NCBI RefSeq assembly: GCF_006345805.1 | Contig: NC_043024.1 | Span: forward strand, 7,378,001 to 7,442,000 | Direction of reading: 5' to 3' | DNA length: 64,000 nucleotides | DNA from: Octopus sinensis | Lineage: Eukaryota | Shown here: positions 1 through 64,000 of the stretch, piece by piece | How positions within the stretch are numbered: the first letter of the stretch is position 1 | Layout of the letters: every line of letters starts with the position of its first letter | Translations under genes and position numbers: made by a program | Notes under the pieces: model-generated | What the model was told of the DNA's origin: nothing | The model's input: the letters and a program-made list of their open reading frames with translations, nothing else | Databases searched by the model: none

Positions 1-323
1 CTATATTCCTACAAAGTTTGCAGGTGCCGAAGGATTTTAGGCATCTCCAAAGGGCCCCAGGCATTGTCCAAGTATTGCAACTACATAGCAAGACAGGCAA
101 GACGAGAGACCTGAAGACCTGAGAATTTGTCCTGCTCAGAATAGTTCAAGCTAAATTGCATTCTGCTTCCTTCTGGTGACCATCCTGTCTTTTTTCTTTT
201 GTTTATAATGAATCTCTTTACCTTTTTTTAGTTTTTTTTTTTAACTGTTCATGTGACAATGTAGAATTCTTCTTCAGTGAAAATTTTGAAGAAAATGGTA
301 ACATTTGATTTGGAATCACTTAC

Positions 324-378
324 GTTTCGGAGGACATTTCATGGATTTGAGATCAACTCTTGGAATTATGAGTTTTCC
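324..378 (-). CDS. Putative 55-nt coding exon (GKLIIPRVDLKSMKCPPK + 1 nt) of a secreted-protein gene
   Basis: Minus strand: acceptor ttgagattttcAG (AG at 380-379), open frame in phase 0, donor GTAAGT at 323-318; phase matches the upstream exon ending at 4332. Confidence 0.7.
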
Positions 379-403
379 CTGAAAATCTCAAAAGGATATT
401 GCA

Positions 404-624
404 AAACAACAACAACAACAACAACAACAACCACCAATACCACCACCACCACCACCACAACAACAACAACAACAAGTACAACAACAACAAGTACAACAAC
501 AACAACAGCAACAACATCAGCAACAACAACAACAACAACAACAACAACAGCAGCAACAGTAACAGCAGCAACACTACTACTACTACTATTACTACTACTA
601 CTACCACTACTACTGCTGCTGTTG

Positions 625-677
<53 letters not shown>

Positions 678-723
678 ACTACTACTACTACTACAACTAC
701 TACTACTGCTGCTGCTGCTGCTG

Positions 724-759
<36 letters not shown>

Positions 760-778
760 ATAATAATAATAATAAAAT
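404..778. repeat. Compound trinucleotide microsatellite (AAC/ACC/AGC/ACT/GCT/AAT)
   Basis: Directly visible; source of the poly-T/L/N ORFs at 277-979. Confidence 0.97.
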
Positions 779-1049
779 TAATAACTGATTTCCTTTATTG
801 GCCACAAGAGTCCAAGACATTGAGGACAATATCAAAAGACGACTTACAACACACAAAAACAAAACAAAATTAAAATTAAAAAAGCAAAAACATGTATATA
901 TGGGGAGGGTCAGAGTTTTCTTAGGACAAGGTACGACAGCCAGACTATAGTACACCACAGAGGTGATATATGCATTCACTACTTCTGCTCAGGTAACGGA
1001 CAAAAACGGGAAGGCAAAACTTGCCCCATGATAAAAATTGCAGGAAACA

Positions 1050-1985
1050 CAGATACAGAACGACTTTATCTGCCAAGAAAAGAGGGAGGCCGTGGACTTT
1101 TACAACTGGCAATAACAGTGAAGATTGCTACAATTGGCCTAGACACCTACCTGAAAAACTCTGAGGACTGGATGTTAAAACTTGTCTCAAAACATTAAAA
1201 CAAGAAAGCATCATACTCAGTAACAAAACAGGCAAAGGAATATCTAAGTGAATTCCAAATACAACAAATTCCGGAATTAGAGATAAACATACAAGAAACA
1301 GGCACAGAAAAAGCTAAGCGCATGAAAACCCGTGCTAAATCTGCGGCCTTAGATATTCTGAATGATAAATGGCAAGAAAAACCTCTCTATGGCAAATACC
1401 CTCCAGTGCTTGAAAATGATCACATCTCACTCTTCTGGAACTTCACCATTCAAACTGACAGAAAGATAGACGAGAATAGGCCAGACATCATATTGAAAGA
1501 CTTCAGACAAAAATCATGCCTCCTCATTGATATGACTGTCCCAATCGATATGAACATATCTGTCAAGACCTACCAGAAACTGAGCAAATATAAAGATCTT
1601 GAAATAGAAATTAGCAAAATGTGGAACCTGAAGACTAAAACAATGCCTGTTGCCATAGGTGTCCTGGGAATGATAGAAAAAGGGGCTGATTGCTACGTAG
1701 CTCAGATACCAGGAAACCCCAAAATGGTAGAAATTCAAAAGATAGTGCTCATGGGAACTGCTCATATCCTACGCAAAATACTTCCTATGTAATCTCAAGT
1801 TTTAAAACAAACATAATTTTCTTATGGTTTCTTAAACATTCTCTAGAACAACACTATGTACAAAACCAAATATATGGCACACTAGGCATAACACCAACAT
1901 GAACTCCAACTTGTTGTCTCTTGAGGTCTCTGGGTGAGACTTGGAGCCAACTTGTACAAATGTAAAGCAAAAGTCAAACATAAAA
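1050..1985 (+). mobile_element. R4/Dong-like non-LTR retrotransposon, 3' fragment (RT C-terminus, RLE endonuclease, 3' UTR, (TAA)n tail)
   Basis: DTERLYLPRKEGGRGLLQL at about 1050-1110; RLE-type NRPDII...LLIDMTVP...K..KY in ORF 1322-1792; (TAA)n tail from about 1984. Confidence 0.8.
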
Positions 1986-2002
1986 TAATAATAATAATAA
2001 TA

Positions 2003-2090
<88 letters not shown>

Positions 2091-2102
2091 GAAGAAGAAG
2101 AA

Positions 2103-2416
2103 GAATGATAGCAAAAGGGGCTGATTGCTACATAGCTCAGATACCAGGAAACCCCAAAATGGTAGAAATTCAAAAGATAGTGCTCATGGGAACTGCTCAT
2201 ATCCTACGCAAAATACTTCCTATGTAATCTCAAGTTTTAAAACAAACATAATTTTCTTATGGTTTCTTAAACATTCTCTAGAACAACACTATGTACAAAA
2301 CCAATATATGGCACACTAGGCATAACACAACATGAACTCCAACTTGTTGTCTCTTGAGGTCTCTGGGTGAGACTTGGAGCCAACTTGTACAAATGTAAAG
2401 CAAAAGTCAAACATAA

Positions 2417-2447
<31 letters not shown>

Positions 2448-2466
2448 TAATATAATAATAATAATA

Positions 2467-2535
<69 letters not shown>

Positions 2536-2553
2536 GAAGAAGAAGAAGAAGAA
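2103..2553 (+). mobile_element. Second tandem copy of the Dong-like 3' end plus (TAA)n(GAA)n
   Basis: Near-identical to 1667-1983. Confidence 0.9.
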
Positions 2554-2869
2554 GAATGATAACAAAAGGGGCTGATTGCTACATAGCTCAGATACCAGGA
2601 AACCCCAAAATGGTAGAAATTCAAAAGATAGTGCTCATGGGAACTGCTCATATCCTACGCAAAATACTTTCTATGTAATCTCAAGTTTTAAAACAAACAT
2701 GATTTTCTTATTGTTTCTTAAACATTCTCTAGAACAACACTATGTACAAAACCAAATATATGGCACACTAGGCATAACACCAACATGAACTCCAACTTGT
2801 TGTCTCTTGAGGTCTCTGGGTGAGACTTGGAGCCAACTTGTACAAATGTAAAGCAAAAATCAAACATAA

Positions 2870-2910
<41 letters not shown>
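2554..2910 (+). mobile_element. Third tandem copy of the Dong-like 3' end plus (TAA)n
   Basis: Near-identical to 1667-1983 and 2103-2418. Confidence 0.9.
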
Positions 2911-2912
<2 letters not shown>

Positions 2913-3492
2913 GCTCTGATGCAGTACCAGACAGTGGCTCTCATGGCATCTGATCTCAGCTGATTGGAAGTGTTATCACGTACATTGTTTTGTCTTGGTA
3001 TAAAAGATGGGCTACAGCAAATATTCTGCTCAATACCACAGATTTGCTTGTCAGTTGTTTGACCTTAACCAGTTGAGCATGTCCCTTAGTGGGTGAAATT
3101 ATGTGCATCTCTGATCACGAGCAGAAGTAGTGGGGGAGCATCATAGCCATGTGTTGAGAGAGATTCTTTGGGGTTTGAATAGTTCACATCTGGAAATATG
3201 GGTGTTTCGTTCAACATCCTTTAACAATCCTTATTCAGGGACCTTTTGAGCATGATGGGTTACTCGACCAGAAGAAAAAATTCTAACTGGGCCCCACCTG
3301 CAAGGTCATGCGCTGTTTATCTTGATATGAGATCACCATGTCGTGCACATATGGTTGTGATGCATGTGCCTGGTGTACCTTTATCAGACGGGTAGTCATG
3401 ATGGGTATATTGGGCTTCGTATATTTTTACCCCAGTGTCACTTTGATGGCATACACTGCTCTCTCACTCAATAATAATAATAATAATGATAA
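2911..3492 (+). mobile_element. Unclassified (TAA)n-tailed retroposon (probable LINE 3' UTR or SINE)
   Basis: Ends ctctcactc(aat)n; homologous copies at 27108-27590 (-) and 32999-33560 (+). Confidence 0.75.
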
Positions 3493-3712
3493 TGGTTTCA
3501 GATTTTGGCACAAGGCCAGCAGTTTTGAGGAGGGGACAGTAAGTCGATTAGATCGATCCAAGTGTGTAACTGGTACTTATTTTATTGACCCCTATCAGGA
3601 CGAAAGGCAAAGTCGACCTGAGTGGAATTTGAACTCAGAACATAAAGATGAACAAAATGCCACTGAGGAATTTGTCTGGTGTGTCAATGATTCTGCTAGC
3701 TTGCTGCTTTAA
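3493..3712 (-). mobile_element. SINE family B (tRNA-derived; GTCGACTTTGCCTTTCATCC core, Meta-domain-like)
   Basis: Reverse complement of the family-B head and core seen at 35637 and 59366. Confidence 0.75.
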
Positions 3713-3834
3713 TAGATATAATTTTGAAAAATAAAAGCAGTATAATAGACCACATTATTTATGGGATGACCCAATAGTACTAGTTGTAAACAGATTTTAT
3801 AAATGTCGAATAAATAGATAAAACTGTTGACAAG

Positions 3835-4003
3835 TGGAGGAGTGGCTGTGTGTTAAGTAGCTTGCTAACCAACCACATGGTTCCGGGTTTAGTCCCACTG
3901 CGTGGCATCTTGGGCAAGTGTCTTCTGCTATAGCCCTGGGCCGACCAATGCCTTGTGAGTGGATTTGGTAGACGGAAACTGATAGAAGCCTGTCGTATAT
4001 ATG

Positions 4004-4034
<31 letters not shown>

Positions 4035-4295
4035 TATATATATATAATATATATATATATATCTATGTGTATGTGTGTGTGTTTGTGTGTCTGTGTTTGT
4101 CCCCCTAGCATTGCTTGACAACTGATGCTGGTGTGTTTACATCCCCCGTCACTTAGTGGTTCGACAAAAGGGACCGATAGAATAAGTACTGGGCTTGCAA
4201 AGAATAAGTCCCGTGGTCGATTTGCTTGACTAAAGGCGGTGCTCCAGCATGGCCACAGTCAAATGACTGAAACAAGTAAAAGAGTAAAAGAGTAA
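3835..4295 (+). mobile_element. SINE family A (tRNA-derived, internal (TA)n(TG)n, AAAGAGT tail)
   Basis: A-box-like TGGCTGTGTG and B-box-like GGTTTAGTCCC; more than 20 copies in the window. Confidence 0.9.
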
Positions 4296-4331
4296 GTGGC
4301 AAATACGAAGAAATGTAAAAACGTTCCTTAC

Positions 4332-4568
4332 CTTGTTTTCTTGGAGAGCAAGGGTGTAGGAATATGAGGAGCTAAGGAATTTGAAGCACTCTCCTTTATT
4401 CAAAATGAACCCATATGTAACATTATTGGTGTCAGGACTCCAACGTGCTGCAATTGTTTTCGCTTGAACACAGACACACTCACCAGTAAATGCATCAGAA
4501 GGTTTTGCCATGAAAGCCAATACCAGAAGAATTGATGGTAGCAGGAACTGTCTGCTGTTGGTTGTCAT
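4332..4568 (-). CDS. First coding exon (79 aa) of a putative secreted protein: signal peptide plus Cys-containing domain resembling an SH3b-like module
   Basis: MTTNSRQFLLPSILLVLAFMAKPSDA hydrophobic leader, then FTGECVCV...GECFKF; donor AAG|GTAAGG at 4331; branch-like CTAAT followed by an AG-free stretch ending at the AG directly before the ATG; non-repetitive sequence. Confidence 0.75.
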
Positions 4569-4654
4569 CTTGATTTAAACAGACAAACATTTGGAGAATA
4601 GCAATTAGTTAAAGTTCATTATAAGTATACATACACATCAGATGATTGCCTCAT

Positions 4655-4890
4655 CTTATTTCTTATTGCCCACAAGGGGCTAAACATAGAGGGGACAAAC
4701 AAGGACAGATAAAGGGATTAAGTCGATTACATCAACCTCAGTGCGTAACTGGTAATTATTTAATCAACCCTGAAAGGATGAAAGGCAAAGTTGACCTCGG
4801 CGGAATTTGAACTCAGAACGTAACGACAGACGAAATACTGCTAAGCATTTTGCCCGGTGTGCTAACGATTCTGCCAGCTCGCTGCCTTAT
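4655..4890 (-). mobile_element. SINE family B
   Basis: Full head and core on the minus strand. Confidence 0.85.
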
Positions 4891-4939
4891 GATTGCCTCA
4901 TCTTGTCAAATGATAGCCATCTCACATACAGTCAGATTC

Positions 4940-5325
4940 ATCATCATCATTTAACGTCCGCTTTCCATGCTGGCATGGGTTGGACGGTTCAACTGGGGTC
5001 TGGGAAGCCAGAAGGCTGCACCAGGTTCCAGTCTGATTTGGCAGTGGTTCTACGGCTGGATGCCCTTCCTAATGCCAAACACTCCAAGAGTGTAGTGGGT
5101 GCTTTTTACGTGCCACCGGCACAGGTGTCAGACGAGGCTGGCAAACAGCCACCATCAGATGGTGCTTTTTACATGCCACCGGCACAGAGGCCAGGCGAGG
5201 CTGGCAAACGGCCACCATCAGATGGTGCTTTTTACGTGCCACTGGCACAGAGGCCAGTCGGGGCGGCGCCGGCAATGGCCACATTCAGATGGTTCTCTTA
5301 TGTGCCACCGACTTTCATATATGTC
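4940..5325 (-). mobile_element. RTE-like LINE 3' UTR with internal ~60-bp VNTR and (GAT)n tail
   Basis: Same sequence as the 3' UTR linked to the RTE ORF at 50307-50845. Confidence 0.85.
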
Positions 5326-5359
5326 TGCATATGCACAGATATCCATTATCATAGGACTT

Positions 5360-5830
5360 CATAAAATACAAAACAGATCAAAAAGGGAAATGATATTGAG
5401 ATACTTGCTCAAAACTTTCTCCAGTTTTGTGAAGGGTGGGTTTTACAACAGGATAATGACCCTAAGTACATGGCAAAGTCTACCCCAAAATGGATTATCG
5501 ATCACAATATAAAATTATTAGAATGGCCAAGCCAGTCACCTGAATTGAACCTCATTGAAAATTTGTGGCGTTATTTGAAAATTAAAATTCATTCAAGAGC
5601 CCTAATGTGCATTGCAGATTTGAAGAAAATTTGTCAAGAAGAATGGGAAAAAATTCCTAAAGAAACATGCGAGTCATTGATTAAGAACTACAAGAAGAGA
5701 TTGGTTGAAGTGGAACTGAATAATGGTTATGCTACGAAGTATTAAATCAGAATTATCAGTTATTTATGTTCTCTACAAATACTTTCTTCACCCCTAAATA
5801 TTTATAATTGAAAATAAATTCCTTAGTAAC
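5360..5830 (+). mobile_element. Tc1/mariner transposase C-terminal fragment (DD34E-type)
   Basis: QQDNDPKY then WPSQSPELNLIENLW, ending VELNNGYATKY; ORF 5470-5745. Confidence 0.9.
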
Positions 5831-6221
5831 TATAATTTATTAGTTTCTTTTGCATATTCTTAGTTTATACATGTGTTTGCTTACCAACCACATGGTTTCG
5901 GGTTCAGTCCCACTAAGTGCATAATGCACCCTTTATTCCTTCGGAATTAAGAATATGCAGTCTTCGAAACATATGTCGAGAATAAAGGAATTTTGTTAAT
6001 ATCGGAGTTCGACTCCATTCTTTCATTTACTTATAGTTAAAAAAAACACACAAATTTCCAAACCAGAACACGGGGTTTCTGCCCTTGGCATGTAGCTTCA
6101 ACCGTGGTTTCTGATGTGAATTTGCTACCCGGGTATCGGTTAACCGAATTATCCATACTAGGATAATTCATTCACCTACTTATATATATATATATATGTG
6201 TGTGTGTGTGGTGTGTGTGTG

Positions 6222-6545
6222 TGGAGGCGCAATGGCCCAGTGGTTAGGGCAGCGGACTCGCGGTCGGAGGATCGCGGTCAAAGGATCGCGGTTTCGATTC
6301 CCAGACCGGGCGTTGTGAGTGTTTATTGAGCGAAAACACCTAAAGCTCCACGAGGCTCCGGCAGGGGGTGGTGGAAAACCCTGCTGTACCCTTTCGCCAC
6401 AACTTTCTCTCACTCTTTCTTCTGTTGGCCTGCTTGCTTAGCCAGCAGGGTGGCGTCATTTGAAGGCTAAAACAATGCGAAGCGCATTGTGACCAGCGAT
6501 GTGTAGCAACATCTGATAGCCTGGTCGGTCATGGTGATCACAGTG
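6222..6545 (+). mobile_element. SINE family C (tRNA-like head GGAGGCGCAATGGCCCAGTGG)
   Basis: A box TGGCCCAGTGG and B box GGTTTCGATTCCC; several copies in the window. Confidence 0.85.
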
Positions 6546-7116
6546 ATATATATATATATATATATGTATATGATATATATATAGGGTGTGATGGGTAAAC
6601 TGTGTATGTGAGTGGGTGCATGTGTATGTGTGTGTGTGTGTGTGGTGTGTGTGTGTGTGTGTGCGCATGTATATATATATATATGTATGTATAAAGGTAT
6701 GTCTGGACTGCTCCCTACCATCTCCAGGACTTCATCAAAATATGACAAAATAGGAAAATCCCACACAACAAAGCAGGAACAAGTATGAAGAACAAATGCC
6801 ATGAATGAACTACAAAACAAAGAAAAGCAAAGACACTCCCCCCCCCCCACAAACCCCTTACCCCCCACACATATTTATACAAGTCACCTGACCGAGTTTG
6901 CCTCAGGTTTCTTAACATTTAAAATAAATAGACAGGTGCAAGTGCCCCTGTGTCAAATGACAGTATATTTCGCATGTAACATGTTCACTCAACTGTGTCA
7001 GCCTTCATTTTAGGCACAGTGTAGACTGTAAAACCAGTTAAATCTTTAAATATAACAATAAAAATATATTTTAACCATTCTCAGTGCATTCTCAGCTTCT
7101 ATTTTTCATATATATA

Positions 7117-7152
<36 letters not shown>

Positions 7153-7206
7153 TACATAAATATATATATACATATATATACATAAATATATATATTATTC
7201 AAAATG

Positions 7207-7410
7207 TGACCTCGTGTGTACCGTTGGCGATTTTTTTTTACTCTGTCTTCCCTCACTGGATCTTTCCTTCTCCTATGTTTCTGACAAAGAGCTCCACTTG
7301 AAACATTAAACCCTCCTTCTTCCCTTCCTTCCTGAGTGTCCAATAATACTATATTTGTTCCACGCCCTCGCGTTGTTGTGTTTTCTCTTTGTGTTTTCAT
7401 GTTTGGATTA
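7207..7410 (+). mobile_element. Penelope-like element terminal fragment with decayed hammerhead motif
   Basis: Second copy at 11191-11392 (-); inserted in (TA)n; hammerhead-like fold at 7277-7311. Confidence 0.6.
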
Positions 7411-7426
7411 ACTATATATATATATA

Positions 7427-8035
7427 TCATCATCATCATCATCATCATTTAGCGTCCGCTTTCCATGCTAGCATGGGTTGGACGGGTCAACTGGGGTCTG
7501 TGAAGCTGGAAGGCTTCGTCAGACCCAGTCAGATCTGGCAGTGTTTCTACGGCTGGATGCCCTTCCTAATGCCAACCACTCCGCGAGTGTAGTGGGTGTT
7601 TTTTACGTGCCACCTGCACAGGTGCCAGACAGAGCTGGCAAACGGCCACAAACGGATGGTGCTTTTACGTGTCACCGGCATGGGGCCAGGCGATGCTGGC
7701 AACGGACACGAACGGATGGTGTTTTTACGTGCCACCGACATGGGGCCAGACAGAGCTGGCAAACGGCCATGAACGGACGGTGCTTTTATATGTCACCAGC
7801 ACGGGGGCCAGCCGAGGCTGGCAACGAACACGAACGGATGGTGCTTTTACATGCCACCGACACGGGGCCAGACAGAGCTGGCAAACGGCCACGAACGGAC
7901 GGTGCTTTTACGTGTCACCGGCACGGGGGCCAGCCGAGGCTGGCAACGGACACGAACGGACGGTGCTTTTATGTGCAACCGACACGGGGCCAGACAGAGC
8001 TGGCAAACGGCCACGAACGGACGGTGCTTTTACCG
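7427..8035 (-). mobile_element. RTE-like LINE 3' UTR with seven ~60-bp VNTR units
   Basis: (CAT)n on plus, shared RTE 3' end, tandem GGTGCTTTTACGTG units. Confidence 0.85.
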
Positions 8036-8528
8036 TATATATATATATACACACATATTTATATATATATATATAAAATAAAAATAAGCAACAAGGATAT
8101 CCAGAGGTCATGCAGTACGGTCGTTTCATGCAACTCCATTTAAATGGAGAAGGAGATTTGGGAAGAAGAGACTGCAACTGCTGAGGTGGAAATGGAGGAG
8201 TATGCAGTAGTAGAAAGGAAGAGAAAAAACGTGGAGTCTCCACCTAAAATGAAAAGAAAGTTGGAAGAAATTAAGAATGGAAAAAGAAAAAAATGATGTT
8301 CCAATGGAGGAATGATACACAGAGACTGGAGCCTTCAAGTGGTAAGGAGGAAGAAAAACGGAAAAAGAGACTTGAAAGTGAGAAGGGGCAACAAGCAGAG
8401 ATGGAAATATTAGCAACAGAGGTGGAGAGTAAGGTGCTGCAGCCGAGAATGCCACCGGAGGGGAAGCATGAAAGAGTGATGGTTTGTTACCAAAAGAGCA
8501 TGGAAATAGAGAAGAAAATTTCTAAATA

Positions 8529-8930
8529 GGCACAGGAGTGGCTGTGTGGTAAGTAGCTTGCTAACCGACCACATGGTCCCGGGTTCAGTCCCACTGCGTG
8601 GCATCTTGGGCAAGTGTCTTCTGCTATAGCCCTGGGCCGACCAATGCCTTGTGAGTGGATTTAGTAGCAGAAACTGAAAGAAGCCCGTCGTATATATGTA
8701 TATATATATATGCGTGTGTGTGTTTGTGTGTCTGTGTTTGTCCCCCTAGCATTGCTTGACAACCGATGCTGGTGTGTTTACGTCCCCATCACTTAGCGGT
8801 TCGGCAAAAGAGACCGATAGAATAAGTACCTGGCTTACAAAGAATAAGTCCCGGGGTCAATTTGCTCGACTAAATGTGTTGCTCCAGCATGGCCACAGTC
8901 AAATGACTGAAACAAGTAAAAGATTAAAGA
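8529..8930 (+). mobile_element. SINE family A
   Basis: Full-length match to family A. Confidence 0.9.
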
Positions 8931-9179
8931 GAGGGAGTAAATGAAAGGTGTTATAAGAATCAAGCTGGCTGACAAGGAGGAGACCCATAATGAGAAAGTG
9001 GTGTTGCTGGAGGATAAAAGAGCGGGAAAGTTGGGAAAAATATTCGGAGGCAGGATAGAAATAACAGTGCTTCGATTTAGATACAACGAATTGCCATCTG
9101 TGATAGTATTCGATGATTTAATGGAGTTTATGATATGAAATTGCGAAAACGATACAAACTGGAAGAATAAAAATAAATA

Positions 9180-9745
9180 AATGGGCCCTTTTAAAGCCTA
9201 GCCAGGCTCATGGGCCCTGTTTCCCGGTTTCTATGGCGCATGCGTTCCCCAACTGGACGTGACGCCAGTCCATTGCAGCATTACTCAAGAAACAGGAAGA
9301 AAGAGTGAGAGAAAGTTGGGACGAAAGGGTACAACAGGGGTCGTCACCACCCCTGCTGGAGCCTCGTGGAGCTTTTAGATGTTTTCCTTCAACACACAAA
9401 TGCAACGCTCGGTCTGGGAATCGAAACCGCGATCCTCCGACCATGAGTCCGCTGCCCTAATCACTGGGCCATTGCGCCTTCTAATAAATGCGCCCTTTTA
9501 AAGCCTAGCCAGGCTCATGGACCCAGTTTCCCGGTTTCTATGGCATATGTCCCCCCCCCCCAGCTGGACGGGACACCAGTCCATCACAGCGTAACTCATT
9601 TTTGCCAGCTGAGTGAACTGGAGCAATGTGAATTGAAGTGTTTTGCTCAAGAACACAACGCGTCGCCCGGTCCAGGAATCGAAACCACAATCTTACGATC
9701 ATGATGCTGACACCCTAACCACTAAGCCACGTGCCTCCACAAACT
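9180..9745 (-). mobile_element. Adjacent tRNA-derived SINEs (family C, then a related family D)
   Basis: Two reverse-strand tRNA-like heads ending at about 9480 and 9740 with a shared 3' end. Confidence 0.75.
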
Positions 9746-9914
9746 GGAAGAATAAGTAATTATTTTAAAAACAGTAAAATGGAACTTCATATTTGGGGGT
9801 AGGAAAGCCATTACATTCTCATTATTTTCATATTCATATTCATTTGCTATATGTTTTTACGTACCCCAATGTATTGTTTTGTCTGTCCTTGTGGTGTCCC
9901 CTCTTTATAAAGGC

Positions 9915-10350
9915 CATCATCATCATCATCATCATCGTTTAGCGTCCGCTTTCCATGCTAGCATGGGTTGGATGGTTCAACTGGGGTCTGGGAAGCCAGG
10001 AGGCTGCACCAGGCCCCAGTCTGATCTGGCAGTGTTTCTACGGCTGGATGCCCTTCCTAATGCCAATCACTCCAAGAGTGTAGTGGGTGCTTTTTATGTG
10101 CCACCGGCACAGGTGCCAGACGAGGCTGGCAAATGGCCATGATCGGATGATGCTTTTTACATGCCACCGGCACGGGCGGCCAGGCGGTGCTGGCAACGGC
10201 CACGAACGGATGGTGCTTTTTACATGCCATCGGCACAAGGCCAGTTGGGGCAGCGCTGGCAACAGCCAAGTTCGGATGGTCCTCTTACGTGCCACCAGCA
10301 CTGGTATCACAGCTGCAATTTCCATTGATGTTGATCGATTTCGATTCTCA
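9915..10350 (-). mobile_element. RTE-like LINE 3' UTR with VNTR
   Basis: Same family as 4940 and 49778. Confidence 0.85.
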
Positions 10351-11190
10351 TGTACCTGAATAAAAGAAACCAGTTAGTCACTGGTGACAACTCATAGAGA
10401 GCTAACATCAGTTAGTGAACCAACCACTAGAATCATGGAAGCAGGCACTTTTCTCACGGTGGAACAATAGTTTTTCTCTGACAGCAGTTTTACATTTGCC
10501 AGATTGCCTTTAGCTAGGCCGAAATAATGTCTTCACCACTTGATGCTTATAACCTCTTCTACTACTTCACCAAAAGCTAGAATAGAAATATCACAGTACC
10601 ACCAACGGAGCCCATTGTTCCCAACAATATGTCTATCCTTCTGGATAGTTATAAAAGCAAGAACCCCCAAGCAAAAACCAGTTAGTCACTTTGGTGAAAC
10701 TCATAGAGAGCTAACATCAGTTAGTGAACCAACCACTTGAATCATGGAAGCAGGCAGACAAAATGGCCAGAGGGAAAAAAGAAAGACAATGTCCCACAAC
10801 CCTACAACTCTCACTAGCTCTAGTTCTGTTCTCTTACAACATAATTCTATCTCTCTCTGTAATTACTACTAAACGATGAAGAGGACACAAACACAAACTT
10901 TACTTCACATGCTTTTGGATTTATCAAAACCTGCCCATCGAGGCAAAGTATTGTAACATAATGGTAAATAAATATTTCCTTAAAACTTCATGCATTGTTC
11001 ATCTTTCACATCCTACAACTTGCCGTTATTACAACAAATTTTTATCGTTACAACTGCTGACTCTGACATTTCATATTATTGTGTACCTAATCAATCTTAC
11101 TCATTACAATTGGTAATTACACTAATTAAAACCTACCCGCAACAACTGGTGACCCTTGACTTCAACTAAAATCTTTATCATTATATATAT

Positions 11191-11392
11191 ATATATATAA
11201 AGTTAATCCAAACATGAAAGCACAAAAAAACACAACATGAGGACGTGGAACAAATATAGTATTATTGGACGTTCAGGAAAGAAGGAAAGAAGGAGGGTTT
11301 AACGTTTCAAGCGGAGCTCTTTGTAGGAAACATAGGAGAAGGAAAGATCTAGAGAAGGGAAGACAGAGGAAAAAAATCGCCAATGGTACACA
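11191..11392 (-). mobile_element. Penelope-like terminal fragment (same family as 7207-7410)
   Basis: Reverse-complement homology; hammerhead-like relic at 11297-11331; flanked by (TA)n. Confidence 0.6.
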
Positions 11393-11416
11393 TGCATATA
11401 TATATATATATATATA

Positions 11417-11625
11417 CTTTATTTAAAGCAGCAGAAAATTCAACAAAACCTGTTACTCTGAGTTTCCCGTTGCCGTTCATCGGACAGTTTTTGCTAGCAA
11501 CGGGAAACTCCGAGTAACAGGATTTGTTGAATTTTCTGCTGCTTTAAATAAAGCATATTACTCTACCACTGGTATTTGAGTACTCTTTTTTCCACCTTGT
11601 TTCACATTTATGTGTTTACTCCGGT
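11417..11625 (+). mobile_element. Short Penelope-like insertion with an inverted end (57-bp arms)
   Basis: 11417-11473 is the reverse complement of 11497-11553 (2 mismatches); in (TA)n. Confidence 0.6.
11450..11487 (-). ncRNA. Minimal type-I hammerhead-ribozyme-like motif
   Basis: CUGU-CCGAUGA-ACGGCAACGG-GAAA-CUC-A-GAG-UA-ACAG; stems I and III pair; U4C variant and imperfect stem II. Confidence 0.5.
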
Positions 11626-12065
11626 ATATATATATATATATATATATATATGTAGGCATGATCATTTATATGTAAATGAAAGTAATTGAGAAGTAAAGAA
11701 ATGGTTAGGAGAAGTGATAATATCAAACCTTGAAAGTGTTGTTCTTGCTTGGTTTGTTGTTTCTGTGGAGCCGACCGGGTTGTTGTGAAGGGAGAAATGG
11801 GGTTTGCTATTTATATGTTGTGACAATCGCACAAATACACGCATGTGCGTGCGCGCGCGGACACAAACACACTTTAACATGCAGATAAAAACCACTTGAA
11901 ACAAGTGTGTGTCCACATAGAATGTGTCTACATATGTAGGCATGTGTGTGTGTGTGCATGTATGTGTACACATAACCAACACACACACACATATATATGC
12001 ACATACATATATATACACAACTTCTAATTGAATTATACATATATATATATATAGATAGATAGATA

Positions 12066-12500
12066 TGGGTGCAGGCGTGACTGCGTGGTAAGTAGCTTGC
12101 TTACCAACAACATGGTTCTGGGTTCAGTCCCACTGCGTTGCACCTTGGGCAAGTGTCTTCTACTATAGCCCCGGGCTGACCAAAGCCCTTTGAGTGGATT
12201 TGGTAGACGGAAACTGAAAGAAGACCGTCGTATATATGTATATATATATGTGTAAAAATATATATATATGTATGTGTGTGTACATGTTTGTGTGTTCGAT
12301 TTTGTCCACCCAACATCGCTTAGGAACCGTTGCTGGTATGTTTACATCCCTGTAACTTAGTGGTTTGGCAAAAAAGACCAATAGAATAAGTACTAGGCTT
12401 ACGAAGAATAAGTCCTAGGGTCAATTTGTTCGACTAAAGGCGGTGCTCCAGCATGTCCACAGTCAAATGCCTGCAATGAGTAAAAGAATAAAAGAAAAGA
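12066..12500 (+). mobile_element. SINE family A
   Basis: Full-length match. Confidence 0.85.
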
Positions 12501-12504
12501 ATAT

Positions 12505-12513
12505 AAATATATA

Positions 12514-12589
<76 letters not shown>

Positions 12590-12614
12590 GTATGTATATA
12601 TATATATATACACA

Positions 12615-12697
<83 letters not shown>

Positions 12698-12712
12698 GTA
12701 TATATATATATA
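12505..12712. repeat. (TA)n/(TACA)n/(TATG)n microsatellite
   Basis: Directly visible. Confidence 0.95.
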
Positions 12713-12890
12713 ATTCGATTAGAATTTGTGGTAACCTTATGAAGGGATGGTTTTATCCTAGGAAATATTCGTATATATTTTTTTCAAATACAACTAAACA
12801 AAATCGAACATGCATAATTGTGTATGCGAGTGTATGAGTATATGCATATGTAAGTGTGCGTGTGTGTACGTTCTTATGTATGTGTATGTG

Positions 12891-12925
<35 letters not shown>

Positions 12926-13014
12926 CTATTTATATGCACACTTTTTGCATTCTTATAGTTTATTTCCACTAAAATAATTCTCACCCTCTGTGTCTAATAG
13001 CTTTTACATTAAAG

Positions 13015-13335
13015 ACTCCGCCGGTTACGACGACGAGGGTCCCAGCTGATACGATCAACGGAACAGCTTGCTCGTGAAATTAACGTGCAAATGGCTGAGC
13101 ATTCCACAGACACGTGTACCCTTAACGTAGTTCTCGGGGATAATCAGCGTGACACAGAGAGTGACAAGGCTGACCCTTTGAAATACAAGTACAACTCATT
13201 TTTGCCAGCTGAGTGGACTGGAGCAACGTGAAATAAAGTGTCTTGCTCAAGGACACAACGCGTCGCCGGGAATAGAACTCACAACCTTACGATCATGAGC
13301 CGAATGCCCTAACCACTAAGCCACGCGCCCTCACA
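13015..13335 (-). mobile_element. SINE family D
   Basis: tRNA-like head at about 13335; 3' end shared with family C. Confidence 0.8.
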
Positions 13336-13385
13336 GCTTTTACATACAACTAAATAAAATACTTTCCTTTTCCTTACACTTATGT

Positions 13386-14305
13386 GGCACCTTGGGCAAG
13401 TGTCTTCTACTATAGCCTTGGGCCAACCAAAACCTTGTGAGTGGATTTGGTAGACAGAAACTGAAAGAAGCCCGTCATATATATGTATATATATTTATAT
13501 GTGTGTGTGTATGTTTGTGTGTATGTGTTTGTCCCCCTAGCATTGCTTGACAACCGATGCTGGTGTGTTTATGTCCCCGTTACTTAGCGGTTCGGCAAAA
13601 GAGACCGATAGAATAAGTACTGGGCTTACAAAATAATAAGTCCAGGGTCGAGTTGCTCAATTAAAGGCGGTGCTCCGGCATGGTCACAGTCAAATGACTG
13701 AAACAAGTAAAAGAGTAAAAGAGTATACATATACACACGTAATTGATTATGAGTATATGAATAAATCGAAATCAAATTTGATGACTGGCATCCGTGCTAG
13801 TGGGGTGCAAAGGGCACCATACGAGCATGATCATTGACAGAGTGGCTATTGGCCTCTGTGCCAGTGGCACGTAAAGAGCACCATTTGCGTGTGATCATTA
13901 CCAGCGTCGCATTAGTGGCACTTGTGCCCCATGCTAGTAGGGTATTAAGAGCACCGTCTGAGTGTGATTATTGCCAGAGCGGCTATCTGGCCTCTATGCT
14001 AGTGGCACGTAAAAGGCACCATTCGAGAGTGATCGTTACCAGCATCACCTTACTGGCACGTGAAAAAACATTCGAGCGAGGTCGTTGCCAGCGCCGCCTG
14101 ACTGGCCCCAGTGCCGATGGCACATAAAAGCACCCACTACACTCTCGAAGTGGTTGGCATTAAGAAGGGCACCCAGCTGTGGAAACTCTGCCAGATCAAG
14201 ATTGGAGCCTGGTGCAGCCATCTGGTTCACCAGCCCTCAGTCAAATCGTCCAACCCATGCTAGCATGGAATGCAACATTAAACGATGATGATGATGATGA
14301 TGATG
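13386..14305 (+). mobile_element. 5'-truncated SINE A followed by an RTE-like 3' UTR with (GAT)n tail (duplication unit 1)
   Basis: Repeats at about +1007 bp. Confidence 0.8.
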
Positions 14306-14322
14306 AAGATATATATTTAAAC

Positions 14323-15122
14323 ATGCAGGAGTGGCTGTGTGGTAAGTAGCTTGTTTACCAACCACACGGTTCCGGGTTCAGTCCCACTGCGTGGCACCTT
14401 GGGCAAGTGTCTTCAACTATAGCCTTGGGCCAACCAAAACCTTGTGAGTGGATTTGGTAGACAGAAACTGAAAGAAGCCCGTCATATATATGTATATATA
14501 TTTATATGTGTGCATGTATGTTTGTGTGTCTGTGTTTGTCCCCCTAGCATTGCTTGACAACCGATGCTGGTGTGTTTATGTTCCCGTTACTTAGCGGTTC
14601 AGCAAAAGAGACCGATAGAATAAGTACTGGGCTTACAAAAGAATAAGTCCGGGGTCGAGTTGCTCAATTAAAGGCGGTGCTCCGGCATGGTCGCAATCAA
14701 ATGACTGAAAGAAGTAAAAGAGTAAAAGAGTATACATATATACAAACGTAATTGATTACGAGTATATGAAGAAATCGAAATCAAATTCGATGACTGGCAT
14801 CCGTGCTAGTGGGGTGCAAAGAGCACCATACGAGCTTGATCATTGACAGAGCGGCTAACTGGCTTCCGTGCCGGTGGCACATAAAGAGCTCCATTCGCAT
14901 GTGATCGTTACCAGCGTCGCATTACTGGCACTTGTGTCCCGTGCTAGTAGGGTATTAAGAGCACCATCTGAGTGTGATTATTGCCAGAGCGGCTATCTGG
15001 CCTCTATGCCAGTGGCACGTAAAAGGCACCATTCGAGAGTGATCGTTACCAGCGTCACCTTACCGGCACTTGTGTCGGTGGCACGTGAAAAAACATTCGA
15101 GCGAAGTCATTGCCAGTACTGC
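14323..15122 (+). mobile_element. SINE A followed by a truncated RTE-like 3' UTR (duplication unit 2)
   Basis: Same SINE-to-RTE junction as 13720-13790. Confidence 0.8.
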
Positions 15123-15275
15123 CAAACCGCTAAGTTACGGGGACCTAAGCACACCAGCATCGGTTGTCAAGTGATGTTGGGGGGACAAACACAGACACAC
15201 AAACATATACACACACATACATACATACATATATTATATATATATATATATTATATATTATATATATATATATAT

Positions 15276-15307
<32 letters not shown>

Positions 15308-15490
15308 ACATATATATATACATACATATTACGACGGGCTTCTTTCAGTTTCTGTCTACCAAATCCACTCACAAGGCTTTGGTCGGCCCGAGGCTATAGT
15401 AGAAGACACTTGCCCAAGGTGCCACGCAGTGGGACTGAACCCAGAACCATGTTGTTGGTGAGCAAGCTACTTACCACACAGCCACTCATA
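15123..15490 (-). mobile_element. SINE family A (partial, expanded TA)
   Basis: Reverse match to family A. Confidence 0.85.
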
Positions 15491-15874
15491 CACCTATATA
15501 TATGTATATATGTATATATACTGTGTGTTATGATTCTCAAGAAATAGTATAGAACTTGAACAGAGAGAGGAAAGATATTATTTCAAAAGGCATTTTAGGG
15601 TTTTTATTGTTGCTGTTGTTATTATTAAGGTGTCTAGCTCGCAGAATCGTTAGCATGCCAGGTGAAATGCCTGGCCATATTTCATCTGCTTCACGTTCTG
15701 AGTTCAAATTCTGCCATGATCGACTTTGCCTTTCATCCTTCAGGGTCAATATAATGAGTACCAGTTGAGTACTGGGGGTCAATGCAACCGAGTAAAACCT
15801 AGCCCGAAATTTCAGGCCTTGTGCTCATAGTAGAAAGGATTATTATTATTATTATTTTTTTGTATTAATTACGA

Positions 15875-15875
15875 G

Positions 15876-15906
<31 letters not shown>

Positions 15907-15969
15907 CACACGCATGACATACACTTTATATATATATACACACACACACATATATATATGTATATATAC

Positions 15970-16060
<91 letters not shown>

Positions 16061-16135
16061 TATATATATATATATATATATGTATATACACACGCATGAC
16101 ATACACTTTATATATATATATATAATATATATAAT
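15875..16135. repeat. (TA)n microsatellite with a duplicated 35-bp island
   Basis: gtatatacacacgcatgacatacacttta at about 15900 and 16082. Confidence 0.9.
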
Positions 16136-16139
16136 ATTA

Positions 16140-16460
16140 CCCATGCCGGTGACACGTAAAAAGCACCGTCCGAAAGTGGCAGATGCCAGCGCCGCCTGAC
16201 TGGCGTCCGTGTTGGTGACACGTAAAAGTACCAACCGATAGTGGCCGTTTGCCAGCCTCATCTGGCCCCTGTGTTAGTGGCACGTGAAAAGCACCCACTA
16301 CACTCATGGAGTGGTTGGCGTTAGGAAGGACATCCAGCTGTAGAAACACTACCAGATCAGACTGGAGCTTGGTGCAGCCTTCTGGCTTCCCAGACCCCGG
16401 TCGAACCGTCAAACCCATGCTAGCATGGAAAACGGACGTTAAACAATGAGGATGATGATA
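16140..16460 (+). mobile_element. RTE-like LINE 3' UTR
   Basis: Family 3' end and GAT tail. Confidence 0.8.
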
Positions 16461-16628
16461 TATATATATATAAATCTGTCTTGCCCACCTATTGTTCTTG
16501 TGTCCGTGGAATTTTTCGCTAGAGAACATTCTTTCTTTGTAGTTTGATCGTAGGTGCTCTATTTCTAGCATATGGCTGTCCACATAGTGGCTTTTAGCCC
16601 TTAAAACATACATATATATATATTTATA

Positions 16629-17052
16629 TGCGCAGGAGTGGCTGTGTGGTAAGTAGCTTGCTAACCAACCACGTGGTTCCGGGTTCAGTCCCACTGCATG
16701 GCACCTTGGGCAAGTGTCTTCTACTATAGCCTCGGGCCAACCAAAGCCTTGTGAGTGGATTTGGTAGGCGGAAACTGAAAGAAGCCCATCGTATATATGT
16801 ATATATATATATGTATTTGTGTGTATATGTTTGTATGCCTGTGTTTGTCCCCCACCCCCAACATCGCTTGACAACCGATGCTGGTGTGTTTATGTCCCCG
16901 TTACTTATCGGTTCAGCAAAAGAGATCGATAGAATAAGTACTGGGCTTACAAAAGAATAAGTCATGGGGTTGAGTTGCTCGATTAAAGGCGGTGCTCCAG
17001 CATGGCCGCAGTCAAATAACTGAAACAAGTAAAAGAGTAAAAGAGTAAAAGA
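16629..17052 (+). mobile_element. SINE family A
   Basis: Full-length match. Confidence 0.9.
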
Positions 17053-17584
17053 ATGTCATTGTTATGTTTGTATGGAAAAATGTGTGTGCGTGTAATGAGT
17101 TTGTTTAAGTGTGTGTAAGAATACTGTGTGTGTGTGTGTGTGTGTCTGTGCATGCGTGTGACAATTATTTATCAAGTCACAATCAGTTTTATTCATTTCA
17201 TGTAATCCATGTAATCCTATATATTTGTTTCATATTTGGGTTGTCCTCAACTCAAAGTGACACTTCTACTCATAGCCGTAAACTCAGCCAGACAAAATGA
17301 AGGCCGATGCAGAGCACGAATTATCCCAGCATTTAACCAGGACCCACTTAACGGCAGCATGCAAAGTTCTAATATGACAACGGTGAAGGTGGTGGAGGTG
17401 ATGAGGATGATCATGACAACAACAAAAGCAATGATGATGATGATGATGATGTTGAAAAGCATTGTTGTTCTTCTCCAGACATGGGAAGCTACCAAATATT
17501 CTTTTCTACTCTAGACACAAGACCCCAAATTTTTTTTTTGTGGAGACGGGGGTCGGGGGCCAGTATACAACTGGCACTTAATTT

Positions 17585-18580
17585 AAAGGCGGTGAGCTGG
17601 CAGAATCGTTAGCACGCCGGGCGAAATGCTTAGCGGTATTTCGTCTGCCGTTACGTTCTGAGTTCAAATTCCACCGAGGTCGACTTTGCCTTTCATCCTT
17701 TCGGGGTCGATTAAATAAGTACCAGTTACGCACTGGGGTCAATATAATCGACTGACTTAATCCATTTGTCTGTCCTTGTTTGTCCCCTCTGTGTTTAGCC
17801 CCTTGTGGGTAGTAAAGAAATAGGTACTTAATTTATCAACCCCCCAAGAGGATGAAAGGCAAAGTCGACCTCAGTGGAATTTGAACTCAGAATGTAAAGG
17901 TTGGCAAAGTTCCACTAAGCTATTTGCCCCACATGCTAACAGTTCTCTCAGCTTGCTGTCCTACACTTTTACTGCATATTAAACATGATAAACATAAATA
18001 AAAGGGAGTTTTTAAAACAATTGTTCGATTTTACTTTAATACAAAGTTAATTCTGGGACACCCAGAATTTGAACTCAGAACTTGAAGACAGACGAAATAC
18101 CTATTACTTTACTACGCACAAGAGGCTAAACACAGAGGGGACAAACAAGGACAGACAAGCAGATTAAGTCGATTACATCGACCCCTGTGTGTAACAGGTA
18201 CTTAATTTATCACCCCTGGCGAGCTGGCAGAAACTTTAGCATGCCGGGCGAAATGCGTAGCCGTATTCCGTCTGCCGTTACGTTCTGGGTTCAAATTCCG
18301 CCGAGGTTGACTTTGCCTTTCATCCTTTCGGGGTCGATAAATTAAGGACCAGTTACGCACTGGGGTTGATGTAAGCAACTTTATCCGTTTGTCTGTCCTT
18401 GTTTGTCTCCTCTATGTTTAGCCCCTTGTGGGTAATAACGAAACATAATTTATCGCCCCTGAAAGGATGAAAGGCAAAGTCGACCTCGGCGGAATTTGAA
18501 CTCAGAATGTAACGGCAGACAAAAAACCACTAAGCATTTCACCCAGTGTGCTAATGTTGCTGCCAACTCACTGCCTTAGA
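17585..18580. mobile_element. Nested cluster of family-B SINEs on both strands
   Basis: Plus copies at about 17585-17830 and 18217-18450 interleaved with minus-strand pieces. Confidence 0.75.
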
Positions 18581-18689
18581 AGCTTCCAAATATTAAAAGC
18601 AAATCAAGAAAAGGAAGAAACCATGAAGTAACCCAACGATTTGGAATTGGTGAATGAAGGGTTAATTTGAGGTATTGCTTGTTCCTTTT

Positions 18690-19030
18690 CGAGTCATGCC
18701 TGGCTCATAAGGGCAGGCTTCCCGGTTTCTTTGGCATATAGTTTTCCCACCTGGACGGGATGCCAGTTTGTTGCAGGTAAATGTTCCTTCTTGAACCATG
18801 CCAGGCTCATAAGGGCTGGCTTCCCGGTTTCAGTGGCGTACAAATTCCCCACCTGGATGGGACGCTGGTCCGTTGCAGAATTACTCATTTTTGCCTGCTG
18901 AGTGGACTGGTGCAACTTAAAAATGAAGTTTCTTGCTCAAGAACACAACACGTCGCCCGGTCCAGGAATTGAAACCACAACCTTACGATCATGAGTTCAA
19001 CACCGTAACCACTAAGCCATGTGCCTCCAC
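18690..19030 (-). mobile_element. SINE family D with a duplicated 3' end
   Basis: catgccaggctcataagggc...ttcccggtttc occurs twice; tRNA-like head at about 19030. Confidence 0.7.
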
Positions 19031-19280
19031 AAATTTGTGGTATAAGCAACAGGAAATATTGGTTTCAAATTTTGGCACAAGGCCAGCAATTTCAGGAGGG
19101 GAGGTAAATCGATTGCACTGACCCCAGTTCTCAACTGATACTTAATTTATTGACCCTGAAAAGAGGAAAGGCAATGTCAACACCATCAGTATTTGAACTC
19201 AGAACATTTACTTGGAAGAAATGCCTTTTGCACAACACAGTATCAATTCTGCTAACTCACCACGTTAATGAGAGGAAATA

Positions 19281-20224
19281 TTAACCCTTTCGATACCAAC
19301 CCAGCAGAAACCGTTTCTGGTTCTGTAGTACAAATGCCTTGTTTTCAAAAGTTCAGAATTAAAAATCTTCCACCGAACCTTAGTCACAATTTATGTTCCT
19401 AAAATTAGCTTAATGATAACTAAGTTATTTTACTAAATTCTTTGTTATAGTTAAAATTAATCGAAAGAAACACAGAGCATCTCAACAGAAATATGGTAAC
19501 AAAAGGGTTAACAAATGATTAATCTAACCCTTTTGATACCAACCTGGCTGATACCGCCTCTGGTTCTGAGTACAAATGTCTTGTTTACAAAAGCTCTGAA
19601 TTAAAATCTTCCACCAAATCTTAGTCACAATTTATGTTCCTAACACTAGCTTAATGATAACTAAGTTATTTTACTAAATCCTTTGTTATAGTTAAAATTA
19701 ATTGAAAGAAACACAGAGCATCTCAACAGAAATATGGTAACAAAAGGGTTAACAAATGATTAATCTAACCCTTTTGATACCAACCTGGCTGATACCGCCT
19801 CTGGTTCTGAGTATAAATGTCTTGTTTTCACAAGTTTTGAATTAAAGTCTTCCACGAAAACCTTAGTCACAATTTATGTACCTAACACCAGCTAAGTTAT
19901 TTCACTAAATTCTTTGTTATATTTAAAATTAATTGAAAGAAGCACAGAGCATCTCAAAATAAATGCAGTAATGAAAGGGTTAACAAATGATTAATCTAAC
20001 CCTTTTGATACCAACCTGGCTGAAACCGCCTCTGGCTCTGAGTACAAATGTCTTGTTTTCAAAAGTTCTGAATTAAAATCTTCCACCAAACTTTAGTCGC
20101 AATTTATGTTCCTAAAACTAACTGAATGATAACTAAGTTATTTTACTAAATTCTTTGTTATATTCAAAATTAATTGAAAGAAACACAGAGCATCTCAACA
20201 GAAATATGGTAACAAAATGGTTAA
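19281..20224. mobile_element. Four tandem copies of a ~225-bp piggyBac-type MITE
   Basis: TTAA|CCCTTT.GATACC...GGTAACAAAAGGG|TTAA termini; unit starts at 19285, 19528, 19769, 20000. Confidence 0.85.
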
Positions 20225-20489
20225 GAACTAGATTGAGAAATTAACAAGTGTTTTTATTAAAAACTGCAGTTTTTTGGAATTTGAAATAAAATTTCATAAA
20301 TATTTTTAGGTATGGGTGTGGCTGTGTGGTAAGAAGTTTGATTTCCAACCACATGGTTATGGGTTCAGTTCTGCTGTGTGGCACCTTAGGCAAGTGTCTT
20401 CTGCAACAGCCCTGTGGAGGTGCAATGGCCCAGTGGTTAGGGCAGCAGACTCACAGTCGTAAGAATGTGGTTTTGATTCCCAGATTCCC

Positions 20490-20950
20490 AGGGGTTTGGC
20501 TGGATATGTGGGTTTTGAAGATCCTATCCACCCACAAAGACCACTGAGCCATCCTGAAGATGTACCTCATCATAGGTGCAGAAAGAAACAGCATTAGACT
20601 GACAGTAAAGAGCAGAAGGCCTGGCTGTTACACATGTGGCAGTAAGGCCTGGGTGTTACACATGTGGCAGTAAGGCCTGGGTGTTACACATGTGGCAGTA
20701 AGGCCTGGGTGTTACACATGTGGCAGTAAGGCCTGGGTGTTACACATGTGGCAGTAAGGCCTGGTGTTACACATGTGGCAGTAAGGCCTGGGTGTTACAC
20801 ATGTGGCAGTAAGGCCTGGGTGTTACACATGTGGCAGTAAGGCCTGGCTGTTACACATGTGGCAGTAAGGCCTGGCTGTTACACATGTGGCAGTAAAAGT
20901 CACTTGAGGAGTTTCTGCCCTGAATGTTTGTTAAAACAGAGAAAGAATGG
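20490..20950 (+). mobile_element. Degenerate retroelement gag/ORF1-like fragment with a CCHC zinc knuckle
   Basis: Collapsing the minisatellite gives ...YLIIGAERNSIRLTVKSRRPGCYTCGSKSHLRSFCP (CX2CX4HX4C). Confidence 0.6.
20616..20895 (+). repeat. 28-bp minisatellite, 10 units (AAGGCCTGGGTGTTACACATGTGGCAGT)
   Basis: Units start at 20616, 20644, 20672, 20700, 20728, 20756, 20783, 20811, 20839, 20867. Confidence 0.95.
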
Positions 20951-20989
20951 AAGTGGTGGACAGCAGCAGACAATGACAATAACGACAGC

Positions 20990-21185
20990 AGTGTGGAAGC
21001 GCAATGGCCCAGTGGTTAGGGCAGCAGACTTGCACTCGTAAGACCACGGTTTCGATTCCCAGACCAGGCATTGTGAGTATTTATTGAGCAAAAACACCTC
21101 TGCACCACGAGGCTCCGGCGAGGGAGGGTGGTGAACCCCGCTGTACTCTTTCACCACAACTTTCTCTCACTCTTTCTTCCTACTT
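20990..21185 (+). mobile_element. SINE family C (partial)
   Basis: tRNA-like head and body. Confidence 0.8.
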
Positions 21186-21649
21186 TTTCTACAAAGCAGA
21201 GGAACCATGGTGTAACCCCCTATGGTGTGGTAAACGTTCAGACCCTAGTCTAGATTGCGAATCCTTTGTACCCCAGGATGGTTCAGCTCTCCACCTGTTA
21301 AAAGCCACCGTTTATGGAATGAGGATAACAACATAGCTTTCACGCCCGTGCAACCGCCAAGTCTATCGTATGTGGTGGGTGGATCTCCAAGTTGCCACAC
21401 GCATTCTTAGTAGCTTAGAGTAGGCTCGAATTAGAGATTATTCTTTGTGGCTGATGGCATGGGTCCTGATTGGAAGAAGAAGAAAGAAGACAACAGCCCC
21501 AGGTGAACCAAAGCTTATTAACTGAAGTTGGAGTTGGAGTTGCTAGATAGAAACTGAAAGAAGCCTGTCATATATGTGCATGTGTGTGTGTATATGCTTG
21601 TGTATGTGTGTGTGTGTGTGTGTTTGTGTTTGTTACCCCATCATCAACT

Positions 21650-21880
21650 ACTTATTTCTTTATTGCCCACAAGGGACTAAACATAGAGGGGACAAACAAG
21701 GACAGACAAAGGATTAAGTCGATTACATCGACCCCAGTGTGTAACTGGTACTTAATTTATCGACCCCGAAAGGATGAAAGGCAAAGTCGACCTTGGCGGA
21801 ATTTGAACTCAGAACGTAACGGTAGACGAAATACGGCTACGCATTTCGCCCGGTGTGCTAGCGATTCTGTCAGCTCGCCA
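21650..21880 (-). mobile_element. SINE family B
   Basis: Full reverse copy. Confidence 0.85.
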
Positions 21881-22240
21881 CCTTCATCAACTACTTGACA
21901 ATCAGTGTTGGTTGGTTTGTTTACATCCCTGTAACTCAATTGTTCAGCGAAAGGAAGAATGATAGAATAAAAGCCAGACACGAATAAAAAGAAAAAAATA
22001 AGAACTGGAGTGGAATTTGTTTGACTAAATCCTTGAAAGCAGTGCTCCAGTATGACCACAGTCTATGATTGAAACAAGGAAAAGAGGATTTGAGAAAGAA
22101 CACGTTTGCATGATTCCTAGAGAAATTATACATATTCAAGTGTCAAATCTGGAGAACAATTTGATTCCTGATTCCCCACTTCAAGACAAGATGTAATTAG
22201 CTTATACATTCTCTCTCTCTCTCTCTCCTTTACTATTTTA

Positions 22241-22626
22241 CTGGTTTCAGTCATTTGATTGCGGCCATGCTGGAGCACCGCCTTTAGTCGAGGAAATCGA
22301 CCCCCAGAACTTATTCTTTGTAAGCCTGAACTTATTCTATCGGTCTCTTTTGCCAAACCACTAAGTGACGGGGACATAAACACACCAGCATCGGTTGTCA
22401 AGCGATGTTGGGCGCGAACAAACAGAGACACACAAACACATACACATATATATACATATATACGACAGGCTTCTTTCAGTTTCCGTCTACCAAATCCACT
22501 CACAAGGCTTTGGTCGGCCTGAGGCTATAGTAGAAGACACTCGCCCAAGGTGCCACGCAGTGGGACTGAACCCGGAACCATGTGGTTGGTAAGCAAGCTA
22601 CTTACTACACAGCCACTCCTGTGCCT
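22241..22626 (-). mobile_element. SINE family A
   Basis: Full reverse copy. Confidence 0.9.
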
Positions 22627-22834
22627 ATGTATTACCATTCCATCAGTCTATGTCACAGAACTGATGTGTGCCACTGCAGTGGTTCTATGATGTACCTTTT
22701 ACCATTTTTCTTTTACTTGTTTCAGTCATTGGATTGTGACAATGCTGGGGTATCTCTTCAAGAATTCCTCTCAACATATGGTTATGATACTCCCCCACTA
22801 CTCCTGTTCAAATTGTCAACCACTAAATTAAGGA

Positions 22835-23215
22835 CTAAGGCGGCGAGCTGGCAGAAACGTTAGCACGCTGGGTGAAGTGCTTAGCAGTATTTCATCTGCC
22901 TTTACGTTCTGAGTTCAAATTCCGCCGAGGTTGACCTTGCCGTTCATCCTTTCGGGGTCGATTAAATAAGTACCAGTTACGCACTGGGGTCGATGTAATC
23001 GACTTAATCCCTTTGTTTGTCCCCTCTGTGTGTAGTCCCTTGTGGGTAATAAAGAAACAATTATGTTCTGAGTTCAAATTCTGCCGAGGTCGACTTTGCC
23101 TTTCATCCTTTCGGGGTCGATAAATTAAGTACCAGTCACACACTGGGGTCGATGTAATCGACTATCCCTGCTCCCCTAAATTTCAGACCTTGTGTCTATA
23201 GTAGAAAGGATTATT
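22835..23215 (+). mobile_element. SINE family B, two-unit form
   Basis: Head plus repeated core. Confidence 0.8.
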
Positions 23216-23234
23216 ATTATTAAGTGAGAGAGCA

Positions 23235-23681
23235 TCGTCATCATCATCGTTCGACTGTGGTCGAGACAATGGAATTTACCATGCTACGCCAGATTTCACG
23301 GTCCATCATAGCATTACGGAGGTCCTGTTGCTGGATGCCTGTATCCCTGGAAATTACATCAGGGTAGGAGAGTGTGCGCCCTCTGGTGTTGCGAGTAGAT
23401 GGCTTCCAGAGGAGAAGAGTAGAAATTGACTCGTTTTCAGCTCTACAACAATGTCCAGCAAACTGGACTCTTCTACTTTTCACAAGAGATGACACAGGTG
23501 GTAGTTTCCCATATATTTGCATTTTGGTTGGATGGCACTTCCACGAGAGATTTTGAGCTCTCATAAGGAGGCGAGTGTAGGTTCCATCCAACCGCCTCTG
23601 AAGCTTCTTTGATAATGTCCAGGTTTCTGAGCCATATAGTAGAATTGGTTCGACTGTGGCTTTGAAGATTTCAAGTTTGAA
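23235..23681 (-). mobile_element. 5'-truncated RTE-clade-like LINE (second family; ORF ends at the (GAT)n tail)
   Basis: KATVEPILLYGSETWTLSKKLQRRLDGTY...VQFAGHC; copies at 29790-30078 and 30640-31010. Confidence 0.85.
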
Positions 23682-24371
23682 AGAGCAGTGCATGCCATCA
23701 GAACGGATGTGTGCCACTGTAGGGGTTCTCTGATGTATCTTTTACCATTTTTCTTTCACCTGTTTTGGTCCCTGGATTGTGACAATGCTGGGGTATCCCT
23801 TCAAGGGTTAAGTCCAGTGCTTCTCAACCATTTTTCCACCTCTGGACCCCTTTTATTCCTATTTTACATGTATGGACCTTCATAACTATTTCATTGTATC
23901 TTTTTTTTTTATCTCTTTTACTTGTTTCAGTCATTAGACTGTGGCCATACTGGGGCACTGCTTTGAAATTTTTTGTCAAATGAATTGCCCCAGGTGCTAA
24001 TCTATCTTAAGCCTGGGATTTATTCTATTGCTTTTTGCTGAACTGCTAAGTCTTGGGGACATAAACACACCATCACTGGTTATCAAGTAGCGGTGGGGGA
24101 CAAACACAGATACAAATGCACACACACACACAAGCACACACACACACACATACACACAATGGGCTTCTTTTAGTTTCCATTTACCAAATAGGTGTAGATG
24201 TGGCTGTGTGGTAAGAAGTTTGCTTCCAAACTACATGGTTCCGGGTTCAGTCCCACTGTGTGGCACCTTGGGCAAGTGCCTTCTACTTTAGCCTCGGGCC
24301 GACCAAAGCCTTGTGAATGGATTTGGTAGACGGAAACTGAAAGAAGCTTTCTGAATAAAGAAACAGAATTA

Positions 24372-24970
24372 AGGCATCGAGCTGGCAGAAATGTTAGCAC
24401 ACCAGGCAAAATGCTTAGCGGTATTTCGTCTGCTGTTACATTCTGAGTTCAAATTCCACTAAGGTTGACCTTGCCTTTCATCCTTTCAGGGTCGATTAAA
24501 TAAGTACCAGTTACGTACTGGGGTCGATGTAATCGACTCAATACCTATGTCTGTCCTTGTTGGTCCCCTCTACGTTTAGCCCCTTGTGGGTAGTAAAGAA
24601 ATAGGTATTTTGTCAGCTGTTACGTTCTGAGTTCAAATTCCATCAAGGTTGACTTTGCCTTTCATCTTTTTGGGGGTCGATTAAATAAGTACAAGTTACG
24701 CACTGGGGTCAATATAATCTACTTAATACCTATGTCTGTCCTTGTTGGTCCCCTCTATGCTTAGCCCCTTGTGGGTAATAAAGAAATAGGTATTTTGTCT
24801 GCCGTTACGTTCTGGGTTCAAATTCCACCGAGGTTGACTTTGCTTTTCATCCTTTCAGGGTTGATAAATTAAGTACCAGTTACGCACTGGGGTCGTAATC
24901 AACTTAAACCCTTTGTCTGTCCTTATTTGTCCCCTCTGTGTGTGGCCCCTTGTGGGCTATAAAGAAATAA
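24372..24970 (+). mobile_element. SINE family B, head plus three tandem ~184-bp units
   Basis: Units restart at GGTATTT near 24420, 24604 and 24789. Confidence 0.85.
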
Positions 24971-26164
24971 GAAACTGAAAGAAGCCTGTCTTATATATCT
25001 ATGTATATATCTATGTATATGTCTGGGTTTGTCCCTCCATCCACTGCTTGACAACCAGTGATGATATGTTTATGTCCCCGTAACTTAGTGGTTCATCAAA
25101 AGAGACTGATAGAATTAGTACCAGGGTTCTCAACCATTTTTCCACCTCTGGACCTCTTTTATTCCTATTTTACATGTATGGACTTTAATAACCATTTCAT
25201 TGTATCTGGGGTCGATACATTCAACGATAAATTCTTGAAGGCAGTGCCCCAGCATGGCCACAGTCTAATGACTGAAACAAGTAAAAGATAAAAGATAATT
25301 CCACTTGCAAAACTTTGGTCTGCTTGAGGCCATGGAAGAAGACACTTACCCAAGTTGCCATACCGTGGGATTGAACCCTGAGCTGGGAAGCAAATTTCTT
25401 ACCACACAGCCATTAGATTTTTATGATGAAATATTATGTTCCTCCTTGAGCCATGCCAGGCTCATGGGCCCAGTTTCCCGGTTTCAATGGTGTATGCATT
25501 CCCCAGCTGGACGGGACTGAGTGGACTGGGGCAACGTGAAATGAAGTGTTTTGCTCAAGAATACAATGTGTCACCCAGTCCAGGAATTGAAACCACAACC
25601 TTACGATCATGAGTTCAACACCCTAACCACTAAGCCATGCACCTCCACAGCCATATTATTAGAGATTGTATAAAAAAAATTGTTTAAAATGTTTTGTGTA
25701 TTGTAGAAATACGAGAAGTTTCGAGTGTGTAAACTTCAACAGCAAAACCTTATAGGGACCTGCAAGAGGTATAAGAACCCTGGTTGAGAAAAACTGGTTT
25801 AGTCAAACAAATTGACCTCAATGTTTATGCTTTTTTTTTTTGATGTCTGCACGACACGCACACACGCACACACACACACTCACACATACACTCAAATACA
25901 CATACACCACATAATTGAAAACCCACTTGAAACAGGTGTGTATTTGTCTGCACATATGTGTATATGTATGTGTCTGTATGCCAACACACACACACACACA
26001 CATACATATATACATAAGAATACACACACACACACACACACATTGTGTGGTATGATTTTCAGGAAATAGTTTAGCATTTGAACAAAGAGAGGAAAGATAT
26101 TATTTCAAGAGGCTTTTTATCATTATAATTATTTTTTTTCTGTTGTGTCTGGGAAGAGTCATTT

Positions 26165-26191
26165 TCTTTTTGTGCCTTTATTATTATTATC

Positions 26192-26239
<48 letters not shown>

Positions 26240-26255
26240 GTTGTTGTTGTTGTTG

Positions 26256-26287
<32 letters not shown>

Positions 26288-26297
26288 GTTGTTGTTA

Positions 26298-26335
<38 letters not shown>

Positions 26336-26370
26336 TATTATTATTATTATTACTATTACTATTATTATTT
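26165..26370. repeat. (TTA)n/(TTG)n microsatellite
   Basis: Directly visible. Confidence 0.95.
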
Positions 26371-26673
26371 GTGATTTAAAAAAGGTAATATAAAAGGAGA
26401 AAGGGGCTCTCTATCCCCCTTTTGACCAGGCTCCCGTTGGCTTTTATGGGGTTTTTTCCACCAGGAATCTGTCGTAACGCCTCCCCCTTTTGGGGAGATT
26501 TTCATTGTTATAATCTTTCATTCTTTAAACTGTTTTTTACTCGATTTCACAAACGGACAAAACCCTTTGTAACTTTTCATCCTGTTTTGTCCCTTTATGT
26601 GATAATTGATTTTTGTCAGCCCTTGTGGCCAATAAAAGAATTAATTATTATTATATTATTATTATTATCATTA

Positions 26674-26727
<54 letters not shown>

Positions 26728-26729
<2 letters not shown>

Positions 26730-27066
26730 TATGTTTGACTTTTGCTTTATGTTTGTACAAGTTGGCTCCAAGTCTCACCCAGAGACCTCAAGAGACAACA
26801 GGTTGGAAGTTCACGCTATTATGCCTAGTATGCCATATATTTGGGTTTTTTTTTTGTGTTGTACTAGTGAATGTCTAATAAATAAATTTAAAAAAAAAAG
26901 TTTGTTTTAAACCTTGAGATTACATAGAAAGTATTTTGCGTAGGATATGAGTAGTTCCCATGAGCACTATCTTTTGAATTTCTGCCATTTTGGGGTTTCC
27001 TGGTATCTGAGTCAGGTAGCAATCAGCCCCTTTCGCTATCATTCCTAGGACACCTATGACAACAGC
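26728..27066 (-). mobile_element. Dong-like LINE 3' fragment with TAA repeats on both sides
   Basis: Reverse homology to 1650-1983. Confidence 0.85.
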
Positions 27067-27076
27067 TTTATTATTA

Positions 27077-27107
<31 letters not shown>

Positions 27108-27110
<3 letters not shown>

Positions 27111-27590
27111 GAGTGAGAGAGCAGTTCATGCCATCAAAGTGACACTGGGGTAAAATATACGAAGCCCAATATACCCATCATAACTACCCGTCTGATAAAG
27201 GTACACCAGGCACATGCATCACAACCAGATGTGCGCGACATGGTGATCTCATATCAAGATAAACAGCACATGACCTTGCAGGTGGGGCCCAGTTAGAATT
27301 TTCTTCAGGTTGAGTAGCCCATCCCGCTCAAAAGGTCCCTGAATGAGGGTTGTTTAAGGATGTTGAAAGAACCACCCATGTTTCCAGAGGTGAATTATTC
27401 AAACCCCAAAGAATCCCTCTCAACATATGGCTATGATGCTCCCCCACTACTTCTGCTCGTGATCAGAGATGCACATATCGTCAGCCACTAACGGACATGC
27501 TCAACTGGTTAAGGTCAAACAACTGACAAGCAAATCTGTGGTATTGAGCAGAATATTTGCTGTAGCCCATCTTTTATACCAAGACAAATT
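27108..27590 (-). mobile_element. (TAA)n-tailed retroposon (family of 2911-3492)
   Basis: Reverse homology; TTA repeats at both ends. Confidence 0.8.
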
Positions 27591-28819
27591 ATTATTATTA
27601 TCATTATTATTATTACTTTTTTTTCTTCTTTCAAATTTGCTTCCATTTCTTGCCGAGTGTCTTCCCAACTCCTAGGGCAAAGAAACTCATAGTATACATT
27701 GGTAGGCCATTAAACCAAACTCAGTAGATCGTTAATTTTTTTTTTTTTTTTTTTTTAAATTAAAATACATGAGCAGCAACAGTTCTCACATCGACAATGC
27801 TCTTCTCAATACGTGTGATGTACCAGTTAAGACAATCTTTTGCACTTCTTGCAGGGATGGTAAGCCAGGGATCATTCTCATATAATTTTCGGTTCCCTTC
27901 TTGATCATTCCTAGTATTATTATATTATTATTATTATTATTATTATCATTATTATTATTATATCATTATTATTATTATTATTATTAAGGTGCCGAGCTGG
28001 CAGACTCATTAGCATGTTGGACAAAATGCTTGGCAGCGTTTCGTCTGTCTTTACGTTTTATTTTGACCTTTGCTAGATTTTGAGTTCAAATTCTGCCATG
28101 GTCAACTTTGCCCTTCATCCTTTTGGTGTTGATAAATTAAGTACCACTTGAGTACTGAGGTCGAAGTAGCAAATTCTCAAGTACCCCCCATCACACCACC
28201 ACCACCACCACTCAACAGCAACTTCACCAGACTGTCAACAACAAAAACATCCCATCACTACCATCACCACCACCACCACCACCACCACCACCACTATCAT
28301 AGACACCATCATCACAAGAACAAGAACAACCCAATTCACACACATGACTTTCAGATTGTACATCTCAACACCAGTAAAACACTTTGAACTACACACCAAT
28401 AGGCACCAATAATTTTAAAAAAACTAATACATAGGCGTAGGAGTGACTGTGTGGTAAGTAGCATACTTACCAACCACATGGTCCCGGGTTCAGTCCCACT
28501 GCGTGGCACCTTGGACAAGTGTCTTCTACTATAGCCTCGGGCAGACCAGAGCCTTGTGAGTGGATTTGGTAGATGGAAACTACTAAGCAGTTTCACTGGA
28601 CTTGTGCCCAGCTTGTGTCAAAACAACAATGGTAGAACAATTCTGTTTTTCCATGACTTTCTGTTGCTGAATCAGCTTTCTATTTAACTGAAAAATAAAG
28701 AGGATTAGATTTTCAAGCAAGCAAGGTTTTGTGAAGAATTCAAATGTTAAACCCACTAAGCCAACTGCTTCAAATTGGTCTCAATTTATCTGCAAGACCC
28801 TGGAATTGTTCATGGTGAC

Positions 28820-29330
28820 AACAGTATTGTCATGACCCATTCCAAAGTACGGATCTACCAAGCACTAGTGCGAATGATTCTCCTTTATGGCAGCGAGTCA
28901 TGGCCAATGAGGGTGGAAGATATTAAGCGACTAGAATCCTTCGATCACCTCTGTCTACTCCGCATCCTTCGAGTCCGATGGCATCACTTTGTCTCCAACA
29001 ATTCGGTGCAACACCAGTGCAAAATCATCTCCCTCCGACAAGTCATCCTTATGAGACGTCTGTGTTGGCTGGGTCATGCCCTCCGTCATCAACCAGGAGA
29101 ATTCATCTACGAAGCAATTGCCCCAGCTCCCCTTCAGGGTTGGCGAAAGCGATGTGGTGGACAACGAAAAACCTGACTGATGACAGTTAAGGCTGATCTG
29201 GAACCCAACCTAGGCCCCCATGTCTACGGCATTCACCGCTGGAATAGGGAGTGGTTGGAGATCATGCAGTCATTAACCTCAAATTGCCAGGCCTGGTCAG
29301 CGTTTGTGAGAGATGCAGCATTGAGGATGA
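28820..29330 (+). mobile_element. RTE-like LINE RT C-terminal fragment (third family)
   Basis: KVRIYQALVRMILLYGSESW...RLESFDHLCLLRILRVRW...RLCWLGHALR. Confidence 0.85.
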
Positions 29331-29789
29331 ATGCTATCTCAAGACAAGAAGAAGAGAGATTCCAGACATTATATAACCACCAAATAGCATACAAATAGCA
29401 AATACACTGTAATTATTGAGAAATCGCCAGCTTGGAGATTACCAGCGACACAATGATCTTTTGTAAGTCTCTGAGGAGGGATACAGTAAAAAATATGCAA
29501 GATTTAATTGTTGACATCATAAAAATTTATAAACCTAATACTATACTAATTACAAGAAAATTGCATCAAAAGGTATGTGACAATGATGTCAGACATGGCA
29601 TGCAGACCATCATATAACTTGTTTGATATTGTGTTTTTATTCTTGTCTTTCATTTCATTTTGATATGTGCATTGCCTTTTTATTCTTCTCTTCTGTTTTA
29701 TGAATACAGTGTGCACATACACATTGTGCGTTCATTCTTCTTTTTCTGGTTCCTACCCAAAATTGTTTACAGATCACAACCATCAGATG

Positions 29790-30078
29790 AACTGTGCGCC
29801 CTTTGGCATTGCGAGTAGATGGCTTCCAGAGGAGAAGAGTAGAAATTACCTCTTTTTCAGCTCTACAACAATGTCCAGCAAACTGGACTCTTCTACTTTT
29901 CACAAGAGATGACACAGGTGGTAGTTTCCCATATATTTGCAGTTTGGTTGGATGACGCTTCCACGAGAGATTTTGAGCTCTCATAAGAAGGCGAGTGTAA
30001 GTTCCATCCAACCGCCTCTCAAGCTTCTTTGATAACGTCCAGGTTTCTGAGCCATATAGTAGAATTGGTTCGACTGTG
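29790..30078 (-). mobile_element. RTE-clade-like LINE internal fragment
   Basis: TVEPILLYGSETWTLSKKLERRLDGTY. Confidence 0.85.
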
Positions 30079-30098
30079 TTTATATATATATATATATA

Positions 30099-30611
30099 TC
30101 TATATATATAAAACTCTAGTTGTGTGAGTGTCTGTCCCCTTCGATTTAGATTCCTAACTCCTCCCACATTTTGCGGTGCAGTTTAACCAAATTCGGGTAT
30201 CTTATAGTCGTGATTCATATCGAGCCCGTCTGGGTATTAGCGCGCGTCAACGATGAGTCTACGATTTTAAAAATAATTTAACATCATTTTTTTATTCCAT
30301 TTTAATGCATAAAATGCATCGTATGTCGATGGCGGCGGAGTTGGCGTCCATGGTCACACCTGCACCTGTTTGCTTCTCCCCCTTCCCTCCCTCGTGAAGC
30401 TGTGGGGAAGGGAGTGTAAAGAAATCAACGTCGTAATGCGTTGTGAAGGAGACCAGCGTTCTTTTAGAACAACGACTTCATGGCTTGAAGATACCAAAAC
30501 AGAAATGGCCAAGAAAACCCGAATTGGCATCTATAAAGGAAGTAACTCTCTAAAAATGCTTATATAGTTATTTCCCTTACAAACCCGAGCAACGCTGGGC
30601 GATACTGCTAG
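30099..30611 (+). mobile_element. Non-autonomous Helitron
   Basis: 5' TC at 30099, 3' CTAG at 30608-30611, subterminal hairpin CCCGAGCAACGCTGGG at 30584-30599, inserted between A and T in (TA)n, no TSD. Confidence 0.85.
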
Positions 30612-30639
30612 TATATATATATATATATATATATATACG

Positions 30640-31010
30640 ATCATCATCATTGTTTGACCGTGGATGAGACAATGAAATTTATCATGCTACGCCAGACTTC
30701 ACGGTCCATCATGGCATTACGGAGGCCCTGTTGGTGGATGCCTGTATCCCTGGAGATTACATCAGGGTAGGAGAGTGTGCGCCCTCTGGTATTGCGAGTA
30801 GATGGCTTCCAGAGGAGAAGAGTAGAAATTGCCTCTTTTTCAGCTCTACAACAATGTCCAGCAAACTGAACTCTTCTACCTTTCGCAAGAGATGACACAG
30901 GTGGTAGTTTCCCATATATTTGTACTTTGGTTGGATGGCGCTTCCACGAGAGATTTTGAGCTCTCATAACGAGGCGAGTGTAGGTTCCATCCAACTGCTT
31001 CTCAAGCTTC
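30640..31010 (-). mobile_element. 5'-truncated RTE-clade-like LINE with (GAT)n tail
   Basis: ORF 30647-30994, homologous to 23244-23717. Confidence 0.85.
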
Positions 31011-31319
31011 TTTGGTACTTAATTTATCAACCCTGAAAGGATGAAAGGCAAAGTCGACCTCGGTGGAATTTGAACTCAGAACACAGTGACAGGCAAATTA
31101 CTGCTAAGCATTTCATCCACAAATACAAACACAAAAACAAAACCTAATGATATCATTGGAAAAACCGATCTATTTTTATCTCATGAAATTGGGAATGTTA
31201 ACCAAATGTACAAATATGACTTAAGATGATAACGTCTGGACAGGAAGCAAATTCCCCAGTATATACATACATGTGTGTGTATGTGCATTTGTGTGTGTAT
31301 GCGAGTGTGAGAAAGACAG

Positions 31320-31573
31320 AGAGAAAGAGAGAGCAAGAGAGAAAGAGTGGGAGAGAGTGTGTGTGTGTGTGTGTGTGTTTGTGTGTGTGGTATTTGTGTG
31401 GTGTGGAGAGAGAAGAGAGAAGAGTGAGAGAGAGGAGTGTGGGTGTGTGTGGTTGTGTGTGGGGTGTGTTTATTTGTGTGTGTGTGAGAGAGAAAGACTG
31501 AGTGAGAGAGAGTGAGTGTGTGTGTGTGTGTGTTTATTTGTGTGTGTGCGAGAGAGAAAGACTGAGTGAGAGG

Positions 31574-31610
<37 letters not shown>

Positions 31611-32070
31611 AGTGTGTGTGTGCGAGAGAGAAAGACTGAGAGAGAGAGAGTGTGTGTGTGTGTGTTGTGTGTGTGTGTGTGTTTATTTGTGGTGTGTGTG
31701 AGAGAGAAAGGGAGTGAGAGAGAGAAAGACTGAGTGAGAGAGAGTGAGTGTGTGTGTGTGTGTGTTTATTTGTGTGTGTGCGAGAGAGAAAGACTGAGAG
31801 AGAGAGAGTATTTCTTTATTCACCATAAGGTTGAGAAAAAGAGGGGACAAAACAAACATTGGGGTCAGAGTATCAGACGAAACGTATGAATAAACAAACA
31901 ATTAAAATATATACAATTAAATGAGAATGAGTGAATAACAAAAAATGAAGCGGAGGACACGGTTGACCCCAGAGAGAGAGAGAGTGAGAGAGAGTGAGAG
32001 AGAGAGAGTGAGAGAGAGTGAGAGAGAGAGTGAGAGAGAGATAGTGTGTGTGTGTGTGTGTGTGTGTGTG
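31320..32070. repeat. Complex (GA)n/(GT)n microsatellite region
   Basis: Directly visible; repeated spacers GTTTATTTG and GAGAAAGACTGAG. Confidence 0.9.
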
Positions 32071-32265
32071 TATTTAACCAATCCCATATAAGTGTTTGTC
32101 TTGTTTATGAAGCCAAAACAATACAAGTGGTAAGAAATAATGATTTAAAATTTTGGTACGGGGGGGGGATCCAGCAATTTTGGGGGAGGGGTAAGTCGAT
32201 TACATCGACCTCAGTACTCAGCTGATACTTATTTTATTGACCCCAAGGGGATGACAAGCAAAATC

Positions 32266-32640
32266 GTGGAGGCGCAATGGCCCAGTGGTTAGGGCAGTGG
32301 ACTCGCGGTCGGAGGATCGCGGTTTCGATTCCCTGACCCGGCGTTGTGTGTTTATTGAGCGAAAAACACCTAAAGCTCCACGAGGCTCCGGCAGGGGGTG
32401 GTGGCGACCCCTGTTGCATTCTTTCGCTCCAATTTTCTCTCACTCTTTCTTCCTGTCTCTTGTCCCCGACTTCCTACGCAACCGCTGAGCCTGGATGCGC
32501 ATTCATCCATCCGTCGATGCTCTCGGTGTTGGGGATTGACCTGCTTTCTCTTCTGCGGGTCTCACGAATAGCAAAGGACCACGTTTCAGACTTCTCCCAT
32601 CTTGCGAGCTCTGGGACGAAGACCGTTTGCTCAACAGCAA
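32266..32640 (+). mobile_element. SINE family C head with a different downstream body
   Basis: tRNA-like head at 32266; sequence after about 32460 differs from other family-C copies. Confidence 0.6.
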
Positions 32641-32656
32641 GCAAAATCAACCTCTC

Positions 32657-32998
32657 ACTCTTTTACTTGTTTCAGTCATTTGACTGCGGCCATGCTGGAG
32701 CACTGCCTTTTAATCGAGCAAATCGACCCCAGGACTTATTCTTTGTAAGCCTAGTACTTATTCTATCGGTCTCTTTTGTTGAACTGCTAAGTTACAGGGA
32801 TGTAAACACACCAGCATTGGTTGCTAAGTGATGTTGGGGGGACAAACACAGGCACACAAACACACACATATATATGCATATACATATGTATGATGGGCTT
32901 CTTTCAGTTTCCGTCTACAAAATCCACTCACAAGGCTTTGGTCGGCCTGAGGCTATAGTAGAAGACACTTGCCCAAGGGGCCATGTAGTGGGACTGAA
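32657..32998 (-). mobile_element. SINE family A (head truncated)
   Basis: Reverse match. Confidence 0.85.
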
Positions 32999-33476
32999 CA
33001 TTGTTTTGTCTTGGTACAAGATGGGCTACAGCAAATATTCTGCTCAATATCACTGACCTTAACCAGTTGAGCATGTCCCTTGGTGGCTGACAACATGTGC
33101 ATCTCTGATCATGAGCTGAAGTAGTGGGGGAGCATCCTAGCCATGTGTTGAGGGGGATTCTTTGGGGTTTGAATAATTCACCTCTGGAAACATGGGTGTT
33201 TCGTTCAACATCCTTAAGCAACCCTTATTCAGGGACCTTTTGAGCATGATGGGTTACTGGACCTGAAGAAAATTCTAACTGGTCCCCACCTGCAAGGCCA
33301 TGTGCTGTTTATCTTGATATGAGATCACCATGTCGCGCACATATGGTTGTGATGCATGTGCCTGGTGTACCCTTATCAGACGGGTAATCATGATGAGTAT
33401 ACTGGGCTTTGTATATTTTACCCCAGTGTCACTTTGATGGCATGCACTACTCTCTCTCTCTCTCTCAATAATAATG

Positions 33477-33560
<84 letters not shown>
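32999..33560 (+). mobile_element. (TAA)n-tailed retroposon (family of 2911-3492)
   Basis: Homology and (AAT)n tail. Confidence 0.8.
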
Positions 33561-33561
<1 letters not shown>

Positions 33562-33673
33562 CCTTTCTACAATAGGTACAAGGCCTGGGAATTTGGGGGA
33601 GGGGACCAGGTGATTAAATCGACCCCAGTATTTCAATTATACTTAATTTATCAACTCTGAAAGGATGAAAGGG

Positions 33674-33702
33674 TATGTACGTATATATGTATGTATGTAT
33701 GC

Positions 33703-33734
<32 letters not shown>

Positions 33735-34575
33735 GCAGGCATGTATACATGTATGTATATATGTACGTATCTATGTATATATGTATGTATGCTTGTATGG
33801 ACTGTATCACTGTATCTATGCATGTATGTATGCATGTATGTATACACGCATGTATGTATGTATTCAGGCATGCATGCATGGACATATGTATGTATCTCTG
33901 TATATATGCATGCATGTACGTATGTATGTATACATACATGTATGTATGCGCGTATATATGCATGTATATATGCACGTACGTATCCAAGTATGTATGCATA
34001 TATGTACGTATGTATGCATGCATGTATAGACGTATATATGTACGTACGCATCTCTGTATCTATGCATGTATGTACGTACGTATGTATGTATGTATGCATG
34101 CATGTATATACGCATGTATGTATGCATGGACATACGTATGTATCTCTGTATGTATGTATGCATGCATGCACGTACGTATGCATGTATGCCTGCATGCATG
34201 TGTATATATATGCATGCATGCATGTATGTATGTATGTATGTGTGTATGTATGTATGTATGTATGTATGTATGCATGTATATATGCATGTATGTAAGTACG
34301 TATACATGTATGTATGCTTCTACGTACGCATGTATGTATGCATGTATGTAAGTACGTATACATGTATGTATGCTTCTACGTACGTATGTATGTATGCAAG
34401 TGCGTACGTACGTAAGTATGTATATCTGCATGCATGTATGTATGTATGTATGTATGTATGTACGTACGTAGCCATGTATGTATGCATGTATGCAAGTGCG
34501 TACGTATGTATGTATATCTGCAAGCATGTATGTATGTTTGTACGTACGTATCCATGTATACACGTATGTACGTAC
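33674..34575. repeat. ~900-bp purine-pyrimidine alternating tract (TATG/CATG/TACG)n
   Basis: Directly visible; source of the M/Y/V/C/H ORFs. Confidence 0.95.
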
Positions 34576-34835
34576 AGGCAAATGCATCAGTTGACGAAAC
34601 GCCAATTTTCTCTTTTTTTGACATTTCGTACTGCGCATGCTCAACCGGATACCGACCGTCAAAACTGTAAAAGAATGTCAAACAATCTTAAACGCAAACA
34701 CAAATTCACGAAGAAAATAATTTGACATCGGACATAGACACAGTAAATCAATATCCCTCATATGTACCTATATCTCTACTATTGTGCCTTTAAATTAGAC
34801 GTAGACAGAATATGGATTTAATTGTTCAGGTAAAT
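34575..34835 (+). promoter_or_regulatory. Candidate promoter or first exon of the 37956 zinc-finger gene
   Basis: Unique in the window, CpG-containing; TGCGCATGCTCA at 34632-34643 (11/12 to the NRF1-type palindrome); donor-like CAG|GTAAAT at 34830. Confidence 0.3.
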
Positions 34836-35009
34836 ATTTTTCCTATAATTTATCATATTTTCACGGTTTAATTCTTATTTGGCAGAGTTTCGGAATAAGT
34901 ACATTACTTAATTATGTGTTATTATTTTGTTTTCACCTGTAATTTCTTCAGATTACGATACTGCAACAAATAATAATAAAAATAATAATAATAATATTGG
35001 TTTCAGATT

Positions 35010-35395
35010 TTGTGGCTGTGTGGTAAGTAGCTTGCTTACCAGACCACATGGTTCCGGGTTCAGTCCCACTGCGTGGCAGCTTGGGCAACTGTCTTCTACT
35101 ATAGCCTCGGGCCGACCAAAGCCTTGTGAGTGGATTTGGTAGACGGAAACTGAAAGAAGCCCGTCGTATATGTGTTTGTATTTGTGTGTCTGTGTTTGTC
35201 TCCCCCCAACATCGCTTGACAACCGATGCTGGTGTGTTTACGTCCCCGTAAACACACCCGCATCGGTTGTGTTCGGCAAAAGAGTACTAGGCTTACAAAG
35301 AATAAGTCCTGGGGTAGATTTGCTCGACCCCCCAAAAAAAAGGCGCTGCTCCAGCATGGCCGTAGTCAAATGACTGAAACAAGTAAAAGACTAAA
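35010..35395 (+). mobile_element. SINE family A
   Basis: Full-length match. Confidence 0.85.
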
Positions 35396-35636
35396 CGCCA
35401 ACAATTCCGTGGGGAGGGTCAGGTCGATTATGTTATCGGCCTCGAAAGGTTGAAAGGCAAGATCGACCACGGCGACATTCGAACTCATAAGCGAAGGACG
35501 ACGATATACTGCTAAGCATTTTGCCCAGCGTGAAGCACAATAATGATTATAATACCAATGGTTTCAAATTTTAGCAGAAAGGCAGCAATTTCGGGGCATA
35601 AATTAATCGAGTACACCGAAACCTGTGCTCAACTGG

Positions 35637-36050
35637 TACGAGCTGGCAGAACCGTTAGCACACCGGGCGAAATGCTTAGCGGTATTTCGTCTGCCGTTAC
35701 GTTCTGAGTTCAAATTCCGCCGAGGTCGACTTTGCCTTTCATCCTTTCGGGGTCGATAAATTAAGTACCAGTTACGTACTGGGGTCGATATAATCGACTT
35801 AATCCGTTTGTCTGTCCTTGTTTGTCCTCTCTGCGTTTAGCCCCTTGTGGGTAGTAAAGAAATAGGTATTTCGTCTGCCGCTACGTTCTGAGTTCAAATT
35901 CAGCCGAGGTCGACTTTGCCTTTCATCATTTCGGGGTCGATTAAATAAGTACCAGTTACGCACTGGGGTCAATATAATCGATTTAATCCGTTTGTCTGTC
36001 CTCTCTGTGTTTAGCCCCTTGTGGGTAGTAAAGAAATAGGTACTTATTTT
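35637..36050 (+). mobile_element. SINE family B, two-unit form
   Basis: Head plus repeated core. Confidence 0.85.
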
Positions 36051-36679
36051 ATTGACCTGGAAAGATGAAAGGCAAAGAATATTCCAACCATAATCATCTT
36101 TTATTTATTTTGCTTTTCAGACATATCAAATACTATATTATTTAATGTGCTTTTCCTGTTTTTCAAAATAGTAGTGTGACTTGAGGTGGGATTCAGCTGC
36201 TATTTCTAGCAGTTGTCTGCGTATGTATCGGCTTCTACAACACTTCCGCTTTGTAACAGAGCAGGGACAAATGGAGCGTACGAATTCAACAATTTCACCA
36301 CACACACACACACACATTTACATACACACACATACACACACACACATACATTTATATACACACACACACATATATATATAGTACAGGCTTAGCTGTGTGG
36401 TAAAAGGCTTGCTTCCCTACCACGTTGTCCCAGGTTCAGTCCGACTGCGTGGCACTTTAGTCATTTAGTTGACGGAAATTGAAAGTAGCCCGTTGTATAT
36501 GTGTATGTGTGTGTCCACCACCACCGCTTGACAACTGGTGTTGGTATGTTTGCGTCCCCGTAGCTAAACGGTTCGGCCTAAGAGATCCTAGTCTCCAGTG
36601 ACAGTTCAGAGGCGAAATTAATATAGAGTTATGCCCCTTCGCACCTAGATTAACGTGTCTTCTGGTGTCTATAGTTTAC

Positions 36680-37005
36680 CCAGACCGGCCGTTGTGAGTG
36701 TTTATTGAGCGAAAACACCTAAAGCTCCACGAGGCTCCGGCAGGGGATGGTGGTGATCCCTACTGTACTCTTTCACCACAACTTTCTCTCACTCTTACTT
36801 CCTGTTTCTGTTGTACCTGTATTTCAAAGGGCCGGTCTTGTCACTCTCTGTGTCACGCTGAATATCCCCGAGAACTGCGTTAAGGGTACACGTGTCTGTG
36901 GAGTGTTCAGCCACTTACACGTTAATTTCACGAGCAGGCTGTTCCGTTGGTCGGATCAACCGGAACCCTCGTCGTCGTAACCGACGGAGTGCTTCCTCCC
37001 CTATA
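36680..37005 (+). mobile_element. SINE family C (head truncated)
   Basis: Body and 3' end match 53160-53545 and 57305-57690. Confidence 0.8.
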
Positions 37006-37211
37006 GTTTACACTGTACACCTTAGGGAATTCCTACCTACTATTTTTCTACACACAGAGCGTGACCGTTTCCCAGATAATAGCAGGGCCCTATCTCCTAC
37101 TCACTAGTGCTTTAGTCTTTACTAAGTTCACTCTCAGGGCTCTCAATTACAAGTTTTGCTTCCACATCTGGAATTTCTTCTCCCAATCCACCACTGATTC
37201 AGCTGAAGAGT

Positions 37212-37690
37212 TTACTCTTTTACTTGTTTCAGTCATTTGACTGCGGCCATGCTGGAGCACCGCCTTTAGTCGAGCAACTCGACCCCGGGACTTATTCTTT
37301 GTAAGCCCAGTACTTATTCTATCGGTCTCTTTTGCCGAACCGCTAAGTAAAGAGCGCAGGAGTGGCTGTGTGGTAAGTAGCTTGCCTTGTGAGTGGATTT
37401 GGTAGACGGAAACTGAAAGAAGCCTGTCGTATATATGTATATATATATATATATATTTATGTATGTGTGTGTTTCTGTGTCTGTGTTTGTCTCCCTAGCA
37501 TTGCTTGACAACCGATGCTGGTGTGTTTACGTCCCCATCACTTAGCGGTTCGGCAAAAGAGACCGATAGAATAAGTACTGGGCTTTCAAAGAATAAGTCC
37601 CGGGGTCGATTTGCTCGACTAAAGGCGGTGTTCCAGCATGGCCACAGTCAAAATGACTGAAACAAGTAAAAGAGTAAAGAGTAAGAGTAA
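37212..37690. mobile_element. Inverted pair of family-A SINEs
   Basis: 37212-37350 (-) is the reverse complement of about 37545-37690 within the plus copy 37354-37690. Confidence 0.85.
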
Positions 37691-37769
37691 TAATGATAAG
37701 TGATGTGCTTATTCTGAAATCTTGCCATCTGCCTTTTAAATATCTTCATCTCTTTATACTTTTCCTCTA

Positions 37770-37778
37770 TTATTTCAG
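37770..37778 (+). other. Candidate splice acceptor of the terminal zinc-finger exon
   Basis: Pyrimidine tract tctttatacttttcctctattatttcAG ending at 37778. Confidence 0.55.
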
Positions 37779-37955
37779 AGAATTCAATGCTCTTAGCATC
37801 AGCGGATTTTTTTGACCTTCAAGCATGTGCGGCATCCTTGGATAACAGTAAAAATCAGAGTTGATGGATATATAACAATGGAAGTTTTTGTCTGGAGTCA
37901 CTTATGAAAAACCAAAAAGAAAATATTCTGTATGTTGTGGTGAAGAGCAAAAATT

Positions 37956-39722
37956 ATGGAAAATAAATTATGCGAGAACAATGTTAAATGTAAGACAGAG
38001 ACTACAGGAGTTTGTTTTGCTGAGGTTATAAAGAAAGAGAAAGAAAAGACCTATTACTGTGATATCTGTAAAAAATCATTCTCGCATAAAAGCAACCTTG
38101 CCACTCACAAACGTATTCATACAGGGGAGAAACCGTATCACTGTGATATCTGTTGTAAGTCCTTCTCACAAAAGGGTCACTTGAGAAGCCACAGGCATAT
38201 TCATACAGGAGAGACACCGTATCAGTGTGATGTCTGTGGCAAGTCATTCTCTGAAGGAAGTAACTTAACTAAACACAAACGTATTCATACGGGAGAAAAG
38301 CCCTATCACTGTGACACTTGTGGGAAATCTTTCTCAGTAGTGAGTCACTTAACCACTCACATACGCGTTCACACAGGGGAGAAGCCATATCACTGTGATA
38401 TCTGTGGTATATCTTTCTCTCAGATAAACACTTTAACTATCCACAAACATATTCATACAGGTGAGAAACCATATCACTGTGATATCTGTGGTAAATCATT
38501 CTCCGACGGAAATACCTTAACTATACACAAACGCAATCATACAGGTGAGAAACCGTACCTCTGTGATATCTGTGGTAAATCATTCTCTCTAAATGGTGAC
38601 TTAACTATACATAAGCGTATTCATACAGGGGAGAAACCATATCACTGTGATATCTGTGGTAAATCTTTCTCTGAAGGAAGTACCTTGATTACTCACAAAC
38701 GTATTCATACAGGGGAGAAACCGTATCACTGTGATATCTGTTGTAAGTCCTTCTCACAAAAGGGTCACTTGAGAAGCCACAGGCATATTCATACAGGAGA
38801 GACACCGTATCAGTGTGATGTCTGTGGCAAGTCATTCTCTGAAGGAAGTAACTTAACTAAACACAAACGTATTCATACGGGAGAAAAGCCCTATCACTGT
38901 GACACTTGTGGGAAATCTTTCTCAGTAGTGAGTCACTTAACCACTCACATACGCGTTCACACAGGAGAGAAGCCGTATCACTGTGATATCTGTGGTATAT
39001 CTTTCTCTCAGATAAACACTTTAACTATCCACAAACGTATTCATACAGGGGAGAAACCATATCACTGTGATATCTGTGGTAAATCATTCTCCGACGGAAA
39101 TACCTTAACTATACACAAACGCAATCATACAGGTGAGAAACCGTACCTCTGTGATATCTGTGGTAAATCATTCTCTCTAAATGGTGACTTAACTATACAT
39201 AAGCGTATTCATACAGGGGAGAAACCATATCACTGTGATATCTGTGGTAAATCTTTCTCTGAAGGAAGTACCTTGATTACTCACAAACGTATTCATACGG
39301 GAGAAAAGCCATATCACTGTGATATCTGTGGTAAATCATTTTCTGTGGTAAGTCACTTAACCACTCACATACGCGTTCACACAGGAGAGAAACCATATCA
39401 TTGTGATATCTGTGGTATATCATTCTCCCAGATAAATACCTTAACTAGACACAGACGTATTCATACAGGCGAGAAACCATATCACTGTGATATCTGTAAC
39501 AAATTGTTCTCTGATGGCAATACCTTAACCATACACAAGCGTATTCATACAGGCGAGAAACCCTACCAATGTGATATCTGTGGTAAATCATTCTCTCGAA
39601 CTGGGGACTTAACTAGACACAAGCATATCCATACAGGAGAGAAACCATATCATTGTGATATCTGCGGCAAATCATTTTCTCACGCAGGTAATTTAACTAG
39701 ACACAAGTATATTCATACATAA
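37956..39722 (+). CDS. C2H2 zinc-finger protein, 588 aa, 20 tandem fingers, no recognisable effector domain
   Basis: Uninterrupted ORF; 20 CX2CX12HX3H units with TGEKPY linkers. Confidence 0.95.
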
Positions 39723-39831
39723 GAGAGACCATATTACTGTGATATCTGTAGTAAACCATTCTTTCGAACTGGTCACTTAAATAGACACGAAAATATTTAT
39801 AACGAAGAGAAACCATATCGTGATATTTTTT

Positions 39832-40046
39832 TTCTCTTTTTACTTGTTTCAGTCATTTTGACTGCGGCCATGCTGGAGCACCGCCTTTTAATCGAGCAAC
39901 TCGACCCCGGGACTTATTCTTTGTAAGCCCAGTACTTATTCTATCGGTCTCTTTTGCTGAACCGCTAAGTGACGGGGACATAAACACACCAGCATCGGTT
40001 GTCAAGCAATGCTAGGGGTCAAACACAGACACACAAACATACACGC

Positions 40047-40092
<46 letters not shown>

Positions 40093-40245
40093 GACGGGCT
40101 TCTTTCAGTTTCCGTCTACCAAATCCACTCACAAGGCTTTGGTCGGCCCAAGGCTATAGTAGAAGACACTTGCCCAAGGTGCAACGCAGTGGGACTGAAC
40201 CCGGAACCATGTGGTTGGTAAGCAAGCTACTTACCACACAGCCAC
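39832..40245 (-). mobile_element. SINE family A just 3' of the zinc-finger stop
   Basis: Full reverse copy. Confidence 0.9.
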
Positions 40246-40446
40246 ACCTGCGCCTTATTCATAAATATCATTATTGATGCTTTATTAATACTCTATTAAT
40301 ACTGTATGTGTGTGTGCGTGTTGGGGGAGTGAATACATTTCTTATGGTGTTTGTTTTATTCTTGTTATTTTATTCATAGTAGCAGGTTGTTTTCATTACC
40401 CCATGCAGATTTTGGGACTCCTAGATTGCTCCTAGATACCAGTACT

Positions 40447-41020
40447 CATCATCATCATCGGTTAATGTCCATTTTCCATTCTAGCATGGGTTGGACGGTT
40501 TGACCGGGGCTTGGGAAGCCAGGAGGCTGCACCAGGCTCCAGTCTGATCTGGCAGTGTTTCTACAGCTGGATGCTCTTCCTAACGCCAACCACTCTGTGA
40601 GTGTAGTGGGTGCTTTTTACGTGCCACCAGCACGGAAGCCAGTCGAGGCAGCGCTGGTGCTTTTTACGTGCCACCGGCACAGAAGCCAGGCAAGGCAGCG
40701 CTGGCATCGGCCCCGTTTGGATGGTGCTTTTGACATGCCACCAGCACAGAAGCCAGTCAAGGTGGCGCTGGCATCGGCCCCGTTCGGATGGTGCTTTTTA
40801 TGTACCACCAGCACGGAAGCCAGTCAAGGCGGCGCTGGCATCGGCCACATTCGGATGGAGCTTTTTATGTGACACCGGCACGGAAGCCAGTCAAGGCGGC
40901 GCTGGCATCGGCCCCGTTCGGATGGTGCTTTTTACGTACCACCAGCACAGAAGCCAGTCAAGGCAGCGTTGGCATCGGCCACATTCGGATGGGGCTTTTT
41001 ACATGCCACCGACACAGTTA
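40447..41020 (-). mobile_element. RTE-like LINE 3' UTR with an expanded ~62-bp VNTR
   Basis: (CAT)n, family 3' end, 6-7 units. Confidence 0.85.
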
Positions 41021-41659
41021 TCACAACTACTGGTACTTATTTTGTCATCCCTGAAGGAATGAAAGGCAAAGTGACCTCCGTGGGATTTGAACCCTGAATG
41101 TAAAAATTAACAAATGCTGCTGAGCATTTTTGCCCAGCATGCTAATGGTTCTGCCAGTCTGCCACCTTATTCATAAATATCATTACTGATGCTTTATTAA
41201 TACACTATTAATACTGTATATGTGTGTGTGTGTTAGGGGAGTGCATACACTTCTTATGGTGTTTGTTTTATTCTTCTTATTCTATTCATTGAAGCAGGTT
41301 GTTTTCATTACCTCATGCAGATTTTGGGACTCCTGGGTTACAGCAATCCCCTTTACAATCTACACAAGACCAGTAGTTATATCAACAAAAGAAAATTAAT
41401 TTGATTGACAAAAATTAGGCATTAAATATTGGTGTGTTGTATTTATCTCAATCATCCAAATTCATTGTACGGGGAAAATATATCTTGTATAAGGTGCAGG
41501 CATGACTATGTGGTAAGAAGCTTGCTACCCAACCGCATGGCTCTGGGCTCAGTTCCACTGTGTGGCACCTTGGGCAAGTGACTTCTACCATAGCCTTGGG
41601 CCAACCAAAGCCTTGTGAGTGGGTTTGGTAGATGCAAACTAAAAGAAATCCGTTATATT

Positions 41660-41815
<156 letters not shown>

Positions 41816-42057
41816 TAATAAATAAATAAAACATATGCATATATACATACATATATGTACGTACCTACCTCTACATGTATATATACATGCATATATGGGT
41901 ACAAGACACCAAAAAAAACGTCGAACACAATGAGAACGAAAACATAAACACAAAACCAAGGAAATGGACATTTTTCTTAAACAATGAAAAAATAGAGTAC
42001 AGGACATACAATACAAGGAAAATTCCCCTTCTTCAGTCGCCTTTGTTTCATCTACTC

Positions 42058-42099
<42 letters not shown>

Positions 42100-42134
42100 A
42101 TAATATATATATATACGTGTGTGTGTGTGTAGAA

Positions 42135-43022
42135 TCTCCGCAGAGGAGAAAAACAAACCTTACAAAAACCAAAAAATGACAAGTCGATCATTATAAAAGA
42201 AGCTGACAAAGGTGGAGCAATAGTAATTATGGATACAGATTACTACAAAGAAAAGATACTGGAGATGCTTAACAACCAGACACACTATAAAAAGGAACCA
42301 ACAGCACCGGAGAAAGCAACAATAAAAAAAATTAGAACTTTAGTCAATGAATACCAGGACTCCTTTACAGATAAGGAGAAAGACTATCTATGCAACTCAA
42401 GAACCAAAGATAGCAACTTTTATGGATTACCTAAAATTCATAAAAGCTCTGAAATACAGAGATCCATGAAGGAACAGAGGAACCACTATATAAGAATACA
42501 AAGGCCTGCAGACCTCGCAATGAGACCAATAGTGGCAGGACCTGCACCAACACAGCAACTAAGCCACTTCATTGATGTACTCCTCAAACCTTTATGCCCA
42601 CAGATACCAAGCTACATAAGGGATGACATAGACTTCCTCACACACATTCCAAATACAGTTCCGAAAAACACCATACTTGCAAGCTTCGATGTCACAAACC
42701 TATACACAAACATACCACTCACCCTAGGTCTGGAAGCAATAAAACAATCGGTAGAAAAATGCAGGGAACTCACAGACGAACGTTTCAAGACAGACTTTAT
42801 CACCCATGCCACCCAATTAATACTCGAAGAAATACATTCTCATTCAACAACAAGACATACCGACAGATAAAGGGCACGGCTATGGGTACAAAATTTGCAC
42901 CTTCATATGCCAACCTGCTGATAGGTTTCCTGGAGGACAAACTATACGATGAAATAGGGAAAGTCTTCGAACACGACTTCAGAGAAGACATCAAGAAAAA
43001 GTGGAAACGCTACCTCGATGAC
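42135..43022 (+). mobile_element. Penelope-like element, RT N-terminal part
   Basis: IIKEADKGGAIVIMD, MRPIVAG, ASFDVTNLYTNIP, GTAMGTKFAPSYANL, WKRYLDD (frameshifted). Confidence 0.9.
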
Positions 43023-44390
43023 TAGGTTCTCCCCCAAATTGAATGGCTGAAAATATCTCTATAATAAGCTGTACCAGATGAAGGACCAAATTTGTTAAGT
43101 AAACTGTATTAAAAACACACACACACAGAGTTCTACACATATGTTTTGGTTTTTGAAAATACATCATTGAACAAAGGATATTCTAATATTTGAATGAAAC
43201 CATTTCACTTTAATCAGAAGAAGACCTACAAACATTCCACAACATTCTCAACACACTGCACCCATCTATTAACTTCACAATAGATACCAGCGACAATGAA
43301 CTTCCCTTCCGAGACATCAACATCAAAATACACAACTCCATCATCACAACAGACATCCACTACAAAAAACCGACACACACCAATATTCAAATTTCCACTC
43401 CTGCCACCCATCCCACATAAAAAGAAACATCCCATTACAGTATGGCACGACGAATATGTAGCATAGTAACTGAATCACAAACACGACTAATAAAACTAGA
43501 TGAACTTAAAAACTTCCTACTAGAGCAAAAATACCCCCTTAAACTAATAAAAAATGGAATCTCAAGAGCAATGAAACTAGACATAGCACAACTCAGGACA
43601 CCCAAAACAAAAAACAAAAAAAAACATCCCTTTCATAAACACACAACCCTGGAGTTACCAACATGTTCCAAATCATACATTCAAACCTGCCAATAGTCTT
43701 ACAAAGCCCCAAAATGGAAAACATACTAAACAAATATTGCATAAAAAACAGTAGACGAAAAGACAAAAACCTAAAGAAACATCTAACAAGAGCGAAATTC
43801 TCTTCAGAAACTAAACCTGAATTCTTTGTAAAAGAGTGCGGAGATGGTAGATGTGGGATCTGCAGCAACCCCACCTACAAATACATAGAGGGAGACAAAG
43901 AGATGAAATTTAAGTGGTCACTTATTTAAAGTAAATGCAGATATGAACTGCAAGATGCAGAACGTAATATACTGCATAACCTGCCCCACGTGCAAGGAGG
44001 ATTACATAGGTGAAACCGGAAATTCTTTGTGCTGACAAGCCAAAATTCACCGACAACATGCCCTCAAGAAGAACTGCGCAAGATACCACTGAGTAAACAC
44101 CTAGATACATGTGGAGAAGGAAAATTTAAGATCTTTCCCTTCTACAAATGTCCAAAGAATGACACCTCCTTCAGGAGGAATATGGAAAAATATTTCATAA
44201 CTAAGTTCTCCCCCAAATTGAATGGCTGAAAATATCTCTATAATAAGCTGTACCAGATGAAGGACCAAATTTGTTAAGTAAACTGTATTAAACACACACA
44301 CACAGAGTTCTACACATATGTTTTGGTTTTTGAAAATACATCATTGAACAAAGGATATTCTAATATTTGAATGAAACCATTTCACTTTAA
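43023..44390 (+). mobile_element. Penelope-like 3'-end stub plus tandem copy 1 of RT C-terminus/GIY-YIG/3' end
   Basis: Stub 43023-about 43212 equals the element 3' end; EEDLQTFHNILNTLHP restarts at about 43215; several frameshifts. Confidence 0.85.
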
Positions 44391-45566
44391 TCAGAAGAAG
44401 ACCTACAAACATTCCACAACATTCTCAACACACTGCACCCATCTATTAACTTCACAATAGATACCAGCCACAACGAACTTCCCTTCCGAGACATCAACAT
44501 CAAAATACACAACTCCATCATCACAACAGACATCCACTACAAAAAACCGACACACACCAATATTTAAATTTCCACTCCTGCCACCCATCCCACATTAAAA
44601 GAAACATCCCATATAGTATGGCAAGACAAATATGTAGCATAGTAACTGACTCACAAACATGACTAATAAGACTAGATGAACTTAAAAACTTCCTACTAGA
44701 GCAAAAATACCCCCTTAAACTAATAAAAGATGGAATCACAAGAGTAATGAAACTAGACATAGCACAACTCAGGACACCCAAAACAAAAAACATTATCCCT
44801 TTCATAAACACGCACAACCCTGGAGTTACCAACATGTTCCAAATCATACATTCATACCTGCCAATAGTCTTACAAAGCCCCAAAATGGAAAACATACTAA
44901 ACAAATATTGCATAAAAAACAGTAGACGACAGGACAAAAACCTAAAGAAACACCTAACAAGAGCGAAATTCTCTTCAGAAACTAAACCTGAATTCTTTGC
45001 AAAAGAGTGTAGAGATGGTAGATGTGGGATCTGCAGTAACCCCACCTACAAATACATAGAGGGAGACAAAGAAATGAAATTTAAAAGTGGTCACGTATTT
45101 AAAGTAAATGCAGATATGAACTGCAAGATGCAGAACGTAATATACTGCATAACCTGCCCCACGTGCAAGGAGGATTACATAGGTGAAACCGGAAATTCTT
45201 TGTGCCGACGAACTAAGATTCACAGACAACATGTCCGACAGGAAGAACTGCGCAAGATACCACTGAGTAAACACCTAGATACATGTGGAGAAGGAAAATG
45301 TAAGATCTTTCTCTTCTACAAATGTCCAAAGAATGACACCTCCTTCAGGAGGAATATGGAAAAATATTTCATAACTAAGTTCTCCCCCAAATTGAATGGT
45401 TGAAAATATCTCTATAATAAGCTGTACCAGATGAAGGACCAAATTTGTTAAGTAAACTGTGTTAAACACACACACACACAGAGTTCTACACATATGTTTT
45501 GGTTTTTGAAAATACAACATTGAGCAAAGGATATTCTAATATTTGAATGAAACCATTTCACTTTAA
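44391..45566 (+). mobile_element. Penelope-like tandem copy 2 (RT C-terminus plus GIY-YIG endonuclease)
   Basis: ORF 44747-45403 with NVIYCITCPTCKEDYIGET...RRTKIH; ends gaaaccatttcactttaat. Confidence 0.9.
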
Positions 45567-46394
45567 TTTGGTATAAATATCAACACAATTATTTCTTCTT
45601 CCTCTTTTTTTTTCTTCTTTCTTCCCTTCTCCAAACTCACAGACACCCCCCCCCACACACACACACAAAACAATAATAAAAAGAATTCTTCTCTAAAACC
45701 CCAAAACCATTTGACCATTCCACCTTACACACACACACACTCTCTCTCAATGATAAAAAGGAAATATAATTTATGGCCTACCTTCCCTCCCCTTCCTTTT
45801 CTTCTCCTTTTCTAACACTTCCTCCAGATACAAAAAAAAACACACACACACACATGCTTTCCCTCACTTTCTCCCCATTCACCACCCTCTTGTACTGTCT
45901 TATGTCCCTCCTGGCCACTACACACTCAATAACACTCTAAAATGGTCAAAACTTAAATTCTTTTCCCCAAGATCTTAGACCTCCCTTGGAGTAAACATCC
46001 TGACCAGCTAACCAGCAAAACAATTTTTTCTTCTTCTTCCCTCTCCCTTCCCCTCTTTTTCTTTAACACTTCTTCCAAATACAAAAACACACACACATGC
46101 TCTCTCCCTCACTTTCTCCCTATCCATCACCTTCTTGTACTGTCTTATGTCCCTCCCCACCACTACACACTCAATAACACTATAAAATGGTCAAAACATT
46201 TTTCACAGGAACTTAGTTTGATTTGAAAACCCCACTAGAATGGGAGAAAGCGCTAATACATGATCTAAGTTATATGATGTATAAAAACATGTAATATACA
46301 AATAAATATCTGTAAATATAAAATCATCTGAATTTCTGAGTACCTCATTTCTTCTAATATAAAATATCTGTACATCATCTCCAAACCTTCTAAT

Positions 46395-46855
46395 ATCATC
46401 ATCGTTTAACGTCCGTTTTCCATGCTAGCATGGGTTGGCCGGTTCAACTGGGATCTGGGAAGCCAGAAGGCTGCGCCAGGCCCAGTCTGATCTGGCAGTG
46501 TTTCTACAGCTGGATGCCCTTCCTAACGCCAACCACTCCGAGAATGTAGTGGGTGCTTTTTATGTGCCACCTGCACAGGTGCCAGATGGGGCTGGCAAAC
46601 GGCCACGATCGGATGGTGCTTTTTACGTGTCACCAGCACGAGGCCAGTCGGGGCAGTGCTGGCAACGGCCACGTTCAGATGGTTCTCTTACGTGCCACCG
46701 GCACTGGTATCACAGCTACAATTTCCATTGATGTTGATTGATTTCGATTTTGATTTGGATTTTCACTTGCCTCAACAGGTCTTCACATGTAGAGTTTTGT
46801 GTCCCGAGAAGGAAAGGTATGCATAAGTGGACTGGCTACATCCCATGTAGAGGCC
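46395..46855 (-). mobile_element. RTE-like LINE 3' UTR
   Basis: Matches 49778-50300. Confidence 0.85.
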
Positions 46856-47590
46856 AGTGTCCGAAGTTTGAAAGTGTTTAGTTACAAAAAATAAATTTTT
46901 AAATCTGTCGGTCAAAAGGTAAAGATCCAGAAATTTATTCTATTATTCTCTCTTGCCGAACCGCTAAGTTACAAGGACGTAAAAGACTATGTTTTTATAT
47001 GACTACAACTATAGTTGAATTGGTAGGATAACTTGCTACTTGTGATATTTAGTAAAATAATTATTTCAGAATACTCATATATTCCATCTGTTTCTAGAAA
47101 GGAAAAGTATATTATTGATTTATCCTCACTTAAACATGAATGTCCTTACTGCTACAAAAGAAACTTGGATCTTTTACCTTTTGGTCAAAGTTACACTTGT
47201 CCCACCAACACAGTACGAAGAACACTGATATCTTTAGAGAATTTTGATGAGCAAAGGAAAATGTCATTGCCATGAACAACAAAACATCGACAGAGTTTGG
47301 AGATAATTGTTCTCGAATTGGTGAGATTTTAGGAACAGTTAAAATGTGGTTAGCTAGTGCTGGTGTTGCTATCACCATTCATAGCTTACCTACTGTCAGC
47401 TGCTCTGATATCTGCAAAGAATTTCGATAAGCAAAATATTCTTTTCATAAGCAAAGGAAAATTTTGTCACTGCTATGAACAACAAAACATTGATAGGGTT
47501 TGGGGATAATTGTTCTTGCATGGGTGTAATTGTATCAGCAGTCAAAATGCAGTCAGCTAGTGCTGGTGTTACTATCACCATTCATTGTTC

Positions 47591-48262
47591 GGATCTTTAC
47601 CTTTTGACCTACAGATTTAAAAAATAATCTTTTGTAACTAAACACTTTCAAACTTCGGACACTGGTAGAATGTGTCACATAAAACATCTTTTACTCTTAG
47701 CATTTTTGAGAAAAACTTATATTTACGAAGTAATTTCACGTTAAAGTTGTTGTGTTTCGGTAATTTTGACCAATCAATGACGTGTATTCAGGTGAATAAA
47801 ATTACTGCCGTTGTTTGTCAGCAACAACTTCTGGTGGTGTATTTTTCGTTTGTCACTGTTATTTATGACAACCCTAACCCGAAAACCCTAGCCCTAAAAC
47901 TCTAACCCTAAAACCCTAACTCTAAAACCTTAACCCTAACCTTAACCCCTTAAAGCTAAAACCAGTACAAATGCACAAACGATATCATAAATAACAGTGG
48001 CAAACGAAATATACACCACTGGAAGTTCTTGTTGACAAACAACGGCAGTAATTTTATTCAGCTGAATACACGTCATTGATTGGTTGAAGTAACCGAAATA
48101 GGACTACTTTAACATGAAATTACTTCGTAAATATAAGTTTTTCTCAAAAATGCTAAGAATAAAAGATGTTTTATATGACACATTCTACCAGTGTCTGAAG
48201 TTTGAAAGTGTTTAGTTACAAAAAATTAATTTTTAAATCTGTAGGTCAGAAGGTAAAGGTCC
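47591..48262. mobile_element. Foldback MITE with GGATCTTT termini and a central degenerate (CCCTAA)n tract
   Basis: Arms about 47591-47860 and 47985-48262 are reverse complements; telomere-like repeats at 47870-47960. Confidence 0.8.
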
Positions 48263-48419
48263 AGAAACTCTAATATGGGTTTATAGGATAAAATGCATGC
48301 TTGTATATAGTACTGGCAGGGAGATAACTCCCCCCACCAACGATAATAAATATATATTTTTTGCAAACTCGCTGGCAAATCACAACACCACTGCCTATCC
48401 TGGCACTGATTTACTATAT

Positions 48420-48797
48420 TCTCTTTTTACTTGTTTCAGTCATTTGACTGCGGCCATGCTGGAGCACCGCCTGTAGTCGAGCAAATCGACCCCGGGACTT
48501 ATTCTTTGTAAGCCCAGTACTTATTCTATCGGTCTTTTTTGCCGAACCGCTAAGTGACGGGGACGTAAACACACCAGCATCGGTTGTCAAGCAATGCTAG
48601 GGGGACAAACACAGACACACAAACACACATACATATATACGACAGGCTTCTTTCAGTTTCCGTCTACCAAATCCACTCACAAGGCATTGGTCAGCCCGGG
48701 GCTATAGCAGAGGACACTTGCCCAAGATGCCACACAGTGGGACTGAACCCGGAACAATGTGGTTGGTTAGCAAGCTACTTACCACACAGCCACTCCT
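48420..48797 (-). mobile_element. SINE family A
   Basis: Full reverse copy. Confidence 0.9.
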
Positions 48798-49777
48798 TTG
48801 CTAGCAGAGAGGTAAGTCGCTACTATTTCTAGCAGTCAAGCGTCGTTCATTGACAAAACCAAGGAAGATTGAAATCACACGATCTGGTGGTCTTGACGCT
48901 GGAAGTGGTGGGATTTTATCTCCGCACCAGTAATATAATTGAGTGCATTTTGCACCAAAACATCTATATGAGAGCTTCTCTCATGGTATCTACCAAAGTA
49001 TAGTTTGTTCTAACAGAACATCCACTTGTAACGGTAGCGGTTACCAGTTGTAATGGCTAAGATTAGTTGTTATAATTGCTTATTGTAGGATGTGTAAGAT
49101 GGATAATGCATGAAGTTTTAAGGAAATATTTATTTACTTTCACGTGACAATACTTTGCCTCGATGGACAGGTTATGATAAATCCAAAAGCATGCGAAGTA
49201 AAGTTTGTGTTTATGTCCTCTTCATTGTTTAGTAGTAATTACAAATTACAGAGAGAGACTATCGGCGGTGTATTTTTCGTTTGTCACTGTTATTTATGAC
49301 ATCGTTCGTGCGTTTGTACTTGTTTTAAGGGATTTTAGGGTTAGGGTTTTAGAGTTAGGGTTCTGTCATAAATATCAGTGACAAACGAAATATACACCGC
49401 CAGAAGTTCTTGTTGACAAACAACAGCAGTAAGTGGCCAAAAGCCTGAATATTAAAAATCATACCGTCTTCCAGTGCGGAGCTTTGAAGTCGATACCGAA
49501 AAGAGTCTGAACAAGCAATTGTTTCTATATAAAGGAGGAACAAGGGTGTGAGAATAGTAGTGAAATGAAATTAGCACTAAAATAAGACAAGAAATACCAA
49601 TATGTCTAGAAAAAGAATAGTACGTATGATATCATATATATATATATACTCAAAATAAGCAACAAGAATGACTCCGGTAATTTGGTACAAGCGTTTCGTA
49701 CTACATCATTTTATTAAATGTTGTAAGTATTACAACAGATTTAAGATGCTGAGTACTCATCAGCCAATTATATATAT

Positions 49778-50845
49778 ACATCATCATTGTTTAACGTCCG
49801 CCTTCCATGCTAGCATAGGTTGGACGGTTCAGCTGGGGTCTGGGAAGCCAGAAGGCTGGACCTGACCCAATCTGATCTGGCAGTATTTCTACGGCTGGAT
49901 GCCCTTCCTAACGCCAACCACTCCGTGAGTGTAGTGGGTGCTTTTTACGTGCCACCGGCACAGGTGCCAGACGACGCTGGCAAACAGCCACAATCAGATG
50001 GTGCTTTTTACGTGCTACTGGCACAGAGGCCAGACGAGGCTGGCAATGGCCACAATCGGATAGTGCCTTTTACGATCCACCGGCACAGAGGCCAGTCGGG
50101 GCGGCACTGCCTACGGCCACATTCAGATGGTTCTCTTACGTGCCACCGGCACTGGTATCAGAGCTACAAATTCCATTGATCTTGATTTTGATTCTGATTC
50201 TCATTTGCCTCAACAGGTCTTCACAAGTAGAGTTTTATGTCCCAAGAAGGGAAGGTATGCATACGTAGGCTGGCTCCATCCCAGGTAAAGGCCACGAGTT
50301 ATGGCCTCACTTGTCCTGCTGGGTCTTCTCACGCACAGCATACTTCCAAAGGTCTCGGTCTCTAGTCATTGCCTCAGTGAGAACTAAAGTTTGAAGGTCG
50401 TGCTTCACCACCTCGTCCCAGATTTTCCTGGGTCTACCTCTTCCACAGGTTCCCTCAACCGCTAGGGTGTGGCACATTTTCACACAACTATCTTCATCCA
50501 TTCTTGCTACATGACCATACCAGCGCAAACGTCTCTCTTGCACTCCACAACTGAGGCTTCTTAGGTCCAACTTTTCTCTCAAGGTACTTACACTCTGTTG
50601 AGTATGAACACTGACATTACACACCCATTGGAGCATACTGGCTTCATTTCTTGCGAGCTTACGCATATCCTCAGCAGTCACGGTCCATGTTTCACTGCCA
50701 TGTAGCATGGCTGTTCGTACACATGCGTCATACAGTCTGCCTTTTACTCTGAGCGAGAGGCCTTTTGTCACCAGCAGAGGTAAGAGCTCTCTGAAATTTG
50801 CCTAGGCTATTCTTACTCTAGCAGCTACACTTTCAGCACACCCGC
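49778..50845 (-). mobile_element. RTE-clade LINE, 5'-truncated (ORF2 C-terminus, 3' UTR VNTR, GAT tail)
   Basis: KGRLYDACVRTAMLHGSETW...RRLRWYGHVARM...GRGRPRKIW. Confidence 0.92.
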
Positions 50846-51005
50846 CCCCGCTAGGCGTAGGAGTGGCTGTGTGGTAAGTAGCTTGCTTACCAACCACATG
50901 TTTCCGAGTTCAGTCCCACTGCGTGGCACCTTAGGTGAGTGTCTTCTACTATAGCCTCGGGCCGACCAAAGCCTTGTGAGTGGATTTGGTGAAGAAAAAA
51001 CTGCG

Positions 51006-51419
51006 GATCTTTTCGGTTTGAACGGCAATTTTTTCTAGCGGTGTCATATGAAATTGTCACCCATAATTTTGACCCTAGAATCGATCTATTGCATTTCAAT
51101 GTCTTTTAGGGTTAGGGTTAGGGGTGGGAGAAGGGTATCTTTTTTTCTTCACAAATGTAAATAAACCCAATCTGTTTCTTAAACGAGGGACATATTCATA
51201 CGGCACAGAATGTTTTCACCTCAATAGACGTCACTGATTGGTTGAAATTGCAGAAATTGAAGACAAAAAACAACAAATATCTTACAAACTATAGAATTTT
51301 CTCAATAAAGCCAAGAGAAAAAAATGTTTTATAAACACATTCTACCAGTATACGGAGTTTAAAATTTTTTAGTTACCTAGAAATTATGTTAAAAACTGCC
51401 GGTCAAACAGAAAAGGTCC
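51006..51419 (+). mobile_element. MITE with ~29-bp TIRs (GGATCTTTTC...) and internal TTAGGG repeats
   Basis: ggatcttttcggtttgaacggca...tgccggtcaaacagaaaaggtcc. Confidence 0.85.
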
Positions 51420-51509
51420 TCCAAGATAAATAGGGAAAATGAGTAGGGTGGAGATTAATGAAATGGAAAGAGGAATAAAGGAATGAGATGAAGAAAGAGA
51501 AGAAAGTTT

Positions 51510-51727
51510 GGATCTTTTCTGTTTGAACGGCAGTTTTTAACATAATTTCTAGGTAACTAAAAAATTTTAAACTTCGTATACAGGTAGAATGTGTTTATAA
51601 AACATCTTTTTCTCTTGGCTTTATTGAGAAAATTCTATAGTTTGTAAGATATTTGTTGTTTTTTTTTTCTTTAATTTCTGCAATTTCAACCAATCAATGA
51701 CGTCTATTGAGGTAAAAAAAACATTCT
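51510..51727 (-). mobile_element. Truncated inverted copy of the same MITE
   Basis: Reverse complement of about 51215-51419. Confidence 0.8.
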
Positions 51728-51775
51728 GCTAGAAACTCAGCTGGACTAAAAGCAAGATCTGTCAAAAGGACAAAT

Positions 51776-52187
51776 GGAATCTTTTCAGTTTGACCGGCAG
51801 TTTTTTAAAATAATTTCCACGTAACTAAACACTTTTAAACTTCGTATACTGGTAGAATGTGTTTAGAAAACATCTTTTTCTCTTGGTTTTATTGAGAAAA
51901 TTCTATAGTTTGTAAGATATTTGTTGTTTTTTTCTTCAATTTCTGCAATTTCAACCAATCAGTGACGTCTATTGAGGTAAAAGACATTCTGTGCCGTATG
52001 AATATGTCCCGCGTTTAAGAAACAGATTGGGTTTATTTACATTTGTGAAGAAAAAAAGATACCCTTCCCCCACTCCTAACCCTAAATGAGATTGAAATGC
52101 AATAGATCGATACTAGGGTCATAATTATGGGTGACAATTTCATATGACACCGCTAGAAAAAACTGCCGTTCAAACAGAAAAGGTCCT
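51776..52187 (-). mobile_element. Full inverted copy of the same MITE
   Basis: Reverse complement of 51006-51419. Confidence 0.85.
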
Positions 52188-52319
52188 CCGAGACAAATAG
52201 GGAAAATGAGAAGGTTGGAGATTAATGAAATGAAAAGAGGAATAAAGGAATGAGGTGAAGAAAGGTTTTTTGTTCAATGGATTTCATTTAATTGGAGAGA
52301 TGCAAGTCTGGAGAAGCTC

Positions 52320-52751
52320 CTAGGGCGATCTTTCGTCTCTAGTAGACCTTTCCGTCGAATTCCGTAAAAATTTTTTTTTTTTTACATATGGGCTTGCGGG
52401 AACTTTTGAAGTAATATACATACATATACACATACACCGAGTAAAAAAATTCAGTTATCTCTTTCTTTCACACATTACTCTGTCTCTTCACACACACTAA
52501 CAGAAGCACTTCACTTACACAACATACTGTCTGTCTCCCACACCCCATCAAACACACACACACATGTACATCAATGCTTCCCCTGGACGGTAACTTCAAA
52601 AGAACTTCCCTCGTCATACAATCGCTTTCTCTTAGTCTCTTTCGCTCTCATTACTTCAAAAGTTCCCGCAAGCCCATATGTAAAAAAAAATAAATTTTTT
52701 TACGGAAATCGACGGAAAGGTCTACTAGAGACGAAAGATTGCCGCTCCTAG
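52320..52751. mobile_element. MITE with ~95-bp TIRs
   Basis: 52321-52415 is the reverse complement of about 52650-52750; CTAG at both ends. Confidence 0.8.
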
Positions 52752-53159
52752 TAATATATATGAGTACACTTCGCTAAAATAATCTCGAGAAAATTGGAAA
52801 AAACTTGAAGGGAAGATATTTTCAGAATGGGACAAAAACCAAAAAGGGAATGGAACCAAACAGTCGCTAGTGTCATCTATTAGAGAATTGAAGAAATACA
52901 ATCGGATCAAGGGAAATAACTGCTACATCACTTCAACGAAGGTCCAATTAAATTCTTAATTAAGGTGTTTAATTTACTGATCGCTGACTCGCTGTTTATA
53001 TCTTAACGTGGTAAGTTGACAAAAGATTTTCTTAACGTTGTTATGGTAACAATAGTATTACTAATAGCAATGTAAATAATAGAATTATGTGAACCAGTTA
53101 CAGTAATTATTTTTCGAAGCGAAAACATTCGGAAATATATTTCATTGTCTTAAATGGAT

Positions 53160-53545
53160 GGAAGCACTCCGTCGGTTACGACGACGAGGGTTCCGGTTGA
53201 TCTGACCAACGGAACAGCCTGCTCGAGAAATTAACGTGTAAGTGGCTGAGCACTCCACAGACACGTGTACCCTTAACGTAGTTCTCGGGGATATTCAGCG
53301 TGTCACAGAGAGTGACAAGGCCGGCCCTTTGAAATACAGGTACAACAGAAACAGGAACTAAGAGTGAGAGAAAGTTGTGGTGAAAGAGTACAGCAGGGAT
53401 CACCACCATCCCCTGCCGGAGCCTCGTGGAGCTTTTAGGTGTTTTCGCTCAATAAACACTCACAACGCCCGGTATGGGAATCGAAACCGCGATCCTACGA
53501 CCGCGAGTCCGCTGCCCTAACCACTGGGCCATTTCGCCTCCACAT
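53160..53545 (-). mobile_element. SINE family C, full length
   Basis: tRNA-like head at 53545, full 3' end. Confidence 0.9.
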
Positions 53546-53561
53546 TGTCTTAAATAATAAC

Positions 53562-54269
53562 GGTACTACTAGCGAACAGCTAGTCGTAAGTAGTCGATCC
53601 TACAACGACTTTTTAAGCCTAACCTTTGTTTATAAAAATAATGTTTTCTTAGTTTAAAAAATTATTTACTTTGTTCGAAAAATATTTAATTTGTGTAAAA
53701 AGAATTATCTACTCTCTTTACTTGTTTCAGTCATTTGACTGCGGCCATGCTGGAGCACCGCCTTTAGTCGAGCAAATCGACCCCCGGGACTTATTCTTTG
53801 TAAGCCCAGTACTTATTCTATCGGTCTCCTTTGCCGAACCGCTAAGTGACGGGGACGTAAACGCACCAGCATCGGTTGTCAAGCAATGCTAGGGGGACAA
53901 ACACAGACACACAAACATATACACACACACTTATATATATATATATATACGACAGGCTTCTTTCAGTTTCCGTCTACCAAATCCACTCACAAGGCATTGG
54001 TCGGCCCGGGGCTATAGCAGAAGACACTTGCCCAAGATGTCACGCAGTGGGACTGAACCCGGAACCATGTGGTTCATTAGCAAGCCACTTACCACACAGC
54101 CACTCCTTTGTTTTAAAAAATTATTTACTTTGTTCGAAAAATATTATTTAATTTCCTTTGATCTGTATTCAGCCTTGAAATACAAACATATGCGCAAGTC
54201 GTTGTAGGATCGACTACTTACGACTAGCTGGTGCGGATGCACGCACCGGGACCACTTCGCTAGTAGTAC
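53562..54269. mobile_element. Inverted-repeat element (MITE-like) interrupted by SINE A (53712-54108, minus)
   Basis: ggtactactagcgaa and agctagtcgtaagtagtcgatcctacaacgactt at left have exact reverse complements at 54196-54269. Confidence 0.7.
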
Positions 54270-54489
54270 CAGTAATAACTTCCAAAATGAAATGTTGGTC
54301 GGTTGTTTATGAAAACCGATGACCGACAGTTACATGTGATATAAAGTAAATTAGTTAATTAAACGAGAGTAAAACAGCGTAATTAATTAGTAAAATGAGA
54401 GGAAACCGATTGATGAATACCACATTCATATATGTTGTTCTGTACTTTAGGAGTCACTGATAAAAACGGTAAGTTGACAAAGATTTCCT

Positions 54490-55460
54490 GTTTGCACTGA
54501 TAAGAGAAATGTGGAAGAAGAAAGATGTAGCGGAGCGATGGTGTATAGCCGAAGGTATCTATCTACCTGAAGGCGGTGAGCTGGCAGAATCGTTAGCACG
54601 CCGGACGAAATGCCTAGCGGTATTTTGTCTGCGTTACGTTGTGAGTTCAAATTCCGCCGAGGTCGACTTTGCCTTTCATCCTTTCGGGGTCGATAAATTA
54701 AGTACCAGTTAAGCACTAGGGTCGATGTAATCGACTTAATACCTATGTCTGTCCATGTTTATCCCCTCTATGTTTAGCCCCTTGTGGGTAATAAAGAAAT
54801 AGTATTTCGCCCGTCGCTACGTTCTGAGTTCAAATTCCGCTGAGGTCGACTTTGCCTTTCATCCTTTCGGGGTCGATAAATTAAGTACCAGTTACGCACT
54901 GGGGGTCGATGTAATCGACTTAATACCTATGTCTGTCTTTGTTTGTCCCCTCTATGTTTAGCCCCTTGTGGGTAATAAAGAAATAGGTATCTACCTAAAG
55001 AAAAAGAGGCAAAAACACTAGGCCAATTTATACCGATTTCACTACTAAATACAGACGGGAAAATCATGTTCGGAATAATTGGTAGACGAATCATAAGATT
55101 CGTACAGCATAACGGATACGTTAATGAAGCAATTCAAAAAGCAGGAATCCCTGGGTGCATAAAACACGCATTTTCCATCTGGGAAGCCATCACCTGTGCA
55201 AAACAAATGAAGAAAAACCTGTACATTGTTTGGCTAGATCTTGCCAAATGTTTATGGATCTGTTCCGCACGCAATAATAAAAACAGCGATGGACTTCTTT
55301 TGGATTCCAAAAGATGTTCAACGAAAGCTCATGTCGTACTACGACAACCTGAGGATGAGATTTACAGCAGGAAAGTTCACAACGGAGTGGCAACGGCTTG
55401 AAATAGGTATTGCAGCCGGATGCACGATATCAGTCATCTTATTCGTGCTAGTCATGGAAA
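54490..55460 (+). mobile_element. HERO/NeSL-like non-LTR RT fragment interrupted by a SINE B dimer
   Basis: REMWKKKDVAERWCIAEGIYLP|KEKEAKTLGQFIPISLLNTDGK...QKAGIPGCIKH...WLDLA..YGSVPH...GIAAGCTIS; SINE 54569-54987 with TSD TATCTACCT (54560-54568, 54988-54996). Confidence 0.8.
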
Positions 55461-55704
55461 TGTTTCATTCAGGCAGGAACTGAGTATTTCTCGAAAAGGA
55501 TAAAAGGCAAATTCGGCCTCGGTCTTATTTGAACTTGCCCCCGAGTGAATAAAATAATGATGGAAGCACATGTCCTCGACTTTGGGGGAAGGGATTAAGT
55601 CGATTCCATCGACCTCAATGCGAGCCCAAAAGGATGAAAAGTCGACCTCATCGGAATTTGTACGCGTAATCGAAACCGAATTGAACCAGCCAGGATCCCT
55701 GGTC

Positions 55705-56012
55705 TGGTGGTACGTAAAAAGCACCATCCGACTCGTGGCCGATGCCAGCACCGCCTCGACTGGCTTCTGTGCCGGTGGCACATAAAATACACCAATCCGA
55801 CCATGGCCGTTGCCAGCCTCACCTGGCACCTGTGCAGGTGGCACGTAAAAAGCACCCACTACACTCACGGAGTGGTTGGCGTTAGGAAGGGCATCCAGCT
55901 GTAGAAACATTGCCAGATCAGACTGGAGCCTGGTGCAGCCTTCTGGCTTCCCAGATCCCCGGTCCAACCCATGCTAGCATGGAGAACGGACGTTTAAAGA
56001 TGATGATGATGA
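55705..56012 (+). mobile_element. RTE-like LINE 3' UTR
   Basis: Family 3' end and GAT tail. Confidence 0.8.
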
Positions 56013-57304
56013 ACATAAAGACGGGCGAAATACCAATTTCTTTATTACCCACAGGGACAAAACAACCGTACTATTTAAGAAAAGTGGTCCCGGTGCGCGC
56101 ACTCACGCTTCTGCGATAGCTAGTCATGACTAGTCGATCCTACAACGACTACCTAGCAAAGTAAATAAAACAAAATAAATAATTTTTTTGCACAAAGGAA
56201 ATAATTTTGGATCTTTTCCTTTTGATAGCCAGATTTCAACACAATTTTCTAGTTAACTAAACACTTTAAAACTTCGTATACTGGTAGAATGTGTCAAAAG
56301 AAAACATTATTTTCACTTGGTTTTTTTGATAAATTTGTAATTTGTTTGTTTAACGTAGTTTAATTTTTCGAATTTTAACCAATCCTATGCTCTCTTTTGA
56401 GCTGAAATCATTTGCTGCATCTAAAAACTGAGACAACATCCTGTCCGATCTAAACAACGGCAGCAATTCGTTATCGATATTCATAAACAAACGAGGAGGG
56501 TTGAGTTGGCATGTGCTAGAAACAACAGCCATATCTCTTAAATCGATGAATTTCATCGCCCAATAAAAGTATTAACGATATTTTTTGAATATTTTCTTTC
56601 TTTTTTTTTTTACCAAAAAGGCTTCTCCCATGGTTTTGAAGGGCCAAAAACAACAAAAACAAAACTATAATATGCCTAAATCGGTCTAGAGTGGGATATG
56701 AGGGTGCGTGGAGTGTGGGTCGTATTGTAAAAATTTGCGAAATATTTTTTCATAAAAGGATGCCCCAGCTTGTCGGAGGCTGTGATATAAATTGGGAAAA
56801 AAATCCTTGACACCAGTGCGTAATTGGTACTTAATTTATCGACCCCGAAACGATAAAACATTGATCCCCCATTTCTGGTTTATTTACCTTTTGTGTAAAT
56901 TTGTTCCGGCAAGGGGACAAAGCATGAGAGACAAAAGTATTAAGTCGATTCTATCGACACCAGTGCATGCATGTGTAACTGGTACTTAATTTATCTCTAA
57001 CCCTAAACCTAAACCTACCCAAAGCTAGCGACCAATGCCCTCTTCTATATACTTCATCATCATCATCCTTGTCGTTTAACGTCTGCTTTAAATGATGGGA
57101 TAGGTTGGACGGCTTGATTGAAGGCTGGCAGATCAGGAGGCTGCACCAGGTTCCAAACTGATCTGGTAATGTTTCTACATTTGGATGCCCTTCCTAACAT
57201 CAACCACTCCGAGAGTTTACCGTGTGTTTATTATGTGACAGTGGCTTGCAGTCAGTCAGTCAGCACTGGCATCAACCACACTCGAATGCTGCTGCTTATT
57301 GTGT

Positions 57305-57690
57305 GTGGAAGCACTCCGTCGGTTACAACGATGAGGGTTCCAGTAGATCCGATCAACGGAACAGCCTGCTCGTGAAATCAACGTGTAAGTGGCTGAGCAC
57401 TCCACAGACATGTGTGCCCCTAACGTAGTTCTCAGGGATATTCAGCGTGACACAGAGAGTGACAAGGCCGGCCCTTTGAAATACAGGTACAACAGAAACA
57501 GGAAGTAAGAGTGAGAGAAAGTTGGGGTGAAAGAGTACAGCAGGGATCACCACCATCCCTGCCGGAGCCTCGTGGAGCTTTTAGGTGTTTTCGCTCAATA
57601 AACACTCACAATGCCCGGTCTGGGAATCGAAACCGCGATCCTACGACCGCGAGTCCGCTGCCCTAACCACTGGGCCATTGCGCCTCCACT
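57305..57690 (-). mobile_element. SINE family C, full length
   Basis: Matches 53160-53545. Confidence 0.9.
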
Positions 57691-57821
57691 GCTTATTATG
57701 TGCCACTGGCACAAGATCCAGTCAAGCAGTAAACCTTTCCATGCCTCAATGGATTCTGACCAGTGGAAACATGGACATTAAATGAATGACAGTGTCGATG
57801 TTGTAATATTTGCAATGTTGA

Positions 57822-58770
57822 AGGCAACGAGCTGGCAGAAACATTAGCACGCCTGGTGAAATGCTTAGCCGTATTTCGTCTGTCGTTACGTTCTGAATTG
57901 AAATTCCGCCAAGGTCGACTTTGCCTTTCATCCTTTCGGGGTCGATAAATTAAGTACCAGTTAAGCACTGGGGTCAATATAATCGACTTAATCTGTCTGT
58001 CGGTTCTTGACTGTCTCCTCTGTGTTTAGCCCCTTGTGAGTAGTAAAGAATTAGGTATTTCGTCTGTCGTTACGTTCTGAGTTCAAATTCCGCCGAGGTC
58101 GACTTTACCTTTCATCCTTTCGGGGTCGATAAATTAAGTACCAGTTACGCACTGGGGTCAATATAATCGACTTAATCTGTCTGTCGGTTCTTGACTGTCT
58201 CCTCTGTGTTTAGCCCCTTGTGAGTAGTAAAGAATTAGGTATTTCGTCTGTCGTTACGTTCTGAGTTCAAATTCCGCCGAGGTCGACTTTGCCTTTCATC
58301 CTTTCGGGGTCGATAAATTAAGTACCATTTACGCACTGGGGTCGATGTAATCGACTTAATCTGTCTGTCGGTTCTTGACTGTCTCCTCTGTGTTTAGCCC
58401 CTTGTGAGTAGTAAAGAATTAGGTATTTCGTCTGTTGTTACGTTCTGAGTTCAAATTCCGCCGAGGTCGACTTTGCCTTTCATCCTTTCGGGGTCGATAA
58501 ATTAAGTACCAGTTACACACTGGGGTCGATGTAATCGACTTAATACCTATGTCTTTCCTTGTTTGTCCTCTCTGTGTTTAGCCTCTTGTGGGTAGTAAAG
58601 AAATAGGTATTTCGTCTGTCTTTATATTCTGAGTTCAGATTCCGCCAAGGTTGATTTCTGTTTTATCCTTTCGAGGTCGATAAATTGAGTACCATTTGTA
58701 TACTGGGGTCGATCTAATTGTCTGTCCCCTCCTCATAAATTTTGGACCTTGTGCCTAGAGAAGAAAAGAA
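57822..58770 (+). mobile_element. SINE family B, head plus five tandem 184-bp units
   Basis: Units restart at 58054, 58238, 58422, 58606. Confidence 0.9.
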
Positions 58771-58827
58771 TATTTGCAATGTTGAATTACTAAGTCATTT
58801 AACTATCCTCTTTATCTCACCGAGTCT

Positions 58828-58842
58828 TTTTTTCTATTTCAG
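58828..58842 (+). other. Candidate splice acceptor of the second zinc-finger exon
   Basis: cttttttttctatttcAG ending at 58842. Confidence 0.45.
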
Positions 58843-58941
58843 AATATCACATCCTGTTGACATAAAAGAAATATCTTCATTCAGATGTGCCTTTGATAGT
58901 TTTATCAACTTTTATTGACTAAAGGAAGACGATATATTTAT

Positions 58942-59292
58942 AAGGAGCATTCATCATTACATCTACATTTTTATATAAAGAAAATCTACGATACAATATG
59001 GCAAAATATTTCTTCTGGATGATGGAATTAACAGCAACAATTTGAAGTCCTTGCTATCTGGAATATAGAGGAGATGATTGTTTTACAGGTTAATTAAGCT
59101 TGGATAACTTTACAAAGGAGCATTCATCAATACATCTACCTTTTTACTATAAAGAAAATCTACGACACAATATGGCAAAATATTTCTTCTGGATGATGGA
59201 ATTAACAGCAACAATTTGAAGTCCTTGCTATCTGGAATATAGAGGAGATGATTGCTTTCCAGGTTAATTAAGCTTGGATAACTTTACAAAGG
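58942..59292 (+). repeat. ~174-bp direct tandem duplication
   Basis: AAGGAG at 58942, 59115 and 59289 with matching intervening sequence. Confidence 0.9.
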
Positions 59293-59332
59293 AGTAGACA
59301 ATTGTCACCTCATGATTTAGATATTAAGCAAG

Positions 59333-62031
<2,699 letters not shown>

Positions 62032-62504
62032 AAATATCAATATCAAAATTTATTACAACTTATCAACAATTATGAGTTTTTTGTCTTCTACAAGACAAGG
62101 TTTATTCCTCTTCAAGCTTGATGTATTCAACTTCAATTTCATAAATATCAACTTCAGTATCATGGATATATCTAAATATATCAACACAATGAGAACTTTG
62201 ATGTTTGAAGAGGATTGTGCTGGAGTTTTTGAGGAATTTGTTGGGAGAGAATAAAAGAATGGGAATAATGAATAAAAGATTTAAGGGAAATTGATTTGGT
62301 CTTTGTTGTGTTTTCATCATCATCATCATCATCATCCTTTAACCTTAGTGCTCCTACCTCGTTTAAATAGTAAAACATCAGAGCTGTGGATAGCCCACCT
62401 ATATACCCACTGTGTACACTGACATATATGTACTTACTAAATTATATACGGATTTGTCCATCAAGTTATGCATACACCCACAAGTAACTGTCATCACATT
62501 CATA

Positions 62505-62856
62505 AAGAACTACACTCACTGCACGTATTCCACTGTTGACTGTAGACTTCAGATCCAGATGAACCGAAAGAAAGTTCTGAGTAAGGTGAAGAGTAATTAA
62601 TAACACGGATGGGCTGTTGTTCACTACAGCTGTTTCAAACATGTTCTCTACTGATAAACAAAAGTGTTACATTCTGCAAGAAGAACTACACTCACTGCAC
62701 GTATTCCACTATTGACTGTAGACTCCAGATCCAGATGAACCAAAAGAAAGTTCTGAGTAAGGTGAAGAATAATTAATAACACGGATGGGCTTTTGTTCAC
62801 TACAGCTGTTTCAAACATGTTCTTTACTGATAAACAAAAGTGTTACATCCTGCAAG
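62505..62856 (+). repeat. 176-bp direct tandem duplication
   Basis: aagaactacactcactgcacg...tgcaag at 62505 and 62681. Confidence 0.9.
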
Positions 62857-63315
62857 ACAACCATTTCAATCAGGTGAATAAAGGTAAGAATTAGCAATTA
62901 GAACTTCTCAGAAAACAGAACATAATGCCAGGTGACTCAATTGACCTGCTTTTGCCCGATGAGTGATTAGCTGCTAGAATGTGGGGGGGGGGGTAGGAGA
63001 CGAGACAAGGTGAGAGAGAAAAGGAAGGGAGAAAATAGGGGAAGCTATGATATAGTTTCATCTTATAAGGTGCTAAATGATGAAACCAAGGTTCGGAAAT
63101 ATAATTTATATTGTTTCTCATGATTTGTCATTGTAAATAGGAAAGTTTTTATTGCGTTCAACTTTCTTACTTTAAGGGGGAGAATGTTATGTATATCTAT
63201 AATCTGCAAATAACGAGAAAATATAATGAAAGGAGAGAGCTTACAATATTTTCTGAATGAGGAGAGGTATAACGACCTTTTGGCAGAATTGAAATGACGT
63301 AGGAATGTATGTATG

Positions 63316-63376
<61 letters not shown>

Positions 63377-63466
63377 TCAATATAGGGTAGCAAAAAATTC
63401 AATAGAAATTTATCGCCACCAGCGGTCTAGTGAGAAAGAGAAAATAGTCATAGACTATATATATAA

Positions 63467-63906
63467 ATTCAACAACAATTGAGGAATGGCCTTAATAGGC
63501 CATTCGACCCACTAGAAAGAGCAGCCAGGACTCAAACCGCCAAGTAGTAGTAATTCAGAAATTAAAGGAAAATTTAAAAACATTTACCCTAATTCATCTT
63601 TAGACAATGCATTGTTTCAGTGTTTTTAATGGCAAACCAGCTTAATTAAATTATATCTGTATATCTGTCTCTCCTGGCTTCTTTACCGATGAGGTGTAGC
63701 CTTTGGTGGATTGACTTAATTTAATTTAATTAAGCTGGTTTGCCATTAAAAACACTGAAACAATGCATTGTCTAAAGATGAATTAGGGTAAATGTTTTTA
63801 AACTTTCCTTTAATTTCTGAATTACTACTACTTGGCGGTTTGAGTCCTGGCTGCTCTTTCTAGTGGGTCGAATGGCCTATTAAGGCCATTCCTCAATTGT
63901 TGTTGA

Positions 63907-63908
<2 letters not shown>
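63467..63908. repeat. Long palindrome: 187-bp arms, 68-bp spacer
   Basis: 63467-63653 against 63722-63908, one mismatch found; TA repeats on both sides. Confidence 0.95.
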
Positions 63909-63941
<33 letters not shown>

Positions 63942-63943
<2 letters not shown>

Positions 63944-64000
63944 GGCGCAGGAGTGGCTGTGTGGTAAGTAGCTTGCTTACCAACCACATGGTTCCGGGTT
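63942..64000 (+). mobile_element. SINE family A head (runs off the window)
   Basis: ggcgcaggagtggctgtgtggtaag. Confidence 0.85.

What the first reader, a model, noticed from the sequence alone, without database searches (positions are those of the whole stretch)
324..4568. Hidden spliced gene for a secreted Cys-containing protein, possibly with a bacterial-type SH3b module
Seen: minus-strand exon 4568-4332 (ATG directly after an acceptor AG, donor GTAAGG, exactly 79 codons) splices in phase to exon 378-324 (CAG acceptor, GTAAGT donor). The product reads MTTNSRQFLLPSILLVLAFMAKPSDA-FTGECVCVQAKTIAARWSPDTNNVTYGFILNKGECFKFLSSSYSYTLALQENK-GKLIIPRVDLKSMKCPPK..., a signal peptide plus a ~70-aa domain with four Cys (CxC...C...C). 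The ORF track shows only a read-through into a SINE. Inference: the pattern resembles SH3b-like cell-wall-binding modules I associate with molluscan secreted antibacterial proteins (PGRP/amidase or lysozyme fusions). The remaining exons lie left of the window.
Basis: partly seen in the sequence, partly recalled or inferred. Interest (0 to 1): 0.75.

Follow-up and report, generated by a model that had tools for sequence, protein, structure and literature searches.

The report
Octopus PGRP gene, SH3b-like N-terminus
The two exons are real and begin an already annotated Octopus sinensis immune gene: a secreted peptidoglycan-recognition protein whose small four-cysteine N-terminal domain is predicted to fold like a bacterial-type SH3 domain, an architecture already known in oysters and snails.

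Summary
Minus-strand exon 4568-4332 (79 codons, donor GTAAGG) and exon 378-324 (CAG acceptor, GTAAGT donor) are as described.

Window 1-21844 is 100% identical to Octopus sinensis CM016886.1. The joined peptide occurs exactly in RefSeq XP_036370400.1 ("peptidoglycan recognition protein 3"). The O. vulgaris orthologue CAI9741612.1 is 96% identical over exon 1 and identical over exon 2. A 953-bp transcript-like contig from another octopod spans the same junctions.

The missing C-terminal part, left of the window, is a PGRP/Amidase_2 domain with the zinc and catalytic residues conserved.

No sequence method identifies the roughly 70-aa N-domain as SH3b: Pfam finds nothing, hhalign gives E 0.1, and BLASTP finds nothing. 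Three other lines support it:
- It sits where gastropod PGRPs carry a Pfam-significant SH3_3 domain.
- It shares their CxC...C...C framework.
- AlphaFold2 predicts a seven-strand barrel (pLDDT 79-85), with or without gastropod sequences. All but a few weak, low-TM retroviral integrase matches among the listed Foldseek neighbours are SH3 domains. The best is the SH3b-bearing NlpC/P60 protein 3h41 (TM 0.75).

SH3b+PGRP proteins are already described in oyster. The result is an ordinary, already annotated gene plus a modest domain re-annotation.

The parts
11729..11844 (-). Upstream first exon of the annotated gene. It is most likely promoter plus 5'UTR rather than coding. It holds a TATAAATA box at 11815-11808, and the donor GT is at 11728-11727.
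   Evidence: The 39-aa N-terminal extension of XP_036370400.1 maps here. The ATG at 11844 lies upstream of the TATA-like box. With canonical GT/AG splicing its frame ends in TGA at the junction. Paralogous copies in O. vulgaris differ by indels that are not multiples of three.
4332..4568 (-). First coding exon (79 codons). The predicted signal peptide is 4568-4491 (MTTNSRQFLLPSILLVLAFMAKPSDA). It is followed by the first 53 residues of the four-Cys SH3b-like domain.
   Evidence: It is identical in XP_036370400.1 and 96% identical in the O. vulgaris orthologue. It lies in a non-repetitive island, 4297-4653.
379..4331 (-). Intron of 3953 nt (GTAAGG...CAG), made almost entirely of repeats. It contains a SINE-like copy at 3838-4296, (TA)n, another SINE-like copy at about 3540-3700, three tandem units of about 450 bp at 1668-2912 separated by (ATT)n, and trinucleotide microsatellites at 406-808.
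   Evidence: It is collinear at about 96.5% (BLAST; 98% over aligned columns in MAFFT) with the O. vulgaris intron.
324..378 (-). Second coding exon (55 nt, GKLIIPRVDLKSMKCPPK plus 1 base). It encodes the last strands of the SH3b-like domain, including the fourth conserved Cys.
   Evidence: It is identical in the O. sinensis and O. vulgaris proteins and shows 0 differences in 55 nt between the species.
1..323 (-). Start of the next intron (donor GTAAGT at 323-318). The next exon, where the PGRP domain begins, lies about 2.65 kb left of the window start.
   Evidence: Exon map of P0082 on locus L002, where L002 position = 21845 minus window position.

Best explanation
Window 11844-1 (minus strand) holds the 5' end of an Octopus sinensis short-type peptidoglycan-recognition protein gene (RefSeq XP_036370400.1; O. 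vulgaris orthologue CAI9741612.1).

The gene is laid out as follows:
- A non-coding first exon at about 11.8 kb.
- The ATG exon 4568-4332.
- The 55-nt exon 378-324.
- Three further exons left of the window that encode a PGRP/Amidase_2 domain.

The likely main product is a secreted protein of about 278 aa. It has a cleavable signal peptide, a disulfide-stabilised (4 Cys) and highly diverged SH3b-like beta-barrel, a short linker, and a zinc amidase-type PGRP domain.

Inferred mechanism: the protein is secreted into haemolymph or onto gut and epithelial surfaces. The PGRP domain binds peptidoglycan and cleaves the MurNAc-L-Ala bond. This scavenging or bactericidal role is the one known for Drosophila PGRP-SC/LB and squid EsPGRP2. 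The SH3b-like module provides an additional cell-wall or glycan contact, as proposed for oyster MgPGRP5.

Shown here: the exon structure, orthology, the PGRP domain, conservation of the catalytic residues, and the predicted SH3-type fold. Inferred: secretion, disulfides, ligand binding by the N-domain, and amidase activity.
For: Locus and splice junction:
- Window 1-21844 is 100% identical to O. sinensis CM016886.1.
- XP_036370400.1 contains exon 1 plus exon 2 verbatim.
- The O. vulgaris orthologue is collinear at about 96.5% and gives the same junction.
- A 953-bp contig encoding a 226-aa homologue spans the junctions without introns.

PGRP domain:
- Amidase_2 scores E 2e-22 to 4e-47.
- The best solved relatives are PGRP structures (4zxm, 1sk3, 1oht).
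- H138/H139, Y173, H247 and C255 are invariant in the alignment. By established PGRP knowledge these correspond to the zinc ligands and the catalytic Tyr.

N-domain:
- Gastropod PGRPs of the same length and layout hit Pfam SH3_3 above the curated cut-off (32.7 and 35 bits against 27) at the equivalent position.
- All seven sequences align four Cys with similar spacing.
- AF2 models with gastropod sequences (pLDDT 79.4, pTM 0.61) and from cephalopods only (pLDDT 84.6, pTM 0.66) give the same seven-strand barrel.
- Foldseek neighbours are overwhelmingly SH3 domains. All 50 listed in the first search and all but five weak retroviral integrase matches in the second are SH3 domains or SH3-bearing proteins. 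The highest TM-scores are for bacterial SH3b in NlpC/P60 proteins (3h41: TMq 0.75, rmsd 2.2 A; 4r0k/3npf: 0.67). Also listed are 9ovi (SH3-like bacterial-type domain), 9a7d (which I recall as an SH3b-bearing amidase) and 2krs (a Clostridium SH3 domain).

Literature:
- SH3b+PGRP is a described molluscan architecture (MgPGRP3 and MgPGRP5, PMC11810698).
Against: No sequence method links the cephalopod N-domain to SH3b:
- Pfam gives no SH3 hit at E<=10.
- hhalign against the gastropod domain gives probability 0.6%, E 0.1.
- A profile search of PDB sequences finds nothing.
- BLASTP finds nothing.
- HMMER over 1.84 billion proteins finds only the orthologue.

Foldseek E-values are marginal (0.02-0.4), as expected for a 70-residue barrel. 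The structures are predictions from 5-7 sequences. The tryptophans seen in the gastropod SH3_3 domains ('GGW...' and 'GW', which I take to be the usual SH3b aromatics) are absent in octopus, so ligand binding may have changed or been lost.

The signal peptide was judged by eye only (n/h/c regions, S at -3 and A at -1). No RNA-seq from O. sinensis was examined. RefSeq models a different product: 481 aa with a 39-aa N-terminal extension and two PGRP domains.
Confidence: 0.85

Rival explanations
1. The N-terminal four-Cys domain is a cephalopod-specific small beta domain that is not homologous to SH3b. On this reading the SH3-like prediction reflects a generic small-barrel topology, and the Cys alignment with gastropod PGRPs is a product of the aligner.
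For: All sequence-based tests are negative: hhalign E 0.1 at probability 0.6%, no Pfam hit and no BLASTP hit. Foldseek E-values never fall below 0.019. MAFFT rewards Cys-Cys columns strongly.
Against: The domain sits at the same position as the gastropod SH3_3 domain, between the signal peptide and the PGRP domain, in proteins that are otherwise 35-41% identical over 88-94% of their length. The CxC...C...C spacing is the same. The cephalopod-only model still finds bacterial SH3b as its best structural neighbour, at TM 0.75.
Confidence: 0.15
2. The real product is the 481-aa RefSeq protein. It would start at the upstream ATG (window 11844), so the hydrophobic segment would be internal. It would continue past the first PGRP domain into a second one, giving a tandem-PGRP protein like mammalian PGLYRP3/4.
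For: XP_036370400.1 is modelled this way. A GTAAAA donor overlaps the stop codon of the last exon. The downstream PGRP unit has no detectable signal/N-domain exon of its own in either species.
Against: With the canonical donor (GT at 11728-11727) and acceptor (AG at 4570-4569) the upstream frame reads TCA AGA TGA, a stop. The RefSeq junction 'SK|M' needs a non-canonical intron. The ATG at 11844 lies upstream of a TATAAATA box, and paralogous copies carry frame-breaking indels. The last exon of the first unit runs straight into TAA after ...WPHFIKKIM in both species. The O. vulgaris annotation, the paralogue P0004, and the cuttlefish and gastropod homologues are all single-PGRP proteins of 259-288 aa that start at the signal peptide.
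Confidence: 0.15
3. The two exons are a chance ORF plus chance splice signals, or a dead pseudogene fragment.
For: Splice-signal statistics alone are not significant: 2 candidates found against about 1 expected. Exon and intron divergence between the two sister species are similar, at about 98%.
Against: The same intact, spliced ORF exists in two species. Transcript-like contigs exist in a third octopod. Full-length homologues exist in cuttlefish and gastropods. All downstream exons are open.
Confidence: 0.02

Closest known systems
Octopus sinensis 'peptidoglycan recognition protein 3' (XP_036370400.1) and O. vulgaris 'peptidoglycan-recognition protein SC2-like' (CAI9741612.1)
   Same: It is the same locus in O. 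sinensis (100% DNA identity) and the direct orthologue in O. vulgaris (96% over exon 1, identical exon 2).
   Different: The two database models disagree with each other and probably with the real transcript at both ends. The RefSeq model adds 39 N-terminal residues through a junction that needs a non-canonical intron, and it fuses a second PGRP unit. The O. vulgaris model ends in 'EEGS' instead of reading ...EWPHFIKKIM*. Neither record annotates the N-terminal domain.
Molluscan SH3b+PGRP proteins: oyster MgPGRP3 and MgPGRP5 (PMC11810698) and the gastropod PGRPs of Gigantopelta aegis and Charonia tritonis
   Same: The layout is the same: signal peptide, an N-domain of about 60-70 aa, and a single PGRP/Amidase_2 domain. 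Identity to the gastropod proteins is 35-41% over 88-94% of the length. The CxC...C...C cysteines are shared.
   Different: The gastropod domains pass Pfam SH3_3, while the octopus and cuttlefish domains do not. The tryptophans present in the gastropod domains are lost in octopus. Oyster sequences were not aligned here.
Bacterial SH3b cell-wall-targeting domains (Pfam SH3_3; e.g. the N-terminal SH3b domains of NlpC/P60 protein 3h41, and lysostaphin SH3b)
   Same: The predicted fold matches: a seven-strand SH3-type barrel, with TMq 0.75 and rmsd 2.2 A to 3h41.
   Different: Sequence identity is about 14% and there is no profile match. The octopus domain has four cysteines, presumably forming two disulfides, which typical bacterial SH3b domains lack as far as I know (not checked here). 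Ligand binding is untested.
Amidase-active short PGRPs (Drosophila PGRP-SC/LB, Euprymna scolopes EsPGRP2, amphioxus PGRP3 4zxm)
   Same: The PGRP domain has His/His/Cys zinc ligands and the Tyr conserved. The protein is secreted and short.
   Different: Those proteins lack an SH3b-like N-domain. Amphioxus PGRP3 carries a different N-terminal module, which I recall as chitin-binding.

Membership tests
PGRP / Amidase_2 (PF01510) | Significant match to the PGRP/Amidase_2 domain | tested here: met
   The full gene products P0082 and P0001 score E 4e-47 and 2e-22. The top PDB relatives are all PGRPs. The domain is encoded left of the window, so the window itself holds only the two upstream coding exons.
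PGRP / Amidase_2 (PF01510) | For the catalytic subgroup: zinc ligands His, His, Cys and the catalytic Tyr retained (Cys is replaced by Ser in non-catalytic PGRPs) | tested here: met
   H138/H139, Y173, H247 and C255 (P0001 numbering) are invariant in alignment A1. Mapping them to the catalytic roles rests on established PGRP-LB and T7 lysozyme knowledge, not on a test here. Enzyme activity itself was not tested.
PGRP / Amidase_2 (PF01510) | For the short secreted class: an N-terminal cleavable signal peptide | tested here: inconclusive
   The sequence shows an n-region with Arg, a 14-residue hydrophobic core, and S at -3 and A at -1 before FTGEC. No SignalP-type predictor was available. The RefSeq model places 39 residues in front of it.
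Bacterial-type SH3 (Pfam SH3_3 PF08239 / SH3b) | Significant sequence-profile match to SH3_3 | tested here: not met
   No SH3 family appears at E<=10 for any cephalopod protein. hhalign against the gastropod SH3_3 domains gives E 0.1, probability 0.6%. A profile search of PDB sequences gives 0 hits.
Bacterial-type SH3 (Pfam SH3_3 PF08239 / SH3b) | SH3-type beta-barrel fold with SH3b structures as nearest neighbours | tested here: met
   This was tested on predicted models only. Two AF2 runs gave pLDDT 79.4 and 84.6. Foldseek against PDB returns SH3 domains for nearly all of the listed matches in both runs. The best is the SH3b-bearing 3h41 at TMq 0.75.
Bacterial-type SH3 (Pfam SH3_3 PF08239 / SH3b) | Positional homology to bona fide SH3_3 domains in orthologous proteins | tested here: met
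   Gastropod PGRPs P0008 (residues 27-77) and P0022 (residues 30-85) pass the SH3_3 gathering score at the position of the octopus domain. Four Cys columns are shared by all seven sequences.
Bacterial-type SH3 (Pfam SH3_3 PF08239 / SH3b) | Peptidoglycan or cell-wall binding | not testable with these tools
   This needs pull-down or binding assays. The tryptophans of the gastropod domains are missing in octopus.

The most novel reading that the evidence does not exclude
Cephalopod PGRPs carry a fast-evolving, disulfide-stapled descendant of the molluscan SH3b module. This module has lost the canonical aromatic binding residues and acquired a new ligand specificity, for example for particular symbionts, parasites or non-peptidoglycan glycans. 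It would be diversifying in a tandem PGRP cluster, where one copy has also lost the module and may be read through to make a two-PGRP-domain protein.
Probability: 0.2. Interest if true: 0.4.

Novelty: new member of a known kind. Interest (0 to 1): 0.22.

Why it matters
This mainly serves as validation and clean-up. A reader with no tools correctly recovered a spliced immune gene and its domain logic from raw sequence.

Biologically, it extends the molluscan SH3b+PGRP architecture to cephalopods. There the module has diverged beyond the reach of Pfam and is therefore unannotated.

It also flags probable errors at both ends of the public gene models for this locus.

Octopus PGRPs are candidate regulators of gut and gill microbiota. 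They respond to coccidian infection (PMC4199593), so a correct gene model and domain map is useful for that work. It does not open a new question.

Tried and rejected
- Pfam on exon 1 alone and on the read-through ORF gave only a sub-threshold DUF6867 match.
- A PDB sequence search with exon 1 gave noise.
- A search for paralogous copies of exon 1 in the window found none.
- Region-restricted homologue searches with the octopus and cuttlefish N-domains returned only the query's own cluster and, for octopus, the one O. vulgaris paralogue P0004. A deeper cephalopod alignment could therefore not be built.
- The two repeat-protein hits of the 1.84-billion-protein search (P0002, P0003) are low-complexity matches and were discarded.
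- hhalign, BLASTP and a PDB-profile search between the cephalopod N-domain and SH3b were all non-significant.
- Exon against intron conservation between O. sinensis and O. vulgaris was uninformative, because the species are too close.
- ARAGORN found no tRNA-like gene in the flanking SINE-like repeats.
- I did not fetch the solved Clostridium SH3b chains labelled 'enterotoxin' as yardsticks.
Full report
**1. What is in the sequence**

On the minus strand, an ATG at 4568 sits directly after AG (4570-4569). It opens a 79-codon exon that ends at 4332 before GTAAGG. A 55-nt exon, 378-324, is preceded by TTTTCAG and followed by GTAAGT, and it continues the frame as GKLIIPRVDLKSMKCPPK.

The mechanical ORF list shows only a 112-aa read-through into the intron. 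That read-through runs into a repeat, 3838-4296, which recurs many times in the window. Exon 1 itself lies in a unique island, 4297-4653, between two repeat copies.

The 3953-nt intron is almost all repeats. It holds SINE-like copies, (TA)n, three tandem units of about 450 bp separated by (ATT)n, and 400 bp of trinucleotide microsatellite that ends 28 nt from the acceptor.

Splice signals alone would not prove the second exon. A simple scan finds two candidates in 4.3 kb, against about one expected by chance.

**2. Proof of the gene model**

A full HMMER scan of 1.84 billion representative proteins with exon 1 gave one real hit. It is a 269-aa protein that is 96% identical over residues 1-79 and then continues with exactly the exon-2 peptide. 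This protein is CAI9741612.1, 'peptidoglycan-recognition protein SC2-like' of Octopus vulgaris.

Its 90% cluster also holds XP_036370400.1, 'peptidoglycan recognition protein 3' of O. sinensis. That protein contains the window's exon 1 plus exon 2 peptide without a single difference.

Fetching that gene's locus showed that window 1-21844 is 100% identical to O. sinensis CM016886.1. The window therefore is that locus. The O. vulgaris locus is collinear with window 85-4657 at about 96.5%.

A Logan contig of only 953 bp encodes a 226-aa homologue (59% identity) that runs uninterrupted across the equivalent junctions. This is transcript-type evidence from a third octopod.

**3. The rest of the gene**

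On the O. sinensis locus the next exons lie 2.65 kb and further to the left of the window. They encode a PGRP/Amidase_2 domain. Its closest solved relatives are amphioxus PGRP3, human PGRP-I-alpha/PGLYRP3 (1sk3) and Drosophila PGRP-LB and PGRP-SA.

The two His, the Tyr and the Cys are invariant in the alignment. In PGRP-LB and T7 lysozyme these residues bind zinc and catalyse amide cleavage. An amidase-active PGRP is therefore predicted.

The last exon of this unit reads ...LYNVIKKWPHFIKKIM and then TAA, in both species. This gives a protein of about 278 aa. That matches the 259-288 aa single-domain homologues in the O. vulgaris paralogue, cuttlefish and gastropods.

**4. The N-terminal domain**

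No sequence method calls it SH3b:
- Pfam finds nothing for any cephalopod protein.
- hhalign of the five cephalopod domains against the two gastropod domains gives E 0.1 and probability 0.6%.
- A profile search of PDB sequences and BLASTP both find nothing.

Three independent observations support it:
- (i) The Gigantopelta and Charonia PGRPs align with the octopus protein over 88-94% of its length. They carry a Pfam-significant SH3_3 domain (32.7 and 35 bits against a cut-off of 27) exactly where the octopus domain sits. Their domain in turn hits solved bacterial SH3b structures.
- (ii) All seven sequences share the CxC...C...C cysteines with similar spacing.
- (iii) AlphaFold2 gives a confident seven-strand barrel both with the gastropod sequences (pLDDT 79.4) and, as a control, with cephalopod sequences only (pLDDT 84.6). 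Foldseek against the PDB returns SH3 domains for all 50 listed matches in the first run. In the second run all but five weak, low-TM retroviral integrase matches are SH3 domains. In the cephalopod-only run the best match is the NlpC/P60 protein 3h41 (TMq 0.75, rmsd 2.2 A), which I recall as carrying SH3b domains. It is followed by other SH3b-bearing hydrolases at TMq 0.67, whereas eukaryotic SH3 domains reach only 0.53-0.62.

I therefore call it an SH3b-like module. It is probably homologous to the molluscan PGRP SH3b domain but has diverged beyond profile detection. It has lost the tryptophans that the gastropod domains keep. Whether it still binds peptidoglycan is unknown.

**5. Problems in the public models**

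The RefSeq protein starts 39 residues earlier, at an ATG at window 11844 in an upstream exon. Several points argue that this exon is promoter plus 5'UTR and that the ATG at 4568 is the start, as in the O. vulgaris model:
- With the canonical donor (GT at 11728-11727) and the AG at 4570-4569, the joined sequence reads TCA AGA TGA, a stop. The RefSeq 'SK|M' requires a non-canonical intron.
- That ATG lies upstream of a TATAAATA box (11815-11808).
- Paralogous copies of this exon in O. vulgaris differ by 1-, 2- and 4-nt indels.

RefSeq also fuses a second PGRP unit through a GTAAAA donor that overlaps the stop codon. That downstream unit has copies of the 5' exon and of exon 2, but no detectable copy of the signal/N-domain exon. 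A tandem-PGRP isoform therefore cannot be excluded without RNA data.

The O. vulgaris model ends in 'EEGS', which looks like a mis-splice into the neighbouring unit.

**6. Comparison with what is known, and verdict**

SH3b+PGRP proteins have been cloned and assayed in the oyster Magallana gigas. MgPGRP5 binds and agglutinates bacteria and fungi (PMC11810698). PGRPs have been reported from O. vulgaris haemocytes and shown to be induced in caecum and gills of coccidia-infected animals (PMC4199593). The published qPCR primers fall in this tandem cluster, with the best match to the neighbouring unit.

It concerns an already annotated member of a known family with a known molluscan architecture. 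The only new elements are the SH3b-like assignment of the cephalopod N-domain and the corrections to the gene models. Interest is low to modest.

Noticed in passing
window 11729-11844 and 4568-4571 (minus strand): The 39-aa N-terminal extension of RefSeq XP_036370400.1 cannot be reproduced with a canonical GT-AG intron, because the canonical junction gives TCA AGA TGA. The upstream ATG also lies 5' of a TATAAATA box at 11815-11808.
   Followed up: partly
L002 36322-36540 and 44866-55673 (O. sinensis, left of the window): The first PGRP unit ends in TAA right after ...WPHFIKKIM, yet RefSeq splices on to a second tandem PGRP unit. That unit has copies of the 5' exon and of exon 2 but no signal/N-domain exon.
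   Followed up: partly
L001 21430-21640 (O. vulgaris): The O. vulgaris model CAI9741612.1 ends '...NVIKEEGS', whereas the exon reads on as ...NVIKEWPHFIKKIM*. The annotated C-terminus looks like a mis-splice towards the next paralogue, about 17 kb away.
   Followed up: partly
L001 39774-39791, 44738-44754, 47687-47703, 16531-16548: The qPCR primers published for the infection-induced O. vulgaris 'PGRP' (PMC4199593) map to this tandem cluster. The reverse primer is exact in the neighbouring unit (two sites), and the forward primer has one mismatch in both units.
   Followed up: partly
window 1668-2912: Three tandem copies of a unit of about 450 bp, each followed by a long (ATT)n/(CTT)n microsatellite, lie inside the intron. 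A related copy is at 26640-27110.
   Followed up: no
window 406-808: A 400-bp compound trinucleotide microsatellite (CAA/CAG/CTA types) ends 28 nt upstream of the exon-2 acceptor. It generates long spurious ORFs on both strands.
   Followed up: no
window 37956-39722 (+) and 59765-60715 (+): Two long C2H2 zinc-finger ORFs of 588 aa and 316 aa, with 16 and 8 zf-C2H2 stretches reported by Pfam. They are typical of the octopus ZNF expansion.
   Followed up: partly
window 44747-45403 (+), 42229-42870 (+), 5470-5745 (+): Transposon remnants: a GIY-YIG endonuclease ORF (Penelope-like element), with an upstream ORF at 42229-42870 that resembles reverse transcriptase by eye but had no Pfam hit, and a DDE_3 (Tc1/mariner-type) transposase fragment just upstream of the PGRP ATG exon. 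Further ORFs that look like LINE reverse-transcriptase tails, identified by eye only and again without a Pfam hit, are at 23244-23717, 29655-30167 and 50307-50771 (minus strand).
   Followed up: partly
window 33614-34725: About 1.1 kb of imperfect TAYRYR-type minisatellite gives overlapping 200-250-aa 'YIHT/CMYV' ORFs on both strands. It is not coding.
   Followed up: no
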